This document shows, one piece after another, positions 1-64,000 of a stretch of 64,000 bases of DNA. The number at the start of each line of letters is the position of its first letter. Within the stretch, counting starts at the first letter, position 1. This DNA comes from Pseudomonadota bacterium (GTDB lineage Bacteria; Pseudomonadota; Gammaproteobacteria; Arenicellales; Poriferihabitantaceae), in contig JBCCGE010000001.1 of NCBI GenBank assembly GCA_039029455.1, positions 90,136 to 154,135 of the forward strand, written 5' to 3'. Both the position numbers and the translations under genes were made by a program. The notes under the pieces were generated by a model that saw nothing but the letters and a program-made list of their open reading frames with translations, was not told where the DNA came from and did no database searches.

Positions 1-2
1 AC

Positions 3-137
3 AATCTGGTTCGGTACATCGAAGAAGGGTCGGTCAAACCCGTCCTGGCAGCGACTTACCCACTGGAACAGTTGCACGAGGCGCAGGCGGCATTTATTGA
101 GAAGAAACACACCGGCAATATCGTCGTCTGTCCGTGA
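3..137 (+). CDS. 3' end of a zinc-binding alcohol dehydrogenase/quinone oxidoreductase (MDR superfamily), truncated by window start
   Basis: Manual translation NLVRYIEEGSVKPVLAATYPLEQLHEAQAAFIEKKHTGNIVV matches the typical MDR C-terminus; TGA at 135-137 overlaps the next GTG start. Confidence 0.75.
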   Translation, partial: NLVRYIEEGSVKPVLAATYPLEQLHEAQAAFIEKKHTGNIVVCP

Positions 138-1249
138 AGATCACCCGGATTCGTGTCTACCAGACCGACCTGCCGTACGTAGGTGGCGCCTATGTTTGGG
201 GCGCGGGTAATGCAATTGAGGTAGCGCGGGCATCGGTTGTCGTCATCGATACTGACTCAGGTCTTCAGGGATGCGGCGAATTCACGCCATGTGGCGAAAA
301 TTACATGGTCGCTCATTCTGAGGGTGTGCCGGCTCTGGCAAGACTGGTGGCACCGCATCTGATCGGAGAAGATCCTCGTCAGGTGTATCGGATCGAGCGA
401 CTCATGGATCACAAGGTGCAGGGACACGGTTACGCAAAGGCACCGTTTGACGCCGCTTGCTGGGATATTCTGGGAAAAACTTCGGATCAGCCGGTGTGGA
501 TGATGCTGGGCGGAAAACTCACCCACGGTGCACCAATGTATCGGGTGGCACCGCAAAAGGCGACCGACGAAACCATCGAAGAAATGAGTCGATACCGGGA
601 ACAGGGATATCGGCAGTTTCAAATCAAAGTCGGTGCAGACTGGAGCGCAGATGTCGACCGCATCAGAGATACGGTAGCCCTGCTGCAGTCGGGTGAAAAA
701 GCAATGGCCGACGCCAATCAGGGCTGGCGGGTAGATAACGCTATTCGGGTAGCACGGTCAACACGGGATCTGGATTTCATCCTTGAGCAGCCCTGCCAGA
801 CCTATGAGGAATGTCAGCAGGTTCGACGCGTGGCCGAGCAGCCGATGAAGCTCGATGAATGTATTACCGGAATTCTCGCTGCTCAGCGCGTGGTTGCCGA
901 TCGCGGCGCTGAAATCTGCTGCCTGAAAATTTCCAACCTTGGCGGTCTCTCGAAGGCTCGCCGAGTCCGCGATTATCTGGTCGAAAATCGCATACCGGTG
1001 GTGAGTGAGGATACCTGGGGAGGAGAAATCACGACCTCAGTCGTCGCCCACTTTGCTGCATCGACACCTCAAGAGTATCTCCAGAATACGACTGACCTTA
1101 TGAACTACAACACGCGCTCAACCGGTGTTGGCGGACCGATCGTAAACAACGGCAAACTGTTCGCCACTGACACGCCGGGACTTGGTGTCGTGCCCGACTT
1201 TGAAAGCCTGGGAGATCCGGTGCTCTCATTTGGAACAATCGATGAATAA
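134..1249 (+). CDS. Enolase-superfamily enzyme (mandelate racemase/muconate lactonizing family), similar to hydroxyproline/proline-betaine epimerase-dehydratase subgroups
   Basis: FQIK catalytic Lys, metal ligands in DANQGW, EQPC and DE, KISNLGGL; N-terminal capping domain with AKAPFDAACWDILGK. Confidence 0.85.
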   Translation: MKITRIRVYQTDLPYVGGAYVWGAGNAIEVARASVVVIDTDSGLQGCGEFTPCGENYMVAHSEGVPALARLVAPHLIGEDPRQVYRIERLMDHKVQGHGYAKAPFDAACWDILGKTSDQPVWMMLGGKLTHGAPMYRVAPQKATDETIEEMSRYREQGYRQFQIKVGADWSADVDRIRDTVALLQSGEKAMADANQGWRVDNAIRVARSTRDLDFILEQPCQTYEECQQVRRVAEQPMKLDECITGILAAQRVVADRGAEICCLKISNLGGLSKARRVRDYLVENRIPVVSEDTWGGEITTSVVAHFAASTPQEYLQNTTDLMNYNTRSTGVGGPIVNNGKLFATDTPGLGVVPDFESLGDPVLSFGTIDE

Positions 1250-2522
1250 AATCCGAACTCAGCAGGAGTGGGTAGAGCGTGCTCGACAGGTGCTGCCCGC
1301 GGGCGGCTTTGGGAATTTCGATCCGGGAAGTATTATTGCCCGGGGACAGGGCAGTCACGTCTGGGATGAAGACGGTAGCGAATACATCGACTACCTGATT
1401 GGTTCCGGACCGATGCTTCTGGGTCATGGACATCCGGAAGTTCTTGAATCCGTTCTCGAGCAGTTGCCTCAGGGCATGACGTTTTTTGCCAACAATGCAA
1501 AAGGAATTGAGCTTGCGGAGGCAATTTGCGATGCGGTTCCGTGTTGTGAAATGGTTCGCTATGTTGCGTCGGGAGGGGAGGCGGATATGTACGCCATTCG
1601 TCTTGCCCGCGCGTATACCGGACGCAGCAAGCTGATCAAATTTGAAGGCGGCTACCACGGCATGAGCGCCGAGGCACAAATGAGTCTGGCGCCGTCGACT
1701 GAAGTGGATTTTCCACAGGCTGTTCCGGACAGCGCTGGGATACCGCAGGGCGTCGGTGATCAGATGCTGATCGCGCCGTTTAATGACTTGTCCGCAGTAG
1801 AGGCTCTTCTAACTGAACACCGAGATGTGGCGGCGATTATTGCAGAGCCGTTGCAGCGCATCATCCCGGCAAAACCGGGCTTCCTGGCGGGTTTGCGAGA
1901 TCTGTGCAACCAGCATCATGTGCTTTTGATTTTCGATGAAATTGTCACCGGTTTCAGGCTGGCATACGGCGGTGCTCAGGAGCGTTACGGTGTTGTGCCT
2001 GATATCTGCACTTTGGGCAAGATTATCGGAGGAGGGTTTGCTCTGGCTGCCGTGGGCGCGAGTGCCGAAATTATGCAGCATTTTGACAAGACTCGGGTTG
2101 GTGGCGAAAACTGGTTGATGCAGCTGGGTACACTATCGGGTAACCCGGTAGCGTCGGCCGCGGGACTGAAAACGATGGAAATTCTCAGGCGCGACAACGC
2201 TTACGAAAAATTGCATGCGAACGGGGCGGCGTTGCAGAAGATGCAGATCGATGCCTTAACCGACGTTGGCGTTGCGCACCGGATTTGCGGTGACCCGTCT
2301 TTGTTCGATGTTCTCTTTACTGACGAAGACTGTGTCGATTACCGCAGTGCAAAGCACCAGATTCCCGAACGGGGAATCGTTTACAACCGGATTCTTCGAG
2401 AAAACGGCGTCTTTAAATCACCAGCGAAGGTCTACCCCTCACTCGCCCTTACCGACGAGGATCTTGCCCGGACAAAAGCGGCCGTGATTCGCGCCGCAGA
2501 GGCTGTCGCGAACGTGTCATAG
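1242..2522 (+). CDS. Class III PLP aminotransferase, glutamate-1-semialdehyde 2,1-aminomutase-like
   Basis: FEGGYHG, IFDEIVTGFR, DICTLGKIIGGG (PLP lysine), GTLSGNP; ATG 1242 overlaps the upstream stop (ORF track starts at 1182). Confidence 0.85.
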   Translation: MNKIRTQQEWVERARQVLPAGGFGNFDPGSIIARGQGSHVWDEDGSEYIDYLIGSGPMLLGHGHPEVLESVLEQLPQGMTFFANNAKGIELAEAICDAVPCCEMVRYVASGGEADMYAIRLARAYTGRSKLIKFEGGYHGMSAEAQMSLAPSTEVDFPQAVPDSAGIPQGVGDQMLIAPFNDLSAVEALLTEHRDVAAIIAEPLQRIIPAKPGFLAGLRDLCNQHHVLLIFDEIVTGFRLAYGGAQERYGVVPDICTLGKIIGGGFALAAVGASAEIMQHFDKTRVGGENWLMQLGTLSGNPVASAAGLKTMEILRRDNAYEKLHANGAALQKMQIDALTDVGVAHRICGDPSLFDVLFTDEDCVDYRSAKHQIPERGIVYNRILRENGVFKSPAKVYPSLALTDEDLARTKAAVIRAAEAVANVS

Positions 2523-2820
2523 CGACGGCAATTCTGCCGCCCGCAACAAAATAGTTAGTGTGTCGGTTTGCTACCGCCGTCCCACAGCCCCCCGTCATTT
2601 CGAGCCGAAGGCGCGGAAATCTCGAGAAGCAGACGGGGTCTCTATCTTTGCAAATCATCCGGACAGCATTGCCGCTTTGCGATGCTCTTCGCAATGATGC
2701 AGCGGAGAGTTTTTTGGGGTTGCAGTATTCTCTGAATACTTAAAAAGTCTTTTTCTGTTGCAGAGTGAGACCGGCTCAAATCGTGTAGAATCGCGCGCTC
2801 AGAATCCATCCGACTCCACA

Positions 2821-3207
2821 ATGTTTTTGGTTCAGCGTCTGGCAGAGGAAAAAATCAAATCTGCAATAGACAGGGGAGAGATGGATGGTCTTCCCGGACA
2901 AGGGAAGCCCCTTAAGCTGGACGACAATTCGTGTGTGCCGCCGGAATTACGGGCGGGGTTTCGAGTATTAAAAAATGCCGGCTACATCCCGGCCGAATTG
3001 CAGGTAAGACGCGAAATCGAAGATGCGGAATCTCTGCTTCTTCATGTTGAGTCTGAATCGGATGCTCGGCGTATTGTTCAGAAAATCAGTCTGCTGAAAT
3101 CTCGACTGTCGACAACAGGCCGCGAGTCCAGCCTTGCTCTGCAGGATCACGAATATCGGCAAAAACTGTTCCGAAAGCTTGAGTCAAGAGAACCAGGTTC
3201 AGCATAG
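2821..3207 (+). CDS. DUF1992 / DnaJ-associated domain protein (YhdN-like)
   Basis: AEEKIKSAIDRGEMDGLPGQGKPL and LKNAGYIP motifs; ATG at 2821 chosen. Confidence 0.8.
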   Translation: MFLVQRLAEEKIKSAIDRGEMDGLPGQGKPLKLDDNSCVPPELRAGFRVLKNAGYIPAELQVRREIEDAESLLLHVESESDARRIVQKISLLKSRLSTTGRESSLALQDHEYRQKLFRKLESREPGSA

Positions 3208-3294
3208 GGCAAATCCACAATGCGTGTGTCACGATTTGAAGAGAAGCGTTCTGCGTTCTACAATTAATTTTTTGAATCTGTCGCCTTCTATTTT

Positions 3295-3795
3295 ATGTAT
3301 CTTGGTCTGCTCACCCTGTCCCTGACTGTATTCTGGCTTGTTCTCTCCGGTTACTGGGACAATCCGTTGATACTTGGACTTGGCGTCGTTTCTATCGGCT
3401 TATGTGTCTGGATTGCAGTCAGGATACGACGACACTACAGACTTTATTCAGCACTCCCGATTCTGACCCAGATGCCGGCCTATACGGCCTGGCTTGCAAT
3501 GGAAATTGTGAAGTCAAATCTTATGGTGATCAAGCATATCTGGTTCTCTGACTCACACCCCATTACCCCAACGGTGAGACGGATCCGGATGCTGCAGAAA
3601 ACGCCTCTCGGTCAGACCATATTCGCCAATTCCATCACCCTGACGCCTGGCACAGTGTCGTTTCGTATCGACGGCGATCACGTCGTGGTTCATGGCGTGA
3701 TGCAGGACGCTGTCGATGATCTGCAGGACGGTGATATGAATCAGCGAGTTGCTCGACTGGAAGGCAAGGCGCTGGAAAGACTGGAGGCAAGATGA
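3295..3795 (+). CDS. mrpE: Mrp/Mnh Na+/H+ antiporter subunit E
   Basis: EIVKSN...V and FANSITLTPGT signature; first gene of an overlapping operon. Confidence 0.9.
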   Translation: MYLGLLTLSLTVFWLVLSGYWDNPLILGLGVVSIGLCVWIAVRIRRHYRLYSALPILTQMPAYTAWLAMEIVKSNLMVIKHIWFSDSHPITPTVRRIRMLQKTPLGQTIFANSITLTPGTVSFRIDGDHVVVHGVMQDAVDDLQDGDMNQRVARLEGKALERLEAR

Positions 3796-4067
3796 TTTTC
3801 GCCATCGCCGCGTGTGCGCTTCTGGTCGTAATGCTGCTCGCTCTGGTGCGGGCTTTTTCTGGTCCGAAGATTTACGACCGGGTTCTGGCGGTAAACATGT
3901 TCGGCACCAAGACCGTTTTACTGATTGCGGTTTATGGATTCCTTACGGAGCGTCCGGAGTTTCTCGATTTGTCGATCTTCTATGCCCTGATCAATTTTGT
4001 TGGCGTCATCGCAGTACTCAACTTTGTTGAGAGACTGGACGATACCGACGAAATAGAGGAGCGCTAG
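3792..4067 (+). CDS. mrpF: Mrp antiporter subunit F
   Basis: GP...DRVLAVN motif, three hydrophobic segments, ATGA overlap. Confidence 0.9.
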   Translation: MIFAIAACALLVVMLLALVRAFSGPKIYDRVLAVNMFGTKTVLLIAVYGFLTERPEFLDLSIFYALINFVGVIAVLNFVERLDDTDEIEER

Positions 4068-4068
4068 A

Positions 4069-4395
4069 ATGGTACTGGACGCGCTGACGTGGTTTTTCCT
4101 GCTGACTGGATCATTTTTAGGTATTACCGGCGCATGGGGAATTATTAAATTTCCCGATTTTTACTCTCGCGTCCATGCTGCAAGTATCACCGACACTCTC
4201 TGTGCTTCGTGTTTCGTGCTCGGGTTGATCTGCCAAAGTGGCTTCAGTCTGGTTTCGGTCAAACTCATACTGGTGCTTCTGCTGTTATTGATAACAGGTC
4301 CTGCAGCAGCCCATGCTCTGGTTAAGGCTGCACATACTGCGGGTCTGAGAGCCCTTACCGGCAAAATTACTCCCTCGATTCGGAGGCAAAAATAG
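4069..4395 (+). CDS. mrpG: Mrp antiporter subunit G
   Basis: GIIKFPDFYSRVHAASITDTL and P.AAHAL motifs. Confidence 0.9.
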   Translation: MVLDALTWFFLLTGSFLGITGAWGIIKFPDFYSRVHAASITDTLCASCFVLGLICQSGFSLVSVKLILVLLLLLITGPAAAHALVKAAHTAGLRALTGKITPSIRRQK

Positions 4396-5366
4396 AACTC
4401 CTCATCAACATCGCATTGCTGACAATGCTGGGAATGACCGCAATCGCGGTTGTCCGGCTGCATCGGTTGTTCGGTGTCGTCATCCTGTTCAGTATTTACA
4501 GCTTGTTAAGTGCCTCGATATTCGTTGCGCTTGATGCCGTTGACGTCGCGTTTACGGAGGCTGCCGTGGGTGCCGGGATTTCTACCGTGTTGATGCTTGC
4601 AACGCTGGTAAAAACAGGGCGAATCGAAAAACGGTCCGGGCGTCATCCTTTGCTGCCGCTTGTTGTGGTGTTAATTACCGGTGCCGCCCTGATCTGGGGT
4701 ACGCAGGATTTACCCGGATTTGGTGATCCGCTGAATCCGGTCCATCAACATGTTGCAGATCGTTATATTGAGCAGTCGCCCATCGAGATTGGAATTCCAA
4801 ACATGGTGACTTCGGTACTGGCGAGCTATCGCGGCTACGACACCATGGGTGAGGTTGTCGTGGTGTTCACCGCACTGGTTGGAGTTTTATCGTTGTTGGG
4901 TTTTTCCGGATCACGCGGAGAAAAATCTACGGCCCGCGGGCCAAATCAACCCACACCAGTGCTGCAGGTGATGGCCATTCCGCTGGTACCGTTTATTTTG
5001 CTGTTTGCGCTGTATGTGCAGTTCCATGGCGACTTTGGGCCAGGCGGTGGTTTTCAGGCGGGTGTGATTTTTGCGGTTGGAATAATACTGTACACCCTGA
5101 CATTCGGACTCGACGAAGCGCTGGCGCTGATACCGGTCTCGGTGGTGAGAATAATTGCTGCTCTCGGTGTGCTGGTTTATGCGGGAACAGGTGTCGTCTC
5201 AATGTTGTCCGGTGGTGCATTCCTCGACTACAGTGTGCTCGCGAAGAGCGCGACCGACGGTCAGCATTACGGCATTCTGATAATCGAGTTAGGCGTTGGA
5301 CTTACTGTGGCCGCCGTCATGATTTTGATCTTCTTCTCGTTTTACGACAAGGCATTCAGGAAGTGA
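4392..5366 (+). CDS. mrpB: Mrp antiporter subunit B (DUF4040 plus MnhB domains); start uncertain (ATA 4392 or TTG 4416)
   Basis: DVAFTEAAVGAG, NMVTSVLASYRGYDTMGE, PGGGFQAG motifs; GGAGG at 4382-4386 lies just before ATA 4392. Confidence 0.85.
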   Translation: MELLINIALLTMLGMTAIAVVRLHRLFGVVILFSIYSLLSASIFVALDAVDVAFTEAAVGAGISTVLMLATLVKTGRIEKRSGRHPLLPLVVVLITGAALIWGTQDLPGFGDPLNPVHQHVADRYIEQSPIEIGIPNMVTSVLASYRGYDTMGEVVVVFTALVGVLSLLGFSGSRGEKSTARGPNQPTPVLQVMAIPLVPFILLFALYVQFHGDFGPGGGFQAGVIFAVGIILYTLTFGLDEALALIPVSVVRIIAALGVLVYAGTGVVSMLSGGAFLDYSVLAKSATDGQHYGILIIELGVGLTVAAVMILIFFSFYDKAFRK

Positions 5367-5731
5367 GCGAACTCTTCAGTCTTTTCAATTACTGGGTTGT
5401 CGTCTTTCTGATGATGTGCGGCTTCTACACCGTGATCGCAAGTGGCAATCTGGTCAAGAAGATCATTGGTCTTAATATTTTTCAAACCTCCGTCTTCATT
5501 ATGTACATTAGTGTAGGCAAGGTCACCGATGGAACTGCGCCGATCGTTTCAGCCGATTTTTCCGTCTATTCGAATCCCTTGCCTCACGTATTGATTCTGA
5601 CCGCCATTGTGGTCGGTGTGGCAACAACGGCATTGGGTCTGTCACTGGTGAGTCGCATCAAGGACGCATACGGTTCGGTAGAAGACGACGAGATTCTGGA
5701 CGCTGACAGTGATGAGAGGGGCTCGAAGTGA
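5363..5731 (+). CDS. mrpC: Mrp antiporter subunit C
   Basis: NLVKKIIGL and NPLPHVLILTAIVVG motifs. Confidence 0.9.
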   Translation: MSELFSLFNYWVVVFLMMCGFYTVIASGNLVKKIIGLNIFQTSVFIMYISVGKVTDGTAPIVSADFSVYSNPLPHVLILTAIVVGVATTALGLSLVSRIKDAYGSVEDDEILDADSDERGSK

Positions 5732-7206
5732 TCGCTCACCTGCCTGCGCTGGTTGTTCTGGTGCCACTGCTGGCAGCGCCAATATGTTTCATATTTTCAC
5801 GCTCACCCGCGATCGGCTGGGTGATTACGGTCGTGTCTTCGTGGGTTTCATTTGCCATTGCCTGTGTGATGGCTGTTACTCTGCTCAACGGGGGAGAAAT
5901 TCAGTATGTGTTTGGGGGCTGGGCACCACCCTGGGGAATAGAGTACGTTGTCGACCAGTTGAATCTGCTGGTGGTTCTCGTTGTTACAGGCGTAGCGGCT
6001 GTCATTTTTCCAGCAACGCTGAAAAGTGTTCGGCCAGAGGTTGCAAGTCATCAGTTACCCCTGTTTTTTGTCAGTTTGCTGTTGTGTTTTTCCGGCCTGC
6101 TGGGTATCGCCGTAACCGGTGACGCTTTCAACCTTTTTGTCTTCCTCGAAATTTCGTCGCTTTCCACATATACACTGATCAGCATGGGGAAAGATCGGCG
6201 CGCGCTGACGGCGGCCTTCAACTACCTGATCATGGGCACAATTGGTGCCACTTTTATCCTGATTGCGGTCGGCATACTTTATATGTTGACCGGTACTTTG
6301 AATATGGCGGACCTTGCTGTTCGACTGCCGTCACTGGGCGATTCGAGAGCACTGCAGGTTGCTTTCGCATTCACGATTGTCGGCGTTGGACTCAAGCTTG
6401 CGATGTTTCCGCTGCACTTGTGGTTGCCCAATGCATACGCTTATGCACCTTCAGCGGTGTCGGCATTCATTGCTGCGACCGCGACCAAAGTTGCGGTGTA
6501 CGTCATGATACGGTTTTTGTATTCGATATTTGGCGCCGAGTTTTCATTTTCTGAGATATTCGTGCAGTGGCTTCTGTTGCCGGTTTCGGTTTGCGCAATA
6601 TTGTTTACATCAGTAGTGGCGCTGTTTCAGCATGATGTAAAGCGATTGCTGGCGTATTCGTCTGTTGCACAGATCGGCTACATGCTTCTGGGTATCGCAT
6701 TGGTTAATCAGACCGGTCTGGCTGCCGCCCTGATCCATCTGTTCAACCATGCGTTGATGAAAGGCGCGCTTTTCCTTGCGGTGGCCGCCATGGTGTTTCG
6801 CGTTGGCAGCAGTCACGTCGATCAGCTTCGGGGTATTGGCAGGAAAATGCCATGGACTTCAGCGGCATTTGTTGCAGGTGGACTCAGTATCATCGGAGTC
6901 CCTGCGACGGTCGGGTTCGTCTCGAAATGGTATCTGGTGCTTGCCGCAATTGAAAACGGCTGGTGGTGGATGGCCGCGATTGTGCTGGTCGCATCGCTAA
7001 TTGCCGTAGTATATATCTGGCGCATCGTTGAGCTTGCTTACTTCGCAGATTCCGAGGCCAGCGAAACTGAGGTTAAAGAGGCGCCGTTGATTATTTTGAT
7101 TCCGATCTGGATGCTGGTCGCCAGCAATTTTTATTTCGGTATTCACAGTAGCGTCGTGACGCGATTCGCCGAAGGTGCGGCAGCAATGTTGTGGGGTCAA
7201 GGATAG
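5728..7206 (+). CDS. mrpD: Mrp antiporter subunit D (NuoN/ND2-like)
   Basis: DAFNLFVFLEI, KLAMFPLHLWLPNAY, KRLLAYSS, HALMKGALF. Confidence 0.9.
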   Translation: MIAHLPALVVLVPLLAAPICFIFSRSPAIGWVITVVSSWVSFAIACVMAVTLLNGGEIQYVFGGWAPPWGIEYVVDQLNLLVVLVVTGVAAVIFPATLKSVRPEVASHQLPLFFVSLLLCFSGLLGIAVTGDAFNLFVFLEISSLSTYTLISMGKDRRALTAAFNYLIMGTIGATFILIAVGILYMLTGTLNMADLAVRLPSLGDSRALQVAFAFTIVGVGLKLAMFPLHLWLPNAYAYAPSAVSAFIAATATKVAVYVMIRFLYSIFGAEFSFSEIFVQWLLLPVSVCAILFTSVVALFQHDVKRLLAYSSVAQIGYMLLGIALVNQTGLAAALIHLFNHALMKGALFLAVAAMVFRVGSSHVDQLRGIGRKMPWTSAAFVAGGLSIIGVPATVGFVSKWYLVLAAIENGWWWMAAIVLVASLIAVVYIWRIVELAYFADSEASETEVKEAPLIILIPIWMLVASNFYFGIHSSVVTRFAEGAAAMLWGQG

Positions 7207-7211
7207 GCGCT

Positions 7212-8666
7212 ATGCTGAATCTGCTCATTGCATTCTCCCTGGTCGTCCCTTTAATCGGGGCGGTCGGGATTTTGATTGCAGATAAGAAACCCAATTTGCG
7301 AGAAGCCTGCACGCTGCTGACGTCTGTGGTGTTGTTGTTCGTCGTGGTGAAGATCTTTCTTGCGCTTCGAGGTGGTGAAACCCCGGAGCTCACCTTGTTT
7401 GAACTGCTGCCAGGTCTGGAAATAAAGTTCACGGTCGAGCCGCTGGGGATGCTTTTCGCGCTCGTTGCCGCCATTTTATGGCCGGTCAACTCACTGTATT
7501 CAATCGGCTACATGCGCGGTAACGCCGAGAAGCATCAAACACGTTTCTATTTCTTTTTTGCCATTGCAATATTTGGCGCAATTGGGGTCGCGTTTGCCGG
7601 AAACCTGCTGACACTGTTCCTGTTCTACGAACTGTTGACGTTGTCCACGTTTCCACTGGTTACCCACAAGGGCAATGACAGCGCGAAATCGGGTGGAAGA
7701 GTTTATCTGGGTATTTTGATCTCCACGTCAATCGGCCTGCTGCTGCCCGCGATAATCTGGGTCTGGGAATTGGCGGGCACGACCGATTTTCAAGCCGGGG
7801 GGGTAGTACCGCAATATGTTGAAGGCGGAACGGTTTTTGTGCTCGCGATGCTGTTTGTTTTTGGAATCGGCAAAGCAGGCGTCATGCCGGTGCATCGATG
7901 GTTGCCTGCTGCGATGGTGGCGCCAACACCTGTCAGTGCGTTACTGCACGCAGTAGCTGTCGTAAAGGCCGGCGTATTTAGCGTAGTCAAAGTCGTTGTC
8001 TATGTATTTGGCATCGACACTCTGGGTGCAGAACCATCAGTAGACTGGCTGCTCTGGTTTGCGCTTTTTACAATTGTTGCTGCATCCACAGTTGCTTTAC
8101 GACAGGACAACTTAAAGAAACGACTGGCGTATTCCACAATCAGTCAGTTGTCTTATGTCGTTATGGGTGCACTTATTCTGGTGCCGTTGTCTGTCACCGG
8201 GGCAGCTCTGCATATCATCGCCCACGCCTTTGGAAAAATCACACTGTTTTTTGCCGCAGGATCGATTTACACCAGTAGTAAAAAAACTGAAATCAGTCAA
8301 TTGAATGGTATTGGGCGACGAATGCCGTGGACTATGGCAGCGTTTACCGTAGGTGCACTGTCGATGATCGGTATTCCTCCGGCCGCCGGGTTTCTTTCAA
8401 AATGGTACTTACTGTCCGGCGCAATCGCAGCTGATCAGTATATTGCTGTATTGGTTATATTTATTTCGACTTTGCTGAATACAGCATACTTCGCGCCGAT
8501 CGTATACGCGGCTTATTTTAAACGCGATCGCTCTGATACGATGCTGAACTATGGCGAGGCACCATTACCTGCGGTAGTCGCACTCTGTTTTACTGCGTTG
8601 CTGACTATCACCCTGTTTTTTTTCCCGCAAACCGTATTTGAACTGATTCAAATGATCGAAACATGA
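7212..8666 (+). CDS. Second MrpD/A-like antiporter subunit
   Basis: FLFYELLTL, KAGVMPVHRWLPAAMVAPTPVSALLHA, KKRLAYST; ATG 7212 chosen. Confidence 0.85.
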   Translation: MLNLLIAFSLVVPLIGAVGILIADKKPNLREACTLLTSVVLLFVVVKIFLALRGGETPELTLFELLPGLEIKFTVEPLGMLFALVAAILWPVNSLYSIGYMRGNAEKHQTRFYFFFAIAIFGAIGVAFAGNLLTLFLFYELLTLSTFPLVTHKGNDSAKSGGRVYLGILISTSIGLLLPAIIWVWELAGTTDFQAGGVVPQYVEGGTVFVLAMLFVFGIGKAGVMPVHRWLPAAMVAPTPVSALLHAVAVVKAGVFSVVKVVVYVFGIDTLGAEPSVDWLLWFALFTIVAASTVALRQDNLKKRLAYSTISQLSYVVMGALILVPLSVTGAALHIIAHAFGKITLFFAAGSIYTSSKKTEISQLNGIGRRMPWTMAAFTVGALSMIGIPPAAGFLSKWYLLSGAIAADQYIAVLVIFISTLLNTAYFAPIVYAAYFKRDRSDTMLNYGEAPLPAVVALCFTALLTITLFFFPQTVFELIQMIET

Positions 8667-8929
8667 TTAACGATGAGGATAAACACTGGCTTTACCGATC
8701 CACTAGTTTGCCAAAACTTTGGATGATCCAGATTTTGATTCTGGTGATAGCGGTCATTCCGGAATTTTTTGTTCATCATCACCCTCATTTTGAGCAGGAG
8801 GGTGTCGCGATCGATACGTCGTTCGGTTTTTTTGCCTGGTACGGCTTTCTGACCTGTGCTGCTATGGTGGTGGGTGCCAAGATACTGGGGATTTTTCTGA
8901 AACGGGAAGACTCGTATTACGATGACTGA
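8663..8929 (+). CDS. Small two-TM membrane protein inside the mrp operon
   Basis: Overlaps both neighbours; two hydrophobic stretches; GF.AWYGF motif. Confidence 0.75.
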   Translation: MINDEDKHWLYRSTSLPKLWMIQILILVIAVIPEFFVHHHPHFEQEGVAIDTSFGFFAWYGFLTCAAMVVGAKILGIFLKREDSYYDD

Positions 8930-10610
8930 TTTACTGATTCCACCTGCGTTTCTGCTTGTCCTGGCAGGTCTGCTGTTGCCGCTGTTACACCATCGAATGC
9001 GACAGGCGACCGTTGTGATTTTACCGCTGGGGGTTCTGGGGTTCATCTGGTCACTGGATCCGGGCGCGTATTTGTCCGTCGAGTTTATGCAGTATGAACT
9101 GTCGTTGTTCAATGTGACCGCGACCGGACGGCTGTTCGCGACTGTTTTCTCCATCATGCTTTTTGCCGGTGGTGTATTTGCCTTGCACCAGGCGAAAACC
9201 CTCGAATTGGCTGCGGCCTTTGTTTACGGAGGCTCTGCAATTGGAGTCTGTTTTTCGGGTGATCTGATCAGTCTCTTTATTTACTGGGAGATTATGGCTC
9301 TGGGTTCCACGGCGGTGTTGTGGGCTGCCGGGACTGAACGAGCTTATGCCGCAAGCTTCAGATATCTGCTGATCCATTTTCTGGGTGGCGTAATTTTAAT
9401 GGCCGGGATTGCCTGGTATGTGGTGAAGAGCGGAAGTATCGAGTTTGGACCAATCTCGCTGTCTGATCCGGGTGCGGTGCTGATTCTCATTGGTTTTCTG
9501 ATCAATGCGGGCGCGCCCCCGCTCTCAGCCTGGATTGCCGACGCCTACCCGGAAGCGAGTCCAAGCGGTACCGTGTTTCTCTCGGCCTTCACGACGAAAA
9601 CAGCGGTTTACGTGCTGATGGTTGCGTTTGCAGGTGCGGAAATACTCATCTACATCGGGCTGTATATGGTTTTCTACGGCATCATCTATGCCCTTCTTGA
9701 GAACGATATGCGTCGAATTCTGGCGTACAGTATTGTGAACCAGGTGGGCTTCATGGTGTGCGCGATTGGAATTGGAACGGAGCTTGCGCTGAACGGCGCT
9801 GCAGCCCATGCATTTGCTCACATTATCTACAAGGCCCTGTTGCTGATGTCGGCTGGCAGTGTGTTGATGATGGCCGAACGACGCAAGTGTTCCGAGCTCG
9901 GCGGCCTGTTTCAGACTATGCCAGTGACAGCGTTAAACGGTATTGTCGGCGCACTGGCGATTTCCGCATTTCCTTTTACATCGGGGTTTGTAACTAAATC
10001 GCTCGAGTCCGCCGCAGCCGCTGATGCCGGACTGGTTGTGGTCTGGTTCTGTTTGATGGCAGCGTCCGCCGGCGTGTTTTTACATGCGGGAATCAAGTTT
10101 CCGTGGTTTGTGTTTTTTCAGAAAGACTCTGGTCTCAGACCTTCGGATCCACCATTGAATATGAAGCTAGCGATGTGGTTGTTCTCGTTTTTCTGTATCG
10201 CTATTGGCGTTTTTCCAGCGGTGCTCTACGGAATATTGCCTTTTCCTGTGGACTACAAGCCGTATACAAGTTACCACCTCGTCAGTCAGTTTCAGCTTCT
10301 TCTGTTTGCAGGCTTCGCTTTTTTTGCAATGCTTCCATTGATGAAACGCACCCTGACGATCAGTCTGGACTTCGACTGGTTTTATCGGCGCTTCTTGCGG
10401 ATAGTGGCCAGCGAGTTTACGTTAAAGTCCGGTCTGATCGGTTCAAGGCTGGAGCAGACGGTTACGCGTCGAATCGAGCAGTTTATCGCGCGCTTGTATC
10501 AGCATCACGGACCCCATGGTGTACTCGCCCGAACCTGGCCCAGTGGGGGAATGGTGCTCTGGGTGGCGGTCATGCTCGCAGGATTGATTGTCGCCTCAGC
10601 ACTGTTTTAG
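8922..10610 (+). CDS. Third MrpD/A-like antiporter subunit
   Basis: YWEIMA, DAYPEASPSGTVFLSAFTTK, RRILAYS, HIIYKALL. Confidence 0.85.
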   Translation: MTDLLIPPAFLLVLAGLLLPLLHHRMRQATVVILPLGVLGFIWSLDPGAYLSVEFMQYELSLFNVTATGRLFATVFSIMLFAGGVFALHQAKTLELAAAFVYGGSAIGVCFSGDLISLFIYWEIMALGSTAVLWAAGTERAYAASFRYLLIHFLGGVILMAGIAWYVVKSGSIEFGPISLSDPGAVLILIGFLINAGAPPLSAWIADAYPEASPSGTVFLSAFTTKTAVYVLMVAFAGAEILIYIGLYMVFYGIIYALLENDMRRILAYSIVNQVGFMVCAIGIGTELALNGAAAHAFAHIIYKALLLMSAGSVLMMAERRKCSELGGLFQTMPVTALNGIVGALAISAFPFTSGFVTKSLESAAAADAGLVVVWFCLMAASAGVFLHAGIKFPWFVFFQKDSGLRPSDPPLNMKLAMWLFSFFCIAIGVFPAVLYGILPFPVDYKPYTSYHLVSQFQLLLFAGFAFFAMLPLMKRTLTISLDFDWFYRRFLRIVASEFTLKSGLIGSRLEQTVTRRIEQFIARLYQHHGPHGVLARTWPSGGMVLWVAVMLAGLIVASALF

Positions 10611-10627
10611 ATTGAAGGGTTGCGCAT

Positions 10628-11536
10628 TCAGAACTTTGCTCCGCGTCGAACACCGCTACGATTTGGCAGCGATCGAGCAACAATCAGCCCACAGCCTGCG
10701 ATCAGCAGGATGCCGAACCAGGCGATCGGATTGGGCAGAGTTCCAAACATAACGAGTCCGAATACGACACCCGCCAGAATTTCAAAGTAAGTGAATGGTG
10801 CCAGAACGGACGCTTCCGCCTTGGCGAAACCATAGACTATGCAGGTCTGGTTGACAGCCCCGGTAATTGCGATTAGCACCAACCAGCCCAGATGCTCGGA
10901 ACTGACGGGCTGCCATATAAAGGGAATGGTGACTGACAAAATCAAAGTGGCAATGATTGCACCCCAAAATGAGGTCAGTAACGGATGAGAAATAGCACCC
11001 AGCTTACGGTTCAGGATCATCTGAAAAGCGACGATAACTGCACAAAGAAACACAAACAACGTGCCCGTGTTTACGCCATCAAGCCGGGGTTGCATGACCA
11101 GCAGGACGCCAAAAAAACCGCCGACGACACCGAGCCATCCGACAACCCTCACACGTTCGCCCAGAAACAGCGTGGCCATTACAGTCAGCAGGAACGGATA
11201 GGCATACAGGATAGCTATAGCGTCCGCAAAGTCGATTGTTCTTGCACCGACAACAAAGCATACAGTTTCGGAGGCCAGGCTGATGCCTCTTACAATCTGT
11301 ATCGATGGCCGGCGGACCTCGTAACAGCCACGGCCAAACTTGCGCCAAACGATCGGTAGCAGAATGATGGCAAAGCCGAGAAATCGAAACCATGTGATCT
11401 GGAATGCGCTCAGCTCGTTGGACATGAGTTTCATCAGAGCTCCGGTGAATGCCGCGACACTGAGACCAAATATTGTAATCAGAATACCTGTGCGTGTTTG
11501 ATCAACTGGCTGTGTTTGCGGGTCGGTGCTTTTCAT
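10628..11536 (-). CDS. DMT/EamA family transporter
   Basis: About 10 TM segments, ITWFRF, FLGERV, LAPFTYFEI. Confidence 0.85.
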   Translation of the reverse strand: MKSTDPQTQPVDQTRTGILITIFGLSVAAFTGALMKLMSNELSAFQITWFRFLGFAIILLPIVWRKFGRGCYEVRRPSIQIVRGISLASETVCFVVGARTIDFADAIAILYAYPFLLTVMATLFLGERVRVVGWLGVVGGFFGVLLVMQPRLDGVNTGTLFVFLCAVIVAFQMILNRKLGAISHPLLTSFWGAIIATLILSVTIPFIWQPVSSEHLGWLVLIAITGAVNQTCIVYGFAKAEASVLAPFTYFEILAGVVFGLVMFGTLPNPIAWFGILLIAGCGLIVARSLPNRSGVRRGAKF

Positions 11537-12104
11537 AGTTGAGAACGCAGATACTTATCGTCGGTTTGCGCCAGTGGTCGATACAGCGCTGATTCAATCG
11601 AAACCATCGATGATAGTCATTCTGCGATCCCGGCCAACGCACTATGCCGGGGCGTCTGATCATCTATCGAATATCGATTGTGCGTTTGGGTGATTCTCCA
11701 GAATGCGGCGACTGCTAGCAACCATTGTTTAAGGGAGAATTGCAGAACCTGCCGACTGCAAACCCGACACGTATTCTGCAAAAAAGCGAAATTTTTGTGC
11801 CCCTATATTGCGGGCACCCTGATGTGGTTGAAGCAGTTTGCTCAGGTCAGCATTTGATCAGGAGACGCTGAAGCCTGACCTGGAAATTCGTTTTGCGAAA
11901 CAAAACATTGATGACAGCCTAAAACAGCAGATGACCGAAAAGGTCGAGACAATTTAGGTCGCTCTGATTTGTGCAAATCAGAGGTCCACTCAAATCTGTA
12001 TCCGCCTATTTATTTCGTTTATTGCGGCACTTCAGATTGCGAGCCATAAGCGGTGACTTTCGGATAAAGTATGTCTTTAAATTACCAACTATATCGTACT
12101 CTCA

Positions 12105-12998
12105 GTGGAACTCAGTGACATACTCGCGCAATCGAAAACGGTGCTGTCACCAGAGCAGCTCGATCACTACTACACACAAGGCTACCTTCTGTTTCCGGAA
12201 CTCATCGACCAAAGCCTGCTGGATGACCTGAGAGCAGCGATGTGTGACATTGTTGAAAAATCCAGGATGTTCACGAAGTCATCTCGCGCACTTGATCTGG
12301 AAAAAGGGCATACAGCAGACAATCCACGACTTCGTCGTGCTGCTTATATTGATGATGAATACGATGTTTTCTGGGCGTTGTGTGCGGACTCGGTAATTAC
12401 GGATATTGCGGCAGATCTGGTGGGATACGACCTTCGTTTTCGGGAACTGATGCTGAATTTCAAGTGGGCGGCTGGCGGGTCAGAGGTGCGCTGGCATCAG
12501 GATTTTGTGTTCTATCCTCACACGCATACCGGCACGATGCAGTTCCTTTTGTTTCTTGAAGATGTGACTCAGGATCAGGGGCCGCTGCAGGTCATACCCG
12601 GCAGTCACAAAGGTCCTTTGTATGAACACTACGATGAACAGCGAAACTGGACCGGCGCGATCAAAAAGTCCGAATTGTTGCAGGCGGGCGTCAAAGATGC
12701 CGTAAGTCTCACTGGCCCGGCCGGTTCAGTGTCAGTCCATCACAGCTGCACAATTCATGGTTCAGAACCCAACCGCAGTCCGCGAAGTCGACCGGCGCTG
12801 GTAATCACCTATGCCGCTGCAGACGCGATGCCGTACACCGCTGCAGCCTACCCGGGTTCGAGATACGGGACGATTGTTCGCGGTGAGGAGCCGACGCATA
12901 TTCATCATGAACACCTCAGCGTGCCGATGCCGCCTGACTGGTCAGCGGGTTACACGTCCATTTATGAGCATCAGGAGCGCGAATCCGAAGGTAAGTGA
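12105..12998 (+). CDS. Phytanoyl-CoA dioxygenase (PhyH) family Fe(II)/2OG oxygenase
   Basis: WHQD, LQVIPGSHKG, HGSEPNRSPRSR motifs. Confidence 0.85.
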   Translation: MELSDILAQSKTVLSPEQLDHYYTQGYLLFPELIDQSLLDDLRAAMCDIVEKSRMFTKSSRALDLEKGHTADNPRLRRAAYIDDEYDVFWALCADSVITDIAADLVGYDLRFRELMLNFKWAAGGSEVRWHQDFVFYPHTHTGTMQFLLFLEDVTQDQGPLQVIPGSHKGPLYEHYDEQRNWTGAIKKSELLQAGVKDAVSLTGPAGSVSVHHSCTIHGSEPNRSPRSRPALVITYAAADAMPYTAAAYPGSRYGTIVRGEEPTHIHHEHLSVPMPPDWSAGYTSIYEHQERESEGK

Positions 12999-12999
12999 G

Positions 13000-13818
13000 C
13001 TACTGATAACTGTGGCGTGCGGTAGGGAATTTGCCCTGTTGAACATCCCTGGCATAATTTTTAATTGCACCCTGGACACCGGTTCTGCAGTTCTTAAGAT
13101 AATTTTTTACGAACTTCGCGGTTTTTCCGGGATACAGTCCCAGCAGGTCGTGCCAAACCAGAATCTGTCCGTCAGTATGTCTTCCCGCTCCAATTCCAAT
13201 GACGGGTACGTCGAGCGCCTGTGTAAGTGATTTACCCAGTCGTGTTGGTACGCACTCAATCAGGATTGCGCTGGCGCCGGCTTCCTGAAGCACCAGTGCT
13301 TCTTCGATAATGGCCTGCCCCCTGGACGGGTCGCGGCCCTGTACCTGATAGCCGCCCAAATGATTAACCGACTGCGGTGTTAGTCCCATGTGCGCGCATA
13401 CGGGAATGCCGCGTTCGCTGAGTAGACGTGTGCTCTCCGCAAGCCACGCGCCGCCCTCAAGCTTTACCATGTGTGCACCCTCGCGCATGAGTACAGCCGC
13501 ATTCTCAAGGCTTTTCGATTCGCTGTAGTAACTCATGAACGGAAGGTCGGCCATAATGAGCGCACCCTGATTTCCCCGTTTTACACAACGAACATGATAC
13601 GCGGTGTCCTCAATAGTCACAGGGAGGCTGCTGTCGTGTCCCTGAATAACCATGCCAAGCGAATCGCCCACCAGCAGGACATCTATGCCGTTTGAGCTGG
13701 CGGCGTAGGCGCTGCAGTAGTCATAAGCAGTCAGTGACGCAAACTTCTTCCCACCACGCTTAAGTTGATTCAGCGTTTTTATTGTGATGTTGCGTTGAGT
13801 TTTGTTTTGGACGGACAT
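13000..13818 (-). CDS. panB: 3-methyl-2-oxobutanoate hydroxymethyltransferase
   Basis: LTAYD, LLVGDSLGMV, DLPFMSY, VKLEGG, HMGLTPQS, IGIGAG; start at MSVQNK (13818) rather than 13923. Confidence 0.95.
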   Translation of the reverse strand: MSVQNKTQRNITIKTLNQLKRGGKKFASLTAYDYCSAYAASSNGIDVLLVGDSLGMVIQGHDSSLPVTIEDTAYHVRCVKRGNQGALIMADLPFMSYYSESKSLENAAVLMREGAHMVKLEGGAWLAESTRLLSERGIPVCAHMGLTPQSVNHLGGYQVQGRDPSRGQAIIEEALVLQEAGASAILIECVPTRLGKSLTQALDVPVIGIGAGRHTDGQILVWHDLLGLYPGKTAKFVKNYLKNCRTGVQGAIKNYARDVQQGKFPTARHSYQ

Positions 13819-13909
13819 AATGTGTTGATTACAGAAATTAAACCGGGCGAAGCTTTCATGTTGTGTGAATTCTACACCAGCGTCGGAGTCAGGTAGTGCG
13901 GCTACTTTT

Positions 13910-14896
13910 TCAGGCGGCCGCACTCAGCGATCCGGGCTGCTCCAGCGTTTTTCTGTGAAGTCGAATAGTTTTGGAAATGTCATGTATATCGGACAGGCGT
14001 TTGATTGATTCAAACAGTGTTTGAGCATCCGGATAGAATTTTCGAAGATAGCCCAGCCACTGCTTGGTCCTATTGCCGGCATACTTTAGATTCCCGGAAT
14101 CATTGTCGTGATAGAAACGGTCGACTAGTGCGACGGTCTCAGTCCAGGGTAGAGGATGATAGTGAGCGCGCGAGCTTCTTTGTGCACGAATTTGCAGAGC
14201 CAGATCCGGTTGAGCCAGGCCACCGCGCCCTATCATCAGGTGTTCGCACCCACTTTGACGTAAGGCAGAATCTGCATCCTCAGGAGTCCATATCTCTCCG
14301 TTAACGATAAGACGTGTGTGTGGTGTACGAGGCAGATCCTGTAATACTGACCAGTAGGCCGGTGGTTTGTATCCATTGATTTTGGTCCGCGCGTGGATAC
14401 AAATTTCGTTGGCTCCCGCCTGATACACAGCCTGAACGTTGCTTAACAGGTTGTCCGAATCTTCGAAGCCCAGTCTGATTTTTGCACAAACCGGAATATC
14501 CGGATCAACCGCATCCCTTACTGCAGCGACGATGTCGCCGACCCGATGAGGTTCTTTTAATAGTACTGAGCCGCCGTCATGTCGGTTGACTGTTTTGGTC
14601 GGGCAGCCAAAATTCAAGTCTATTCCGGGCGCGCCCGCGCGAACGGCGACCTGAGCACTTGCGGCGATCAATGACGGGTTGCCGCCGAGCAGCTGAACAT
14701 AGACGGGTGTCCCGGACTCTGTAACACCACCCTGATCGAGCTCGGGACAAAGGCGGCGAAAAACCTTCAAAGGAACACGGGTATTGGTTACGCGAACAAA
14801 CTCGGTAACACACCGATCATATCCACCCAGTGCGGTCAGCATGCGGCGCATGCGATGATCGATAACACCTTCCATAGGTGCGAGACAAATATTCAT
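13910..14896 (-). CDS. dusC: tRNA-dihydrouridine synthase C
   Basis: LAPMEGV, TEFVRVT, IDLNFGCP, IHART, NGEIW, MIGRG; start at MNICLAP. Confidence 0.85.
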   Translation of the reverse strand: MNICLAPMEGVIDHRMRRMLTALGGYDRCVTEFVRVTNTRVPLKVFRRLCPELDQGGVTESGTPVYVQLLGGNPSLIAASAQVAVRAGAPGIDLNFGCPTKTVNRHDGGSVLLKEPHRVGDIVAAVRDAVDPDIPVCAKIRLGFEDSDNLLSNVQAVYQAGANEICIHARTKINGYKPPAYWSVLQDLPRTPHTRLIVNGEIWTPEDADSALRQSGCEHLMIGRGGLAQPDLALQIRAQRSSRAHYHPLPWTETVALVDRFYHDNDSGNLKYAGNRTKQWLGYLRKFYPDAQTLFESIKRLSDIHDISKTIRLHRKTLEQPGSLSAAA

Positions 14897-15281
14897 TCGG
14901 GTGCGAGTGACTTGGAGCGGCTGCTGCAACGGCCGTATTATATTCTGCTTATGAAACGATCTGAACGGTGTGTTTCAGGGTGTGCGAGAAATTTGTTTAG
15001 ATTTGGCTGATTTCTATACTGACTGGACTTTGAGGTTACAGACGTTTGTGTCCGCCACGAGATTGACAGGCTGTGCGTCATAAATATTTTTTTGCATTTG
15101 GTTCGTGGTTTCCGCTGAATTATTATGGGGATGTCCAGACAGAGCACGGTGCAATATGCGGGTTTTTTGTACTCGCACTTACATAAAAAACGGTCCGTTG
15201 AACTACATTTTTGAAAAATTTAAATACCTTAAGGTCACTGCATGGAGGTTTCGTCAGCACCTTCCGGAAAAGTGTGTTCTG

Positions 15282-15887
15282 ATGCTGATGCCGTTATGGA
15301 TCAATTCGCGGCACGCCATTCCGGTATTTTGGTGGTTGCGAAGGCGTCTGGGTTTTCTGTTTATGCCAACTCAATTGGTTTCTGTGGTCCGAACTATTCG
15401 CGCAAGCAGCAGGTGTAATCTTGCGGTGTTTGGTGTAGGACACGATACGTTGATCTGGAAATTCGCAAATCGATCCGGACGTTGTGTGTTTTTCGAACAC
15501 AGCAAGGATTGGGCAGGCAAAACTCTGGCCAGACTGGGCCGTCTCGAGATTTATATTGTGGATTACGGCACACGCGTCGATGACTGGAGGAAATGGATGG
15601 CAAATCCTGACCCGCTCGGGCTTCCTCTGCCCGACAACGTCGCCGATACCTCATGGGATGTGGTAATCGTAGATGGTCCACCGGGCGGTCGCGGCATCGA
15701 TCCGGGCAGAATGCGCAGCATCGTGACTGCTCGATCAATGGTGGCGCCTTCGGGGCACATATTTGTGGATGACTGCGACCGGACCGTTGAGCAGGAGTTT
15801 TGTCGTGTTTATCTGGGCGAGGAAAACCTGGTGGACGCCATTTTTGACCGCACACTGATGAAGCATTATCAGTTCAATAATCGCTGA
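15282..15887 (+). CDS. DUF579/GXM-like putative polysaccharide O-methyltransferase; start uncertain
   Basis: CNLAVFGVGHDTLIW, WDVVIVDGP, PGRM and IFVDDCDRTVE parallel plant glucuronoxylan methyltransferase motifs. Confidence 0.65.
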   Translation: MLMPLWINSRHAIPVFWWLRRRLGFLFMPTQLVSVVRTIRASSRCNLAVFGVGHDTLIWKFANRSGRCVFFEHSKDWAGKTLARLGRLEIYIVDYGTRVDDWRKWMANPDPLGLPLPDNVADTSWDVVIVDGPPGGRGIDPGRMRSIVTARSMVAPSGHIFVDDCDRTVEQEFCRVYLGEENLVDAIFDRTLMKHYQFNNR

Positions 15888-16048
15888 CTTCGTGATTTTG
15901 AGCTCATTTTGCGTAAGCAACCGCTCACTGTTTTCGCGGATCAAACAGGCGCGCTTCGCGTATTTGTATTAGAGTATCTGTATCGGGCAGCTGCCCGTTC
16001 CAATTAAAACAGGCATTCATGCCGATCTGATATGCAGGAGGTGTTGTT

Positions 16049-17350
16049 GTGCATTTTTTCCGTTTATTGATGTTTATTTTTGTCTGCGTTTCCATGCAGG
16101 CGCCGGTGTGGGCCTCGGGATTTCAGACAACGTTTCACTCGGTATCGAGTTTTTCCAGAGGACTCGGTGGTGCAGGAGTCAGTGGCGATGATCTGGCTGA
16201 TATTTACTACAACCCGGCGGCCGCAAGCTTGTATGAGGGAACCGGATTTCAGATTTATGCCGGATCCGGTAATGTGGAAAATACCTTTAACAACCTGGGC
16301 TCTACTCAGACTCTGGCGGGCTCCAGACTTCCAAACGTGGGACTGGCCCAAGGCCTTGATGAGGACTTTCCGGGCGCATCTTTTCAGTTCACGAAAAAGC
16401 TGGACAGTGGCGCATTGAAAGGATGGACAGCCGGACTCGCACTTGGCAATGCCTTTGGCAATCAGACCGAGTATCCGGTGAATTGGGTTGGGCGCCGACA
16501 CGCGGTCGATTCTCAGCTTACCGTTCTCGACTTCAATCCGGTCCTGTCATATCAGGTATCACCGACGGTAACGATTGGTGGCGGTCTAAGTATTCAACGA
16601 TCTGATGCTACGCTGAGTCAGGCAACATTTACCGGAACACCCGTTGAGCCTGTATCAACGCTGGAAGGATCGGATACAGCCATAGGTTTCGACATTGGCG
16701 CGACAATTTCTGCGGGTAAAAACCGGTTCGGTCTGTCGTATCGCTCGCAGGTTGAACACACTCTGGAGGGTACTTTGACCGCGCCAAATCCGGCAAATCT
16801 GTCTTTACAGTCGCTGCCTGCGCAAGCTGAGATTACGTTTCCTGAGACGGTATACATCAGCGGCGTGTTCCCGGTCAGCGAAAAAACCACACTGTCATGG
16901 ACTTCGCGCTGGACCCGATGGAGCCGCAATCAGGAAATACGGATTACGGATCCAAGTGGACTGCAGACGTTTAGCCTGATACCGCAGAATTGGGGCAACA
17001 CGTGGCTCCATGGAGTCGGCGTGGATCATCGCGTCAATAGCGTCTGGAAATTTCGCCTCGGCCTGATGGTCGATTCAACACCTATTCCCAGTCCCGAACT
17101 GCGCACACCCCGTCAGCCAGAGGGCGACCGGTTCTGGATTGGCGTTGGAGCAAGCGCCAACACTCGATACGGCGTATTCGATTTCGGATATCTGAGAGGT
17201 GACGTAGACGACGTCCTGATTAACAACACCATTCCGCTGGCGGCGTCGAGCGGTCTTCCGGCTTCAGTATTCGGGGACACCCTCAGGGGTGAATACGTCG
17301 ATACAAGTGTGAACTTTGTCGGTATCCAGTTTAGACGTTCGTGGCAATAG
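16049..17350 (+). CDS. FadL/OmpP1/TodX outer-membrane hydrophobic-compound transporter
   Basis: Signal peptide, ASGFQ hatch start, YYNPAA motif, beta-strand periodicity, D.TPIP...RTPR. Confidence 0.85.
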   Translation: MHFFRLLMFIFVCVSMQAPVWASGFQTTFHSVSSFSRGLGGAGVSGDDLADIYYNPAAASLYEGTGFQIYAGSGNVENTFNNLGSTQTLAGSRLPNVGLAQGLDEDFPGASFQFTKKLDSGALKGWTAGLALGNAFGNQTEYPVNWVGRRHAVDSQLTVLDFNPVLSYQVSPTVTIGGGLSIQRSDATLSQATFTGTPVEPVSTLEGSDTAIGFDIGATISAGKNRFGLSYRSQVEHTLEGTLTAPNPANLSLQSLPAQAEITFPETVYISGVFPVSEKTTLSWTSRWTRWSRNQEIRITDPSGLQTFSLIPQNWGNTWLHGVGVDHRVNSVWKFRLGLMVDSTPIPSPELRTPRQPEGDRFWIGVGASANTRYGVFDFGYLRGDVDDVLINNTIPLAASSGLPASVFGDTLRGEYVDTSVNFVGIQFRRSWQ

Positions 17351-17501
17351 GTAGATTCAAACTGCTCTGCTTTAAGCCGGTAACGTCACTGCTTCAATCA
17401 ACTGACAAGATGTATGTTGCAGGACCTGAGCGATCTTAGGCGTATCTATCTGCACGATCGCTGCAGCGAAATGACGTTACCGATCAAAGCGGTGACATAT
17501 T

Positions 17502-18314
17502 TTATTCAGCGTTTATTACTGAAACTTCGCCGGGCAGACTTAAATCCCCGGATGCGATGTCGAACACATCAACCACGCACAGCAATGGGGCATGAACGCT
17601 CGCATTGACGCGGAGACCTGCCGTTACGCCGTCGTACTGCGCCGCCTGAACAACGCCTATGTCGTCAAATGGAACGCGAACCTCCACAGTTTTATCGTTA
17701 AATGTAGGCGTCCAACCGGGGCTGTCGAGCAGGATTGGCAAACCCGGCCACGTTTTTGGGAGCCTTGGACGGCTTCCCGGAGGTATATCAACAACTCCCA
17801 GTGCCCCATCAGCGCATCGTTCGTTGGCTTGAAGAACCACCCAGTGACTGTGCCAGACATTGCCATCATTGTTGGTCTCGCCGTCACCGTTTTCATCGAA
17901 TAAAGGCGTGTCGTCGAAATCCGGATGGGATGTCACTGCCAGTGCCAGAATTCCGGCATTGTGTTCAAACCCAACACTGTGGGAGTCAATTGTTGTTGGC
18001 CATACATAGGAAAACACAGTGCTGCCCGCAAGCTGACCGGTTTGCTCGGGACGTGTTTTACCTGCTGCATCACTGACACCAGTCCGGAAAATTGCGACAT
18101 TGTCCCGGATGGAAATTCTGGCATGAATAATATCGAATGCCGGCATGATCTGACTGTTTTGACTGGACCCTATTCCTTCGCCGTAAGCATCCGCTAGTCC
18201 AACCGAAAATTTCAACAGCGTAACTGTGGTGATGACCAGCATACCGGCCAGACTTTTCTGTCTTTGTGCTTGTGCCGGATGGTCTGTTTTCAATCTGTCT
18301 GATAATGTGTGCAT
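17502..18314 (-). CDS. Hypothetical, probably exported protein with HPDFDDTPLFD and WHSHWVVL motifs
   Basis: 270-aa ORF, hydrophobic N-terminal segment, divergent from an HxlR regulator. Confidence 0.7.
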   Translation of the reverse strand: MHTLSDRLKTDHPAQAQRQKSLAGMLVITTVTLLKFSVGLADAYGEGIGSSQNSQIMPAFDIIHARISIRDNVAIFRTGVSDAAGKTRPEQTGQLAGSTVFSYVWPTTIDSHSVGFEHNAGILALAVTSHPDFDDTPLFDENGDGETNNDGNVWHSHWVVLQANERCADGALGVVDIPPGSRPRLPKTWPGLPILLDSPGWTPTFNDKTVEVRVPFDDIGVVQAAQYDGVTAGLRVNASVHAPLLCVVDVFDIASGDLSLPGEVSVINAE

Positions 18315-18430
18315 AATTTAGATCCTGGTTTTAAGTTTGAAAAAGTTGTGCGCGCAAAGTAAATAGTAGTCAGTGGTAGCCGGAAATAAAGTCGGCACAA
18401 AATGGTGGGGTAGTTACTTTTCGGTGTAAT

Positions 18431-18772
18431 TTGATGAAAACCCAGAGGAAAAAATTGCGAACCAAAAATCAGTCCACGTACCGTACTCTGGAAGAGGTCG
18501 TGGGTTGCAAGTGGTCGGTTTCAGTGCTGCTGGCTGTTGCGGACGGTATTGACCGACCGGGAGCCCTGCAACGGCATGTGGATGGGATTTCGACAAAGGT
18601 GCTCTCTGAAAGACTGCGCAAGCTGACCCATTACGGCTTGCTCGACAAGACAAGCTATCCGGAAGTGCCACCGAGAACCGAATACTCGTTAACCGAAAAA
18701 GGTCAAAAGCTGATCGAAATTATCCAGCAGATCAGACTGCTCGATAGTCATCAGCACACTTTTGGGGTGTGA
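18431..18772 (+). CDS. HxlR-family winged-helix transcriptional regulator
   Basis: GCKWS, ISTKVLSERLRKL, YPEVPPRTEYSLT. Confidence 0.9.
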   Translation: MMKTQRKKLRTKNQSTYRTLEEVVGCKWSVSVLLAVADGIDRPGALQRHVDGISTKVLSERLRKLTHYGLLDKTSYPEVPPRTEYSLTEKGQKLIEIIQQIRLLDSHQHTFGV

Positions 18773-18870
18773 GGCGGTTTTGAAACAACACGGTTCGCGT
18801 AAGCGCAACGGCAGAGTGGGAAAAAAGCTGGAAAATAGACAAACCAGCTTACTCTCCAGCGAAGCAGCGA

Positions 18871-20100
18871 ATGACTGATTTCATCAGAGACAAAGTTGCG
18901 ACCCGGCTTGAAGGATTGCGCAGATTAACTGACTTTTCGAACAGGGCCGGCCCAACGTACGCGGCGCGCCGTAACTTTGACTTTGGTCAAAATAAACATT
19001 ATCACGTCTCGGGCCTTTCGCCGTGGATCCGACATCGACTGATCTCTGAGCCGGAGGTAATCGAGGCCGTACTGATTGGAAATGCGCCAGATTCCTGCGA
19101 AAAGTTTGTTCAGGAAGTGGTCTGGAGAATGTACTTTAAGGGCTGGTTGGAGCAGCGTCCCGAGGTCTGGAGGCGCTATCGCACGGGTCTGAATCAGTGG
19201 GCGGATCAGCTGGACAAAGATGATGACCTGGGGCGGCGATATGATTGTGCTGTTGCCGGTAAAACCGGAATTGACTGCTTTGATGCATGGACGTTAGAAC
19301 TTGTTGAAACAGGCTACCTTCACAATCACGCTCGCATGTGGTTCGCAAGCATCTGGGTGTTTACGCTGGAGTTGCCCTGGCATCTGGGTGCCGATTTTTT
19401 CTATCGGCATCTGATCGACGCCGATCCGGCGTCAAACACGTTGAGTTGGCGGTGGGTGTGTGGATTGCATACCAGGGGCAAGCACTATCTTGCTTCAGCG
19501 GAAAATATTGCGCGCTTCACTGAAGGACGGTTCAATCCTGTTGGGATGCTGAATGAACAGGCGCAGGCGCTGGTTGAAGATTTCGAAGCACCATTTAATC
19601 CGTTCTCCCACCAGAATTTAGACACGGAAGCGCCTGTGGGCCTTTTGCTTACGCCGGAAGACTGCTCAGCAGAATGGTTGTTCGAAAAATACAATATCGT
19701 TGCTACTCTCGCTCTATTGGATAGTGGAGAACGGTCGCCTTTTGCAGTCAGCGAAAAAGCAAAAGCATTCTCCAGAGCGGCGATTACTGATGCGTCGGAC
19801 AGGATTCCCAACCGGCCCCAAGAGCCAGTGCAGTTTGAATCTGATTCCGATTGGGTCGCTTCGGTCGGTCGCTGGGCCCGACATCACCGACTGAAGACTG
19901 TGATCACTTCCTACTGTCCGGTCGGTGAGACCAGAGATCGATTAGATGCAGTAAAACAAACGCTGGACGGCAGAGGGTTGAAACTGAACAGCATTCTACG
20001 TCTGTGCGATCAGACGGTCTGGCCTCACGCCAGCGCCGGGTTTTTCAAAGTCAAAAAGAAAATACCATCGATACTTGAGACGCTTGGACTGGCCGAGTAG
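18871..20100 (+). CDS. Photolyase/cryptochrome family protein with N-terminal FAD-binding domain (NewPHL-like inverted architecture)
   Basis: VSGLSPWIRH near the N-terminus, GYLHNHARMWFAS, LIDADPASNTLSWRW; only 409 aa. Confidence 0.8.
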   Translation: MTDFIRDKVATRLEGLRRLTDFSNRAGPTYAARRNFDFGQNKHYHVSGLSPWIRHRLISEPEVIEAVLIGNAPDSCEKFVQEVVWRMYFKGWLEQRPEVWRRYRTGLNQWADQLDKDDDLGRRYDCAVAGKTGIDCFDAWTLELVETGYLHNHARMWFASIWVFTLELPWHLGADFFYRHLIDADPASNTLSWRWVCGLHTRGKHYLASAENIARFTEGRFNPVGMLNEQAQALVEDFEAPFNPFSHQNLDTEAPVGLLLTPEDCSAEWLFEKYNIVATLALLDSGERSPFAVSEKAKAFSRAAITDASDRIPNRPQEPVQFESDSDWVASVGRWARHHRLKTVITSYCPVGETRDRLDAVKQTLDGRGLKLNSILRLCDQTVWPHASAGFFKVKKKIPSILETLGLAE

Positions 20101-20155
20101 CCCCGGGTACCAAATCCCAAATCCTAGAGTCCAGTCAATAGTCGCTTCAAAGTGA

Positions 20156-21403
20156 TCAGTCCGTATTTTGAAAAACGATTTCACCGTTTTTGATGACCAT
20201 CTGAACATCCGAAAACGCAGTCGCTCCCTCACGCGGATCGTTGTTCAAAACCACAAGATCTGCGACGTATCCGATCCCGGGTTTTCCGTGCGTTTTTGAA
20301 AGACCCAACATTGCAGCGGGCGCGGTCGTCAGGCTGGCCAGCACATCCGAAAAATCGAGCCCGGCTCTCTCCATCAATTGAAATTCTCGGAATGTTGATG
20401 GGTCCCGCATATAACCCACATCTGTACCGAAGAGCACACGGCCTCCCATACTTTGGAAGACTGACAGTTGCTCCAGCGCATTGTTCTCAAGTCGATCGAC
20501 TAATTCTGCTGGCAGGCCGATTCGGGGTAGGTCGTACCGCCACAGCATCAGCGTTGGAACAAGAGCAACGTTTTGGTCAACCATTTGCTGCGGAAGGGAA
20601 CGATCCCATGGGCCTTTGAGCTCTGCGGGAAAGGTATGGGCCAGCGCGTCGACACCGGCTTCCACGGCAATGCGCGCTCCGTCTGAATCGGAGGGGTGGG
20701 CAAAGACCAGCTTTTTGAGGTTGTGCGCAGTCTTTACAACGGATGCAGCGTGCGCTGCAGGCATGTACTTGAGGGTTGTGGGTGTCGCCCAGGACCCCGT
20801 AAAAATCTTGATTCCATGGTAGCCCATGTCCAGCACTTCAGCACTAAGATCGGCAGCTTGCTGCGGGGACCATGTTTCGGGTAACTGCACTGGCTCAATG
20901 TAAAAAGGACTTCCGTTCTGCGGAACCAGAGAGCCTCCCATCGCATACACGTCAGGGCCGACCACCCGACGTCCGCTGATGGCTTTGATAATCGGAAACA
21001 ATACAGCCGGGTGTGCGCCGGTGTCGATGACCGAGGTGAAACCCTTGCTGATGAACATCTCGTTGAGCTTGTTTTCGAGCTGCGCAGCATTTTCGGGTCT
21101 GGTGTCATCCAGATTGAACAAGTGGTGGACATGAGAATTCCAGAAGCCGGCGGTAACAAATTTGCCACTGAGGTCAACAATTTTGCTTGCGGCAATTCCC
21201 GAATTCGAGGATACATCGACAATGTGCTGATCTTTGATCAGGATGGACACCGATTCCATCGGCTGCTTCCCGTCTCCCGGGAAAACAGTACCGTTCTCAA
21301 GTAGCAGGCTTTCTGCAAGAGCATTGGACGCAGACCCGAAAAACAGGCAGAGGCAGACGACCTCTTTAACTGTTTTCAGACTAAATTTGTGCAGGTTAGA
21401 CAT
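20156..21403 (-). CDS. Exported amidohydrolase family protein
   Basis: GFWNSHVHH metal motif, FAHP, LAHT, FGTDVG, ADLVVL; signal-like N-terminus. Confidence 0.85.
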   Translation of the reverse strand: MSNLHKFSLKTVKEVVCLCLFFGSASNALAESLLLENGTVFPGDGKQPMESVSILIKDQHIVDVSSNSGIAASKIVDLSGKFVTAGFWNSHVHHLFNLDDTRPENAAQLENKLNEMFISKGFTSVIDTGAHPAVLFPIIKAISGRRVVGPDVYAMGGSLVPQNGSPFYIEPVQLPETWSPQQAADLSAEVLDMGYHGIKIFTGSWATPTTLKYMPAAHAASVVKTAHNLKKLVFAHPSDSDGARIAVEAGVDALAHTFPAELKGPWDRSLPQQMVDQNVALVPTLMLWRYDLPRIGLPAELVDRLENNALEQLSVFQSMGGRVLFGTDVGYMRDPSTFREFQLMERAGLDFSDVLASLTTAPAAMLGLSKTHGKPGIGYVADLVVLNNDPREGATAFSDVQMVIKNGEIVFQNTD

Positions 21404-21449
21404 CAGGACGAATCAGCACCTCGAGACTTGCCCGTCTGAACGGTAATTG

Positions 21450-22139
21450 CTAGACCGCAGGTTCTACGTTTCTGTTCAACTCACTTACCAGATCGGGCGG
21501 CAGTTTGAGTGCGGTTGCCAGCGCATCAAGATAGGATTTGGCCATGAAATTCGACTGATCAACTATCAGTAGAGTGGCCAGATAAACTTCTGCGCCGACC
21601 TCACTACTGGAAACCCGTGACGCGATTAGGGCAGGATCAACCGGTTTCTCCAGCTCTGATTTCACAAAAGCAGTCAATTCGGGAGATTCACCGATACGCT
21701 CGACAAACGACTGCAGTCCCGCTTTCTCGTCGTCATCGATATGCCCATCGGCTTTAGATGCGGCGATCATTGCGCTCAATATGAGACGACTGTGCTCGTC
21801 ACTGGTGTCGTCGGCCGGATTGGTGATATCTCTAACAGTAGCTGAGGTATCGGGCTTTGCGTCCTGCCAGTCTTTGTACGTTTTATAAGCCAGCCCTCCA
21901 ATTGCGGCCACGCTGCCGACTTTAAGCAATCCGCCGGCAATACCGCGGCCGGTTCGTGTTCCCAGCAGAAGCGCGAGCGATCCTGCTGCGAGGGCGCCTT
22001 TACCCAAACCTGACAACATTGCGTCGCGTTCAGGCCCTTCCGGCGGCATGTTGAGCTTTTCCTCGGCAAAGGATTGTCCGGTCTCAGCATAACTTTTTCC
22101 GGATTCAAGTAATCTGTCAATCAGTTCTCTGGCATCCAC
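21450..22139 (-). CDS. DUF533/TerB-family inner-membrane protein (YebE-like)
   Basis: GGLAYKTYKDWQ, AMIAASKADGHIDDDE, EVYLATL; GTG 22139 chosen. Confidence 0.85.
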   Translation of the reverse strand: MDARELIDRLLESGKSYAETGQSFAEEKLNMPPEGPERDAMLSGLGKGALAAGSLALLLGTRTGRGIAGGLLKVGSVAAIGGLAYKTYKDWQDAKPDTSATVRDITNPADDTSDEHSRLILSAMIAASKADGHIDDDEKAGLQSFVERIGESPELTAFVKSELEKPVDPALIASRVSSSEVGAEVYLATLLIVDQSNFMAKSYLDALATALKLPPDLVSELNRNVEPAV

Positions 22140-22285
22140 AATCGTTTCCTGAATTTTTAGTGTTATATAAGATATAAGATCGTGACAGAAAATTTCAATT
22201 CTGCCGAGGCACACGCAGTTTTAGAGCCTCTAAAGACTCGGCAGCCACTAAAAATTCAAAATGTAAGCAGCAGGGTGAATTCACA

Positions 22286-23038
22286 ATGACAAAAAGACGA
22301 TGTTTGATAACCGGAGGTGCCGGTGGCGTGGGAACGGCGGTGGCCCATGGTTTGTCCGCTGCAGGCTTCCACGTAGTGGTCAGTGATCTCGAGGAGGGAG
22401 CCTGCCAACAGGTGGTTGCCGACGTCGAAAAAAATGGCGGAAGTGCGGAAGCGGTTGTATTGGATGTTACCGATCGTGCCGCTGTAGAGGCAGTCTTTGT
22501 GGATCAGGACAATAAAGGCGGAATTGACACGTTGGTGACGTCTGCCGCAATTGTCAAAGCTGCGCCCATTCTGGAATTCTCACCGGAAGACTGGAGCCGT
22601 ATTCTTGAGGTCAACCTCACCGGCACGTTTCATTGCTGCCAGTGCGCCGGTCGGCGAATGGTTGAAAAAGGCTTTGGTCGAATCATCACGATCAGTTCGG
22701 TGAACGGCCAAATTGCCAATTCCCATCGGGGCGCCTATTCATGCACCAAAGGCGGTGTGGATTCATTGACGCGATTGTTTGCCGCTGAATTGGGTGGCAA
22801 GGGCGTCACTGCGAATGCCGTATCACCTACACCTGTCGATACGCCAATGATTAAAAAAGTGCACGGACCGAAAGACAGAAAGCTGTGGTACGACCAGATT
22901 CCGGCAAAGCGTTACGCACAACCCGAAGAAGTTGCGGCAGCGGTGAAGTATCTGGCTTCTGAAGAGGCCGGCTACGTCAATGGCCACACTCTTAACCTCG
23001 ATGGCGGGTTTATGGCCTCGGGAATTCTGCTGGACTAG
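22286..23038 (+). CDS. Short-chain dehydrogenase/reductase (FabG-like)
   Basis: TGGAGGVG, VNLTG, YSCTK (YxxxK), NAVSP. Confidence 0.9.
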   Translation: MTKRRCLITGGAGGVGTAVAHGLSAAGFHVVVSDLEEGACQQVVADVEKNGGSAEAVVLDVTDRAAVEAVFVDQDNKGGIDTLVTSAAIVKAAPILEFSPEDWSRILEVNLTGTFHCCQCAGRRMVEKGFGRIITISSVNGQIANSHRGAYSCTKGGVDSLTRLFAAELGGKGVTANAVSPTPVDTPMIKKVHGPKDRKLWYDQIPAKRYAQPEEVAAAVKYLASEEAGYVNGHTLNLDGGFMASGILLD

Positions 23039-23073
23039 CTTCAGACAATACACCGAATTCCAACCGCTTAGAC

Positions 23074-23985
23074 TTATCGCCCGGTTTTTGCGTTCACCGG
23101 CAAATCATGTTTAGCGGAAACATGCGCCTGCTCCAGATGGCGGGAGCGGAAATGAATCCAGGCCACACCGGCGAGAATCATCATTCCACCGACGATCAGG
23201 ATAAGTGTAATTTCGTCGCCCAGCAGCCAGACACCGCCAATAACGCCGAATATTGGCGAGAGCAGTGAATACGGTGCCACCTGACTGACCGGGTAGTGTC
23301 TGAGAAGATAATAGAGTCCGGAGTTGGCAACCACAGAACTCATAAAAGCCGTATACAGCAGCGCCAGCCAACCAACCGTCGACGCCTGAACGACTACATC
23401 CCAGTGGTTGTTCTCAAAGACGAGAGATGTGGCCAAAAGTGTTGGAGAACTTACCAGTGATATCCAAACCACAATGGTAAGCGGATGAATCGATCCCAGC
23501 TCACGAATCCGAATCATTCCGTATGCGGCAAAGCCGCAGGAAATCGCCATCCAGACCAAAGCGGGGATATCGTTGAATGCTGCGGGATCGAATCCGATCA
23601 CCATTGCGCCGCTCATGGCAATGGTGATACCAAGAATTCTGTTGATTCCGATTTTCTCTCCCAGTAACAGCACACCCAACAGGATTGCGAAGGGTACCTC
23701 CAACTTGCTGAACAGGGCAATTGAGGAAATATTGCTTGCCAGCGAAACAGACAGGTACAGCGACAGATACATTCCCGTTCCCATCAGCAGACCCACTTTA
23801 ATCAGCGGCCGGATCAGATCTCTGGGGACCTTCAAAAACGGGAACAGGCACAAAACAAGCAGAGTAAACCGGATACCGGTAAAAAGAATTGGAGGGAAAT
23901 CCCTAAGACCGATACTTGCCGCGACGTACATTGATCCCCAAAGCAGATTAATCAGTACAGCAAGGAGTGTGTGCGACAGTTTCAA
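23074..23985 (-). CDS. DMT/EamA family transporter
   Basis: LLWGS, RF, LLGEKI, VAPYSLL; about 10 TM segments. Confidence 0.85.
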   Translation of the reverse strand: MKLSHTLLAVLINLLWGSMYVAASIGLRDFPPILFTGIRFTLLVLCLFPFLKVPRDLIRPLIKVGLLMGTGMYLSLYLSVSLASNISSIALFSKLEVPFAILLGVLLLGEKIGINRILGITIAMSGAMVIGFDPAAFNDIPALVWMAISCGFAAYGMIRIRELGSIHPLTIVVWISLVSSPTLLATSLVFENNHWDVVVQASTVGWLALLYTAFMSSVVANSGLYYLLRHYPVSQVAPYSLLSPIFGVIGGVWLLGDEITLILIVGGMMILAGVAWIHFRSRHLEQAHVSAKHDLPVNAKTGR

Positions 23986-24218
23986 TATTAATTTTCGGAC
24001 GTATTAAATTGAATTGCCGAATTTGGTCCTGAAAGCCATTGGTATAAATGAATGACGATATGGAAAGCTGAATGGACCGTGGGAAACTCGTAAGGAAACA
24101 CTGGAGTTTCTTACTGATGTAACGCAAAAATTCATATCTATTGTATGGTTAAGTGTCAAAACAAGTGAGAAGAGCAGAAACTTGCGAAATCAAATTCCTA
24201 AAACGTTGTTGGTCTAAC

Positions 24219-24887
24219 ATGGCTTTCTATTGCCTGAAAAATGAGTCCAGAAAATTCATTATCTGTGTTAATCCAAAATGTGGTTGCACCACAATCAGAG
24301 ACTGGTTTGTTCACACTCTTGAAGAATCGCTATCTGAAGTCGACAGGAGTTGCGGCCGGTACATGATACCGCCCGAAACGCTCCATTTGTATCCGGACTA
24401 CTTCAAAGCTCTCGTTGTTCAGAATCCGTTGCGCCGCCTGGTCAGCTTCTATTACAAATTCGTCGTGACTGGCAGCGAACGGTGGTGTCACGCAGATCAG
24501 GAGGCAATTCTATCTCTGGAGAATCATACCTTCCGACAGTTCATTAGAGTTCTGACAGATCTTGCGATTCGAAGTTGTAGTTTTCAACATCACCTTGTGT
24601 CGCAAACGGAACAGATCAAGATGATACCCTTTGACGAGGTTATTAAAACTAAAGACATCGCGTTTGGTTTGAAACGCATTAACCAGCGTCTGGGTATTGT
24701 GTACGAACCTTTGTGTTTAAACGCATCCGGGTATTCAGACGCCAGAGGTAGAAATGTCTGCGACATTACTCCTGATGAACTGTCGACATTGCCTGTTTAT
24801 TCGTATGATCAATTCTATGATTCGGCGCTAAGAGAAATGGTCTCGGCTCTCTATGCGGATGATATTCACTACTATGAGTCAATCTGA
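24219..24887 (+). CDS. Sulfotransferase family 2 protein
   Basis: NPKCGCTT (5'-PSB-like), VVQNPLRRLVSFY (3'-PB-like), LY..DI C-terminal motif; ATG 24219 chosen. Confidence 0.7.
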   Translation: MAFYCLKNESRKFIICVNPKCGCTTIRDWFVHTLEESLSEVDRSCGRYMIPPETLHLYPDYFKALVVQNPLRRLVSFYYKFVVTGSERWCHADQEAILSLENHTFRQFIRVLTDLAIRSCSFQHHLVSQTEQIKMIPFDEVIKTKDIAFGLKRINQRLGIVYEPLCLNASGYSDARGRNVCDITPDELSTLPVYSYDQFYDSALREMVSALYADDIHYYESI

Positions 24888-24974
24888 CTGCGCCTGAACT
24901 CTAAGGCTTGCTTTCACTGTTGACGATAACGAGAAAATTGGATCAATCTGAAAGTGTCGCCGAAGTTTAAGAGC

Positions 24975-25538
24975 TCAACCCGGAGGCAGTAAAAGATCCT
25001 CCAGAAAAAATGCGGCGAGTTCCGCCCGATTTTCGAGATTGGCCTTGGCGTATATGTTGCTGGCCTGTTGCCGGACTGTTTTTTCGCTGGTGCCTCTGAA
25101 TTGCGCCAGCTCTTTTATGCTGATTCCTTTTATTAGCAAAAGCGCGACCTCTTTTTCGGCTTTAGAAAGATTCCAGTGCTCGAACTGCTGGTCAATTTCT
25201 GTACCCAGTCCCTGGAGCAGTCTGGACGCGCGTTTCTTCCACATAACAAGATCATTGTTCGAATGCTTTACCACCCGTTCAAGGTGACGGTTGCGAGCGC
25301 GGGTTGCGCTTGGACGTTGCATCCAGATGTAGACGAGCGTGCTGGCAATAAAAGCACTGATGACTAAATCCATCAGCAGTTCAAGGGTAGTGCCTCCATC
25401 GGACCAGTCATCATAGAGGTCAAACACCGTGGCGCCCGCCACAGCAGCCAGTGCTGCGAATACAAGTACTCTTTCAAGGTCAGGTCGATTACTCAAGAGG
25501 CAAGAGTTGACAATTACGATAGATTCCAGGAGTTCCAA
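24975..25538 (-). CDS. Membrane-anchored LuxR-type HTH regulator
   Basis: Two TM segments, then LSKAEKEVALLLIKG...TSEKTVRQQASNIYAK. Confidence 0.85.
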   Translation of the reverse strand: MELLESIVIVNSCLLSNRPDLERVLVFAALAAVAGATVFDLYDDWSDGGTTLELLMDLVISAFIASTLVYIWMQRPSATRARNRHLERVVKHSNNDLVMWKKRASRLLQGLGTEIDQQFEHWNLSKAEKEVALLLIKGISIKELAQFRGTSEKTVRQQASNIYAKANLENRAELAAFFLEDLLLPPG

Positions 25539-25727
25539 TAATCGACAGTTCGTATCGATTACTCAACCTATATAACAAACTCTCCTGATAATGTAAGTAG
25601 GACAAATGTCCAATAAATGCCGATGTCTTCAACAAATTTGGTTCATGGTACGTATCTCGGATGCCTCCAATACAAAGTTCGCGTAGTTTAAATCTCTGTC
25701 AATCTACCGATCTGGAGGAAATCCGCT

Positions 25728-26549
25728 ATGCGTTTATCTTTAACACTGGTTGTACTTTCGCTGTGTGCTTCGCCCGCGCAGGCCAGCGACCCCCTTACCC
25801 TCGATCCTCAAAGTCCCTGGTATCTTTTCGATTCGGAACCGGGATGGCACTTTGACCTTGGCTTAGGTCTCGAGCTGGAGCCAAATTATGCCGGTGCAGA
25901 CGATTCCACGTCAGAAGTTGCGGCTTTTGCGCAGGCGGTGTATCACAGCGAAAAAGGGCATCGGTATTTTCTGGGCCTCGGTGAGGTTGGATTGAATTAT
26001 TCCATTTCACCCAACACCCAGATTCAGGCTTTTCTGGAATATGAAGAGGGCAGAGAAGTCGATGACGACGAATTGTTAATCGGTTTAGAACCAATCGACT
26101 CGACGTTCGAAGGTCAGTTTACCCTCGCACGGCGGTTTGGAAATAAAACGGTATTTGCAACTCTGCAGCCGGATGTCGCTGGCGATGCTAACAAAGGACT
26201 GGTGTGGTTTATCGGCGCAAGCCGTGACTGGATGTCCGCAGATGAGACTTGGCGGTTCGGTACGCGACTGGACCTCAGCGGAGCGAATGCAGAATACATG
26301 CAGACAGAATTTGGTATTAGTGCAGTCGAGGCAGCACGAACCCGATTCGACGAGTACACTCCCGGAAGTGGTCTGAAATCAGCCACGCTGGGATTGTCAG
26401 CGGAGTACTTCATCAACAACAGACTTAGTGTTCTGAGTACCATGGAGGTCGAACGGTATCTGGACAAGGCGTCAGCGAGTCCCTTAATTCAGGATGTAGG
26501 ATCCGATACAACGGTAGAAGCCAGTGTTTTGCTTCGCTGGAGGTTCTGA
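25728..26549 (+). CDS. MipA/OmpV-family outer-membrane protein
   Basis: Signal peptide, P.Y.GAD, YMQTEFGIS, C-terminal aromatic WRF. Confidence 0.8.
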   Translation: MRLSLTLVVLSLCASPAQASDPLTLDPQSPWYLFDSEPGWHFDLGLGLELEPNYAGADDSTSEVAAFAQAVYHSEKGHRYFLGLGEVGLNYSISPNTQIQAFLEYEEGREVDDDELLIGLEPIDSTFEGQFTLARRFGNKTVFATLQPDVAGDANKGLVWFIGASRDWMSADETWRFGTRLDLSGANAEYMQTEFGISAVEAARTRFDEYTPGSGLKSATLGLSAEYFINNRLSVLSTMEVERYLDKASASPLIQDVGSDTTVEASVLLRWRF

Positions 26550-26918
26550 ATCGGATTCTGGTCTGGGTACGGCTGACAAAAAAGCAGGTTCGATTCTGTA
26601 AAAAAATGCCGAATCCGGCCCCGGCTGCGTTCGTTCAGAAACCCTGCGAAAAGACCGTAGACTGCGTACTGAGCGGGTTCAGGATGAACAGCTCCGCCGC
26701 TCAACGCTGTCAATTGTCCGGAATGTCGATTATGATTCTGCGGCGGGAACCGAGAGTCAGCGTCAGAAACGGATGCATAATCGGCATAAAGCCAAAGCAA
26801 ATACGAGACCCCAAGCTTTTCCGTTCCGCTCGACAGTCGGTTCGGTGTATTCGTATTCCCCGCAACCTGGATTGGTGTGCCCGGGTTTTATTTTACCGAT
26901 ATGTTTTTGGGGTATTGA

Positions 26919-28997
26919 ATGGTGCAATCAGGAAGACAGCTTATGTTTTGGAGACAGTCCGTAAGGTATTTGCTTTGCATACTCGGAGCGTTGGTTTTTT
27001 TACAGGGTGTGGCGCATGCAAACACTGGCGAACCGCCTCGACTTTTGAAAGAAACTCGCACTCAGAAATCAGCGATACCAGCCGTCACTCTCCAGGCGAT
27101 TGATGCGTCGGCATTGAGAAGTGCTGAGGCGGCCAAGTCGATAGGTTCAACGGTGCGAACCAAAATCGTGAGCTTTGCGGTGACAGAAGAAACCTCACTT
27201 GCACCCCATACCCATGGCGCCTGGACGGATGTATCTGACGGACGAATCTGGCGTCTCAGAATTGTGGGTCCGGGCTCCACAGATTTGAATTTAGGATTTA
27301 CCGACTTCTTTCTGCCGAAAGGAGCAACGCTGCATGTTTATGACCCGGTGAGCGGTTATTTCCAGGGCCCCTATACGGCAGATCAGAATCAGTCTTATCG
27401 TCAACTCTGGACGCCCGTAATACCGGGTAATGAAACGGTCGTGGAAGTATTTGTGCCAACTTCTGAGCTGGGGCTTCTGGAGCTCGAATTGGGTCAGGTT
27501 GGCAAAGGGTTTCTTGACGTTTTCAATCAAGGGTTGTCTTCGTTACAAAAGCAGGGATCATGCAACATTGACGTTGCGTGTCCTCTCGGCGATGGGTGGC
27601 GCGATGAAATTCGCAGCGTTGCTGTGTACGGCCTCAACGGTTCAACATTTTGTACTGGAACATTGATCAACAATGTCACCCAGGATTTCACACCATATTT
27701 TCTGACCGCAGACCACTGCAATATCAGCAGTCAAAACGCACCATCGGTCGTCGTATACTGGAATTTTGAATCTCCCAATTGCGGCGACCTGGACAACGGG
27801 TCGTTGAGTCAGTCGACATCAGGGGCCACACTACGGGCGCAGAATACGGACAATGACATGTCCCTGCTCGAACTTAGTGAGCAACCGAATACTCTCTACA
27901 ATGTCTATTACGCGGGTTGGGATGCAAGCGCATTGTCGCCCACCTCATCCATCGCAATCCACCATCCCAATACGGATGAAAAGGCAATATCATTTAACGA
28001 TGATGCCTTGACCACGACAGACAGCTGCATCCTTTTTTCCCAAACTATCAGTGATACCCATTGGAACGTCGACAACTGGGAGCAGGGCACGACCGAACCC
28101 GGATCGTCGGGGTCCGGGCTGTTCGATCCGGCAACTCAGCGTCTGATCGGCTATTTGTCCGGTGGCTCAGCCTCGTGTTTGAACACTGCGGGCAACGATT
28201 GTTATGGAAAGTTTTCAGTGGGCTGGAGCAACGGCTTATCGACCTGGCTTGATCCAAACAATACCGGAACACTATTTGTTGATGGCGCCAATCCTCCGTC
28301 GGGTCCGGCTATAGATGAAACCAGAGTCGGAGACTCAAGGACACTCTCATCGGCGACACTATCGGAGTGGTTTTACGGCAAAACAGAGTTGCCCGATGGA
28401 TTGAGTGCTCTTACTGTCTCGCTCACCCCTGTCAATGGTGACCCGAATTTGTACACGCGAGCAAATCAGCTTCCGGATCTTTCGAACTATGATTGCCGTC
28501 CGCTCGCAGGTGGTGCAAGCGCGGAAGTATGTGCCGAAGAGAACCCACCCGAAGGCAGTCACTTTTGGGGCATCAACACTTCAGCGGCGTATACAGATGC
28601 GGAGCTTCAGATTACCGGGTCTGTGAATCCGGGCGATCGTGTCACCGGTATTTCGGAGTCCAGTACGGGATTCTGGACCATCTACGAATTGTCTCTGCCT
28701 GAAGCGATCGATGACTTCAGCATTACTATGGACGCAACCGGCGCAACAGGCGATCCCGATTTGTATGTGCGCTATAACGCAGAACCGACGTTGGATAACT
28801 ACGATTGTCGACCTTTTCAGGCGTCCGGCATCTCGGAAACATGTGAGATTACAAGCCCACAGGCCGGAATCTACTACATTGGAATAAATCCTTTCTCTGC
28901 GTATTCCAACGTCGTCTTGACGATTGGAAACAGCAGTGATCTTTTGTGTTTCCCGATTATCACTGTAAGTACGCGAATAGCCGTCATCTGTATCTGA
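26919..28997 (+). CDS. Secreted lysyl endopeptidase-like (Achromobacter protease I type) serine protease with two PPC domains
   Basis: LTADHC, DMSLLEL and TEPGSSGSGL triad; two GDP[ND]LY...NYDCRP PPC repeats; signal peptide ending AHA. Confidence 0.85.
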   Translation: MVQSGRQLMFWRQSVRYLLCILGALVFLQGVAHANTGEPPRLLKETRTQKSAIPAVTLQAIDASALRSAEAAKSIGSTVRTKIVSFAVTEETSLAPHTHGAWTDVSDGRIWRLRIVGPGSTDLNLGFTDFFLPKGATLHVYDPVSGYFQGPYTADQNQSYRQLWTPVIPGNETVVEVFVPTSELGLLELELGQVGKGFLDVFNQGLSSLQKQGSCNIDVACPLGDGWRDEIRSVAVYGLNGSTFCTGTLINNVTQDFTPYFLTADHCNISSQNAPSVVVYWNFESPNCGDLDNGSLSQSTSGATLRAQNTDNDMSLLELSEQPNTLYNVYYAGWDASALSPTSSIAIHHPNTDEKAISFNDDALTTTDSCILFSQTISDTHWNVDNWEQGTTEPGSSGSGLFDPATQRLIGYLSGGSASCLNTAGNDCYGKFSVGWSNGLSTWLDPNNTGTLFVDGANPPSGPAIDETRVGDSRTLSSATLSEWFYGKTELPDGLSALTVSLTPVNGDPNLYTRANQLPDLSNYDCRPLAGGASAEVCAEENPPEGSHFWGINTSAAYTDAELQITGSVNPGDRVTGISESSTGFWTIYELSLPEAIDDFSITMDATGATGDPDLYVRYNAEPTLDNYDCRPFQASGISETCEITSPQAGIYYIGINPFSAYSNVVLTIGNSSDLLCFPIITVSTRIAVICI

Positions 28998-29117
28998 ACA
29001 CTGTCGAGAACGTTCCGATTAGGAATTGCCGGGTTTTAATGGATTGGGTTCACCCTAATCACTCGTATGTCGTCACGACATTAGGTGGTACAAACTAAAT
29101 AGAGACCATAATTTACA

Positions 29118-29981
29118 GTGCTACGGTTTGAGCCAATTCAGGACGCACCGTTGGGTGCGGAAGTTGTAAATTACGACTTTTCGAGGCCGCTTGATGCGAG
29201 GGTTTTGGAAGCGTTTGAGGATGCGCTTGAACGTTACGGTGTTCTGATATTTAGACATCATTCCCCATCTGCGGCAGAACAGATCGCGTTTAGCAGACAG
29301 TTTGGTGTGCTGGAAACCGCGACATCCAAAGAAGGCGGTCACGAATCTCATCCGGAGTTGATGGTCGTGGGTAACCCGCCCGGACGTCTTATCACATTTT
29401 CACCGGCTAATCCGGATGGCGATCTGGAGTGGCATGCCGACAACATGCATCTCACGAATACGGCGAGGTTGTCGGTATTGCATGCAATCAAAGTCCCAAA
29501 ATCAGGAGGCGACACATTGTTCGCCTGCATGTTTGCAGCGTACGATGATCTGAGTGAGCGAGAGCGTCGTGAGTTCGAACAACTCAAGATGGTTCACTCG
29601 ATTAGCGGACTGGAGACGTATCTGGAGGAAAATACAGGTGAGGCATCGAGAGACGCAATTGGACCCACCTATGGTACTGACAAGGTTGTCTGGCCTTTGG
29701 TACAACACCATCATCGGACCGGTCGCAAGTCGCTCTATTTAGGTTCCCACGTCACAATAGGCGTGGAAGACTGGCCCGTCGATAAAAGCCGTGCTCTGAT
29801 CAGGAAACTGGTGGATCGTGCAACCCGACCTGAATTCCAACTGCGCTACCGGTGGCAGCAAGGTGATGTGGTGATGTGGGACAACCGCCGCGTTCTGCAT
29901 GCCGGTACTTACTACGACGTCCGTCGCTATGATCGTCTGTTGTACCGGACGACGGTGCGAGACCCGTACCCGGCTACCTGA
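29118..29981 (+). CDS. TauD/TfdA family Fe(II)/2OG dioxygenase
   Basis: WHAD, GGDTLFA, WQQGDVVMWDNRRVLH. Confidence 0.9.
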   Translation: MLRFEPIQDAPLGAEVVNYDFSRPLDARVLEAFEDALERYGVLIFRHHSPSAAEQIAFSRQFGVLETATSKEGGHESHPELMVVGNPPGRLITFSPANPDGDLEWHADNMHLTNTARLSVLHAIKVPKSGGDTLFACMFAAYDDLSERERREFEQLKMVHSISGLETYLEENTGEASRDAIGPTYGTDKVVWPLVQHHHRTGRKSLYLGSHVTIGVEDWPVDKSRALIRKLVDRATRPEFQLRYRWQQGDVVMWDNRRVLHAGTYYDVRRYDRLLYRTTVRDPYPAT

Positions 29982-30086
29982 AAGTTATAGAAAATGAAAT
30001 CAGAACGAATTTGCTATAGTTGCTGATTCAAAGCGTTGAGTCTAGCGCCCCAGCGTTTCTGCTATCAGAACTAAAAATTCACAATT

Positions 30087-32432
30087 ATGATCTTCCAATC
30101 TATTCGATTCAGTTCTAAACCATTCCATGCAAGTCTGCTTGCCTTGTCGGTTGTATTTTTAACGTGCGGATCGGCGCTTGGTCAGACTTTGCCGCTCGGC
30201 GAGCCTGACGCCGAAAAAATCAGCATCGATATTGAGGACCCGGAAAGTAAAGCCGCAGTCCGGGAATTGGTGTCAACATTAAGCGATGACGCCGTTCGAG
30301 CGTTGCTGATCGAGCGCATGGATGCGGTCGCCGAAGAAAAACAGCGTGCCGCAGCAGAGGACGTGTCCGCCCTCGGTTTAATCGAACGACGATTCGCCAA
30401 TTACTGGGTGTATGCGCGCGATTCAGCAGAGCGTATCGGAACCCTGCCTGCAGTATTTTCAAAAATCCGCAAGGGAATTCAGTCGGCAACCGATCATAGT
30501 GTAGGTAAGGTACTGTTGATTGTGCTGTTGTCCATCGCTCTGGGCGTATTTGCAGAACGAGTCGTTGCCTGGTTTTTCCGCAAACGAAAACAACACCTGA
30601 TCGATTCCTTTTCCACAAAACTGTGGGGGATACTGAAAATACTCTACACCCGCCTGTCCTACGACGTTCTGGGTGTAGTGGCCTATGGCATTGTGAGTGC
30701 AGTAGTGATTCGTTCCTTTTACCCGGAAGGCACGATCATGAATCAGCTGGTGGAGATTTTTACTGTGGGTATTTTTGGGGGCTGGCTGGCGTACGTCATC
30801 TGTCGCTTTTTCTTTGCGCCATCGCGTCCGGACCTGCGTATCTGCCGAACGACCGATGAACGCGCGTGGAAAATCACCGTAAGCTTCTCTCTGACCGCAG
30901 CTTTTATCGTCACCATGCACAATATCTTTTATCTGTTTATCCAGGTTGGTGAGACGTATTACGACGGCTACAACTACATGCGGACACTCGGTTATTGGAT
31001 GAACATATCCATCTACATCGTCGCCGCGTTCGCGATTTGGATCAATCGGGATGCGTTGTCGGAAATTTTGCTGGAGAACAAGAAAAGAGTCAGTCTCGTT
31101 ATGGGCGAAGAGGCACCGGAGAATCTCAGCTGGTTTGCGGCACACTGGCCAAAAATTGCTGTGCTGCTGATTCTCGCCAAGTATTTGTTGGTTGAGCTGG
31201 TGGTGAATAACTCGGATGTAGCCGTGTACTCCACCAGCGCGGTATACATCACATTTATCGTGATTTTTCTGTGGCCCGGAATCGATGCAAACGTCTCGCT
31301 GTTTGTCGGCAAAGGAGTGACCGCGGCAGAGGACGAAACCCCTGCAGCTGCCAAGGCGAGACGAAACATGCAGTCCGGCCTGCTTCGTGTGGGGCGAGTG
31401 CTGGTGGTCGGTGTGGTTTTCTATGCGCTCGCATCGTTATGGGGCCTGAATATCATGGACCTGGCCAATTCCGGACTGGGCGCCAAAGCTGCCGGCACGC
31501 TGGTTGAGTTTCTGTTAATCGTGCTGATTGCGTACATCTCCTGGGAGTTGGTGTCGGCGTTTGTCGGTTACTGGCTCGCGGCCGAGAGCGGCAGTACCGA
31601 AGACGCTGCTGACGAGGGTGGCGGTGAGATCGGCGGAGTTGGCCTGTCCCGAACCGCCACTCTGCTGCCAATCATCAAAAAGACCGCGCAGGTGCTCATC
31701 GTCATTGTTTCCATCATTATGGTGCTGGACAACTGGGGGGTAAATATCGGTCCCATCCTCGCAGGTGCTGGTGTGGTTGGCCTGGCAATTGGCTTTGGCG
31801 CGCAGACGCTGGTTAAGGATATTGTTTCCGGATTGTTCTTTCTCGCTGATGATGCCTTTAGGGTAGGTGAGTACATCGATGTTGGCGGCACCATGGGCAC
31901 GGTGGAGAAAATTTCCCTGCGCTCGCTCCGACTGCGGCATCACAGAGGCCTTGTGCACACCATTCCTTACGGCGAAATTCCAAAGCTGACCAACTACAGT
32001 CGCGACTGGGTGATCATGAAGCTTCGCTTTCGCGTTCCGTTTGAAACCGATATCAACAAGGTTAAGAAGATATTCAAGTCCATCGGTGCTGACCTGTTGA
32101 ATGACCCCGTGCTGGGCGATGATTTTCTCGAACCGTTCAAATCTCAGGGCGTCGCGGAAGTCGACGATAACGGTATGGTTGTGCGCGGCAAGTTCATGGC
32201 CAAGCCGGGCAAACAGTTCATGATCCGGAAAGAGGTGTATGTCCGCGTGCAGAAAGCTTTTGAAGAAGCGGGCATCCCATTCGCCCGCAAACAGGTCATG
32301 GTGCACATCCCGGGCCTGGACAAAAACGAGTCGGTTGACGAGGAACTGGCCAGAGAGATTGGCGCCGCTGCTGCGGACGCGGCTGAGGACCCGATCGAGA
32401 CTGATCAGAATCCAACTAAGAAAACCGAGTAG
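30087..32432 (+). CDS. Large MscS-family mechanosensitive channel
   Basis: GLAIGFGAQTLVKDIVSG, FRVGEYI, GTVEKISLRS, TNYSRDW; many TM segments. Confidence 0.9.
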   Translation: MIFQSIRFSSKPFHASLLALSVVFLTCGSALGQTLPLGEPDAEKISIDIEDPESKAAVRELVSTLSDDAVRALLIERMDAVAEEKQRAAAEDVSALGLIERRFANYWVYARDSAERIGTLPAVFSKIRKGIQSATDHSVGKVLLIVLLSIALGVFAERVVAWFFRKRKQHLIDSFSTKLWGILKILYTRLSYDVLGVVAYGIVSAVVIRSFYPEGTIMNQLVEIFTVGIFGGWLAYVICRFFFAPSRPDLRICRTTDERAWKITVSFSLTAAFIVTMHNIFYLFIQVGETYYDGYNYMRTLGYWMNISIYIVAAFAIWINRDALSEILLENKKRVSLVMGEEAPENLSWFAAHWPKIAVLLILAKYLLVELVVNNSDVAVYSTSAVYITFIVIFLWPGIDANVSLFVGKGVTAAEDETPAAAKARRNMQSGLLRVGRVLVVGVVFYALASLWGLNIMDLANSGLGAKAAGTLVEFLLIVLIAYISWELVSAFVGYWLAAESGSTEDAADEGGGEIGGVGLSRTATLLPIIKKTAQVLIVIVSIIMVLDNWGVNIGPILAGAGVVGLAIGFGAQTLVKDIVSGLFFLADDAFRVGEYIDVGGTMGTVEKISLRSLRLRHHRGLVHTIPYGEIPKLTNYSRDWVIMKLRFRVPFETDINKVKKIFKSIGADLLNDPVLGDDFLEPFKSQGVAEVDDNGMVVRGKFMAKPGKQFMIRKEVYVRVQKAFEEAGIPFARKQVMVHIPGLDKNESVDEELAREIGAAAADAAEDPIETDQNPTKKTE

Positions 32433-32521
32433 ACGGACTTAATCGACTGCGCTGAGTTCCGTGTGACGGATATTCCTATCCGGTGTGCCAGGGGCGACGG
32501 ACTTATTGCGGGCTCACATGC

Positions 32522-33520
32522 CTAAGATGACGCGCGAAGTTTTTTACGCATCTGCAACAGCTTCATGCGTCCGCTCTTGCTGCCGTCGTGAAATGTATCG
32601 CGCCAGACGTCCATCGGTGTCTGCAGCGAACCGTGATTGCAGTCAAAAAATCGGTGGTGCAGTTGGTGATGAAAATCACCCAGAAGGATGCATTTGTACT
32701 TTCCGATTTTGACGCAGTCAAATCCGGTGTGCGATGTGGGAGCGCCGAGACCGTGAAAGATGAGGCTATAGATCACGTGCACCGGATGACTGGCCACGAC
32801 AAGAAACAGCAGCGAATCCGCCATCAGTATGAACTGCTCCACCGGGTGCATGGCCAGACCGGACCACGGTCCGATATTGCCGTTCTTGTGATGCCAGGAG
32901 TGCACGTGTTTATACAGAAATTTGGTGTGCAGTATTCGGTGCTGGACGTCGAAAAACAACACGGTCCAGAACGGCACCGCAGCAAGTAGCAGCAGAAACC
33001 AGACAGGGTTTGATTCGAACGTGATCAAAGTGGCATAGCCGTTCGCAAAACTCCACAGCAGCAGCGACTCCCAAAGTACCCAGAAGCTCAGGCCGGTTGT
33101 CAGTGTCAGAAAGATATTGTCGAAATTCTGCTGGCCAAAAAGAAAGCGATCTGACTTTTCACCAAGGTCCGCTTTGTCATAGCGAAGTTCCGTGCCTTGT
33201 TTTTTAAACGTGTGCAGATACAGGTGAAGACCGCCGATCACGGATATCATCAGAATGAAATCCCGCAGCCAGATTTCAAATACCCAGTCAAATGCCCAGG
33301 TTTTGGTTCGGCTCAGATCCGGCGTCCAGTGCAGCCAAACTACGATGGCGAGCATCAGGAACAGGAACTGCGTGCGACGAGGGTCCCAGGTGCCGAGATA
33401 GAACAGTGCGGCACCTTTTAGCGAGAACGGCTTGTCGTAATAGGGCGCGATCTTCAACGGTAACTCCGGATGGTAATTCCACATTGGATCCGAGTTCGAG
33501 TTGTCGAGTTTGGGGCTCAT
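32522..33520 (-). CDS. Sterol desaturase/fatty acid hydroxylase family membrane di-iron enzyme
   Basis: His boxes QHRILH, HSWHH, HTG, HHQLHH. Confidence 0.85.
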   Translation of the reverse strand: MSPKLDNSNSDPMWNYHPELPLKIAPYYDKPFSLKGAALFYLGTWDPRRTQFLFLMLAIVVWLHWTPDLSRTKTWAFDWVFEIWLRDFILMISVIGGLHLYLHTFKKQGTELRYDKADLGEKSDRFLFGQQNFDNIFLTLTTGLSFWVLWESLLLWSFANGYATLITFESNPVWFLLLLAAVPFWTVLFFDVQHRILHTKFLYKHVHSWHHKNGNIGPWSGLAMHPVEQFILMADSLLFLVVASHPVHVIYSLIFHGLGAPTSHTGFDCVKIGKYKCILLGDFHHQLHHRFFDCNHGSLQTPMDVWRDTFHDGSKSGRMKLLQMRKKLRASS

Positions 33521-33730
33521 CGATGTTCTCGCGCAAAAAACAGCAATTCTAAAGACGGGCAGGTGTGTAATCCATACCTTTTATTAGCCGGACAATGAAC
33601 GTAAACGGTCGGGTATAGGTGTATCGGACCGAGAAGTCAGAGATACGGGTAAAACACGGATACTGAACGAGAATATTTCTGTGCATCTTTGAGAGGCATC
33701 AAGTGAAGAAACCAGACGCACTCGGAGTGA

Positions 33731-33961
33731 ACACGCTGGCATTGTTTTGCCAGTCGCAGATGCACAAGTGTCAGAGGCGTTGGTCCCGTGCATTCACTGG
33801 TGTTGGAAGAAAATGCCGTCACGCCTGCGGTAGATGGAAGACTTAATCACACTTCTGCGGTTAAATCGGATCAGACCGCTACCTGCTGGGGCAACAATGA
33901 TTCAAGACAACTGGGGCAGTTCTCCTGGTTGGCGACTCCAACGTCGGTTGATGCGATTTAA
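33731..33961 (+). pseudogene. Degenerate RCC1/BLIP-II repeat fragment
   Basis: Manual translation ...GPVHSLVLEENAV...GRLNHTSAVKSDQTATCWGNNDSRQLG...TPTSV*; bounded by in-frame TGA (33728) and TAA; not in the ORF track. Confidence 0.5.
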
Positions 33962-34095
33962 TGTCTGTGTAGATTGCGGCCCTCCTGACTCACAGACTCC
34001 GATCCTAATTTCGCACGGCCGTAGCGGAACGGCACACAGCAGCGGGTCGAATCGCCGCATACCGCTCTGAATGACGTTTAAGTGTCAGTGAAGGG

Positions 34096-34851
34096 TCAGG
34101 CTGGTGCAGCCGGACCGGGAGGGCCTTTCGGACCAGAAAAACCTGGGTCGCCGCCCAAAATACCGGGCGTACCCTGAGCTCCGGGTTCTCCGACGGGTCC
34201 TGGAGGCCCGGGCTGAAACACTGTTGCTCCCGGAGGGCAGGCGACTCCGGGTGCGCCGGGGGGTCCCGGAAAACCGGGATCACCACCGGGACCTTTTGAG
34301 GCTGCCGTCGACCCGCTCGCACTTAGGTCGTCGCCAGGAATTCCCGGAGGTCCCGGAGGTCCTGGGGGGCCCGGAGGGGCGGCATTTGCACCTGTGTCGC
34401 CGGTAGGACCCCGAGCACCTATTTCGCCCTTTACGCCTGGAAACATTGGGTTTCCACCCACTCCCGGTTGACCGGGAGAGCCCGGAGGTCCCTGGGGTCC
34501 TGGGGAGCCGGTGCAAACCACAGGAGGTTCCGTGGTAGTGGTTGTTACGGTTGTTGTCGGTGCTGCCGTGGTGGTGGTACCGCCGCCGGGCTGACCACCA
34601 CCGCCGGTAGTCTGAGCGTGAGCGGGCAGGACAATCGAGGACACCAGAGGCTTGTTCCAGTGAAGTCCACTGGCGCCTGATGCACCCACCGCGATGATCG
34701 CGGACACCGTTTTTCTCCGACGGTTTGCGGACTCCTGCGGGCTAGGTACGATTTTGTGTGCAGATTGCGATGTGTCAGGAGACTCATTCGCATCTGCAGT
34801 TTTACCGGGATTCCTGATCTCGTCGTTATTGTTCCATTTTTCTTTACTCAT
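34096..34851 (-). CDS. Collagen-like protein 1: twin-arginine-like leader, Thr-rich linker, interrupted Gly-X-Y repeats
   Basis: RRRKTV...[15 protein letters not shown] leader; GSP GPQ GPP..., [27 protein letters not shown]; ATG 34851 chosen. Confidence 0.85.
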
Positions 34852-35017
34852 CTGTAAATCCTCACTTTGGGAACATCTTTGTCTCAAGAGGTTTCATTCT
34901 TATGCGTCAACTTCAGCTCGGGTCGCTGCATTGATGTATAGAATACGACGTTTTGATCATAGCACGATTGGGCGATAAGGTATGATTACGGCCCGATCGC
35001 AATGTGAAATTCGTACT

Positions 35018-35602
35018 ATGTATTCACAACCCCTGTTTCACAATTTCACCGGTGTGATACCCGATGCTGTGTGCGATATCATAGTTGCTGAAGGAGAGTC
35101 ACTGCAGCAACGCAAAGGCACGGTGTACTCTGACGATCAGTTCAAGGTCGACAAGTCCATGCGGGTGACTGATGTTGGATTCTGGGATGAGTGGCATTGG
35201 GTCAACGGATTGATGACGCACTACATGGCAATGGCCAACAGAAGTTTCTGGCAATACGAGCTGGTGGTATCTCAGGGGGTTCAATACGGGTCATACGGTG
35301 TTGGCCATTTTTACGATTGGCATCACGACACGTTTTCGGAACCTATGGTGGATTCCAGCAGTGGCAATCAAACACGGCTCAACCGGTTTTTGAGCGCGTC
35401 ATTGCTATTGTCCGATGAGAACACGTATTCAGGCGGTGAGCTCTGTTTCATGGATCAGGAGGGTCGGACCTACACTGTTGAAGGTGGCCGCACAAAGGGC
35501 AGCATTGTTGTCTTTCCGTCGTCACTGCGCCACAAGGTTACACCGGTAGACAACGGTACCAGGCATTCCTGTGTCTCATGGATTTTGGGGGTCGTAGACT
35601 GA
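35018..35602 (+). CDS. Fe(II)/2OG oxygenase, prolyl-4-hydroxylase/PKHD-like
   Basis: YDWHHD (HxD), YSGGEL, VFPSSLRHKVTPV..GTRHS.VSW; ATG 35018 chosen (track 34982). Confidence 0.85.
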   Translation: MYSQPLFHNFTGVIPDAVCDIIVAEGESLQQRKGTVYSDDQFKVDKSMRVTDVGFWDEWHWVNGLMTHYMAMANRSFWQYELVVSQGVQYGSYGVGHFYDWHHDTFSEPMVDSSSGNQTRLNRFLSASLLLSDENTYSGGELCFMDQEGRTYTVEGGRTKGSIVVFPSSLRHKVTPVDNGTRHSCVSWILGVVD

Positions 35603-35645
35603 ACACCGACACCAGTGGTTTGAACTCAAAATCTTTTGAAAATAA

Positions 35646-37586
35646 TTGACTCAGCCGTTTACAACCTATGTCATTAATCGTGAGGATGCTCACGATCGGT
35701 GGCGTCGCATTGAGTCGGATCTGGGCGAGGTTGGAATTTACCCAACCCGAGTTAATGCGACCCTTGCAGAAAGCATCGATGACTCGTTCATGCGCGATGG
35801 TGAATGCTCCGTCATGCGGAAATGGCTGGATCCTTACACCGGGTTGTTGGTCAATACCGGCGAGATTGCCTGCTTATTGAGTCACCACAGTGTATGGCAG
35901 CAAATCGCAGCATCTGGAACAACCAGCATCGTTTTGGAGGACGATGCGTTGCTCGAAGCAGATTTTAATTCCAGACTGCAAGTCATAGGTCGCCTTCAAG
36001 AACAACACGATCTGGATCTGATCTATCTTGGATACAAACCACTGGGTCCGATCTCTGATCAGCGAGATGGACTTTGTGATCCGGGATACTGTTACTGGAC
36101 TGTGGGCTATATGCTGTCCCCAACCGGCGCGCGAAAACTGCTTGCTACGACCATCCTGAGAAACATACTGCCTGCCGATGAATTTTTGCCGGCGATGTTT
36201 AATCGGCACCCCAACGCACTCGTCCAGCATGTTTTCAAAGATTTTGAAAAACTGGGCGTTCGCGCTGCAGACCCGCCCATCGTACGACCTGACTTCCAGG
36301 TGGAAAGCCAGATCAGTACACAGCCGGAATACGTATATCATTTCATTGTACTGACGGTGGCCTCAGATCCTGACAAGGCTGCGTTGCTCACAGAATCACT
36401 GGATCGATTTTCAGTGCCGTATCGTGTTTTGGGATGCGGGCAGAGCTGGCGAGGCGGCGATATGACCGGCACCGGCGGCGGACAAAAAATAAATCTGCTC
36501 CGGGAAGCTCTGGGTGATCTTGACGACGACACGGTCGTGCTTTTTATGGACGGCTACGACACCCTGGTGAATGCGAACAGCGCATCGCTGCTGCGAATGT
36601 ATGCCAGATACGATCACGACATCGTGTTTGCGGCCGAAAAGTCCTGTTGGCCTGACGGTTCTCTCGCGAGTCAATATCCCGAGTCTCCCACCGAATATCG
36701 ATATCTGAATAGTGGGAGTTTTATCGGCAGCGCCGGTGCATTAAAAAAACTTGCGGCTGAATCCATAGACGACTCTGAGGACGATCAGCTCTACTTCACC
36801 AGAGCGTTTTTGAGTGGCGATCACGATATGGCCGTGGATATCGGTTGTAACCTCTTTCAAACACTGAGTTTTTCCGAAAACGATGTCATCCTGACGGGCC
36901 GCATCATCAAAAATATCATCACTGACACCCTACCTCTCGTGCTTCATGGTAATGGCGGTGAATCGTCCAAGCTGCGGTATCAGGAGATCGGAACCAAACT
37001 GCAGATTGCTGCTCATTATCCACTGTATACCGACCTCTACACCTATGAACGAGCGGCTAACCCTGAAAACATATGGTCAGTGCCATCGCCTGATATTCTC
37101 CAGCTAACATTCTGGACCGACGGATTTTGCCGCCTTCTGATTGAAACCGCAGAGTCTTTAGACGAATGGCAGTCCCTTCCTGGTGATAATGTTCCAGGCC
37201 AGGAGTTGCGGTTGCGGCGCATCAGCGAAAAGCTGTATCAAAATGTCGTTGCCCATTTCGAATGGCGTGTCGTTCCCTGGCTGCAGCAGCACTGGTTGCC
37301 GTATTCGTATTGCGGAATTAAAGATATATTTCTGATCAAATACTCCGCCAGCACTCAGGCTGAATTGGATCTTCACAACGATCGCGCGCACGTGAGTGCC
37401 TCCATCAAACTAAACGACCAGTATCGCGGAGGAGTGCTTGAGTTTCCGCGACAGCAGTTCACGAATCAAAACGTTCCTGTGGGATCGATGATCGTCTGGC
37501 CGTCTTCACTGACACATCCTCATCGATCAACCCCTGTCGAACAGGGCACAAAGTACAGTCTTACGTTCTGGACGCAAGAGCAGTGA
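35646..37586 (+). CDS. Fusion: GT25 (COLGALT-like) + PLOD-type glycosyltransferase + PLOD-type lysyl hydroxylase
   Basis: GEIACLLSH, LEDD, YWTVGYMLS..GARKLL, LPADEFLPAMF (GT25); WRGGDM..GGGQK, FMDGYD, AEKSCWP, YLNSG.FIG, DDQL (PLOD GT); HND...GG..F...THPH...G.KY (LH). Confidence 0.85.
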   Translation: MTQPFTTYVINREDAHDRWRRIESDLGEVGIYPTRVNATLAESIDDSFMRDGECSVMRKWLDPYTGLLVNTGEIACLLSHHSVWQQIAASGTTSIVLEDDALLEADFNSRLQVIGRLQEQHDLDLIYLGYKPLGPISDQRDGLCDPGYCYWTVGYMLSPTGARKLLATTILRNILPADEFLPAMFNRHPNALVQHVFKDFEKLGVRAADPPIVRPDFQVESQISTQPEYVYHFIVLTVASDPDKAALLTESLDRFSVPYRVLGCGQSWRGGDMTGTGGGQKINLLREALGDLDDDTVVLFMDGYDTLVNANSASLLRMYARYDHDIVFAAEKSCWPDGSLASQYPESPTEYRYLNSGSFIGSAGALKKLAAESIDDSEDDQLYFTRAFLSGDHDMAVDIGCNLFQTLSFSENDVILTGRIIKNIITDTLPLVLHGNGGESSKLRYQEIGTKLQIAAHYPLYTDLYTYERAANPENIWSVPSPDILQLTFWTDGFCRLLIETAESLDEWQSLPGDNVPGQELRLRRISEKLYQNVVAHFEWRVVPWLQQHWLPYSYCGIKDIFLIKYSASTQAELDLHNDRAHVSASIKLNDQYRGGVLEFPRQQFTNQNVPVGSMIVWPSSLTHPHRSTPVEQGTKYSLTFWTQEQ

Positions 37587-37883
37587 CGAAACATCCGCTG
37601 AGCATATTCGGTAGCAGGAAATTAATCAGTTTTGACGAGAGATTTCAGAAATTTATGCGGCACTGAAATATAAGGTGGCACGATAACTCCGGAAATTGAC
37701 GAGTGCTGGAAACTCTCTTCTGTCTTCCCAACAGTGATATGAACCGCTGTGCGTTACCTGTGGCAGCGTTTTCCGAAGGTATTTATCCGCGGTCTGTCTC
37801 GCATCCACAATCACTGTCGGGCTGCGGTCGCATTTGTTGTGTTACTCTTAAGAATGATGCGTATCTTGTAGTGAGAGTAAGAA

Positions 37884-38381
37884 ATGGGGAATTCAAACAA
37901 CGGTAAAAAGGCGCTGTTGGGCGGGGGGCAGATTCAGCGTCGAAAAACCGTGACCGCAGTAGTCGGAACCGGCGCTGCTTTAGGCGTTGCCTGGAAAAAA
38001 CCGGTGGTGTCCACGGTAATCTTGCCCGCCCACGCTGCCACAACCGATTCCGGCGGAGATCCCGGCACAGGGGTGACTACGTTGCCACCGGTTACAACAA
38101 CGTTAGCGGTAACAACTTGTCCTCCCGGAGTCCCAGGTAATCCTGGGCCTCCCGGACCCCCGGGAATGCCTGGGGAGACTGGATCTCCGGGGGCGCCTGG
38201 AGCGCCCGGAGGACCCGGTGGACCGGGTTCACCCGGATTACCGGGCCCTCCCGGATCACCTGGTTCTCCACCGCCGGGCTTCCCTGATTGTCCGGCTGGA
38301 CCTCCAGGACCCGCTGGACCTCCCGGACCACCTGGTCCACCGGGACCGCCTGGGCCTCCAGGACCACCGATTACCGACTGA
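37884..38381 (+). CDS. Collagen-like protein 2: twin-arginine-like leader and GPP-rich repeats
   Basis: RRKTV...[15 protein letters not shown] leader; 16 + 8 uninterrupted Gly-X-Y triplets. Confidence 0.85.
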
Positions 38382-38392
38382 TCACTGATCGT

Positions 38393-38424
38393 AAACCGAG
38401 CCGCTCGGGTGGGCGGCTCGGTTT
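38393..38424. terminator. Hairpin between convergent collagen-2 and cyclase genes, probable bidirectional terminator
   Basis: Perfect 12-bp inverted repeat AAACCGAGCCGC / GCGGCTCGGTTT with 8-nt loop. Confidence 0.75.
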
Positions 38425-38496
38425 CTCTCAGTCGTTGTGAATGGGCGTTTAAATGCGTGGATGCCCCAATCGTTCCGACCGGGGTAACGCTGGCTT

Positions 38497-39834
38497 TCAG
38501 CGCGTTTCGGGTTCGAACAGGCTGACAGGTTTCTTGCGACCCCGCAGTACCTCGCTGCCCTTGGCATTGAACACGAATCGGCTGTGGTCACAAAGATCGC
38601 GGGTTCTCTCAGATACCAGAATTGACGTACCGTAATTCTTATTGAGTTGTTCCATTCTCGCCGCGATGTTTACATTATCGCCGTAGACAGTGTAGCTCAG
38701 ACGGTCGTCTGTGCCGACAAAACCGCCCACGACAGTGCCGGTATTGATGCCGATACGGGTTTTCAGTTGAATTCCGGACGAAAAGCGATGAGTCGTCATT
38801 TTGTCCTGAATCTCGATCGCTGCAGTCACTGCGCTGGAGGCGTGGTCATTGTCTTTCGACGGCAGGTTAAAACTGGCAAGAATGGCATCGCCCTGAAACT
38901 GGTTGATGACTCCCTTATTACTCTCGATGGGTTCTGAAATAACGGAAAAATACTCATTTATTGTGGTGATCAACTCGTCGGGTGAAAGTTGCTCGCCCAG
39001 ACTGGTAAACGACACCAGATCAATAAACAGTATCGATGCTTCGCGAGATTCACTTTGAACATCAATCAGAGGGCCTTCTGCGGTCGCAATTCTATCGGCG
39101 ATGCCTTCCGGTACAAAATGAGAGAGGTTTTTAGCGCTACTTTCCTCCACTATTGACTGGATCAGAAGGTGCCGGGCTCGAGCAACCGCAACGGTCAATA
39201 CGGCGGTCACGACCAGAATCGATATGACCTTGTCCATTTCGCCCCCGAGCAGCACTGAATTCGAAGTCAGATACTCGACGTAGTTCCTCGTGATCATGTC
39301 CATCCCGGATTCCCCGGATACCGCGAGAATGACCAACGCCATCCACCCGGTTGCACCGACCAGTCCGGACAGCAGAATAAAGCCCGGTTCGAATCGAAGG
39401 GCGCGTAGCGCGATGAAGATAAAAATATAAAGGAGTGTAGGTGCCTTGAGATAAAACGCAGCGGGCTGCATGTACTGCAAATGAAATGACCAGATCAATC
39501 CAAGCAGCAGACCCATATCGACCAGAACAGACACCACCAGAAACCAGAACGGCAGGCTGTTTCGATACGCCAGGATCAGTCGCAGGCAGGTAAATAGAAA
39601 ATACGCACCGAGAAACAGAGGAACCGGCTCGAACTCAGCGCCTGTGGGGATGGTTTTTGGCGCTGTAATATACAGCGCAGCAAAGGTGGTAAGGATTGCA
39701 ATCTGAATCCAGCCAATAAGACGTTCACTGCTGTCCTGTTGTTGCTTGATCGAACTACGAATGGATTCCGGTAAGGCGTTATAGTCCTTGCCGCTGGACA
39801 GCCAGGTGTGTTGAGATTTTATAAATTTAGACAT
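38497..39834 (-). CDS. Membrane-bound class III adenylate/guanylate cyclase
   Basis: About six TM segments, then [41 protein letters not shown]. Confidence 0.9.
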
Positions 39835-40387
39835 TATCTAATCCCGTTCAGAAACTGCAGGACTGCACAGTTCGCGAAGAATCAACCCTAAAATTCATTT
39901 TGCCCCACATCCCGAGGTAACCGACTTTACTGGCGTAGGGAATCATTCCCGGTTGCACACTGTAGTGCAACCCCCGTCAACCCGAAAGGTTTGTGATTAT
40001 GATCGCGATTAGATCGAAAAGTTTTGTCAATTTTATGTTTTGAACGGCCCGGTTCGGTCGATTTTTGAATCTAAGGAGACTGTTGGCAAAAAACCACTAT
40101 GGCTTTTCGAATGAAATTTGGTTTTATGCAATGCGTCGATACCCACATATGCCGGCACAGGTGTCATGAAAACATTCGCGCGAGCCATGTTGCACTCTTG
40201 ATTGTCGTATTGGCCGATTTGGTCAGTAAAGTTTCTAGAGTTGCCTACAACAATCCATTGAGTCGGATTACCAGTTATGCTGCGCCGTCTTTTCCGGTTC
40301 AAATAAATATGTCCCGGTTTTCTCAAAGATCGCCTCTCAAAAGGGCGCTATACTGCCCAGGCAAATCAAACAGTGAGGGCGAGACGA

Positions 40388-40867
40388 ATGAGTAAATCCA
40401 AAAGAACACTTCTTAAATCGGCATCGATCATGGGTGCCGGTGGGTTGGTTGCAAGCTGGCAGACGCCGGTGGTTCAGTCGGTTGTACTGCCGGCTCATGC
40501 ACAGACCACTGATCCGACAGCAACAACCACACCAGCACTGCCGGCGGCACCACTGGCTTTTTCACAGCAGGGGGCTATCTGCACCTCACTGTGTGCGATA
40601 GGCGTGGATGACGCGCAATACAATACACCGGTTCTGGAAAATCAGTCGGCTGAATCGATCACGGTTACAGGGATTCAGTTGTCGAATCCGGATCACTATG
40701 TTGAAACCATGCTGCCGCTCATGATTTCGAGCGCCGATAACGTCATTTGCGGATTCTCTATTCTGGTCAAAGATTCGGGAAATCTGTGCGGTGATGCCAT
40801 CTCTGGCGGGACTATGACATTGCAGCTCGAAGGCTATCAGGACTTTTCCTTCAATATCCCGGCTTAA
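40388..40867 (+). CDS. Hypothetical exported protein sharing the collagen-type leader
   Basis: KRTLLK...[18 protein letters not shown], Thr/Pro linker, four Cys, beta-rich body; ATG 40388 chosen. Confidence 0.75.
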   Translation: MSKSKRTLLKSASIMGAGGLVASWQTPVVQSVVLPAHAQTTDPTATTTPALPAAPLAFSQQGAICTSLCAIGVDDAQYNTPVLENQSAESITVTGIQLSNPDHYVETMLPLMISSADNVICGFSILVKDSGNLCGDAISGGTMTLQLEGYQDFSFNIPA

Positions 40868-40930
40868 TCACTGTCTGATGGCGCGTACTCGGAGACAGCT
40901 CATTCGATATGCGATCAGAACACCTTAAGG

Positions 40931-41065
40931 CAGGCAAAATTGTCGGACAGGGTTGCTGATTACAGCTTCTCTATTTCTGCGACCAATGAAGACGCAATTC
41001 GTTCGGCCCGTAAGATGCAGTCACCACCAAACAGATTGGCGTGGTTGAGGATGTGGTATAGCGTG
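40931..41065. repeat. Diverged copy of the 3' end of the fructosamine kinase gene (direct repeat, copy 1)
   Basis: 135-bp near-identity to 41756-41890, including a long identical core gctgattacagc...ttcgttcggcc. Confidence 0.9.
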
Positions 41066-41099
41066 CAACGTTAAATAAATCCGTCCCGGTTTTTTCATA

Positions 41100-41651
41100 T
41101 CAGGTACTTAGAACTCTTTTGAATGCCAGTTTAAAAAAATCCTGACTTGCCAGGTGGATGCAATCGATTTCCAATGGCTGAGTCAATTCAATACGAGTCT
41201 CTTCAGAACCTTCGTTTGCTGGGGTAAATCCGATAATTACTGGTTCTATTTGTACATTTCTTGGGTCGAGTGCTGGGTAGGTTGTGGTGACGCTTACGCT
41301 AAAAGACGCCGAATAGGTGCCCGACTCTGTAGTTACCTCGCCATCATAGGTACCCCCCAGACACCCCAACTGAGATACGGGCGTATTAAACACGCCCGAA
41401 AAATCCGATCGTAAGAACTCAACTGATGCATCGAGACCACTAAACCGGGGATCTCCGGCGATTGAAACCGCAACTGAGTACGATAATCCATCTGGCAGAG
41501 TCGTTTCATACACGGAATAGTTACAGAGAACATCCAAAGTAATACAGAGTGGCGTGAGTGCAGCGTGGGTGGGAAGCTGGATGGCTGCAACTATTGGAGG
41601 CGTCCATACAGAGATTGAAAGTGCTTTCGTGATTAGCCTTCGATCCATCAC
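41100..41651 (-). CDS. Hypothetical exported protein with a shortened version of the same leader
   Basis: DRRLITK...WTPPIVAAIQLPTHAALT; beta-rich Ser/Thr body with Cys. Confidence 0.7.
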   Translation of the reverse strand: MMDRRLITKALSISVWTPPIVAAIQLPTHAALTPLCITLDVLCNYSVYETTLPDGLSYSVAVSIAGDPRFSGLDASVEFLRSDFSGVFNTPVSQLGCLGGTYDGEVTTESGTYSASFSVSVTTTYPALDPRNVQIEPVIIGFTPANEGSEETRIELTQPLEIDCIHLASQDFFKLAFKRVLST

Positions 41652-41755
41652 TGGTAATGCTTTCGGTCAAAATTATGATCTTACTACTTGGAAGTATAGT
41701 TTTCCAAATTAAGTTTTTTTGAACTGTTTTAGACGAAAAGGTGGGAATTCTCTGT

Positions 41756-41890
41756 CAGGCAAAATTGCCAGACCGGGCTGCTGATTACAGCTTCTCTATT
41801 TCTGCGACCAATGAAGACGCAATTCGTTCGGCCTGTAAGATGTAACCACCTCCGAACAAATTGGCGTGGTTGAGAATGTGGTAAAGCGTG
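41756..41890. repeat. Direct repeat copy 2 (functional 3' end of the fructosamine kinase gene plus downstream bases)
   Basis: Matches 40931-41065. Confidence 0.9.
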
Positions 41891-42684
41891 TACAGGTTTT
41901 TTCTCAACGGGTACCCTGCATCCGGCGGCCACTCTTTTTGATAAGCCTCGTAAAATTCAGCGCCGAATCCGCCAAACAGCTCCGTCATGGCAAGATCTGC
42001 CTCGCGATCGCCGTAATATACGGCCGGGTCGAATATGACTGGATTCTCGTTTTCATCTATGCCGTAGTTTCCTCCCCAAAGATCTCCGTGTAACAAACTC
42101 GGTTGGGGTCGATATTCAACGAACAGCTTGCCCATGATTTCTAGCAGACGATTGCCTGCGGTTTGCAGAGACGGTGAATTGATGCGAACCGCGGCCAGGC
42201 TGAGCTGATAGGCCAGTCGATTTCCGGAGAAAAACTGCAGCCAGTCATCGTGCCATGAATTGGGTTGGGGTGTTGCACCAATGTAATTGTCTCTGCCCCA
42301 GCCAAATTGAGCGGCGGTTGTGCGGTGCAATCGTGCCAACTGACCGCCGAGTTTGGACTGCCCGCCCGATGAGGATACGAACATAATATATTCGAGAACG
42401 ATGAAGGTGCATTCCCGGGTTTGTCCCGTACAGATGACTTCCGGCACCCGCACGGCGCCGGCGTCCTGCAGCGCTGCCAGCCCTTCCGCTTCACTTTCCA
42501 GCATGTCGAAACGGTTGGTATCGTCGACTTTCAGAAAATATTGTCGGGGACCACAGTTCACCGTAAATGCCGAGCTGATGCATCCTCCACCGGTTTCCTG
42601 GATCCGGTCTATCGAATGCGTTTTCCCTGTTGTATTTCCGATCCATTCCCCGATTTCCTGCAGACTTTCTTTCGATAGATGCAT
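41785..42684 (-). CDS. Fructosamine/ketosamine-3-kinase family protein
   Basis: GGGCIS, YFLK, LLHGDLWGGN, FDPAVYYGDREADLAM; ATG 42684 chosen. Confidence 0.9.
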   Translation of the reverse strand: MHLSKESLQEIGEWIGNTTGKTHSIDRIQETGGGCISSAFTVNCGPRQYFLKVDDTNRFDMLESEAEGLAALQDAGAVRVPEVICTGQTRECTFIVLEYIMFVSSSGGQSKLGGQLARLHRTTAAQFGWGRDNYIGATPQPNSWHDDWLQFFSGNRLAYQLSLAAVRINSPSLQTAGNRLLEIMGKLFVEYRPQPSLLHGDLWGGNYGIDENENPVIFDPAVYYGDREADLAMTELFGGFGAEFYEAYQKEWPPDAGYPLRKNLYTLYHILNHANLFGGGYILQAERIASSLVAEIEKL

Positions 42685-42987
42685 TGTTATGTATTCGATA
42701 TACCGGATTGAGCCAGTCAAGCATAGTAAAGGGTGCTGGATCAGATTGTCGATTCGCCGTCACAATAACCTGCAGCGTTCACAAAGAAGCGATTGATCGG
42801 GGGTTCACGGTAAAATTTAGTTGGGCACCGTCAACGTGATGGTTATCTCGTGGCGTTCAGTCTTTCCGGAGAAACTGGTTTTTGGACGCAAATTCAATCA
42901 TCGGTTGCCGTCGGTAAATCCCGGTGCTGGATTGTTCGAATTTGGGTGTGTCGAGCAGAGTACTTTATATATACAGGTAAGAGAAAA

Positions 42988-43911
42988 ATGGGGATGCTGA
43001 TAAACGGAGCCTGGAGTGACAGAGAGGATCGCTCTATGGTTTCCGGTACCTATCGTCGAGAGCATAGCGAGCTCCAGACGAAACTTGATGCTGATGTTTT
43101 AGTTTGTCTGACAACAGCGAAGGATCGTTTTTATCTGATCGCATCGGCAAGTTGCCCCTGGTCGCACGGTGCGGTTATCGCTCTGGTTCTCGGCGAATTG
43201 TCAGGCCGCATTCCAATACAGTGGGCAGGTGGACCGCGCATCGAGGGATACGCTCTGCTGGCTGATGGACCGTTATCCGAAAACCGGGGTTTTAAGCATG
43301 TGCACCAGTTTTACACCGCAACCCATTCGGACTACACCGGTCGATCGACGGTGCCCCTGCTATGGGACGATGAAACTCAGTCCATTGTTTCGAATTCTTC
43401 TCTGGACATCATGATGGCGTTCAATGAGGTTGGAAACGGCCCTAATCTGAGGCCGCCGGGACACGTCGAGGATATTGATAAGTTAACCGAGTACATATTT
43501 AGCGGTCTTTCCAACGCGGTGTATCGTGCGGGCAAAGCAGAACGTCAGGTCGAGTATGACGAGGCTGTTGACACAGTATTCAACACAATGGATCGGCTTG
43601 AAGCGCAACTGCGCCATCGTACATTTCTTCTGGGCGATGATCTGACGACGGTGGATATCCGACTTTTTGCAACGCTGGTGCGTTTTGATACCGTTTACGC
43701 GACCCATTTCAGATGCACACGTGCACGGCTCACTGATTATCCCGCGTTGTGGCGATTCACCCGCAGAATCTTTCAAATGCCGGGGATCAGGGAAACTGTC
43801 GACTTTGATGAAATACGTTTTGGTTACTATGTCAATGACGGCAGCCACAATCCGCACAACATTATCGGTCAGCAACCCGATATCGACTGGGACGATCCAC
43901 AAGGGCTGTAA
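42988..43911 (+). CDS. Glutathionyl-hydroquinone reductase (YqjG/GST-omega-like)
   Basis: MGMLING.W, CPWSH, TVPLLWD, DIRLFATLVRFD.VY; ATG 42988 chosen. Confidence 0.9.
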   Translation: MGMLINGAWSDREDRSMVSGTYRREHSELQTKLDADVLVCLTTAKDRFYLIASASCPWSHGAVIALVLGELSGRIPIQWAGGPRIEGYALLADGPLSENRGFKHVHQFYTATHSDYTGRSTVPLLWDDETQSIVSNSSLDIMMAFNEVGNGPNLRPPGHVEDIDKLTEYIFSGLSNAVYRAGKAERQVEYDEAVDTVFNTMDRLEAQLRHRTFLLGDDLTTVDIRLFATLVRFDTVYATHFRCTRARLTDYPALWRFTRRIFQMPGIRETVDFDEIRFGYYVNDGSHNPHNIIGQQPDIDWDDPQGL

Positions 43912-43981
43912 CTGCCTGGAAGAATCCGTAGATGTAAGACTGAAAAAATCGTCCCACTACTCAACCGCAGATGCATATTCG

Positions 43982-44728
43982 ATGCCTAAGATCGACACTC
44001 TTGAAATACGAGTTACAGACCCAAAAAAACTGGTGAATTTCTACCGGGGCGTGCTCGGTATGACGCGCATGGAGGACGAGCGTATGCGCTATGGTGCGGA
44101 GGAAGCCGCTATCCGGTTCTTTCCGGCAGAGCGTCTCTACAAGTCGAGTTCAAATGACGTGTACTGGAAAATTGCATTGTCAGTGCCAGATATTGAACTG
44201 GCGTGTTCGCAACTGTCTTCAAAAGGGGTGAGTGTCGGTCACCCGGAACAGTTCCGTGACGTTGGGTATCTTGCGCACTTTAATGATCCGGGGGGGTTCA
44301 CTGTCGAGTTGATCGAACATTATTTTAAGGGCGATCGCCCGGACACCATCCTGGACGAATCTCTTCTTGGAGGTGGTGCGCGCCTGAACCTGATCACTCT
44401 TCGGACAGCGGATATGACGTCAATCAAAAGTCACGCAGCTGATTGGGGAATGACCCTGATTTGTATTCAGCCACTGGAAAGTATCGGCTTTACTCTTTAC
44501 TTCTTCGCGTTCACCAACGAATCACCGCCATCCAATGATCTCACCGCGATTGAAAATCGAACCTGGGTCTATCAACGTCCGTACACCGTCCTTGAGATTC
44601 AGCACATACATGGTGCAGATCGGGTGACGCAGGTCGATGCTCAATGCGCTGGATATCAGGGAGTCCGAGTGAGTGGCGTGGTGGCGCCGATCGCGAAAAA
44701 CGAGCTTCATGTGACAACAGTCGGGTAA
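43982..44728 (+). CDS. VOC/glyoxalase family protein (two VOC modules)
   Basis: FYRGVLGM, YWKIALSV.DI, DPGGFTVELIE, FTLYFFAF; ATG 43982 chosen. Confidence 0.8.
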   Translation: MPKIDTLEIRVTDPKKLVNFYRGVLGMTRMEDERMRYGAEEAAIRFFPAERLYKSSSNDVYWKIALSVPDIELACSQLSSKGVSVGHPEQFRDVGYLAHFNDPGGFTVELIEHYFKGDRPDTILDESLLGGGARLNLITLRTADMTSIKSHAADWGMTLICIQPLESIGFTLYFFAFTNESPPSNDLTAIENRTWVYQRPYTVLEIQHIHGADRVTQVDAQCAGYQGVRVSGVVAPIAKNELHVTTVG

Positions 44729-44948
44729 AAACAAAAGCTGCACACTGAGACGCGCAAAAAGCGCTCATAATCTTGTGCTGCGAACCGGAACAATCACTCA
44801 TAAACACTGATTTATACCGGGCACGTCAGTGAACATGAACGTCGTGTTGACGAGGTAATACGGTGTTCCGCCTTCTAACGATTTAACCACGTCCGGGGGC
44901 AATAATTGAGGCTATAATGAATTCAGGTTCACACCGGAATAAAACCTC

Positions 44949-45779
44949 ATGCTCGATCACGCATCAGAAATTAAGTCGATGAAACTGTACACGCATATAG
45001 ATCGTGTACGCCGGGAGTTAGATGCGATCGGCAAGGATTCGAGTGCAGATCTGGACGCAGCGGAGATCAGTGCGTTTGACCAGATGCATTATCACGGTAC
45101 AGTAGCGGTCGATCACGCAATCGACATGATGGAAATCGGTTCGGATTCGTCGGTTCTTGAAATTGGCTCCGGTTTTGGTGGTCCGGCAAGGCACATTGCT
45201 AACCGCACGGGTGCTAAAGTTACTGCGGTTGAGTTACAGCAAGATCAGAACGATCTCGCCGCTGAGCTCACGGATCGATGTCATTTGGCTCATCTGATCG
45301 ATCACGTCGCTGGAGACTTTTTGTCCCAGCAATGGGAGCAGCGGTTCGATGGAATTGTCAGCTGGTTGGCGATTTTTCATATTGCCGAACGCGACACGCT
45401 TTTGCGGTCTTCTCGAGAAATTCTCAAACCCGGCGGGTTGTTTTTCGCCGAGGACATGTACAGTCGAAGTCCGATGGATGACGTCGAGCGCGATGAGTTG
45501 GGGCGTGGCATGTACGCCGCTTATTTGCCGGACTGGGACACCTATCAGAAGGACTTTACCGATCAGGGATTTGATCTGATACGATGTGACGAGATGTCAG
45601 ATGACTGGACCGATTTCACTACAAATCGCCTTGCTGACTATCGCGCCGCCCGCGAGCGGCACGTGCAGATCCATAATGAGGCAACTTACAATGCGATGGA
45701 AGAGTTTTACGATTTAGTCAATCGACATTTCCGTTCAGGTAAACTGGGCGGAGTGCGCATTTTGGCGCGAAAGCGCTAG
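44949..45779 (+). CDS. Class I SAM-dependent methyltransferase (sarcosine/dimethylglycine-MT-like fold)
   Basis: VLEIGSGFGGPAR motif I, GDF, LKPGG. Confidence 0.85.
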   Translation: MLDHASEIKSMKLYTHIDRVRRELDAIGKDSSADLDAAEISAFDQMHYHGTVAVDHAIDMMEIGSDSSVLEIGSGFGGPARHIANRTGAKVTAVELQQDQNDLAAELTDRCHLAHLIDHVAGDFLSQQWEQRFDGIVSWLAIFHIAERDTLLRSSREILKPGGLFFAEDMYSRSPMDDVERDELGRGMYAAYLPDWDTYQKDFTDQGFDLIRCDEMSDDWTDFTTNRLADYRAARERHVQIHNEATYNAMEEFYDLVNRHFRSGKLGGVRILARKR

Positions 45780-45839
45780 CGTTCCGATATTCTTAAGACA
45801 CAGTCAACTTGAGACAACGACAAAAAGAGGGCACACCAA

Positions 45840-47156
45840 ATGAAAAAAGATTCCAGTAGCTCGTTCAAACAAACCCGGACAAATTTGTCCAGGAGAAAGA
45901 CGCTGAAAACAATCGGCGCAATCGCAGGTGCTGGTGCAGCAACTCAGGTATCACCGCTGATTTTTCCACACGCTTACGCATCAGCTGAACCGATCAAAAT
46001 CGGCGCGCAATTTCACCGCACCGGCATCGGCGCATCCTACGGTCGCTGGTACGAACGAACGGCAAACGCGGCGGTTAAGCTGATCAACGACGAAGGTGGC
46101 ATCAACGGACGTCCGGTCGAGCTTGTTGTTGAGGATGACGGTACGGATCCAAAGCGAGGTGCCGAGGTGGTGGAGAAGTTCGCCACGCAGCACAAGGTCG
46201 ATGTGGCCTACGGAACGCTGTTTTCACACGTGGTTATAGGATCGTCTCCTCGGGCCGGTGAGCTCAAATTGCCTTATGTCGTCGTGTCAGAGGGGCATCA
46301 CGTGGCCTCCGGAAACCTGAACAGGTATGTGTTTCAGCCCGGCATCACCGATGTTCGGTCCCAGGTGATTTCGATGGCGCCGTGGGTGTCGCAAAATCTC
46401 GGCAAAAAAGTCACAATGATCTTTCCGGACTTTGCATTTGGACACGATCACCGGGATTACTTCTCGGAAGCAATTGCCAATCAGGGCGGCGAAGTGCTTG
46501 AAAAAATTGCCATCCCCCCAACGGAGACCTCGTTCACACGTTATTTCCCAAGAATTCCACGCGATACTGAAGTGCTTTACCATGTGATGGTGGGCCCCGG
46601 TGTTTTAACGTTTGTTAAAGAAATGGGACAGCATTTTGGCAGCAAGCGCCCCGAAATTTTTGGATTCATCGATTCCCTTGAGGCTGTGGACCTGTCGACT
46701 CCCCAACTGGAGTTCCTCGAAGGGACGTATTTCTGGGAAGGCAATCCGCGATACGCCCAGTCAAACCAAAGCGAGCACGACAAGTTCTATCGAGCGGCTG
46801 TTGGTGTTGACGATAATGGCGCCAGTCTTGCCGATCCCAAAGATGTGTCCACCTACGCACATATGTTTGGATGCTGGGAGTCGCTTTTAATAATCAAACA
46901 GGCAATGGAAGCCAGTGACTACAGCGGTCCGAAAGACAAGGCGGCATTTATCGAAGCGATGGAATCACTGTCCAGTTTTGATGAAGGTCGAAATCACCCT
47001 CAGGGCAGCAAGGTATTCAATCCGCAGATCCATCAATCTTTTGGTCACCAGTACATTTCCAAAGTGGAAGGCGGACGCATGAACGTCGTCCACAAAACTT
47101 CGATTGAAGACGGAATGTATGAACCGTCCGGTGATTACACAAAGATGCCTTTGTAA
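45840..47156 (+). CDS. Branched-chain-amino-acid-type ABC transporter substrate-binding protein, Tat signal
   Basis: SRRKTLK...AYA signal, IKIGA, INGRPVELVVEDDGTDP. Confidence 0.9.
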   Translation: MKKDSSSSFKQTRTNLSRRKTLKTIGAIAGAGAATQVSPLIFPHAYASAEPIKIGAQFHRTGIGASYGRWYERTANAAVKLINDEGGINGRPVELVVEDDGTDPKRGAEVVEKFATQHKVDVAYGTLFSHVVIGSSPRAGELKLPYVVVSEGHHVASGNLNRYVFQPGITDVRSQVISMAPWVSQNLGKKVTMIFPDFAFGHDHRDYFSEAIANQGGEVLEKIAIPPTETSFTRYFPRIPRDTEVLYHVMVGPGVLTFVKEMGQHFGSKRPEIFGFIDSLEAVDLSTPQLEFLEGTYFWEGNPRYAQSNQSEHDKFYRAAVGVDDNGASLADPKDVSTYAHMFGCWESLLIIKQAMEASDYSGPKDKAAFIEAMESLSSFDEGRNHPQGSKVFNPQIHQSFGHQYISKVEGGRMNVVHKTSIEDGMYEPSGDYTKMPL

Positions 47157-47179
47157 AAAACAGCTGGCCATCACATCAC

Positions 47180-47211
47180 AGCAATGACCTTTCGGGGTCA
47201 TTGCTTTTTTT
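47180..47211 (+). terminator. Rho-independent terminator between the binding-protein and permease genes
   Basis: AGCAATGACC / GGTCATTGCT stem followed by a T run. Confidence 0.75.
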
Positions 47212-47231
47212 AAGGCCGGAAATAGTCTCCC

Positions 47232-48116
47232 TTGGATTTCGGACCCTATCTATTCCTGGCCACGCTTGAGGGCCTGGTTCAAGCGGCGGTGTTGTGCCTG
47301 ACCGCGCTCGGACTGTCACTGGTGTTTGGCGTCATGCGCGTGGTCAATGTTGCCCATGGCGAGTTTTATATGCTGGGGGCAGTTCTCGCCTGGTGGATTA
47401 CAGGGTGGTTTATCAACCATCCTGCGGTCGGATTTCTGCTTGCACTGGTATTGGGCCCGGCACTGGTTGGCGTTATCGCCTGGATCTGCGAACGATTCAT
47501 TCTGCGACGGATTGAATACGATCCCGAAGCGACTATCGTCGCGACTATTGGAATTCTTTACATTCTGCAACAGTCGGCGCTATTGACGTTTGGTCCCGAT
47601 GCGCGTCCGGTCGATACCCCTTTTTACTTTCGCGTCGAGTTCCCCTGGTTTGGATATTCGGGTTACAAATTACTGGTTATCGCCGCCGCAGCTTGCCTGT
47701 TGTCCGTTGCGTGGTTTGTGATAACCCGAACCCGAATCGGATTGATCATGAGAGCTACACAGTTCGATCGGGAAACTGCGCAGACGTTCGGTATTTCAGT
47801 CAATAAGGTCTATGCGCTGGTGTTTGCAGCCGGTGCCGCTTTCGCGGCGGTTGCAGCCGTACTCATCGTTCCGATTCAGCAGGCACATTATCTTATGGGT
47901 GGAGATCCGCTACTGCTGTCGTTTATTGTCGTTATCATCGGTGGACTGGGAAGCCTCAGGGGGACTCTGGTCGCCGCACTGTTGATTGGTTTGAGTGACG
48001 GCATTATTTCCGTGTTCTTCTCGCCGACACTGGCAAAGATGGTATCCACGTTGCTGGTGGCGCTGGTATTGGTGTTTCGACCCCAGGGTCTTTTTGGCGT
48101 CAGGAACCGACTCTAG
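47232..48116 (+). CDS. ABC permease, LivH-like
   Basis: GLSLVFGVMRVVNVAHGE, TRIGLIMRA, GGLGSL.G. Confidence 0.9.
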   Translation: MDFGPYLFLATLEGLVQAAVLCLTALGLSLVFGVMRVVNVAHGEFYMLGAVLAWWITGWFINHPAVGFLLALVLGPALVGVIAWICERFILRRIEYDPEATIVATIGILYILQQSALLTFGPDARPVDTPFYFRVEFPWFGYSGYKLLVIAAAACLLSVAWFVITRTRIGLIMRATQFDRETAQTFGISVNKVYALVFAAGAAFAAVAAVLIVPIQQAHYLMGGDPLLLSFIVVIIGGLGSLRGTLVAALLIGLSDGIISVFFSPTLAKMVSTLLVALVLVFRPQGLFGVRNRL

Positions 48117-48118
48117 TC

Positions 48119-49081
48119 ATGAATACGGATAGCATGAGTAAATCGATCGGTCTCCATGCGGCGGTGATCTTAGTGCTGTTTTTGCTGCAGTTTGTTCTTC
48201 CGGAATATCACCATCTTTCGGTTACCCGAATCATGCTGCTGGCCGTTTTCGCTATGGGATTCAATCTGTTATTCGGGTATTCGGGTCTGTTGAGCCTGGG
48301 GCACGCCATGTTCTTTGCATCGGGAATGTACGGCGCGGGACTTGCCGCCTATCACCTATCGTGGTCGGTTCCGGTTTCCTTTTTCTTTGGTATCGGGTGC
48401 GGTTTTTTGCTCTCACTGGTGCTGGGTGCGATTGCATTGCGGACTACCGGTGTCGCTTTCATGATCGTGACATTGATGTTCTCTCAGGTCGCCTATCTGG
48501 TCATCGTGTATTTCACGACCTACACCCGCGGTGATGAGGGCCTGGTTATGCCGGAGGCTGCACGGAGTTTTGGATTTCTGGGCAGAGAGTTCCTGCTGAC
48601 CGACCCGATGACACGCTACAACCTGGCGCTGATATTGCTGGCGTTGAGTATGCTCATTGTCATTCTGCTGGTGCGTGGCAGATTCGGTCGATCCCTTGTC
48701 GCGATTCGGGAGAACGAGTCCCGAACTCGAATGCTCGGCTTCAACACTTATGCAATCAAGCTCAAAGCGCTGACCGCTTCGGGCACGATATCCGCTTCAG
48801 CCGGTGCGGCCTACGCATTGATGTTCGCCTATATTGGATCGTCTTTTGCCACTATTCAGTACTCCATCGATCCGCTGCTCTACACGCTGCTGGGAGGTGC
48901 CGGGACGGTCCTGGGTCCGGTTCTGGGCACCTTTTTGATGTTCTACCTGATCGATATCGCCAGCGAATATACGACCGCCTATTTGCTGGTTGCAGGGATA
49001 ATTCTGGTGTTACTGGTGCTGTTCTTCCCACGCGGATTATTGGGCACGCTGAAGGAGAAATGGATTCGGTGGTTGCCATGA
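48119..49081 (+). CDS. ABC permease, LivM-like
   Basis: GLLSLGHA.F, FGRSLVAIRENE, LLGGAGT..GP. Confidence 0.9.
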   Translation: MNTDSMSKSIGLHAAVILVLFLLQFVLPEYHHLSVTRIMLLAVFAMGFNLLFGYSGLLSLGHAMFFASGMYGAGLAAYHLSWSVPVSFFFGIGCGFLLSLVLGAIALRTTGVAFMIVTLMFSQVAYLVIVYFTTYTRGDEGLVMPEAARSFGFLGREFLLTDPMTRYNLALILLALSMLIVILLVRGRFGRSLVAIRENESRTRMLGFNTYAIKLKALTASGTISASAGAAYALMFAYIGSSFATIQYSIDPLLYTLLGGAGTVLGPVLGTFLMFYLIDIASEYTTAYLLVAGIILVLLVLFFPRGLLGTLKEKWIRWLP

Positions 49082-49785
49082 CATTACTCAAAGCACATTC
49101 GGTTTCCAGGCAGTTTGGCGGACTCAAAGCCGTTGACGGTGTTGATTTCGAGCTGCAACAGGGAGAGATCAGGGCCATTATCGGTCCGAACGGCGCCGGT
49201 AAAACGACTTTTGTCAGTCTGTTGTGCGGTCGGCTGGAAGTGTCTGACGGTCGAATCGTATTCGACCAGGAGGACATCACGAATCTGCCGGCTTATCAGC
49301 GCGCACGCCGCGGTATCGCCTACACGTTCCAGATCACCAGTATTTATCCCCGATTGACTGCGTATGAAAATGTGGCTATCGCGGCACAGAATGCGCTTCA
49401 ACAGGACCAAAGCGTCCACGAACGTGCCGTTCAGGCGATGGAGAGTGCCGGCATTGCCCATCTTGGAAAGGAGCGCGCAGGGGATCTCGCCTACGGCCAT
49501 CAGCGGGTGCTTGAAGTCACAATGGGGCTGGCGATGTCACCGAGACTGTTGATTCTTGACGAGCCGACTCAGGGTCTGTCCGATGGAGAAATCGACCAGT
49601 TTTGCCGTCTTGTCAGGCAGGTGAGTGAACGCGCCACTGTGTTACTGATCGAACACAATATGCAGGTTGTCATGACGCTGGCACAAACTATTACCGTCAT
49701 GGATCAGGGTCGGATACTGGCACAGGGGCGCCCCGAAGAAATACAGAACGATGCGGCTGTGCAGGCAGCGTATCTGGGCACATGA
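49078..49785 (+). CDS. ABC ATPase, LivG-like
   Basis: GPNGAGKTT, LILDEP, IEHNM; ATG 49078 overlaps the previous stop. Confidence 0.9.
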   Translation: MTLLKAHSVSRQFGGLKAVDGVDFELQQGEIRAIIGPNGAGKTTFVSLLCGRLEVSDGRIVFDQEDITNLPAYQRARRGIAYTFQITSIYPRLTAYENVAIAAQNALQQDQSVHERAVQAMESAGIAHLGKERAGDLAYGHQRVLEVTMGLAMSPRLLILDEPTQGLSDGEIDQFCRLVRQVSERATVLLIEHNMQVVMTLAQTITVMDQGRILAQGRPEEIQNDAAVQAAYLGT

Positions 49786-50477
49786 TCCTGCAGATCAAAT
49801 CGTTGAACAGTTACTACGGGAACGTGCATGTTCTCCGTGATCTGGAGCTGACCGTTTCGCCCGGTGAGGTGCTGTGCATGCTTGGCCGCAACGGCGCCGG
49901 TAAGACCACAATTTTAAAATCGGTGATGGGTCTGGTGCGGATGCAGGGTTCCGTCACTATGGGTGGTCATGAAATCGCTCAGTTGCCACCCCACGAGATA
50001 CCCAAAATGGGGGTTGGCTATGTGCCCCAGGGTCGTCGATTGTTCTCGGAGTTGACTGTTGAAGAAAATCTGGAAATCGGTTTGATGGTTCGAAAGCAGG
50101 GCAGGTCCACTCTCGACTCGGTGTTTGAGTTGTTCCCGGTGCTTGAGCAGCGATTGCGACAGGTCTCCGGCACATTGAGCGGGGGCGAGCAGCAAATGCT
50201 GGCGATGGCACGCGCGCTTTGTATTCAGCCTGGTGTATTGCTGCTTGATGAACCCACTGAGGGTCTTATGCCGTCGATGATCAGGACCATAAGAGACTCT
50301 ATCAAGACTTTGCGCGAGAGGGGTGTGGCAATACTTCTGGTGGAACAACGTGTGGATGCGGTGTTACCCGTAGCCGATCGGGTCGCATTTATTGAGAGCG
50401 GATCGCTGCAGGCGGAAGTTACCTCACAACAGCTCGGTGATCAGCCCGAACTCATACATCGCTACATCGGTATCTGA
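49782..50477 (+). CDS. ABC ATPase, LivF-like
   Basis: GRNGAGKTT, LSGGEQQMLAMAR, LLDEP, VEQ. Confidence 0.9.
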   Translation: MILQIKSLNSYYGNVHVLRDLELTVSPGEVLCMLGRNGAGKTTILKSVMGLVRMQGSVTMGGHEIAQLPPHEIPKMGVGYVPQGRRLFSELTVEENLEIGLMVRKQGRSTLDSVFELFPVLEQRLRQVSGTLSGGEQQMLAMARALCIQPGVLLLDEPTEGLMPSMIRTIRDSIKTLRERGVAILLVEQRVDAVLPVADRVAFIESGSLQAEVTSQQLGDQPELIHRYIGI

Positions 50478-50506
50478 GAACCAGCGTTTACAAACGCGAT
50501 TGCGTG

Positions 50507-51130
50507 CTAATTTGAGAGCGTTTCGACCAGCGTGATTCCGGCTGACTTCATCACATCCAACTGTGTCGCCAGTGAGCCGTTCAGATCAATTGCGCGACAG
50601 GCCGGCAGCACTACGGTGGTGTCCAGTCCCAGCTGCGCCGCATCCACCGCCGACCAGGCGACGCAGTAATCCGTTGCCAGCCCGACCATAACCACTTTGC
50701 TGATCTGACGATCTTTTAAATACCCGTATAAACCGGTTGAGGTTTTGTGGTCGTTTTCGAAGAAGGCTGAATAGCTGTCAATTTCCGGGCGGAAGCCTTT
50801 TCTAACCACCATCTGGCAGGCGTTGGTGTCAAGGTCGGCGTGAAATTCAGCACCCGCACTGCCAATTACGCAGTGAACGGGCCACAACACCTGGGGACCG
50901 TAGTCCAGTTCGATGGTTTCAAACGGCTCTCGGCCGGGTTGATTGGTGGCGAAGCTGACGTGCTCTTCGGGATGCCAGTCCTGAGTAAAAATTACCGTTT
51001 TGAATTTTTGCATCATCGCGTTGATGGGTGCGACGATCTCGTCACCCCGATCAACGGCAAGCGAGCCACCCGGGCAAAAGTCGTTTTGTACATCGATTAC
51101 AATCAGCGCCGTATCGTTTGTGGTGTTCAT
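50507..51130 (-). CDS. pncA: Nicotinamidase/pyrazinamidase
   Basis: IDVQNDFCPGGSLAV, QDWHP, WPVHCV, DSYSAF, LATDYCV. Confidence 0.95.
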   Translation of the reverse strand: MNTTNDTALIVIDVQNDFCPGGSLAVDRGDEIVAPINAMMQKFKTVIFTQDWHPEEHVSFATNQPGREPFETIELDYGPQVLWPVHCVIGSAGAEFHADLDTNACQMVVRKGFRPEIDSYSAFFENDHKTSTGLYGYLKDRQISKVVMVGLATDYCVAWSAVDAAQLGLDTTVVLPACRAIDLNGSLATQLDVMKSAGITLVETLSN

Positions 51131-51144
51131 CAAGACGTCTCATA

Positions 51145-52620
51145 GTGAATGCAAACATTATACCGAAGTCCCCTTTGTTGATTTTGCGATTTCCATTGCC
51201 ACTCCTGCTGATCCTTGCGGTCGCGTTACCGAATTCGGTTTACGCGCACAGCGCTGAGCGCGGACTGGTCATGCTGTTGCCAACCGGCTACTACGTGGTC
51301 GGTGGTGCATTGGCTGTATTGGTGTCTTTTTGTCTGCTGGCTTTTGGTCGCGAGCAGTGGCTGCACAGACTTGCGCAATGCCGTGTTGCAATCACTTCTT
51401 CACGAGTGTTTTCAAATCACTGGTGCAGCTGGGCATCGGCCGTGTTCCTGGGTTTACTGATCGTTGCCGGGTACACCGGTTCATCCGATCCACTGTCCAA
51501 TCCTCTGCCGCTGGTCATCTGGACCGTTTGGTGGGTTGGTATTGTGATTCTCCATTGCGTGTTCGGAAACCTTTGGTATTACATCAATCCCTGGTCGGGT
51601 CCACTGCAGAGTGTGGCAAATTATGTGAAGGCACTTCCCGGATTAGCGCTTCCGAAAAAGCTGGGCTACAGCGTTGCCATTGTGCAGTTCTTTGGTTTTG
51701 CATTGTTTGAACTTGTCGATCTTGCGCCTGAAGATCCCCGTCGGCTGGCCACGGCTGTATTGTGCTATTGGTCTTTTAATTTTCTGGCCATGATAATTTT
51801 CGGAGAACGTGACTGGCGTCAGCGCGCCGAACCATTCTCGATATTTTTCAGATTGCTCGGGGCGTGTGCGCCTCTTGTCTGGACAGACGAGGGAAAAAGT
51901 GAATCGAACCATGAGCAAATATCTGTGTCACTGTCGTGGCCCGGATCGGGACTACTGACTTTGCCTGCTCTGCCGATATCCGGGGTCGTCTTTGTCCTGA
52001 CCACGCTATCGGCTGTTTCATTCGACGGCTTTGCCCGGACCTTTGCCTGGCTCGGCTGGATCAATGTAAACCCTCTTGAATTTCCGGGACGGAGTGCGGT
52101 TCAGCTCAGCAACGCGGCAGGCTTGCTCATGAGCTCGCTGCTGCTGACAGGTGTGTTCATCATTGTCGTCTATGCAGGCTGGCGCTTTGCAGATCGGTCG
52201 GCATCGACCCAGCTGATCGATTGGCGTCAAGCTACGGGGCGTTTGGTGTACTCGATTATTCCTATTTCAATAGCCTTTCATATTGCCCACTACCTGACAG
52301 TATTGCTGGTGAATGGTCAGTACGCTCTGATAGCGTTTATTGACCCGTTCAATCTTGGTTGGGGGCATTCCGACCATGGTTGGCATGTGACGACATCGTT
52401 TCTGAACAATCTCGACAGTGTTCGAATGCTTTGGAATTTGCAGACCGCAGTCATTGTACTGGGTCATATCGTCGGTATTGGGGTGGCCCATTTGATTGCG
52501 ATTGAAATGACTCGTAACGATTTAAGGTTGGCCACACAAAGTCAGCTTTTTCTGGCGTTGTTAATGGTTGGCTATACCGTGTTTGGATTATGGCTGCTGT
52601 CCACCGCGTCGATCGGTTAG
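51145..52620 (+). CDS. Conserved multi-pass membrane protein of unknown function; start uncertain
   Basis: Signal-like segment ending AH, LLPT.YY, many TM segments, PI..A.H.AHY motif. Confidence 0.75.
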   Translation: MNANIIPKSPLLILRFPLPLLLILAVALPNSVYAHSAERGLVMLLPTGYYVVGGALAVLVSFCLLAFGREQWLHRLAQCRVAITSSRVFSNHWCSWASAVFLGLLIVAGYTGSSDPLSNPLPLVIWTVWWVGIVILHCVFGNLWYYINPWSGPLQSVANYVKALPGLALPKKLGYSVAIVQFFGFALFELVDLAPEDPRRLATAVLCYWSFNFLAMIIFGERDWRQRAEPFSIFFRLLGACAPLVWTDEGKSESNHEQISVSLSWPGSGLLTLPALPISGVVFVLTTLSAVSFDGFARTFAWLGWINVNPLEFPGRSAVQLSNAAGLLMSSLLLTGVFIIVVYAGWRFADRSASTQLIDWRQATGRLVYSIIPISIAFHIAHYLTVLLVNGQYALIAFIDPFNLGWGHSDHGWHVTTSFLNNLDSVRMLWNLQTAVIVLGHIVGIGVAHLIAIEMTRNDLRLATQSQLFLALLMVGYTVFGLWLLSTASIG

Positions 52621-52775
52621 TTGTTTTCGCCGGTTTGGTCTTGGGTGTGGAGAGGGGATTCAGATTTTAAGCGCGGTATTGATGTTTTTGCGACAGGCTA
52701 ACGCAGTGTAAAAAGGTACAATACGCCGCACTTCCGTATGTCTATTTGCGAGCACTGATCGTGATTTATACACAC

Positions 52776-54074
52776 ATGACAGACATCGCCACGCGAGTCT
52801 ATAACCATACCTTTAAGCTTGATCCGGTATATCGAAGCCTGCTGGATACGGATATCTATAAACTATTGATGCTGCAGACCATCTGGAAGGAGAACAAAAA
52901 AGTCCCGGTAACCTTTTCACTGATAAATCGCAGCAAATCAGTAGAGCTTGCCAACGAGGTTGATACAGTTGAATTGAGGGAGCAACTGGATCACGCGCGC
53001 ACGATAAAACTCACCAACAAGGAGTATGTGTGGCTGGCAGGTAATACGTTTTACGGTAAGAAAAGATTGTTTGGTGAAGACTTTCTGACCTGGCTGCAGG
53101 ACTATACGTTACCGGACTACGAGATAAGAACCCAAAACGGTCAGTACTTCATCGATTTTGAAGGCAACTGGGCGGACGTTACCTTGTGGGAGATACCGGT
53201 GTTGTCGATTATCAGCGAGCTTCGTTCACGGTCCGCTTTGTCGACGGTGAGGCGATTTGAGCTTGATGTGCTGTACGCACGCGCGAAAGCAAAAATGTGG
53301 GAGAAGGTTGTGCGATTAAAGGCTTTGCCGGATCTGAAGATTGCAGATTTTGGAACGCGCAGGCGACACAGCTTTTTGTGGCAGCGCTGGTGCATAGCGG
53401 CGATGAAAGAAGGCCTCGGCGATGCCTTTATCGGCACCAGCAATATCCTTATGGCGATGGAGCTTGATCTGGACGCGATAGGAACCAATGCTCATGAACT
53501 GCCAATGGTTCAGGCGACACTTTCGAACTCCGACGAAGAGCTGCTGCATTCGCCGTATGCTGTTCTGGAGCACTGGCAACAGACCTACGACGGCAACCTT
53601 CTGATCGTGTTGCCCGACACCTATGGCACCACCACGTTTCTGAAACATGCGCCCGACTGGGTCGCGGAATGGAGCGGCTTCAGAATCGATTCCAAGGAGC
53701 CGATTGCCGGCGGTGAGGAGTTGATTGCATGGTGGAAAGATCGTGGTGTGGACCCGCGAGAGAAACTGTTGATTTTTTCAGATGGACTGGATGTGGACAC
53801 CATCGAACGTTGTTACAAGCAGTTCAATGGCCGCGTTAGGCTCAGTTTTGGCTGGGGGACGCATCTGACCAACGACTTTGAGGACTGTGCGCCCCGAATG
53901 AACAACCAGCTTCGGGCAATTTCGCTGGTCTGTAAGGTTACCCAGGCTAACGGTCAGCCTACAGTAAAACTGTCGGACAACTTATCTAAAGCGACCGGTC
54001 CGGCGGAAGACATCGAGCGCTACAAGGGAATCTTTGGTATTGAAAACATCGGCGACGATAAAGTTCTGGTCTGA
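52776..54074 (+). CDS. pncB: Nicotinate phosphoribosyltransferase
   Basis: [53 protein letters not shown]. Confidence 0.95.
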
Positions 54075-54326
54075 TGACCGGGTTCCGGCTTGCAATGTTC
54101 ATATTGCGATTTCTCCCTGAAAACTACTGCAACCGTTACAAACGTGGTTCTTGAACCACAACGTCGGGATTGATGGTTAGCTTGTCCTGATCCGGTAGGT
54201 CAGATCGATGGCTTAAGCACTCCAATTTAGTTACCTGGAGTTGTTGTAGAGGGCGAAAGTTGATCTATGATCGCGAGAAGAAAACTGATCAACTTTCCCA
54301 CCTGGTTCTCGATACTTCGATCACAA

Positions 54327-55187
54327 TCAGACCGTAAGATATCCCGCGTAGATCATCTGATCCAGATTGTTCGCCACGTAGATTCTGTGTCGTCCACCCC
54401 ATGGTACCGGGTTCCAGGGTGTGTCGGGGTGATGAATTGTGTTTACGTCGCCAATTTTTCCGTCGTCCAGCCAGACCTGAGGTGCATGGGCGTGATCAAC
54501 TATATTGTCGAATGCGACAGCCTCTACCCCGGATGCCGTCCCCGGCAGGTTGCTGACGGCTATTTCATTCCCATAAGGACCGATAACCACAAGTTCATCG
54601 TTGTTTTTGTCAACAAAGGTATAACTCCAGGGGGATGCGGATACACCACGAATACTTCGTCCGGCATACTCACGTTCTCCGAGTTTAAAACCGGTCATGG
54701 TGCGCAGTTCGATCCATTGACTGTTTGATCGGGCAAAAAACAGTCCATTACATGCTAACCCGTCCGGTAACGACATGTGCGGGTCCGGCGCCAGGTTTCG
54801 AATCCCAGTTTCAAGTCCGGTGAGTGGATCAAAAGCAGTCAGCAAATCCGGAGTGTTTGTTCTGTATGAACACCAGATATGCTTTGTAAACGGGTTGTAT
54901 CCCATTCCGGATATGGTGTCGCGACCTGCAGGCGTAACGTGTCGCGTGTACTCGTCGCCATCAGCGAGGCTCAGATAAGCGACCTCATCCGAGCCCCCGC
55001 CCTGTGTCAGAAAAGCAAGGGCCGGATCACCTGAAAGTTCACAGACCGTGAGTGCTGTCGCAACCATGTTCGGCGGATTACCAGACGAAACCGGGAATGC
55101 AAATTCATGTGTTGACTCCCATTGCAGTTGAGTAATCGACATAGGTTTCTCCTCAAAGATATTGACAGTCGGAATCGTAACGGACAA
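54327..55187 (-). CDS. Hypothetical beta-rich protein, possible beta-propeller; start uncertain (ATG ~55142)
   Basis: Long ORF with ISGMGYNP...IW, GLACNG, AVAFD, IYVANN blade-like motifs. Confidence 0.6.
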   Translation of the reverse strand: MSVTIPTVNIFEEKPMSITQLQWESTHEFAFPVSSGNPPNMVATALTVCELSGDPALAFLTQGGGSDEVAYLSLADGDEYTRHVTPAGRDTISGMGYNPFTKHIWCSYRTNTPDLLTAFDPLTGLETGIRNLAPDPHMSLPDGLACNGLFFARSNSQWIELRTMTGFKLGEREYAGRSIRGVSASPWSYTFVDKNNDELVVIGPYGNEIAVSNLPGTASGVEAVAFDNIVDHAHAPQVWLDDGKIGDVNTIHHPDTPWNPVPWGGRHRIYVANNLDQMIYAGYLTV

Positions 55188-55508
55188 CAGAAATCGATTC
55201 TGTGACCGATATCACAGACCTGTTGAAAGCGATTAAACGGATCGACAGAACATCAAGGGAATAGTGAAAAACACAGGTAATCAATGTGGCGTCAGATGCA
55301 GCGCTATAAACAGTATTGATCGATTTGAAACTGTCAACTACTAGCAGCTTGATGAATTTCAGATATGGCGAGCGAGCGTTCTTTGATTTTCCCTGTTTCG
55401 GTATTTTTCACGCTTTTGGTGTGACATCGATCACGGCATCCTTTGACGGCGCAAGGCAGTGTGATGCCCCCCAAACGGGAAACATAAAATTCACAAAGAG
55501 GGTAAATC

Positions 55509-56984
55509 ATGAAGATTCGAAAGATACAGGCTGCAATTTTGGCAACAGGGTTGGTTGGTGTGCTATCCGGTCACGCCGCACAGCTGGATGTATGCAGTGC
55601 ATGCGCGCACACCACGATCACCGACGCTGTGTCAGCTGCTGCATCCGGTGACGTAATATATATTCATAATGGCACATACAATGAGCACGACATAGTGATC
55701 GATAAGGAGCTTACTGTTAACGGTGAGTCACAAGCCGGTGTCGTGGTTGACGCCGGTGGCAATGGGCGACATTTCTCTGTAATGGACGCCGCAGGTGTAG
55801 CGCGCTTTTCAGAAATGACGCTGGAAAACGGCACCACAGTAGGAAGTTCAAATCCCTGCAACAATTTTGCGCACAATCGAGGCGGATCAATCTGCGCCGG
55901 CGACGTTGCGATGAAAATCTGGAAAGTAGCATTCAACGATAACTTTGCCGAGGCCATCGGCGGCGCTGTGTATATGGGAGGTGATACTGCGGGACAGTTC
56001 ACGACTGGAGTTTTGTCCATCAGTAAATCGATTTTTAACCACAACTCACTGGCCGGAACGACAAGCAATGGCGCTACAGGCGGTGCTGTAGCCTGCGGGT
56101 ATTGTGAGAGTGTTGAGATGTTTGGAAATGTCTTCAATCGAAATACGGCGGGTACCATGCCAACATCATCGGGGACCTACCACGGTCAGGGTGGAGCCGT
56201 AGGCATCTTTGGGGCTTCGAAGGTGCGAAGCGATCAGAATATCTTTAAATACAATCACGCAAAGCAAACCGGTGGCGCCGTCAACGTGTCCGCGACAAGC
56301 GCCACATTCACCAACGATTTCTTTTTCAAAAACCATGCTGATATACAGGCTGGAGCACTGCTGAGTGCAAATGCCGGTTCTGATCCAACCGTCACTCATA
56401 TCCGACGCTCGACGTTTGAGAAGAACTATTCCGAGCACGGAGGTGCGCTTGATGCTAGGTCCGAGGTGCGAATAGATAACAGCACGTTCACCGACAACTT
56501 CGCGGCCAGTAATGGTGCTGCGATCATCCAGTCGAGAGCCTATGAAACCTTCAAAGTGGCCAACACAACCTTCGTTCGAAACGAAGCGTATGGCGATGAT
56601 GGTGCCGTGATTTATTTCAGTTCCTTATATAACAGCGGGGACATTCGAATTGATAACTCGTTGTTCTTTGACAATCCTGACCCGGAGTGTCAGTTTGATT
56701 ACAACGATATCGCGGAAGGCGTGCACAATCTGGGGGACAGTTATTCCTGTGATCCGGCAAACGGTTCCGGCCTGCCGTTTATCTTAAGTGCAGCGACCGA
56801 TGTTAATCCAAACCTTGTAAACAACGGCGGCTTTACCAAGACTCACGAACTTTTGGCAGGCAGCAACGCCGTCGATACGGGCGCGAACAGTTGTCCAAGC
56901 GCAATCACGGGATCGCCTCTTGCAAACGACCAGCGCGGATTCAATCGACCCAAAAAATGTGACATCGGTTCTTACGAGCAGTAA
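55509..56984 (+). CDS. Secreted right-handed beta-helix protein with Pmp-like repeats and choice-of-anchor Q-like C-terminus
   Basis: Signal peptide, repeated F..N...GGA motifs, L.NNGG.T.TH.LL.GS.A.D.G...DQRG..R...CDIGSYE. Confidence 0.85.
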   Translation: MKIRKIQAAILATGLVGVLSGHAAQLDVCSACAHTTITDAVSAAASGDVIYIHNGTYNEHDIVIDKELTVNGESQAGVVVDAGGNGRHFSVMDAAGVARFSEMTLENGTTVGSSNPCNNFAHNRGGSICAGDVAMKIWKVAFNDNFAEAIGGAVYMGGDTAGQFTTGVLSISKSIFNHNSLAGTTSNGATGGAVACGYCESVEMFGNVFNRNTAGTMPTSSGTYHGQGGAVGIFGASKVRSDQNIFKYNHAKQTGGAVNVSATSATFTNDFFFKNHADIQAGALLSANAGSDPTVTHIRRSTFEKNYSEHGGALDARSEVRIDNSTFTDNFAASNGAAIIQSRAYETFKVANTTFVRNEAYGDDGAVIYFSSLYNSGDIRIDNSLFFDNPDPECQFDYNDIAEGVHNLGDSYSCDPANGSGLPFILSAATDVNPNLVNNGGFTKTHELLAGSNAVDTGANSCPSAITGSPLANDQRGFNRPKKCDIGSYEQ

Positions 56985-57045
56985 AAAACTGTGTGGCGCA
57001 AGTAAACTTGATTTCGTTTTGAGAAATCAGGTTGAGACTGACAGT

Positions 57046-57075
57046 GCAGGGGCGGATATATTTTCCGCCTCCTGC
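57046..57075. terminator. Hairpin between convergent genes
   Basis: GCAGGGGCGGA...TCCGCCTCCTGC inverted repeat with one bulge. Confidence 0.55.
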
Positions 57076-57082
57076 TTTATGT

Positions 57083-58567
57083 CTACAGACAGGTCGTAAC
57101 CGCAGTACCGGTTACGGTTGTCGTCGCCCAGCAGAAGGTCTCGATGTCCGGCCCGTGACGGTGGCGGGGCATCTCCTCAAGCGATAAGGTGTGGGTCTCA
57201 CTGCCGTCTTTTTCCCCAACCGTACGCGCACTTAATTGGTTGCCGGTTCCGTTGCCGAGGAGCACCCGCCCGCGCGCATCCGGCGCAGAAAAAGTTGTAA
57301 TCGTGCCGCCGTACGTATCTCCGATCAATGAATGAAGATTCGGAAAATCCAGGATTGTGTTCTGTTGTCCGTTAAGAAACTGATAGCCTCTTGGCTCGAA
57401 ACTTCCGCCAAAATACAGAATCCGTCCAATCATCGGAATATCGCCGATTGCTGTGGAGGGAACGATACCATCGCTAAGTGAGAGCAGATGACTGATTCCC
57501 AGTAGCGGCTGTCGATTGGAATGCAAAAGATCGCCACCTACTGTCGTGGTCAATTCGGGTGGGCTCGCGTTAAGCACTGTGTGTGAATGAGCGGGAATCT
57601 GGTTTGTGGTCAGTGTGACAGTCTCGATGCCGATTTTCTCGCCCAGATCCACTTCAGTCAGACCCGGACCTGTGCCGTGATGCACCATTACCCTGCCTCG
57701 CATATCCGGGACAGCAAAATTCGTAGTGGCATTACCGCCGTAGTTTGTGCCCAGAAGCGAAAAAAGCGCTGTGTTCGAAGGAATGCTCAGTAATTCACCA
57801 TCGCAGTCCTCCCAGGTGGCTAAACTTGACTCATCCACATTCCCCGCGTACCAGCGCATCTCGGCAATAAAGGGCAGGCTAGACGGTATGCCGCCTTTGC
57901 TCGTGCTGCTTGCTGCCACCACAATGCTTTGAGGTGGAAATCCGCCGCTGGTTGCGATCAGGCAACGCAGTCCAAGGCCTGGCATTCGGTTTGGATGAGT
58001 CTCCGAGCCACCTGCATCCGGGGTTGGATCTGTTGACGTATCGTGTGAATGTGCCGCAAGATGTTGTTCGGACAATCGAACTGTTTCAGAGCCAATCACC
58101 TCGCCAAGGCTGATGGCGGTCAATCCGGGACCGGAACCGATACCAACAGGGGTTCGACCACGCAAATCTGGAAGAGCAAAATTTGCCTGTCCATCGCCGC
58201 CGTATGTTGTTCCCAATATTTCGAACAATTCTGTATTGTTGGCAATAGGCAGAAGCCGGCCGTCGGCGGGAGTCCAGCCTCCCGGAACTGCTCCCTCTGC
58301 GAGATCGGAATTCCCCCCTGGATACGGCCATGCTGCAACTTCACCGAGTAGATGATTGGTCGTTGAGCCATCCGCTGAGAACACAGCGCTGGTCGCAATC
58401 GCATACTGCAGCACAATATACGGTTGCATGTTGTTGTGACGGGCACTCTGGCCTTCCTGACTTGTCGAAATTACTTCAACATCAGCGTCCTGTGCGTGGG
58501 ATTGATATCCACCCTGAAAAATCAGAACAAACAGCGAAAAGATCGTCAGGTACTTTCTAATATTCAC
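57083..58567 (-). CDS. Secreted protein with three tandem phage tail-collar (microcystin-dependent-protein-like) modules
   Basis: Three repeats of G.....L..LLG..YGG....F..PD.RGR...G.....L.....H.H; signal peptide ending SHA. Confidence 0.85.
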   Translation of the reverse strand: MNIRKYLTIFSLFVLIFQGGYQSHAQDADVEVISTSQEGQSARHNNMQPYIVLQYAIATSAVFSADGSTTNHLLGEVAAWPYPGGNSDLAEGAVPGGWTPADGRLLPIANNTELFEILGTTYGGDGQANFALPDLRGRTPVGIGSGPGLTAISLGEVIGSETVRLSEQHLAAHSHDTSTDPTPDAGGSETHPNRMPGLGLRCLIATSGGFPPQSIVVAASSTSKGGIPSSLPFIAEMRWYAGNVDESSLATWEDCDGELLSIPSNTALFSLLGTNYGGNATTNFAVPDMRGRVMVHHGTGPGLTEVDLGEKIGIETVTLTTNQIPAHSHTVLNASPPELTTTVGGDLLHSNRQPLLGISHLLSLSDGIVPSTAIGDIPMIGRILYFGGSFEPRGYQFLNGQQNTILDFPNLHSLIGDTYGGTITTFSAPDARGRVLLGNGTGNQLSARTVGEKDGSETHTLSLEEMPRHRHGPDIETFCWATTTVTGTAVTTCL

Positions 58568-58771
58568 TCTTTATTTCTCCTTATTTATTGACGGATGCAT
58601 TGTCCGACTTGTGGCTTCAGCAGTGCACAAAAGCTCTCGGGTATAGCCTGCCGTTTGGAATCATTCGCGTCAATAGAAGTTTTAGCTGAGCGATCAAAGC
58701 TGACAAAGTGCTGGTGCTTACTTTCTGTAATATGGGGCATTATCGATTGACCGGGCTCACCCCAGGCTCAG

Positions 58772-58999
58772 TTATTCTAAACACTCGCACCATTTGGATG
58801 ATGTGCCGAGTGTGGACTTTCTCGGATGCTGATAGCGCGAGTTTTCAAAACCTTTTGAAACGCAGATCTCCTGACATTCCTTCTGACCGGAGACAGCAGG
58901 TCTGTAATAAAAGTAGTAATAGATTCCGGCAAGCAGGGGAACGATAACCAGCAGGATGACCTGCAGTTCCTGTCGGGTGGGAGGGCGAATCAGAAACAT
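58772..58999 (-). CDS. Small membrane-anchored Cys-rich hypothetical protein
   Basis: One TM segment then C..IC...G and C.C near the C-terminus. Confidence 0.5.
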   Translation of the reverse strand: MFLIRPPTRQELQVILLVIVPLLAGIYYYFYYRPAVSGQKECQEICVSKGFENSRYQHPRKSTLGTSSKWCECLE

Positions 59000-59240
59000 A
59001 TTGAGATCAATAGATAATTAGATTCAAACCGTAATGGCTTGGGTGCATGGAAAACATCTGCACTGAATCCAGATTTCCAAGAACGTATGAGCCGTCGAAA
59101 AACGAACCCACATACCGTCAACAACTTACGTCATTGGGACGAGCAAAGCGACTCGGCAATCTCCTTGAGATAAATTTGCCCGGCATTTTTAAGGCCAATT
59201 CAATTTTTTATCTGAAGTTTCAATCTTAGTGATCGAGGTT

Positions 59241-61022
59241 TTAACTATCACTCTTCTCACTGTTTTCCTCTGATATAGGTCGATGGAACTCCAGGTGGCG
59301 CATGTCGACGGTATCGCCGTACTTTTTCCGGATCGCTTCCATGGCGAATGCGCGCTTGCCAAAGAAATGTTCTTCTCCGATTCGCTCATACAATCCCGAG
59401 CGTTTTAAAGCGTCGGTGACCTTAAATTTTGCGCGTGTAATATAAAACTCGATTCCGGCCTCATGCAGTCGCTCAGACATGTGGGTCAGCATTTCCTCAC
59501 CCGTGACATCGATTTGGTCTACGGCTTCCAGGTCGAGGACCAGTACTTTAAGTTCCGGTTTATCGGCCACCGAGTTAAGCAACTGCTTCTCGAGATAACC
59601 TGCATTTGCAAAGTAAAGGTCGCCGTCATAGCGGAATATCGCCATGTCCTGGCTGGTTTCCATACCAAAAATTTTCGCGTCGCGGAACGTGCCATCGGCG
59701 TCCAGTGAAACCTCCGCGAAATGCGGACGCATGGTTTTGTAAATATAAAACAGTAACGACAACACAACGCCAATAAAGATGCCCCATTCCAGATGGGGGG
59801 CAAAGATCAATGTGCCTGCAAAAACAACGAACGCAACAATGGCATCATGCGGATTGACTTTCCAGGCATGCTTGAACGGCTCGAAATGAATCATTCCGAT
59901 TACCGCCATGATTATCACAGCTGCAAGAGTGGCAACCGGTAGGTGATACAGCAGAGGCGTTAGAAACAGCAGCGTAACTCCCACAATAATGCCGGAGACG
60001 ATGGCGGTAAAACCGGTTTTCGCGCCGGCATCAAAAGCGACTGCAGTACGCGAAAACGAACCTGAAACCGCATAGCCCTGGGTTACACCGGCAACGATGT
60101 TTGCCAGCCCCTTGCCGACCATTTCCTGGTTTGCGGACAGATGCTGCCGGGTTTTTGAGGCCACCGCTTTGGCAATGGAAAATGCTTCGACAAAACTCAA
60201 CAATGCGATCATGAATGATGGCATCAGCAGCGATGTAATATCCCGTGGATCGATTGTTGGCATCACAAAAGAGGGAAGGCCGCTGTCGATACTGCCGACG
60301 ACCTTGCCACCCATGTCTTCAAAGCCAAGTAACCAGGCCAGAATAGTCGCTGCAATTACTGTAAACAGGATGCCCGGCAAATGTGGTGTCAGCTTTTTAA
60401 AGACAAACAGAAGAACCATCGAGAACAATCCCATAGCCAGGGTGGGAAAGTGTGTTTGTGTGGGGACTGCAAGCAGCAGGTTCCAGATGGTTTCATACAG
60501 GTGGGCACCGGAGATGTTTTCAATTCCGAACAGCTTACTGACCTGAAGGCTGCTAATGACTATCGCTGCGGCATTGATGAAGCCGATCACCACCGGATGA
60601 GACAGAAAATCCACCATCATTCCAAGGCGTAAAAATCCCAGCACCAGCTGCATCAGGCCCGCCATAATAGCGACCATTGCGGCGTAGGCGATGTACTGTT
60701 CGGGCGACAGATTAAGTGGAATCAGAGCTGCGGCGGTCATCAGAGAGATAATTGCCACGGGTCCGTTTTGCAGCTGTCGAGACGAACCAAACAGTGCCGC
60801 AACGATGGGCACCAGAAAGGCGGCATAGAGACCGATCTGAGGCGGCAGGCCCGCGAGCTGGGCATTGGCCATGGACTGCGGTATCAGTACCAGCGCGACC
60901 GTTATTCCGGCAAAAATATCAGCGCGCAGAATTTCGGGGTTTTTGAGTTCGCCAATCCAGTCATTGAAAGGCACAAAGCGCTTCGCACCATCCGCCAGAA
61001 GTTCAGCAAAGTATGTTTTCAT
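59241..61022 (-). CDS. SulP-family anion permease with STAS domain
   Basis: DIFAGITVALVLIPQSMA, GLYAAF, NQE, GSFSRTA, LYFANA. Confidence 0.92.
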   Translation of the reverse strand: MKTYFAELLADGAKRFVPFNDWIGELKNPEILRADIFAGITVALVLIPQSMANAQLAGLPPQIGLYAAFLVPIVAALFGSSRQLQNGPVAIISLMTAAALIPLNLSPEQYIAYAAMVAIMAGLMQLVLGFLRLGMMVDFLSHPVVIGFINAAAIVISSLQVSKLFGIENISGAHLYETIWNLLLAVPTQTHFPTLAMGLFSMVLLFVFKKLTPHLPGILFTVIAATILAWLLGFEDMGGKVVGSIDSGLPSFVMPTIDPRDITSLLMPSFMIALLSFVEAFSIAKAVASKTRQHLSANQEMVGKGLANIVAGVTQGYAVSGSFSRTAVAFDAGAKTGFTAIVSGIIVGVTLLFLTPLLYHLPVATLAAVIIMAVIGMIHFEPFKHAWKVNPHDAIVAFVVFAGTLIFAPHLEWGIFIGVVLSLLFYIYKTMRPHFAEVSLDADGTFRDAKIFGMETSQDMAIFRYDGDLYFANAGYLEKQLLNSVADKPELKVLVLDLEAVDQIDVTGEEMLTHMSERLHEAGIEFYITRAKFKVTDALKRSGLYERIGEEHFFGKRAFAMEAIRKKYGDTVDMRHLEFHRPISEENSEKSDS

Positions 61023-61405
61023 CGATTCTTGTGCTTCTCGGGCAAGTCTTCGTAAGTTTGAAGACTAGCAGCAGATTTGGGCTCGGAAAAGAAGAAACGT
61101 ACTTTATTAAAGGACTATTGATTCCACAGTTTGTGAAGGTGAGATCATCTGAGTTCGCTCACAACATGCGCTTTATGCAACTAAAAAGTGCACAGTGCGC
61201 AAAGATTTAGCAAAGAAAAAACAGACAGAAAAAGAGAATACCCATTTGTGCTGACCGGTAAAGCCCTTATCAGACGATATAAGTCACTACTGTATTCAGC
61301 AATCTCTCGTACTGCACGCTGCCATCTTTTTTGTTAGAGCACGCTGCTTACAAAAAACTCTGATGCAATTGACGGTGTCTTTAAATAAGTTTCGTACTTT
61401 CAGGG

Positions 61406-62185
61406 CTAGAGGAACACGTCAATCTGAATGTCGTTGTGGTCGCCAGTACTGGTCGGAGCTACGGTCTTGACCACGACGCTGTCCAATTCAGAAATCATCA
61501 ACTCAAATTCATCGTTGGATTGATACCCGTAGAGATGAAAGTCAAAGGTAAATCGACCATCGGCCGATGTTCGTGCGGCCTCAAGCTGACCGCTTCTGAC
61601 ATGTCTGAGGAAAACATCGGTTTCCATAGTTGTGCGATCTGTGCTGGCAAGAGACCCACTAAATTTCAGCAGGGTAGTTTGCGCAGCCTGACCGTAGATG
61701 GTTGGAAATCCGCTGTCCTGCCAAACCCATAGACCGTCGTACAGTACCTTCACATTACTGTAGCCGAGATCGGTCAGAAACTTTGCCTGCAGTGTTGACA
61801 GATGTCGCGGACAGCCACAGTACGTCACTATCTCGCTGTTTTTATCAAGCCCTGTGATTTTCGCCAGATCAGAATCTTTAGTGTTTCCATAGGGAACCCA
61901 CAATGCAGACTTGATGTGACTTTTTTCGTACCCGACTTTGGATCGAACATCAAAAATAAATGGCTCACTGCGCTCTTCAAAACGAGAATTCAGATCTTCT
62001 GCAGAAATATAGTTCGGCGTGAAATCGGGAGTGGAGTGTTCGTGTGAGTCGGAAGACGGCGCCACATTGATGATTCCAGCGGGTTCGACGTTCGACTGCG
62101 AACTTTGCGCGGGTTCTTGCTCAGAACACGCCACCAGAAATATTGTGGAGAAAATCAGGAGAAGTCTGCGCCACTGATTGCTCAT
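61406..62185 (-). CDS. Rhodanese-domain lipoprotein
   Basis: LVAC lipobox, DVRS...Y...HI..A, YCGC active-site loop, L.DGL..W. Confidence 0.8.
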   Translation of the reverse strand: MSNQWRRLLLIFSTIFLVACSEQEPAQSSQSNVEPAGIINVAPSSDSHEHSTPDFTPNYISAEDLNSRFEERSEPFIFDVRSKVGYEKSHIKSALWVPYGNTKDSDLAKITGLDKNSEIVTYCGCPRHLSTLQAKFLTDLGYSNVKVLYDGLWVWQDSGFPTIYGQAAQTTLLKFSGSLASTDRTTMETDVFLRHVRSGQLEAARTSADGRFTFDFHLYGYQSNDEFELMISELDSVVVKTVAPTSTGDHNDIQIDVFL

Positions 62186-62300
62186 AGGTCAGGTTGCGTT
62201 ATGTGGATAGGAATCGGACAGTATACTGCGCGAACGGGGTGAGTGGAATTGGGCACAACACGCAACTAGAGAACACGTTAACAGGCGTTAGCGTTTTTGT

Positions 62301-63482
62301 TTATCGACACGCGCCAGCACGAAGCACACTGTTCGCTGCTGCAGTATGACCAAGTCGCGCGGCGAGTAAGCGATATTCCTGGTGGAATTTCTCCCGGGGA
62401 ACGCTGCAGATCTGTAGGAACCGTCGCCGGTCCGAAAACTCTGTTCGGGAATGCAGGGCGCGATGGTTGTCAAAGATTATGGCATCACCCGAATCCAGAC
62501 GGACTTTGATCTGGTTTTCAGGTGCCATCATCATGGCGCACAAACGATGATAGGCGTGCAGATAATTCTCCATCACGTGCTCAGGTAAATCGAGGGGAGC
62601 GGACGCCCGGGTGTGTAGTCGAATTCCCGAGATTTCTCCGTCGTCATCCAGAGCTATAACCGGCATATGCGCCCGTTGATCAAGAGTGTCGCCATGTCTT
62701 CGTACGTAATGGTGATTCCATTTGGCCAGCAAATCAAACCCAGTGGGACTATCTCCGCGCAGTTTTTGTGCGATACGGAATCCATCCACCAATATCGAAT
62801 CACCGCCTTCGTCGGCCGGTTGGACACAGGCCAGTGTCTCAATTCCCGGGGGATTGAATGCGAACGCCTCGTCCGAGTGTGGCGGAACAGCTCGTAGTGT
62901 AGTGCCGGCAGTGCCTACTGCGTTGCCGGGTGTCAGATCAAAAACAGCGCCATAAGCCGACTGCTCAACCTCGCCAACGAGCTCGGCAAATGAGAGCACA
63001 CCGTCGGCAGATGATGGCCCGTTTTGAACGATCACAAATCCGTGTGAGATTAAACACTGGTGCAACTTGAGTCGGATCTGATCGTCTCTGGATACGAGCG
63101 CGTAATCGAAAGTAACATCGTCCAACGATAACAACGCATCCCAAAACGTGCTGTCGGGTCGTCGCACCGCTCGCGCTTTGTCGTCATATCGAAAGGTGTA
63201 CAGCCACTCTCCTGAGAATTCCGAACGATGCGCGTCCGGTTTCCATTCCACAGTCAGACGGCTGCCATCCCATTTTACCGACTGCGGACGAATGCTTAAC
63301 GACTCCAGTCCCGGGACATATCGCCTCAGGCTGGAATGGCAGTCACCACATTCGTCGCAGTAACAGCAATCCCGCAGCCAGACGTGGTGAAAGAAGCTCC
63401 TGTCGCCATTCATCCAGCTTATCTCCAGTCCATTCGAAAGGGTGGAGACCGACGAGATCAATTCGCTTCCAGATTCGTTCAC
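62301..63482 (-). CDS. Gamma-butyrobetaine/trimethyllysine dioxygenase-like enzyme
   Basis: N-terminal WLRDCCYCDEC Zn motif, PHSD, GGDSILVDGF, FDNHRALHSR. Confidence 0.88.
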   Translation of the reverse strand: MNESGSELISSVSTLSNGLEISWMNGDRSFFHHVWLRDCCYCDECGDCHSSLRRYVPGLESLSIRPQSVKWDGSRLTVEWKPDAHRSEFSGEWLYTFRYDDKARAVRRPDSTFWDALLSLDDVTFDYALVSRDDQIRLKLHQCLISHGFVIVQNGPSSADGVLSFAELVGEVEQSAYGAVFDLTPGNAVGTAGTTLRAVPPHSDEAFAFNPPGIETLACVQPADEGGDSILVDGFRIAQKLRGDSPTGFDLLAKWNHHYVRRHGDTLDQRAHMPVIALDDDGEISGIRLHTRASAPLDLPEHVMENYLHAYHRLCAMMMAPENQIKVRLDSGDAIIFDNHRALHSRTEFSDRRRFLQICSVPREKFHQEYRLLAARLGHTAAANSVLRAGACR

Positions 63483-63744
63483 GTGATAGGGGTTTGTAAC
63501 CTAAGGTAGTGAAGACCATAGAGCATTTGCCGGCGAAAATGAAGCGACTCAGCGTTACTCAGATCACCTTTCCAGTGCTGCAGACAGGTTGGTGATACTG
63601 GGTTTGTTGCCCGCTGTCATTTTACGCCGTATTGTCGTTAAACGGCTCGGATTGAACTCACCGAGATGGCATGGATAGCGAACGGGTGCCTCCGGTAACA
63701 CTCACAGACGATAACTTTATACCGCAGTGATTCTCGTTGTCTAA

Positions 63745-64000
63745 TCAGATACAGCTGTTGCCGGAGGATACGATCGAAGCAATGTTGGGTCGAATATTTC
63801 CATAAATATCACCATCGGTACCCCTGAATCCGAGACCGGTTTCAGAATCCGGCAATCCCGACACATCAACAGTCAAATCGTAATTTATGGTCTCACCAGG
63901 CGCCACAAGCCCTACGGTGATGTCGTTGGCGATTACCGAAAATTCGGGAGGTACGATTACCCCGGGCACGGTCCACAGCTGGAAATCATTCATGACCTGA
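63745..64000 (-). CDS. 3' end of an unidentified gene (beta-sandwich-like), truncated by window end
   Basis: Open frame to the window edge, protein-like composition (ITVGLVAPGETINYDLTV). Confidence 0.45.
   Translation of the reverse strand, partial: QVMNDFQLWTVPGVIVPPEFSVIANDITVGLVAPGETINYDLTVDVSGLPDSETGLGFRGTDGDIYGNIRPNIASIVSSGNSCI

Follow-up and report, generated by a model that had tools for sequence, protein, structure and literature searches.

Does a bacterial chromosome encode collagen maturation of the animal type? This question is raised by a locus in the genome of a Candidatus Poriferihabitaceae-like (Arenicellales) gammaproteobacterium, a marine, probably sponge-associated bacterium, within the 64,000-nucleotide stretch of DNA analysed here (the window). 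With moderate confidence, we consider it probable that the locus as a whole is a self-contained collagen-tailoring module.

Organization of the locus

All four ORFs were confirmed, with two collagen-like genes outside and two enzyme genes inside, as the initial annotation had described from the sequence alone, and the Pfam profiles PF01391, PF01755 and PF13640, which it had proposed, found matches here (Table 1). The divergent intergenic region presumably holds the promoters of collagen 1 and the oxygenase gene; a scan of this region for the sigma-70 consensus returned none convincing. The gaps between the four ORFs contained no Rfam family and no other noteworthy ORF. Neighboring genes in the window encode an MscS channel, TauD, a fatty-acid hydroxylase, an adenylate cyclase and a fructosamine kinase.

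Table 1. Features of the collagen locus and its surroundings (positions in the window)
Feature	Coordinates	Strand	Basis
Collagen-like protein 1	34096..34851	-	ORF call, PF01391
Divergent intergenic region, collagen 1 / oxygenase gene	34852..34981		Sequence
Small 2OG/Fe(II) oxygenase (ORF2)	34982..35602	+	PF13640, family alignment, model
Three-domain fusion enzyme (ORF3)	35646..37586	+	PF01755 + PF25342 + PF13640, PDB matches, model
Collagen-like protein 2	37884..38381	+	ORF call, PF01391
Non-collagen paralogue with the same leader (KRTLLK...WQTPVVQSVVLPAHA, then QTT)	40373..40867	+	Sequence
Second non-collagen ORF with a degenerate leader (...WTPPIVAAIQLPTHA)	41100..41651	-	Sequence; context only

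Genome-wide searches revealed that these two collagen genes are the only ones in the 3.7-Mb genome and that ORF3 is its only PLOD-type gene. The estimated chance of both collagen genes lying within about 2.5 kb of the PLOD-type gene is of the order of 1e-6, which argues that their adjacency is not fortuitous.

A fusion of two glycosyltransferases and a lysyl-hydroxylase-like domain

ORF3 (646 aa, TTG start) contains three catalytic domains, which Pfam assigned to GT25 (PF01755, residues 6-115, E 8.7e-18), GT_PLOD (PF25342, residues 233-445, E 2.6e-60) and PF13640 (residues 572-643, E 4.9e-8). Among PDB sequences it matched LH3 (5.9e-45), mimivirus R699 (2.4e-35), COLGALT1 (9.8e-26) and the lysyl hydroxylase (LH) domain of mimivirus L230 (1.5e-8), and a Foldseek search with its AF2 model (pLDDT 88.3) returned COLGALT1 at an rmsd of 1.7 Å. 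PDB matches, motifs and Foldseek are in line with the GT25/PLOD-GT/PLOD-LH fusion that had been proposed, and the structure comparison suggested at that time recovered the LH3, COLGALT1 and P4H folds from our models.

Residues 1-215 form the GT25 domain, which resembles the catalytic GT2 domain of COLGALT1. The alignment of the two (VLEDDALLE/VFEDDLRFE, GEIACLLSH/GELGCFLSH, YWTVGY/YWTLAY, LPADEFLP/LPVDEFLP) revealed that the unusual EDD metal motif of COLGALT1 is kept, together with its Cys, WT and DEF motifs. Within the E98-D99-D100 Mn motif, the first and last residues (E98 and D100) do not vary among 24 relatives (alignment A1). Roles have been described for the Glu-Asp-Asp Mn2+ motif and the conserved Cys, Trp and Asp of GT25 catalytic domains (PMC12003778). 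The N-terminal GT1 domain of COLGALT1 is absent from ORF3, since the match spans COLGALT1 residues about 339-529 and nothing precedes GT25; GT1 is non-catalytic and stabilises the COLGALT1 fold.

The central LH3/PLOD-type glucosyltransferase domain (residues 232-445) carries DGYD, CWPD, EDDQ and HGNG. Its segments FMDGYD, SCWPD, SEDDQLYF and LHGNG align with the equivalents of the LH3 DxxD, Trp145, poly-Asp 187-191 and His253, and the roles of Trp145 and Asp190/191 in LH3 have been reported (PMC9546862). Foldseek aligned this domain with the LH3 GT domain (6WFV) at TM 0.87 and rmsd 1.9 Å. The accessory (AC) domain of LH3 is absent: PF25238 had no match in ORF3, where a linker of ~20 residues (445 to 466) leads directly to the third domain.

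Residues 466-646 constitute a lysyl-hydroxylase-like 2OG domain, whose LHND and THPH align with the LH3/L230 triad. In sequence it is closer to LH than to any P4H (L230 1.5e-9, LH3 1.4e-5, PiuC 5e-3), and its fold shows the same preference (L230 TM 0.77, E 6e-13, versus about 1e-7 for P4Hs; Foldseek). Its 2OG site has Lys (GTKY) where LH3 has Arg729 (GTRY) and L230 has GKRY; in LH3, R729 binds the C5 carboxylate of 2OG. Because collagen P4H uses Lys at the corresponding position, the LH-like domain is, by analogy, probably still functional with Lys for Arg, and its specificity could differ as a result of this replacement. The catalytic motifs are intact in both enzymes and in all ORF3 domains.

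A small oxygenase with a prolyl-4-hydroxylase-like fold

ORF2 (206 aa) matches PF13640 (2OG-FeII_Oxy_3, E 8e-16); judged from its relatives, its true start is likely near Met13. H114-x-D116, H184 and R194 are invariant in the family alignment, and the family profile matches algal and PBCV-1 P4Hs at 1e-8. The model (pLDDT 83.5) is closest in fold to P. putida PPHD (TM 0.73), and the top Foldseek matches comprise PPHD, vCPH, algal P4H, PHD2 and B. anthracis P4H (BaP4H). ORF2 therefore shares with monomeric P4Hs a DSBH fold, the HxD...H...R/K signature and P4Hs as nearest structures.

More specifically, PBCV-1 vCPH (5C5T), Chlamydomonas P4H (2JIG/3GZE), BaP4H (3ITQ/5HV0) and PPHD (4IW3) share with ORF2 both the fold (TM 0.6-0.73) and the HxD...H...R catalytic residues, and ORF2 adjoins candidate substrates rich in X-Pro-Gly. 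However, its identity to these enzymes is just 15-20%, and its best sequence matches are the PKHD-type PiuC and Sbal_3634, proteins of unknown substrate. The "P4H-like" label of the initial annotation thus holds for the predicted product, a cytoplasmic 2OG/Fe(II) oxygenase with a prolyl-4-hydroxylase-like fold, at the level of fold and superfamily only. The median Pro content per triplet is 0.42 in loci with ORF2 versus 0.22 in those without (p 0.004, uncorrected), a difference that is not significant on phylogenetically independent pairs; we regard a link between ORF2 and Pro-rich repeats as suggestive only.

Collagen-like proteins and their potential acceptor sites

Both collagen-like ORFs exceed the PF01391 gathering cut-off of 27.2 bits (collagen 1, read as 34096-34887 on the minus strand, 34.9 bits, E 1.3e-8; collagen 2, 39.2 bits, E 5.8e-10). 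Counted from ATG 34851, a likelier start than the alternative opening TTG 34887, collagen 1 has 251 aa. Its leader (residues 1-79, RRRK at 44-47) is followed by a mature part of 172 aa that begins with Q and comprises a Thr/Gly-rich linker and six Gly-X-Y runs, each just 4-7 triplets long, with Cys113 and Cys205 on either side. Collagen 2 (165 aa) has a leader of residues 1-51 with RRK at 19-21; its mature part (114 aa, beginning with A) consists of a Thr-rich linker, Cys79, 16 Gly-X-Pro-type triplets, FPDC136PA and 8 triplets ending in (GPP)6. In both proteins the runs are short and interrupted (4-16 triplets), and neither contains a trimerisation domain.

Each protein offers 23 X-Pro-Gly sites, and Pro occupies 69% of the Y positions. 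Such a composition would suit a P4H and counts for the tailoring reading. The lysine branch, in contrast, is short of targets here, as Lys accounts for about 2% of Y positions, with three X-Lys-Gly sites in collagen 1 (K141, K186, K242) and no lysine in the mature part of collagen 2. Consequently, three of the four catalytic domains have little or no work on the adjacent substrates. Judged from these site counts, Pro hydroxylation would be the main modification at the locus, with little or no Glc-Gal-Hyl. Candidate enzyme domains for the full Glc-Gal-Hyl set are present as first claimed, whereas its action on these substrates is doubtful.

The same counts could indicate that, with Lys-free substrates in this lineage, hydroxyproline is the main or sole product of the module. 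Its LH-like and GT domains would then act on residues other than Lys, for instance by Pro hydroxylation and Hyp glycosylation or by glycosylation of the Thr-rich linkers. Such linkers do precede both collagen domains, and the 2OG site of the LH-like domain has Lys as in P4Hs, while Pfam scores this domain with PF13640, the P4H-type family. This Lys-for-Arg replacement is family-wide, however (A1 consensus), and includes phage enzymes whose fibres have 13-76% Lys at Y; moreover, the GT25 and PLOD-GT domains keep the COLGALT1/LH3 catalytic-motif positions, the C-terminal fold is nearer to L230 than to P4Hs, and a genome bearing an ORF3 orthologue (G010) has Lys-rich collagens. We therefore consider a proline-restricted module unlikely.

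Recurrence of the enzyme-collagen pairing

Of 56 related loci for which 5 kb or more of upstream sequence was available, 43 contain a collagen-like ORF, compared with 0/35 control loci holding only a PLOD-GT-like domain. Enzyme pairs are thus usually found near collagen-like ORFs, and the objection anticipated in the initial annotation, that such pairs usually occur without collagen neighbors, does not refute the tailoring reading. Most related loci are marine phage tail-fibre modules or belong to sponge-symbiont MAGs, and in most of them the fusion gene is immediately preceded by an ORF2 homologue.

The modules of Synechococcus phages S-CAM9, S-PRM1 and S-8S53 and of Roseobacter phage CRP-6 encode a three-domain fusion of the same kind as ORF3, with 32-36% identity across 91-99% of its length; a gene for a collagen-repeat fibre lies upstream, and the small oxygenase is often present as well. 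In the isolated phages S-CAM9 and CRP-6, the order is tail fibre, oxygenase(s), then fusion; in some phage loci the enzyme pair follows fibre genes without collagen repeats. The marine phage genes are annotated as hypothetical or 2OG oxygenase. Unlike the window collagens, their fibres are long and leaderless, with Pro at X and Lys/Thr/Gln at Y.

Within the same bacterial family, two genomes (G002, G014) have adjacent genes for collagen, LH, GT25-PLODGT and a small oxygenase, and a third (G026) has the same set except the small oxygenase. Collagen genes occur in 5/5 relatives with the enzymes versus 17/56 without them (Fisher p about 0.004). G010 holds a 49%-identical ORF3 orthologue and at least six collagen proteins sharing one architecture (same leader, Thr-linker, CPPG-collagen, FPxCPxG-collagen). 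X-Lys-Gly sites are abundant in the partner collagens of phages, symbionts and G010.

The at least 531 homologues confirmed in viral contigs raise the possibility that the enzyme pair is a phage tail-fibre leftover or serves substrates elsewhere, its position being meaningless and the collagens being exported unmodified like the streptococcal Scl proteins. Consistent with this, the G010 orthologue, the nearest one, lies far from its collagen genes among IS elements/transposases, and the locus was present in one DNA sequencing run and in no RNA run. Nevertheless, no phage genes were found in the window, all catalytic residues are intact, and the sole PLOD-type gene lies between the only two collagen genes that the genome contains. 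Furthermore, the window and G010 enzymes group in a separate clade (SH-aLRT 98) and are not part of the phage clade (SH-aLRT 99). A phage remnant, or a pair serving substrates elsewhere, is on balance quite an unlikely explanation.

Proposed pathway and comparison with known systems

What has been observed is the gene content, the homology of the domains, the intactness of their catalytic motifs and the recurrent enzyme-collagen pairing; we infer every chemical step, the site specificity and the order of folding and export. In the pathway that we propose, two small collagen-like proteins would be made with a long RR-containing leader, and ORF2 would hydroxylate Y-position prolines on the unfolded chains in the cytoplasm. 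At X-Lys-Gly, the C-terminal domain of ORF3 may convert Lys to 5-hydroxylysine, after which its GT25 domain would add beta-galactose and its PLOD-GT domain alpha-glucose. Hydroxyproline could then allow the short, interrupted Gly-X-Pro stretches to assemble into a stable triple helix, in which the flanking cysteines would act as staples, and the leader would direct export (Tat-like or Sec) and be cleaved after AHA. The product may be a fibre, either on the surface or secreted, with a matrix-like or adhesive role, and possibly a mimic of host collagen.

The Lys, Hyl, Gal-Hyl and Glc-Gal-Hyl series is that of human LH3/PLOD3 and COLGALT1 (GLT25D1; PDB 6FXK, 9EVJ, complex 8ZGC). ORF3 has all three of their catalytic domain types with metal- and donor-binding motifs, namely EDD (GT25), DxxD, Trp, poly-Asp and His (PLOD-GT) and HxD...H (LH), and is encoded beside collagen-repeat proteins. 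It differs in being a single cytoplasmic polypeptide whose domains follow one another as GT25, PLOD-GT and LH, in lacking an ER signal as well as the accessory and GT1 domains, in its Lys for Arg729, and in its almost Lys-free local substrates.

Outside animals, Acanthamoeba polyphaga mimivirus encodes collagens including L71, and activities were biochemically shown for its enzymes L230 (LH and Hyl glucosyltransferase), R699 (Gal-Hyl glucosyltransferase) and the GT25-like R655 (PMC9546862, PMC12279948, PMC5802723). This non-animal set is soluble in bacteria, and R699, the L230 LH domain and R655 all match ORF3. The mimivirus genes are, however, separate and belong to a eukaryotic virus, whereas the putative counterparts here are fused and lie on a bacterial chromosome. 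Scl1/Scl2 and Bacillus BclA are likewise bacterial Gly-X-Y proteins exported to the surface; Scl proteins are unmodified, with a trimerisation domain and an LPXTG anchor, and BclA is Thr-glycosylated by unrelated enzymes (PMC8968730). In contrast, the window proteins are rich in Pro at Y like animal collagen and have Cys flanks and no globular domain or anchor.

Homologues outside animals have already been noted, and in the literature searched we found no account of modules like these in bacteria or phages. The initial annotation knew of no bacterial equivalent; the module proved to be widespread, though unannotated, in marine phages and sponge-symbiont MAGs. These findings suggest, short of proof, that "animal" collagen chemistry exists also in bacteria and marine phages.

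Leader family and export

Both enzymes lack signal peptides, as first read from the sequence. The leaders of their candidate substrates, described as twin-Arg in the initial annotation, carry RRK and AHA, but the RR-containing leader is not collagen-specific, being common to 47 ORFs of the genome (median RR-to-AHA distance 37 aa). The Tat profiles PF10518 and TIGR01409 matched neither collagen leader and matched one paralogue leader below cut-off. By profile, the shared leader is only weakly Tat-like; TatC is encoded in the genome.

The breadth of this family, many members of which carry Thr/Pro-rich linkers, might suggest that the enzymes target other leader-bearing proteins, or the collagen of the sponge host, instead of their neighbors. 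Yet the conserved partner in phages and other genomes is the collagen repeat and not the leader, this genome contains no further collagen repeat, and host collagen would be out of reach of enzymes that have no export signal, which together make such targets highly improbable. The paralogue at 40373..40867 illustrates that the leader is family-wide, and it is listed as context only, not as a demonstrated member of the module.

Organization and genomic setting of the collagen locus

Two collagen-like genes bracket a small 2OG oxygenase gene (ORF2, 206 aa) and the gene of a 646-aa fusion enzyme (ORF3), ORF2 ending 43 nt before ORF3 begins. This arrangement, proposed in the initial annotation, held at the level of the reading frames, and a Pfam search of all four ORFs returned the domains it had named. 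In the host genome (3.7 Mb, 203 contigs, about 91% complete) we found no collagen gene besides these two and no PLOD-type gene besides ORF3, so the bracketing lies far beyond chance.

Features of the collagen locus and its surroundings (positions in the window)
Feature	Position	Strand	Remarks
Sulfotransfer_2 family gene	24153-24887	+	
Secreted trypsin-like protease with PPC domain	26919-28997	+	
Collagen 1	34096-34851	-	from ATG; alternative TTG at 34887; PF01391 above cut-off
Leader of collagen 1	34615-34851	-	
Small oxygenase (ORF2)	34982-35602	+	2OG-FeII_Oxy_3, 8e-16
Fusion enzyme (ORF3)	35646-37586	+	TTG start; Glyco_transf_25 8.7e-18, GT_PLOD 2.6e-60, 2OG-FeII_Oxy_3 4.9e-8
Collagen 2	37884-38381	+	PF01391 above cut-off
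Leader of collagen 2	37884-38036	+	
Non-collagen gene with the same leader	40373-40867	+	
Non-collagen gene with the same leader	41100-41651	-	

The possibility that the collagen ORFs are antisense or low-complexity artefacts was ruled out by their family-typical leader, their above-cut-off Pfam scores and the homologous architecture of collagens in a relative genome (G010). Two open frames, 38092-38367(-) and 34104-34406(+), are instead antisense shadows of the Gly/Pro-rich repeats and not genes. A promoter scan of the locus yielded nothing exceeding shuffled expectation, and no Rfam family was detected across 33-42 kb of the window. Reads covering the locus came from one DNA run, labelled "marine metagenome"; no RNA run holding it was found.

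The sulfotransferase and protease genes are upstream of the collagen locus, at a distance of 7-10 kb. Sulfotransferases are predicted partners of bacterial collagen hydroxylation (PMC2938197); no link is implied here.

Domain architecture of the two enzymes

Comparison of ORF3 with PDB sequences revealed matches to human LH3 (5.9e-45), mimivirus R699 (2.4e-35), COLGALT1 (9.8e-26) and the LH domain of mimivirus L230 (1.5e-8). Its GT25 domain aligns to the catalytic GT2 domain of COLGALT1 and keeps the Cys, Trp and Asp positions of that enzyme together with the unusual Glu-Asp-Asp Mn2+ motif, which is essential (PMC12003778); E98 and D100 of ORF3 are invariant across 24 relatives. The middle domain retains the DxxD, Trp, poly-Asp and HGNG motifs of LH3. 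In the C-terminal domain HxD...H is kept and the Arg of LH3 (R729) and L230 is replaced by Lys, the consensus residue of the fusion family; by both sequence and predicted fold, this domain is nearer L230 and LH3 than any prolyl hydroxylase.

The AlphaFold2 model of ORF3 (pLDDT 88.3) matched the isolated LH3 GT domain (TM 0.87, rmsd 1.9 A), COLGALT1 (rmsd 1.7 A) and L230 (TM 0.77). Unlike its animal counterparts, ORF3 lacks the accessory domain of LH3 and the GT1 domain of COLGALT1.

The ORF2 family shows invariant H114, D116, H184 and R194. Its nearest relatives by sequence are PKHD-type proteins without known substrate, and the PiuC literature is of no help on function because the substrate of PiuC is not known. 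The family profile reaches algal and PBCV-1 P4Hs at about 1e-8, and the folds closest to the ORF2 model (pLDDT 83.5) are those of P. putida PPHD, vCPH, algal P4H, PHD2 and B. anthracis P4H. Given PKHD-type proteins as nearest sequences and P4H-like profile and fold matches, the label "P4H-like" is justified at the level of the predicted fold, and no further.

Putative collagen substrates, leader and export

Each collagen has 23 X-Pro-Gly sites. In collagen 1, whose mature part is 172 aa long, the Gly-X-Y repeat is broken into six short stretches, each of 4-7 triplets, and X-Lys-Gly occurs at just three places (K141, K186, K242). The mature part of collagen 2, 114 aa long, contains 16 + 8 triplets, ends in (GPP)6 and is entirely without lysine. 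Proline occupies 69% of the Y positions, as in animal collagen and unlike typical bacterial collagens (PMC8968730). Cysteines flank every collagen segment (TTCPPG..., FPDCPAG...), and neither protein has a globular trimerisation domain or anchor.

This composition bears on the initial proposal that the locus encodes substrates plus a complete set for hydroxyproline and glucosyl-galactosyl-hydroxylysine. A collagen-tailoring module with its own substrates is right in kind; the full set is an overstatement. Judged by the site counts, proline hydroxylation is plausibly the main reaction, and the lysine/galactose/glucose branch would act on three sites at most. We consider the proposed collagen-tailoring mechanism somewhat probable.

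Both collagens carry a leader of about 40 aa that is common to 47 ORFs of the genome, in which RRK.LK is followed by a Gly/Ala-rich stretch, the box W-x-K-P-x-V-x-S-V-x-L-P-A-H-A, an x-T-T start of the following part (TT.SGGD.G.G) and often a Thr/Pro linker. The conserved box matched no Pfam or NCBIfam model, and the mature parts of the 47 ORFs, mostly 100-200 aa, are otherwise unrelated. As to the twin-Arg export initially proposed, the RRK motif is present and the genome encodes TatC, but the leader is shared by this whole family, and Tat profiles match only a paralogue leader, below cut-off, and neither collagen leader. Since ORF2 and ORF3 alike lack a signal peptide, the natural reading is that modification would take place in the cytoplasm before export; oxidation of the flanking cysteines would occur more easily once the proteins are exported.

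A PqqD-like (RRE-type) ORF (39.4 bits; G000:C1:154773-154931(-), on the window's contig) lies about 640 bases past the window end, with another leader-family ORF nearby at about C1:154305(-); two further PqqD-like ORFs are on contigs C54 and C68.

Recurrence of the enzyme-collagen pairing

The protein collection held 64 detectable relatives of the fusion, the best only 49% identical, and no closer relative of the exact four-gene arrangement was found. Related loci numbered 52 in species-representative genomes and at least 531 in IMG/VR viral contigs. Among loci encoding GT25 plus PLOD-GT with at least 5 kb upstream, 43 of 56 contained a collagen-like ORF of 8 or more triplets, in most cases on the same strand and 1-3 kb upstream, versus 0 of 35 contrast loci, mostly Bacteroidota, sharing only a PLOD-GT-like domain. 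The pairing of enzyme and collagen therefore recurs.

In most loci an ORF2 homologue lies immediately upstream of the fusion. Phage S-CAM9 has the order tail fibre, 2OG oxygenase(s), fusion, and in phage CRP-6 tail fibres are followed by the fusion; module genes of isolated phages are annotated as hypothetical or 2OG oxygenase. Lys accounts for 13-76% of Y positions in the partner collagens of phages and 7-29% in those of symbiont MAGs. These Lys-rich partners fit lysine hydroxylation and glycosylation, and they make the present locus an outlier.

In three IMG/VR contigs (L057, L058 and L072; about 7000-12000) the small oxygenase and fusion follow 700-800-aa fibre-like proteins without collagen repeats, which suggests that the enzyme pair may have non-collagen substrates in some phage lineages.

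Phylogeny and relatives of the host genome

By kinship, the window genome shares a family with MAGs that bear the names Candidatus Poriferihabitaceae or Arenicellales. Two of these relatives (G002 and G014) have separate, neighbouring genes for collagen, LH, GT25-PLODGT and the small oxygenase; a third (G026) has the first three adjacent and no small oxygenase. In G010, the fused orthologue sits among IS elements, and at least six Lys-rich collagen proteins share the architecture of the window's; this genome lacks the small oxygenase, in contrast to the window with its oxygenase and Pro-rich collagens. G010, the closest relative genome, also contains tandem collagen-like genes (L151, G010:C9:1314000-1328000; L152; L153), whose mucin-like (TTTAAP)n linkers, very long at up to about 600 aa, precede Lys-rich collagen segments flanked by Cys.

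Across dereplicated loci, the median Pro per triplet was 0.42 with the oxygenase versus 0.22 without (p 0.004, uncorrected), a difference that lost significance when 8 phylogenetically independent pairs were compared; one locus (L014) was wrongly classed by the ORF-length filter, and its right class would strengthen the trend.

In the phylogenetic tree, the enzymes of the window and of G010 form a clade by themselves (support 98), distinct from the phage clade (99) and from that of the split symbiont enzymes (100); this is no recent insertion by a phage. The flanking genes are ordinary chromosomal ones (MscS channel, TauD, fatty-acid hydroxylase, adenylate cyclase, fructosamine kinase, GST). 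A prophage origin of the locus was ruled out, as the enzyme falls outside the phage clade and the window contains no phage genes.

Implications for collagen chemistry

Hydroxylysine-linked Glc-Gal and Y-position hydroxyproline are regarded as hallmarks of animal collagen, and mimivirus is, to our knowledge, the only documented exception. Our literature search found no published description of bacterial or phage PLOD/GT25 modules with collagen. Different sets, dioxygenase plus sulfotransferase, were predicted to act on bacterial collagen-like proteins by Iyer et al. 2010 (PMC2938197), and collagen-modifying enzymes in some bacteria receive a bare statement in PMC12279948, citing Hennet 2019.

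A far-reaching reading, which we regard as rather doubtful, is that animal-type collagen would be made in the cytoplasm by a small P4H together with a single trifunctional enzyme, carrying 4-hydroxyproline at Y and Glc-Gal-hydroxylysine where Lys occurs; the modified, Cys-stapled mini-collagen would be exported via a Tat-like leader and bind or mimic the sponge host matrix, and a large share of marine phages would carry the same chemistry on their tail fibres. If so, the "metazoan" toolkit would not be an animal invention. A bacterial and phage version would shift the presumed origin of collagen chemistry and represent a new kind of surface molecule for sponge-symbiont and phage-host biology.

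Producing recombinant collagen with correct hydroxylation and glycosylation in E. coli is a long-standing problem. Candidate tools for it are the three predicted lysine-modifying activities, united in a single soluble polypeptide that lacks a signal peptide, and the monomeric P4H-like enzyme encoded beside it. The proline-rich, nearly lysine-free substrate pair is useful for telling apart what the P4H does and what the LH and GT domains do, and through the shared leader the locus connects the module with a large family of predicted exported proteins.

Alternative domain arrangements

The GT25/PLOD-GT/LH domain set is repeatedly shuffled. Three AT-rich, Asn-rich proteins, P0016 (882 aa), P0046 and P0049, probably of giant-virus origin, show either GT25 joined to the complete LH3-like GT-AC-LH architecture or PLOD-GT ahead of GT25. 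A third arrangement, besides the fused and the split genes, occurs in a cultured, experimentally tractable actinomycete, Streptomyces kronopolitis CGMCC 4.7323 (L011, NZ_BMND01000001.1, 8942-12558), where a mini-collagen Pro-rich at Y accompanies a 478-aa PLOD-GT + LH fusion and a separate GT25 gene; its sequence nests among phage sequences in the tree.

Follow-up and report, generated by a model that had tools for sequence, protein, structure and literature searches.

A conserved N-terminal leader of putatively secreted proteins in Arenicellales and Desulfobulbales with the features of a Tat-type signal and a candidate RRE-docking motif

What is the role of a sequence block that is conserved in the leaders of small bacterial proteins with unrelated cargo? 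The window analysed here, a stretch of 64,000 nucleotides, contains four ORFs in which an RR or KR pair and a Gly/Ala-rich stretch precede the block W-x-x-P-x-V-x-x-x-x-L-P-[AT]-H-A (4/4 in the alignment; Table 1), with W, P, V, L, P, H and A invariant across the four. All four ORFs and their common block are present as the original prediction described them. It had also called them four paralogous proteins, which holds for the homologous leaders but not for the proteins as wholes, because homology is limited to the leaders. Pfam searches detected Collagen repeats in two of the ORFs and no match in the other two; for the mature part of the 159-aa protein, neither a Pfam or NCBIfam match nor a full-length homologue was found. 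The 182-aa precursor matches the leader profile least well (32.6 bits); its RR is only about 10 residues ahead of W, and its block serves also as the hydrophobic region. About 53 genes of the genome carry the leader, and the four proteins sample these locally.

Table 1. Features in and beside the window. Positions are those of the window unless a genome contig (C1, C54) is named.
Feature	Position	Strand	Remarks
Collagen-like precursor 1	34096..34851	-	251 aa from ATG; PF01391 Collagen; longest ORF extends to 34887
Precursor 1, leader	34615-34851	-	residues 1-79; RRRK at residue 44
Precursor 1, block W..P.V....LPAHA	34615-34659	-	predicted cleavage, then QTT
Prolyl-4-hydroxylase-like 2OG-Fe(II) oxygenase	34982..35602	+	PF13640, E 8e-16
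GT25 + PLOD-GT + 2OG oxygenase fusion	35646..37586	+	646 aa; PF25342 2.6e-60; PF01755; PF13640
Collagen-like precursor 2	37884..38381	+	165 aa; Collagen repeats (Pfam)
Precursor 2, leader	37884-38036	+	RR at residues 19-20
Precursor 2, block	37992-38036	+	ATT follows
Orphan 159-aa precursor	40388..40867	+	MSKSKRTLLK...WQTPVVQSVVLPAHA, then QTT
Orphan 159-aa precursor, leader (KR variant)	40388-40501	+	
Orphan 159-aa precursor, block	40457-40501	+	then QTT
Orphan 182-aa precursor	41100..41648	-	MDRRLITKALSISVWTPPIVAAIQLPTHA, then ALT
Orphan 182-aa precursor, leader (short form)	41562-41648	-	
Orphan 182-aa precursor, block	41562-41606	-	
Fifth leader-bearing gene, 3' part	63745..64000	-	whole gene = C1:153880-154398
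Cassette RRE + HprK-related kinase + NTP_transf_5	C54:4363-6695		

The leader motif is far more frequent than expected by chance. Searched in all six reading frames of the 3.7-Mb genome, the pattern W..P.[VIL]....[LIVMF]P.HA gave 52 matches, compared with 0 for the reversed pattern, and each real copy stands at an ORF N-terminus, downstream of RR or KR. The approximately 53 copies in the genome are carried by about 37 unrelated cargo types. The profile search of genome and public data that had been proposed with the original prediction extended the family to 4,959 public protein clusters at E<=1e-3 (1,353 at E<=1e-10), in all of which the leader is N-terminal and the proteins are 58-345 aa long. 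Among the 150 best database matches, RR or KR lies upstream in 150 and TT or TS occupies positions +2/+3 in 144. The leader itself matched none of the NCBIfam signal models or Pfam families at E<=1, and this family of thousands of members is without a Pfam or NCBIfam model; the missing Tat-model match is weak evidence, because HMMER filters readily lose short signal models.

The leader has four parts, namely a Tat-like n/h-region, a 15-residue insert, an A-H-A signal-peptidase site and conserved Thr/Ser at +2/+3 (T/S at +3 in 52/52 genome copies and at +2 in 49/52). The predicted Tat/signal-peptidase-I-like layout with an additional conserved block is borne out, and the block is an insert absent from the genome's ordinary Tat signals. 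The distance from RR to AxA is 22-28 residues in those signals and has a median of 33 in the leader copies, and A-H-A is conserved, with 15 extra residues between it and the h-region. In 38 aligned copies the twin-arginine motif has an invariant second R, with R or K before it; its consensus, RRKxLK, is similar to RRxFLK and to the Tat motif S/T-R-R-x-F-L-K. Mean Kyte-Doolittle hydropathy of the h-region is 0.94, against 0.75 in the genome's own Tat signals. TatC is encoded in the genome and in 39/41 Arenicellales relatives, and does not discriminate because it is almost universal in the order. One relative (G039) carries the leader as a fusion with a Gluconate_2-dh3 subunit, after which comes a GMC oxidoreductase that lacks a signal; the corresponding pair in the source genome carries a plain Tat signal instead.

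The insert resembles leader motifs that are bound by RiPP recognition elements (RREs). W-15, P-12 and V/I-10 are present in all leader copies of the genome, in the same register as W-15, P-12 and L-10 of PbaA, which occupy the RRE pockets in crystal structures; the general lasso/LPP motif bound by RREs is [Y/W]xxPx[L/V/I/F/A], and the LPP kinase phosphorylates core Ser3 (PMC13381572). A three-position motif is short, and the register match could reflect convergent constraints. The suggestion that the block is a RiPP-leader-like recognition element gains support from comparative genomics as well as from this match in register.

A candidate partner is the cassette on contig C54, which combines an RRE (PqqD match, E 3.5e-13; the source genome has three PqqD matches above cut-off), a P-loop protein related to TIGR04352 HprK-related kinase A (5.5e-26) with a profile match to HPr kinase 1ko7, and an NTP_transf_5 protein (8e-41). 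The cassette is flanked by no further small precursor ORF. The phyletic samples comprised 41 Arenicellales and 81 Desulfobulbales genomes, i.e. 122 genomes of two phyla. The leader was detected in 17/41 Arenicellales genomes, and the RRE in 17/17 of these versus 3/24 others (p=7.5e-9, shared ancestry ignored), NTP_transf_5 in 17/17 versus 4/24, and the cassette kinase in 16/17 versus 2/24 (p=2.3e-8, shared ancestry ignored). Exceptions include G020, which has 9 leader genes but in which the cassette kinase was not found, and G030 and G031, in which the cassette is present and the leader was not detected. In Desulfobulbales, the leader occurs in 4/81 genomes, and a strong kinase match (>=144 bits) in 4/4 of these versus 0/77 (p=6e-7, shared ancestry ignored), in each of the four on the leader gene's contig and 0.5-7 kb away. 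The Desulfobulbales form an independent replicate, and the two phyla agree.

The cassette directly adjoins leader genes in L001, L003, L027, L053, L055, L059, L089 and L116. In addition, RRE-GT2-GT25, RRE-pyruvyltransferase and RRE-PLOD-GT fusions are encoded beside or near leader genes, and in the relatives RRE matches lie within 10 kb of a leader gene in at least 16 of 68 cases. In the source genome most leader genes have housekeeping neighbours, with tailoring enzymes near a minority only, and therefore a trans-acting RRE must be assumed. The leader of the fifth leader-bearing gene lies just past the window end; upstream of this gene, the next real gene is a discrete PqqD-type RRE (C1:154752), and beyond it lie a GT1/GT4 glycosyltransferase, a small ORF, a P450 and a TPR-sulfotransferase. 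Both the co-occurrence of leader, RRE and kinase and the adjacency to cassettes and RRE-glycosyltransferase fusions tie the block to modifying enzymes, as had been proposed. A specific link to collagen enzymes found no support: collagen and PLOD-like clusters also occur in leader-free relatives, and the two collagen-modifying enzymes of the window have no RRE domain (Pfam search for the fusion; Pfam/NCBIfam searches for the prolyl-4-hydroxylase-like oxygenase). Neither enzyme has a signal peptide, and therefore modification by them must come before export; the prolyl-4-hydroxylase-like oxygenase is likely a cytoplasmic tailoring enzyme for the adjoining collagens.

Among the closest known systems are the linear polyphosphorylated peptides (LPP) of Bacillota with LppB as their RRE (Popov et al., Nat Commun 2026; PMC13381572; PDB 9x8z). 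Of the solved structures, LppB is the one that the cassette RRE profile matches best (9x8z_B, 9.4e-8). Both systems have a discrete PqqD-type RRE with an HprK-like kinase and an NTP transferase (a set conserved in relatives), a conserved N-terminal precursor leader with [Y/W]xxPxV ahead of variable C-termini (35-200 aa in LPP), leader removal of the signal-peptidase-I type (predicted here), and a hydroxyl residue at the third core position, which in LPP is the one phosphorylated. However, the motif is W-type here and Y-type in LPP, and its second half is LPAHA rather than HQxIxFETxxS, so that the LPP consensus YxxPxVLxHQxIxFETxxS has only the xxPxV core in common with W.KPVV.SV.LPAHA. Unlike in LPP, an RR-containing, signal-peptide-like n/h-region lies ahead of the motif, up to 54 precursors are scattered over a genome instead of 1-3 in the cluster, RREs are also fused to glycosyltransferases, and the hosts are Gram-negative (Arenicellales, other Gammaproteobacteria and Desulfobulbales). 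Neither an archaeal-type SipW-like SpI peptidase nor an MsbA-like exporter was seen beside the cassettes; among cassette and leader loci, a bacterial-type S26 peptidase occurs in those of Desulfobulbaceae only.

Paeninodin-like lasso leaders and PbaB1 (PDB 9x90) share WxxPx[L/V] with W at -15, P at -12 and an aliphatic residue at -10 from the cleavage site, as well as an HprK-like kinase and a nucleotidyltransferase as tailoring enzymes. They differ in cores of about 20 aa, compared with protein cargo of 100-300 aa here, and in a penultimate Thr in place of the AxA cleavage site; neither a lasso cyclase nor a B2 cysteine peptidase turned up in the loci and neighbourhoods examined. TIGR04352 is the best family match of the cassette kinases (E 5.5e-26 to 6.8e-31), which score 91-107 bits against a cut-off of 200 and therefore belong to a different subfamily; a literature search found no paper on the TIGR04352 HprK-related kinase A system.

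The Tat proofreading chaperones TorD, DmsD and NapD are cytoplasmic proteins that bind a signal peptide until maturation of the cargo ends. The leaders share with Tat signals the twin-arginine n-region, the weakly hydrophobic h-region and the AxA site, and the putative arrangement is similar in that a cytoplasmic binder would hold the signal peptide until the cargo is matured. It would differ in that the putative binder is a PqqD-fold RRE and not a TorD- or NapD-family protein, its putative site is a separate conserved 15-residue insert, and the proposed maturation is covalent tailoring, not cofactor insertion.

Judged by its sequence, the leader is a widespread, unnamed two-part N-terminal tag that joins a putative export signal to a RiPP-type docking motif. 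We consider it probable that it represents a Tat-type signal with an embedded RRE-docking site, which singles out proteins to be tailored in the cytoplasm before they are exported and cleaved. The tag would probably hand about 50 small secreted proteins, including two collagens, to cytoplasmic modifying enzymes prior to export. The conserved block would then be the middle module of a composite, cleavable leader, between a twin-arginine-type export signal ([RK]R-K-x-L-K and about 18 Gly/Ala-rich residues) and a signal-peptidase-I site (A-H-A) followed by x-[TS]-[TS], whose hydroxyl residues are probably modified; the middle module, W-15 x K P-12 V V-10 x S V x L P, would dock a PqqD-type RRE. 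In the proposed pathway, a cytoplasmic RRE, either free as in the C54 cassette or fused to a glycosyltransferase, would bind the W..P.V strand and present the precursor to tailoring enzymes. These would be the kinase and nucleotidyltransferase for all clients, with additional glycosyl- or sulfotransferases or a P450 for subsets of them, and the adjoining P4H-like and PLOD-like enzymes for the two collagens of the window. The finished and possibly folded protein would be exported, most likely via Tat, and the leader cut off after A-H-A. We infer that the RRE binds directly, that +2/+3 are modified, that export follows the Tat route and that the leader is cleaved.

The leader might instead be a lineage-specific variant of a Tat or Sec signal, for example with an extended c-region tuned to the translocase or the signal peptidase, whose block RREs do not contact; the cassette would co-occur because it modifies the mature proteins, or the two traits would travel together. 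Such a variant would be compatible with unrelated cargo, mostly housekeeping neighbours in the source genome, an AxA site downstream of the block and the membrane-anchored, dedicated S26 signal peptidase that adjoins leader genes in Desulfobulbaceae. We regard it as unlikely, given that the same genome's ordinary Tat signals lack the block, that the RRE motif is matched in exact register, that RRE-transferase fusions lie directly beside leader genes, and that no leader occurs without an RRE gene among the 122 genomes of two phyla. A sorting signal read in the periplasm after translocation, which sends cargo to the surface or medium, could be recognized by a dedicated signal peptidase, DUF192 or an outer-membrane secretion step. 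Genes for an S26 peptidase and DUF192 do adjoin leader genes in L027 and L059, and the mature parts usually have even Cys numbers, like exported proteins. However, the dedicated peptidase is found in one lineage only, the source genome has just the housekeeping LepB beside LepA and one weak S26 match that is not close to any leader gene, and the universal partners (RRE, kinase and NTP transferase) are without signal peptides and therefore act in the cytoplasm, which makes a periplasmic reader quite improbable.

The original prediction had also considered a trimerisation or collagen registration element, or a tag that co-assembles collagen stalks with variable head proteins. Two of the four local carriers are indeed collagen-like and lie beside collagen-modifying enzymes. 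Such a role is very improbable, however, as the block lies upstream of the predicted AxA cleavage site, its carriers fall into about 37 unrelated cargo clusters, only 1/150 of the best database matches is collagen-like, and the collagen and PLOD clusters of leader-free relatives have other N-termini.

If docking of the leader by an RRE before export is true, RiPP-style leader recognition is not restricted to small peptides and can provide a general tailoring tag for exported proteins. It would supply a candidate substrate class for the orphan Gram-negative cassette of RRE, HprK-related kinase and NTP_transf_5, and would suggest how proteins that are modified in the cytoplasm, for example mucin-like Ser/Thr-rich proteins and collagen with hydroxyl or glycosyl groups, are retained until their export. 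A bolder version, which we put forward as possible though doubtful, sees the RRE as a proofreading chaperone on special Tat signals in a widespread and undescribed "tailor, then export" pathway of Gram-negative bacteria. The RRE would hold up to about 50 different secretory proteins in a genome until Thr/Ser at +2/+3 are marked by the HprK-like kinase and the nucleotidyltransferase; this mark, set at the cleavage site, would control when a protein is released, transported by Tat and cleaved by signal peptidase. Further enzymes, each serving particular clients, would glycosylate or sulfate them or, in the case of collagen, hydroxylate and glycosylate it. RiPP-type leader recognition would thereby extend from peptides to a whole secretome, and bacteria related to sponge symbionts would gain an export route for cytoplasmically matured, animal-like collagen.

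The host range of the leader covers sponge-associated Arenicellales, other Gammaproteobacteria and Desulfobulbales, including cable bacteria. The cultured Desulforhopalus singaporensis DSM 12130 has 10 precursors, and one closed genome encodes just one cassette and one precursor.

The four ORFs of the window are genuine and share an N-terminal motif, and they align as they were originally predicted to. Scanned against Pfam and NCBIfam, the four proteins matched no model in the leader region. Its consensus is [SDN]-R-R-K-x-L-K, about 18 Gly/Ala/Val/Thr-rich residues, and W-x-K-P-V-[VI]-x-S-V-x-L-P-A-H-A followed by x-[TS]-[TS], and in the genome of the window the sequence after +3 frequently continues as D-S-G-G-D-x-G-x-G-T-T. 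Counted back from the A-H-A site, W falls at -15, P at -12 and V at -10, while T or S occupies +3 in all 52 copies and +2 in 49 of them. The RR motif, the h-region with its mild hydropathy and the AxA site are all compatible with Tat. The original prediction had also held that ordinary Tat signals lack the W..P.V...LP block, which is borne out by those of the same genome (e.g. SRRNFLKTAAAGAGAAAVAPMSAPVFA). Their RR-to-AxA distance is 22–28 residues, compared with a median of 33 in the leader. Because same-genome Tat signals are shorter and lack the block, the block is an insert of 15 residues within a Tat-like signal and not a habit of the lineage. In a short subclass, which includes the 41100-41648 protein and the product of a gene straddling the window end, RR lies only 5–11 residues before W and the Lys at -13 is absent; here the block itself must double as the hydrophobic region.

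The spacing of the block is that of leaders bound by RiPP recognition elements (RREs). Discrete RREs of lasso peptide and linear polyphosphorylated peptide (LPP) systems bind [Y/W]xxPx[L/V/I/F/A], the RRE pockets in the PbaB1 crystal complex are filled by W-15, P-12 and L-10 of PbaA, and the LPP kinase phosphorylates core Ser3 (Popov et al., 2026; PMC13381572). The leader has W-15, P-12 and V-10 in the same register as PbaA, with a conserved hydroxyl residue at +3. The genome also encodes candidate partners, including a cassette of RRE, HprK-related kinase and NTP_transf_5 protein (see table). Against solved structures, the profile of the cassette RRE matched LppB best (9x8z_B, 9.4e-8), followed by PqqD, PbaB1, TbiB1 and TfuB1. 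A single-sequence PDB search with the cassette kinase found nothing, and only its family profile matched HPr kinase structures. Small ORFs with a [YW]xxP motif were also sought next to the cassette, both here and in G006, a closed Arenicellales genome that has a single precursor; only spurious ORFs turned up, and no alternative precursor.

Collagen-cluster genes of the window and RRE-related genes of its genome (C, contig of that genome)
Feature	Location	Strand	Context or match
Collagen-like precursor	34096-34851	-	Pfam collagen repeats
P4H-like 2OG oxygenase	34982-35602		Between the two collagen genes; without signal peptide
GT25 + PLOD-GT + 2OG oxygenase, single 646-aa fusion	35646-37586		Between the two collagen genes; without signal peptide
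Collagen-like precursor	37884-38381	+	Pfam collagen repeats
Discrete RRE	Cassette at C54:4363-6695		PqqD
279-aa P-loop protein	Cassette at C54:4363-6695		Related to TIGR04352 HprK-related kinase A
NTP_transf_5 protein	Cassette at C54:4363-6695		PF14907
Second discrete RRE	C1:154752-155084		Close upstream of leader gene
RRE-GT2 fusion	C68
GT25 protein	C8		Weak, sub-threshold RRE-like N-terminus

The leader is patchy in Arenicellales (17/41 genomes, with 1–54 copies each), and its distribution follows that of the cassette. PqqD-type RREs occur in 17/17 leader genomes vs 3/24 others (p=7.5e-9), NTP_transf_5 in 17/17 vs 4/24 (p=4.7e-8) and the cassette kinase in 16/17 vs 2/24 (p=2.3e-8), where the p values ignore shared ancestry. 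Desulfobulbales served as an independent replicate, with the leader in 4/81 genomes: kinase matches that were full-length and scored 144 bits or more occurred in exactly these four (p=6e-7, likewise ignoring shared ancestry), and in each of the four genomes kinase and leader genes lie on one contig, 0.5–7 kb apart. The two phyla agree. The weaker kinase matches in eight other Desulfobulbales genomes belong to other HprK-related subfamilies. Exceptions exist in both directions: no cassette kinase was found in G020, which has leaders and RREs, and no leader was detectable in G030 and G031, which have the cassette.

In many lineages leader genes are immediate neighbours of the cassette, in several arrangements. 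NTP_transf_5, RRE, kinase and leader form one operon at two loci (L053; L089, from Luminiphilus), and an NTP_transf_5-RRE-kinase-RRE-leader order is found at L001. Four tandem leader genes lie between the RRE-kinase pair and NTP_transf_5 at L003, and leader genes diverge from the cassette at L116 and at L027, L055 and L059, the last three from Desulfobulbaceae. Cassette-adjacent cargo is often Ser/Thr-rich and mucin-like. RREs fused to tailoring enzymes also adjoin leader genes, including an RRE-GT2-GT25 fusion (L004), a 319-aa RRE fusion (L005) and a pyruvyltransferase-RRE fusion (L104). In Ca. Spongiihabitans (G011, locus L129), a 921-aa PLOD-GT-RRE protein and large unannotated enzymes are encoded about 7 kb away from a tandem array of four leader genes. 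These tandem genes (L129:516-1870) encode short Pro/Ser/Thr-rich precursors with a variant leader (WDKPTLESVILPAHG followed by RSS). Other leader genes are flanked by GT1, sulfotransferase and GlcNAc-transferase genes. Overall, an RRE, kinase or NTP_transf_5 gene was present in 14/112 pattern-found 8-kb loci among the matches listed, and at least 16/68 RRE matches in relatives had a leader gene no more than 10 kb away.

A second tailoring cluster starts at the end of the window (63745-64000 onward; C1:151541-165006, locus L010/L133) and contains a leader gene, a discrete RRE, transferases and a P450, plus two more leader genes; its RRE gene is followed by GT1/GT4, a small ORF (164 aa), the P450 and a TPR-sulfotransferase. 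In two genera, the RRE-kinase cassette contains or adjoins a pair of genes for a Gluconate_2-dh3 small subunit and a GMC oxidoreductase (L001:1079-4262, L003:2419-4583); in one of these genera the small subunit carries the leader as a fusion. The pair may act as a client or as a tailoring oxidase.

These observations bear on what the block does. A plain lineage-specific sorting signal was the initial idea and was downgraded after the RRE tests, and the register, co-occurrence and linkage together support the original prediction of a RiPP-leader-like recognition element. The idea that all leader genes belong to tailoring clusters is rejected for the genome of the window: blastp clustering of leader-gene neighbours gave almost no recurrent families, and a Pfam tally of 148 neighbours yielded mostly housekeeping genes. 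Because most leader genes here have such neighbours, a common partner must act in trans. The trimerisation or co-assembly role also proposed for the block is not supported, as only one of the 150 best carriers is collagen-like and collagen genes occur with another N-terminus in the leader-free genome G002.

The leader is not collagen-specific, and the best view of the two collagens is as two of about 50 clients. Neither the P4H-like nor the PLOD-like enzyme of the window has an RRE domain, and both probably recognize Gly-X-Y repeats directly. PLOD-GT homologues were found in only 5/41 relatives, two of them leader-free (G002, G014); that of G002 adjoins collagen-like genes with a different N-terminus, and that of G011 bears an RRE domain. 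The leader would first retain the collagens in the cytoplasm, the site of action of the Fe/2OG and UDP-sugar enzymes, and would export them afterwards. Pfam scans of the other two leader proteins, 40388-40867(+) and 41100-41648(-), gave no match, and a search for full-length homologues of the former found none. Between the second collagen gene and this orphan precursor lies a gene (38497-39834, -) whose multi-pass membrane product bears an adenylate/guanylate cyclase domain; C7_7452, a second cyclase-domain protein encoded next to a leader gene, is a BLAST homologue of this product.

As to the export route, TatC is present in the genome of the window but does not discriminate because it is near-universal (39/41 genomes). 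In the relative G039, a Gluconate_2-dh3 subunit carries the leader as a fusion and the GMC oxidoreductase that follows has no signal, while the homologous pair in the genome of the window has an ordinary Tat signal. This supports a Tat role for the export module, and we infer that Tat rather than Sec is the route. In Desulfobulbaceae, Thr-rich leader genes are immediately followed by genes for a membrane-anchored S26 signal peptidase and a DUF192 protein (L027:433-1735, L059:618-1157), which lie opposite the NTP_transf_5-RRE-kinase cassette; this S26 enzyme could be a dedicated leader peptidase.

By analogy, leader recognition would work as in LPP and paeninodin-type systems, relative to which the Tat-like signal is an addition. 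Two LPP features set it apart: the leader here does not follow the Y-type consensus, and neither a SipW-type peptidase nor an exporter was seen beside the cassettes. Literature searches on Tat plus RRE, HprK-related kinase and HprK/lasso/Proteobacteria found no published description of the system.

The pattern W..P.[VIL]....[LIVMF]P.HA has 52 matches in the six-frame translation of the 3.7-Mb genome of the window, compared with 0 for the reversed pattern; a leader HMM found 53 ORFs and a genome search 54 matches. Mature parts are 17–298 aa long (median 155), usually with 2 or 4 Cys, and 49 leader proteins fall into 37 BLAST clusters. Searched against 1.84 billion cluster representatives, a 38-leader profile matched 4,959 at E<=1e-3 (1,353 of them at E<=1e-10), always N-terminally and in proteins of 58–345 aa. 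Among the 150 best matches, all have RR/KR upstream and 144 have TT or TS at +2/+3. A degenerate DNA scan with one genome per species gave at least 112 loci; LPAHA conservation in these is by design because the pattern fixes LPAHA, while the RR n-region, which was left free as was the h-region, recurs in nearly all. Hosts among the matches listed include Arenicella, Ca. Poriferihabitaceae and Ca. Spongiihabitans in Arenicellales, other Gammaproteobacteria, and, in Desulfobulbaceae, Ca. Electrothrix, Ca. Electronema and the cultured Desulforhopalus singaporensis DSM 12130, in which 10 leader genes accompany the cassette.

Several leader genes lie no more than a few hundred bases from contig ends (C38, C58, C67, C78, C129, C137), and some are near-identical paralogues (C38_236, C38_1110, C76_1607). 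Repeated leader DNA may break the assembly, and the genome could therefore carry more copies than were counted. In the cable bacteria Ca. Electronema sp. PJ and Ca. Electrothrix sp. YB6 (L022, L083), one or two leader genes lie beside HprK-related kinase fusions of about 600 aa.

Follow-up and report, generated by a model that had tools for sequence, protein, structure and literature searches.

The window, a stretch of 64,000 nucleotides of DNA from a marine bacterium, contains an uninterrupted open reading frame (35646..37586, + strand, TTG start, stop codon included) for a 646-residue protein that combines a COLGALT1-type GT25 domain, an LH3-type GT_PLOD domain and a lysyl-hydroxylase (LH)-type oxygenase domain. 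Judging from its sequence and modelled structure, this protein is probably (at a probability of about 0.7) a trifunctional enzyme, soluble and cytoplasmic, which acts on lysines of collagen-like proteins ahead of their export, converting Lys to Hyl, Hyl to Gal-Hyl, and Gal-Hyl to Glc-Gal-Hyl. We are fairly confident that the fused enzyme would hydroxylate and glycosylate lysines of collagen-like proteins. That its product is exactly Glc-Gal-Hyl is a more tentative suggestion, which we rate at slightly below even odds.

Domains and conserved residues of the fused protein

Three domains were found by Pfam in the fused protein, all with scores above the curated cut-offs, which places the three-domain assignment far beyond chance. 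The TTG start codon sits immediately 3' of a TAA, no further in-frame ATG, GTG or TTG occurs in the at least 24 codons read past it, and the alignment of the closest homolog begins at about residue 5. No signal peptide was found in the 646 residues, so that a cytoplasmic location is predicted. Its AlphaFold (AF2) model, which is that of a monomer, has a pLDDT of 91; the LH activity of PLOD proteins needs tail-to-tail dimerisation. The GT_PLOD domain is joined to the LH domain through a linker of about 25 residues. The first-pass annotation of this DNA had described the accessory (AC) domain of PLOD as apparently absent, and this was borne out: the accessory-domain family PF25238 was not reported in the Pfam scan, and only a short linker, with low model confidence at residues 457–462, occupies its place (residues 447–470). 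All sequence motifs quoted in that annotation could be located in the translation: GEIAC (72), LEDD (97), LGYKP (128), CYWT (149) and ADEF (177) in the GT25 third, WRGGD (268), GGGQK (277), FMDGYD (300), CWP (334), YLNSG (353), DDSEDDQL (375) and HGNGG (434) in the middle, and LHND (576), THPH (623) and GTKY (634) in the C-terminal part.

The GT25 domain (35646..36320, + strand, residues 1–225) was assigned to the COLGALT1 catalytic (GT2/CGT) type by Pfam, sequence, residue mapping and fold. Glyco_transf_25 (PF01755) matched residues 6–115 (E = 9e-18, 65.4 bits, cut-off 24). COLGALT1 was the best PDB sequence match of this domain (E = 1e-25, 97 bits, about 31–32% identity), and Foldseek superposed the two at 1.7–2.3 Å rmsd. 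Mutation of E435, D437, C412, W495 or D522 abolishes the activity of human COLGALT1 (PMC12003778, PMC12987934), and these residues correspond to E98, D100, C76, W151 and D178 in the fused protein. D522 is the catalytic base, and K470, Y494, W495 and E523 belong to the Hyl-Gly acceptor cleft (PMC12987934), in which K470, Y494 and E523 have K131, Y150 and E179 as their counterparts. The Glu-Asp-Asp Mn/UDP motif is present as E98-D99-D100 (COLGALT1 E435-D436-D437), G72 is also kept, and R354 of COLGALT1 is retained as R18.

The GT_PLOD domain, of the LH3/R699 glucosyltransferase type (36339..36983, + strand, residues 232–446), was identified by the same four kinds of evidence. The match to Pfam GT_PLOD (PF25342) covers residues 233–445 (E = 3e-60, 204 bits, cut-off 27). 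The best PDB sequence match was LH3 (E = 6e-45), with both the GT and the LH parts covered, and the LH3 GT domain was superposed by Foldseek with a TMt of 0.86 at 2.2 Å, at about 33% sequence identity. Mimivirus R699, a proven Gal-Hyl glucosyltransferase (PMC9546862, PMC12279948), matched in sequence with E = 2e-35, and in Foldseek at 1.5–1.7 Å on the middle domain. LH3 residues W75, K89, D112, Y114, D115, E141, W145, N165, D190, D191 and H253 are all conserved, as W268, K281, D302-x-Y304-D305, E331, W335, N355, D379-D380 and H434. Thus, the Mn2+ site (LH3 D112/D115/H253) is present as D302/D305/H434, and the uridine stack (W75/Y114) as W268/Y304.

The C-terminal 2OG/Fe(II) oxygenase domain (37041..37583, + strand, residues 466–646) is of the PLOD/L230 LH type, as indicated by Pfam, sequence, residue mapping, fold and a tree. 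Pfam 2OG-FeII_Oxy_3 matched residues 572–643 (E = 5e-8). The LH domain of mimivirus L230 was the top sequence match (E = 1.5e-8 to 1.6e-9), with a Foldseek TMt of 0.79 at 2.1 Å, and prolyl hydroxylases scored lower (E of about 4e-7), with a much poorer fold match as well. The Fe(II) facial triad of LH3 (H667/D669/H719) is retained as H577/D579/H626, and Y566 is also present. Arg729 of LH3, the ligand of the 2OG C5-carboxylate, is replaced by Lys636, which keeps the spacing of +10 relative to the distal His; this lysine is invariant in the 16 three-domain homologs that we compared, and in related bacteria the LH encoded by a separate gene carries Arg there.

Taken together, the majority of the checked essential or ligand-binding residues of human COLGALT1 and LH3 are kept in the fused protein, the exceptions being R729 (Lys here), the R351–D570 lid salt bridge, T571, V80 and W92. 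In the 16 three-domain homologs, which share 32–49% identity, E98, D100, D178, D302, D305, H434, H577, D579, H626 and K636 are invariant; so is C76, and D99 is found in at least 90% of them. The combination of COLGALT-like, PLOD-GT-like and lysyl-hydroxylase-like domains proposed in the first-pass annotation is therefore upheld by Pfam, by mapping to mutagenesis-defined human residues and by the predicted fold. LH3, R699, COLGALT1 and the L230 LH domain were the best PDB sequence matches.

Gene context of the fused enzyme and its relatives

Only two collagen-repeat genes were found in the 3.7 Mb assembly, and they flank the fused gene. Collagen-like protein 1 (34096..34887, − strand, first in-frame ATG at 34851) is transcribed divergently; it has a Thr-rich stalk, and its long leader contains RR. 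There are three Lys-Gly sites in this protein (GVKG, SKG and GPKG), and its sequence makes it the likeliest candidate for the Lys substrate. Collagen-like protein 2 (37884..38381, + strand), 297 nt downstream of the fused open reading frame, has a leader of the same type. As Gly-X-Pro triplets are very abundant in it and its helix lacks Lys, it is a candidate substrate of Pro rather than Lys hydroxylation. A small 2OG-Fe(II) oxygenase of 206 residues (34982..35602, + strand) is encoded 43 nt upstream of the fused open reading frame; it is a candidate prolyl hydroxylase, and its counterparts occur next to the fused enzyme in phage loci.

The other flanking genes scanned (channel, TauD, protease, adenylate cyclase and fructosamine kinase) are ordinary chromosomal genes. 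A prophage origin of the locus was rejected, as no phage structural genes were seen among the flanking genes scanned, and as the LH-domain tree places the protein next to copies from bacteria, namely P0002 and the separately encoded LH of genus g3, with 6 out of 7 phage-context sequences in another clade that does not include it. Promoter-like sites in the locus were no more frequent than expected from shuffled sequence. There were 12 terminator-like sites versus 4.5 in shuffles, but only a weak one (38405–38421), after the gene of collagen-like protein 2, fits an operon end, so that the promoter and terminator scan says little.

The three-domain architecture is not unique to this bacterium; it is represented by dozens of clusters at 50% identity, mostly marine and phage. 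Collagen-like genes adjoin the enzyme in 11 of the 12 contexts examined, namely in this genome and in 10 of 11 others, which come from two related bacteria, Synechococcus and Roseobacter phages, and marine phage contigs; in all ten, the collagen-like neighbours carry G-x-K-G sites. The exception is the closest homolog, bacterial P0002 (G010), which lies amid transposases, with no collagen gene within 10 kb. In the two related bacteria (G002 and G014), a separate LH gene and a GT25-GT_PLOD gene accompany collagen-like adhesins with 7–8 G-x-K-G sites, and the separate LH is 40–43% identical to the fused domain in the region of residues 478–656. In the phage contexts (L012/L013, L014, L015/L016, L023, L024, S-PRM1 and CRP-6), collagen-like ORFs bearing Lys-Gly are found within a few kb, in most cases with very abundant G-x-K-G. 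Members of the fusion family are labelled in databases as "hypothetical" or "2OG-Fe(II) oxygenase", and the JGI annotation of homologs reads [quoted passage not shown].

Proposed function and alternative readings

The context in this genome, together with the 10 of 11 others, points to collagen-like proteins with X-Lys-Gly as the substrate. The C-terminal Fe(II)/2-oxoglutarate domain would produce 5-hydroxylysine from the Lys of X-Lys-Gly sites while the collagen-like chains are unfolded. The N-terminal GT25 domain, as an inverting transferase that depends on Mn2+, uses D178 as the base and has a cleft of Y150-W151, K131 and E179 reading "Hyl-Gly", would then attach a first hexose, in all likelihood beta-galactose donated by UDP-Gal. 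The central GT_PLOD domain, as a Mn2+-dependent retaining transferase with the D302/D305/H434 metal site, would add the second, most likely alpha-1,2-glucose from UDP-Glc. All of this would take place in the cytoplasm, ahead of the export of the collagen-like proteins, and the prolines of both of them would probably be hydroxylated by the 206-residue oxygenase. We infer what the enzyme acts on, which sugars it transfers and in which order, and that it works in the cytoplasm ahead of export; donor-sugar specificity is not readable from sequence.

Some features of the locus and the protein speak against the proposal. The local collagen-like proteins supply only three Lys-Gly sites, none of them in collagen-like protein 2. 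The lid salt bridge is lost, T571 is changed to Ile, V80 and W92 are changed, a Lys stands for the 2OG-binding Arg, and P0002 has no collagen neighbour.

It is possible, but unlikely in our estimate, that lysines of the same class of substrates are hydroxylated and then receive different sugars or linkages, such as Glc directly on Hyl or a first hexose other than Gal. LH3-type GT domains take several UDP-sugars, and mimivirus L230 is reported to make Glc-Hyl, with glucose attached straight to Hyl. In the fused protein, M273 and L284 stand in the positions of V80 and W92 of LH3, near the donor-sugar site. The lid loop, which makes contact with the beta-phosphate of the donor, is conserved only in part: S222-Q-I-S versus S569-D570-T571-E572 of COLGALT1, with Ile for T571. 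In the catalytic-site structure of COLGALT1 the galactose moiety was not resolved (PMC12003778), which leaves no Gal-specifying residues to compare. However, a COLGALT1-type domain with an intact Hyl-Gly cleft and base shares the chain with an LH3/R699-type domain, and this pairing makes the two-step addition of Gal and then Glc the simplest reading. The altered lid also bears on the idea that one of the domains is a non-catalytic scaffold, like GT1 of COLGALT1 or the LH3 accessory domain, so that the protein would perform one step or two, but not all three. The R351–D570 salt bridge orders the COLGALT1 lid loop, and the human D570A enzyme is inactive (PMC12003778); here both partners are replaced, by A15 and Q223, and degenerate GT-A domains do have a precedent among the animal enzymes of the collagen-Lys pathway (PMC12003778). 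On the other hand, P0002 likewise has Gln at the D570 position, and family members differ there, as if this was a lineage-specific lid solution. Moreover, the metal, UDP, base and acceptor residues are conserved in all three domains, and the invariance of the core metal and base residues in 16 homologs at 32–49% identity argues for purifying selection on catalysis. We therefore consider the loss of a catalytic step quite improbable.

A role without collagen, in which a glycosyltransferase of LPS/LOS or another glycan is fused to an unrelated hydroxylase, would fit the Pfam name of PF01755 ("LPS biosynthesis protein") and the similar JGI label, but the PF01755 match spans only profile positions 3–110 of 199, i.e., the N-terminal half of the model. 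Grouping with LPS/LOS glycosyltransferases, the outcome against which the first-pass annotation had set its own reading, was not what we found: the GT25 domain scored 19.5 bits with the bacterial GT25 beta-1,4-galactosyltransferase 8xlz, compared with 97 bits for COLGALT1, and such galactosyltransferases superpose at about 9 Å, compared with about 2 Å. The scan of neighbouring ORFs turned up no genes of polysaccharide synthesis, and collagen-like genes are adjacent in 11 of the 12 contexts. On score, fold and gene context we reject this reading, which seems highly improbable.

Significance and comparison with known systems

In our literature search we found no described bacterial or phage GT25-PLOD-LH fusion, and found hydroxylysine and the Glc-Gal disaccharide described only for animal and giant-virus collagens. 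Prokaryotic collagens have been reviewed as mostly neither hydroxylated nor glycosylated (PMC8968730), and the bacterial dioxygenases predicted by Iyer et al. 2010 to modify collagen-like proteins were associated with sulfation, not glycosylation (PMC2938197). The presence of the three modules in one protein, between the only two collagen-like genes of the genome, suggests that this "animal" chemistry probably occurs also in bacteria and marine phages. If so, animal collagen-Lys chemistry would extend to prokaryotes, which would bear on the origin of animal PLOD and COLGALT enzymes and explain PHROG 61, a large phage family of "hypothetical" proteins or 2OG oxygenases; the fused-enzyme family is widespread in cultured marine phages. 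In practical terms, the production of Hyl-glycosylated recombinant collagen in bacteria, for which several animal or mimivirus enzymes are currently required, would then need just one gene, whose product is soluble and lacks a signal peptide. One could go further and propose that genuine Glc-Gal-hydroxylysine of the animal type is made on collagen-like proteins by bacteria and marine phages with one cytoplasmic polypeptide, that the modified chains are exported here by means of the RR-containing leader which both collagen-like proteins have, perhaps through Tat and as prefolded triple helices, that the lineage is an independent, perhaps ancestral, PLOD/COLGALT branch, and that the gene could be a one-gene tool for hydroxylated and glycosylated recombinant collagen in E. 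coli; the whole of this we regard as rather doubtful.

Among known systems, the bacterial LPS/LOS GT25 galactosyltransferases are not the closest in similarity to the fused protein, nor do the neighbouring ORFs scanned form a polysaccharide neighbourhood. Human LH3/PLOD3 (PDB 6fxk, 6wfv, 8zgc) shares with it the GT Mn2+ site (DxxD and His), the uridine-stacking Trp/Tyr, the poly-Asp pair and the HxD...H triad of LH, and both domains superpose at about 2 Å. However, the GT-AC-LH architecture of PLOD1–3 is not that of the fused protein, which has no AC domain and no ER signal peptide, has a GT25 domain added N-terminally, carries Lys for Arg729 and not V80/W92, and is a bacterial, predicted cytoplasmic protein. 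With the GT2/CGT domain of human COLGALT1/GLT25D1 (PDB 9evj, 9u7h, 8zgc) it has in common the EDD motif, C412, K470, the YW pair, the D522 base and E523. It differs from COLGALT1/2 in the lack of the non-catalytic N-terminal GT1 domain and of ER targeting, and from COLGALT1 in that it has kept neither the STDE motif of the lid loop nor the R351 with which this motif pairs. COLGALT1 is a separate protein that assembles with LH3, whereas the bacterial GT25 domain is fused in cis to the preceding and following enzymes of the pathway.

Mimivirus L230 (LH and GT), R699 and giant-virus GT25 proteins are likewise non-animal collagen-modifying enzymes, and the L230 LH domain and R699 match the C-terminal and middle domains of the fused protein. 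In giant viruses, however, the activities are spread over several genes and R699 retains the AC domain (PMC12279948), whereas in the bacterium they are combined in one 646-residue chain without it. The three-domain architecture itself is shared by phage homologs, including S-PRM1 gp162, S-CAM9 and S-8S53/55/56 of Synechococcus phages, CRP-6 gp58 of a Roseobacter phage, and PHROG 61. The phage and bacterial homologs share 32–36% identity along more than 90% of the length; they are also linked to collagen-like proteins and small 2OG oxygenases. The candidate substrates differ: in the homolog contexts they are tail fibres or autotransporter adhesins, whereas here they are small, leader-bearing secreted collagens.

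Domain architecture, conserved residues and predicted fold

The three domains are encoded in a single open frame (35646..37586, + strand; 646 aa). It starts from a TTG located immediately 3' of a TAA, with no clear Shine-Dalgarno sequence 5' of it and no in-frame ATG, GTG or TTG among the codons read after it (at least 24). Since the alignment with the best homolog, P0002 of the related genome G010 (49% identity), begins at about residue 5, this TTG is probably the true start. The protein should be cytoplasmic, because it has no signal peptide and its first Rossmann-like fold starts, with β1, at residue 6. Three Pfam families were matched above curated cut-offs: Glyco_transf_25 (residues 6-115, E 9e-18), GT_PLOD (233-445, E 3e-60) and 2OG-FeII_Oxy_3 (572-643, E 5e-8). 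The search reported no PLOD accessory-domain (AC) family, as anticipated in the first-pass annotation, and all motifs quoted there were found in their places.

When we compared the protein with all PDB sequences, the N-terminal domain matched the catalytic half of human COLGALT1 (1e-25 to 1e-26), the middle domain matched human LH3/PLOD3 (E 6e-45) and mimivirus R699 (2e-35), and the C-terminal domain matched the lysyl hydroxylase (LH) domains of mimivirus L230 (1.6e-9) and LH3 (1.5e-5). We then mapped residues onto the human enzymes, with the numbering offsets checked at several landmarks. The COLGALT1 residues E435, D437, C412, W495 and D522, whose mutation abolishes activity (PMC12003778), correspond to E98, D100, C76, W151 and D178, while those of its "Hyl-Gly" acceptor cleft (K470/Y494/E523) and its UDP ligands (D436/R354) (PMC12987934) correspond to K131/Y150/E179 and D99/R18. 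The LH3 GT-domain residues W75, K89, D112, Y114, D115, E141, W145, N165, D190, D191 and H253 are all kept; V80 and W92 are not, being replaced by M273 and L284. The LH triad H667/D669/H719 is represented by H577/D579/H626 and Y656 by Y566, and the 2OG-binding R729 of LH3 is replaced, at identical spacing, by K636. An alignment of 16 three-domain homologs (32-49% identity) shows no variation at E98, D100, D178, D302, D305, H434, H577, D579, H626 or K636, and at least 90% of the sequences retain D99. Judging by its invariance at such divergence, the Lys at the R729 position is a clade trait and not a sign of decay.

The AlphaFold2 model, built on 44 sequences, had a mean pLDDT of 91 and a pTM of 0.75, with pLDDT below 50 only at the linker 457-462. 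In a Foldseek comparison with the PDB, full-length LH3 ranked top (E 2e-33). The LH3 GT domain (TMt 0.86, 2.2 Å), R699 (1.5-1.7 Å), COLGALT1 (1.7-2.3 Å over ~220 columns) and the L230 LH domain (TMt 0.79, 2.1 Å) all superposed on the model; prolyl 4-hydroxylases (3itq, 5c5t) matched at ~4e-7. Among viral models, the best match was an unnamed 610-aa protein and the second a Megavirus "procollagen-lysine 5-dioxygenase". Thus, Pfam, PDB sequence matches, residue mapping and Foldseek agree on the parallels with COLGALT1 GT25, PLOD3 GT and PLOD LH drawn in the first-pass annotation.

Genomic neighbourhood

The fused gene is flanked by two collagen-repeat ORFs, collagen 1 (34096-34887, - strand) and collagen 2 (37884-38381, + strand), and a 206-aa 2OG-Fe(II) oxygenase (34982-35602) ends 43 nt upstream of it. 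In the whole assembly (3.7 Mb, 203 contigs, 91% complete), these two ORFs were the only matches to the Pfam Collagen model, and the fused gene was the only match to GT_PLOD. In collagen 1, Lys-Gly occurs three times (GVKG, SKG, GPKG); collagen 2 has zero Lys in its helix and 21 overlapping G-x-P-G matches. Each begins with a long leader (RR-K-T-V ... W-x-x-P-x-V ... L-P-A-H-A), the invariant part of which, W..P.V....LP.HA..T, preceded by a basic RR/KR stretch, is shared with two further small ORFs, non-collagen and without a Pfam match (40373-40867, + strand; 41100-41651, - strand). This leader is possibly an export signal, either of Tat type or specific to the lineage; TatC was found in the genome, and Tat export of the collagens is our conjecture.

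The only sequencing run containing this DNA is labelled as a marine metagenome. Other neighbours scanned include a fatty-acid hydroxylase, an adenylate cyclase, an MscS channel, TauD, a trypsin-like protease, a fructosamine kinase and a GST. The kinase family protein (41785-42720, - strand; E 7e-101) lies ~4 kb from the fused gene; fructosamine kinases repair glycated lysines, and its proximity to a putative lysine-glycosylating enzyme is probably a coincidence. An ORF at 134-1249 (+ strand) resembles cis-3-hydroxy-L-proline dehydratase (NCBIfam NF043002, 407 bits, under the cut-off of 500), which hints at hydroxyproline catabolism ~34 kb from the putative collagen prolyl/lysyl hydroxylation cluster.

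Relatives in bacteria and phages

GT_PLOD was present in 5 of 31 related genomes. In two of them, G002 and G014 of one genus, a ~480-aa GT25-GT_PLOD gene is overlapped at its start by a separate 199-aa LH gene, in the gene order opposite to the fusion (loci L009, 9644-11644 and 11086-11685, and L010, 9573-11162 and 11111-11710; LH gene given second, all - strand). Over 183 residues, the separate LH and the fused domain share 40-43% identity (E 4e-50); the 2OG-binding residue of the separate LH is Arg, whereas that of the fused protein is Lys. Collagen-like proteins, one or two in number and with 7-8 G-x-K-G sites, adjoin the separate LH; their C-terminus, judged by eye, looks like a trimeric-autotransporter (YadA-like) anchor. 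P0002 has the same three domains, but no collagen gene was found within 10 kb of it in G010 (L008/L017, 865-kb contig); it stands alone among IS/transposase genes and a restriction-modification system, which suggests that it is mobile.

More distant three-domain homologs were found on phage-like marine contigs (L012/L013, L014, L015/L016, L023, L024), each with a collagen-like ORF with Lys-Gly sites within a few kb. These ORFs have GXY runs of up to 63 triplets (only short ones in L014 and L024) and at most 27 G-x-K-G sites. Small 2OG-FeII_Oxy_3 genes, ~34% identical to the 206-aa oxygenase, are found in L012/L013 and L015/L016 as well. Full-length homologs annotated as "hypothetical" or "2OG-Fe(II) oxygenase" occur in the cultured Synechococcus phages S-PRM1, S-CAM9 and S-8S53/55/56 and Roseobacter phage CRP-6, and the protein matches PHROG 61 (2e-81). 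In S-PRM1 the homolog gp162 follows gp158 (59 GXY triplets, 23 G-x-K-G sites), and in CRP-6 gp58 follows the "tail fiber" gp60 (99 triplets, 26 G-x-K-G sites). S-PRM1 also encodes a nucleotide-sugar epimerase ~3.6 kb downstream of the three-domain gene (L025, 12437-13228), which could be a source of UDP-Gal during infection.

Searched exhaustively with HMMER, a set of 1.84 billion representatives yielded 309 clusters at E <= 1e-30. Of the 150 best, several dozen are proteins of 600-700 aa whose match spans the full length; others are ~417-aa GT_PLOD+LH proteins or have 850-1100 aa. The long forms (P0016, P0023, P0042, P0097, P0104 and others, metagenomic) combine GT25 and GT_PLOD with further families, e.g., PF25238 and PF13704 recorded for P0016. 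The short ones (~417-434 aa; P0108, P0109, P0119, P0146, P0148) have neither GT25 nor AC. In a quick maximum-likelihood tree of LH domains (133 rows), the fused protein falls in one group (SH-aLRT 93) with P0002, P0076, four further sequences and the separate LH genes of the related genus, and this group is nested in a 28-row clade (SH-aLRT 96). A separate 37-row clade (SH-aLRT 96) holds 6 of the 7 sequences of known phage context. Animal PLODs form their own clade, the long forms fall outside the clade, itself long-branched, that contains the 600-700-aa forms, and the short forms are nested among three-domain sequences. By this placement, the fused gene belongs to a bacterial sub-lineage with both fused and split arrangements, and is not an obvious recent phage import.

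Stand-alone bacterial GT25 proteins, P0223 (Actinoallomurus sp., 251 aa) and P0227, are ~40% identical to the N-terminal domain and keep the EDD and P-A-D-E motifs and even the animal-like G-S-D-T-E lid motif, so COLGALT-type GT25 may be commoner in bacteria than the "LPS" label implies.

Proposed function and known systems

The reading with the best support is an assembly line in the cytoplasm, working on collagen-like chains that are still unfolded and have yet to be exported. The analysis shows homology, residue conservation, fold and gene linkage; we infer the substrate, sugars, step order and export route. The LH domain would convert Lys to Hyl with Fe2+, 2OG and O2. The inverting GT25 domain, with D178 as base, would convert Hyl to hexosyl-Hyl, probably from UDP-Gal, and the retaining GT_PLOD domain would add a second hexose, probably from UDP-Glc. 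We give a probability of roughly 0.75 to the enzyme being a Lys hydroxylase/glycosyltransferase of collagen-like proteins; that its product is exactly Glc-Gal-Hyl has slightly less than an even chance.

The acceptor is very improbably a non-collagen, LPS-type one. The bacterial GT25 β-1,4-galactosyltransferases 8xkd and 8xlz reached only E 3e-9 in Foldseek, with an rmsd of ~9 Å, and no polysaccharide genes were found among the other neighbours scanned. The enzyme is linked to collagen-like proteins with Lys-Gly sites, as such proteins accompany it in 11 of 12 contexts examined, this one included. There is a real deviation in the GT25 domain: the COLGALT1 lid loop S569-D570-T571-E572 reads S-Q-I-S, and R351, the partner of D570, is A15. 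Human COLGALT1 D570A is inactive (PMC12003778). It is nevertheless improbable that one domain is an inactive scaffold, and unlikely, if less so, that other sugars or linkages are attached.

Our literature searches turned up no account of a GT25-GT_PLOD-LH fusion from bacteria or phages. According to a review, hydroxylation and glycosylation are in most cases absent from prokaryotic collagens (PMC8968730), and in the prediction of Iyer et al. bacteria hydroxylate collagen-like proteins, with sulfation next (PMC2938197). The gene described here adds an example of the fused form that is bacterial and chromosomal and has small, leader-bearing collagens beside it. Lacking AC, GT1 and ER targeting, and having a different domain order, the protein is not a member of the full-length PLOD1-3 or COLGALT1/2 families; functionally, it is like the LH3-COLGALT1 complex of humans and the L230/R699 set of mimivirus.
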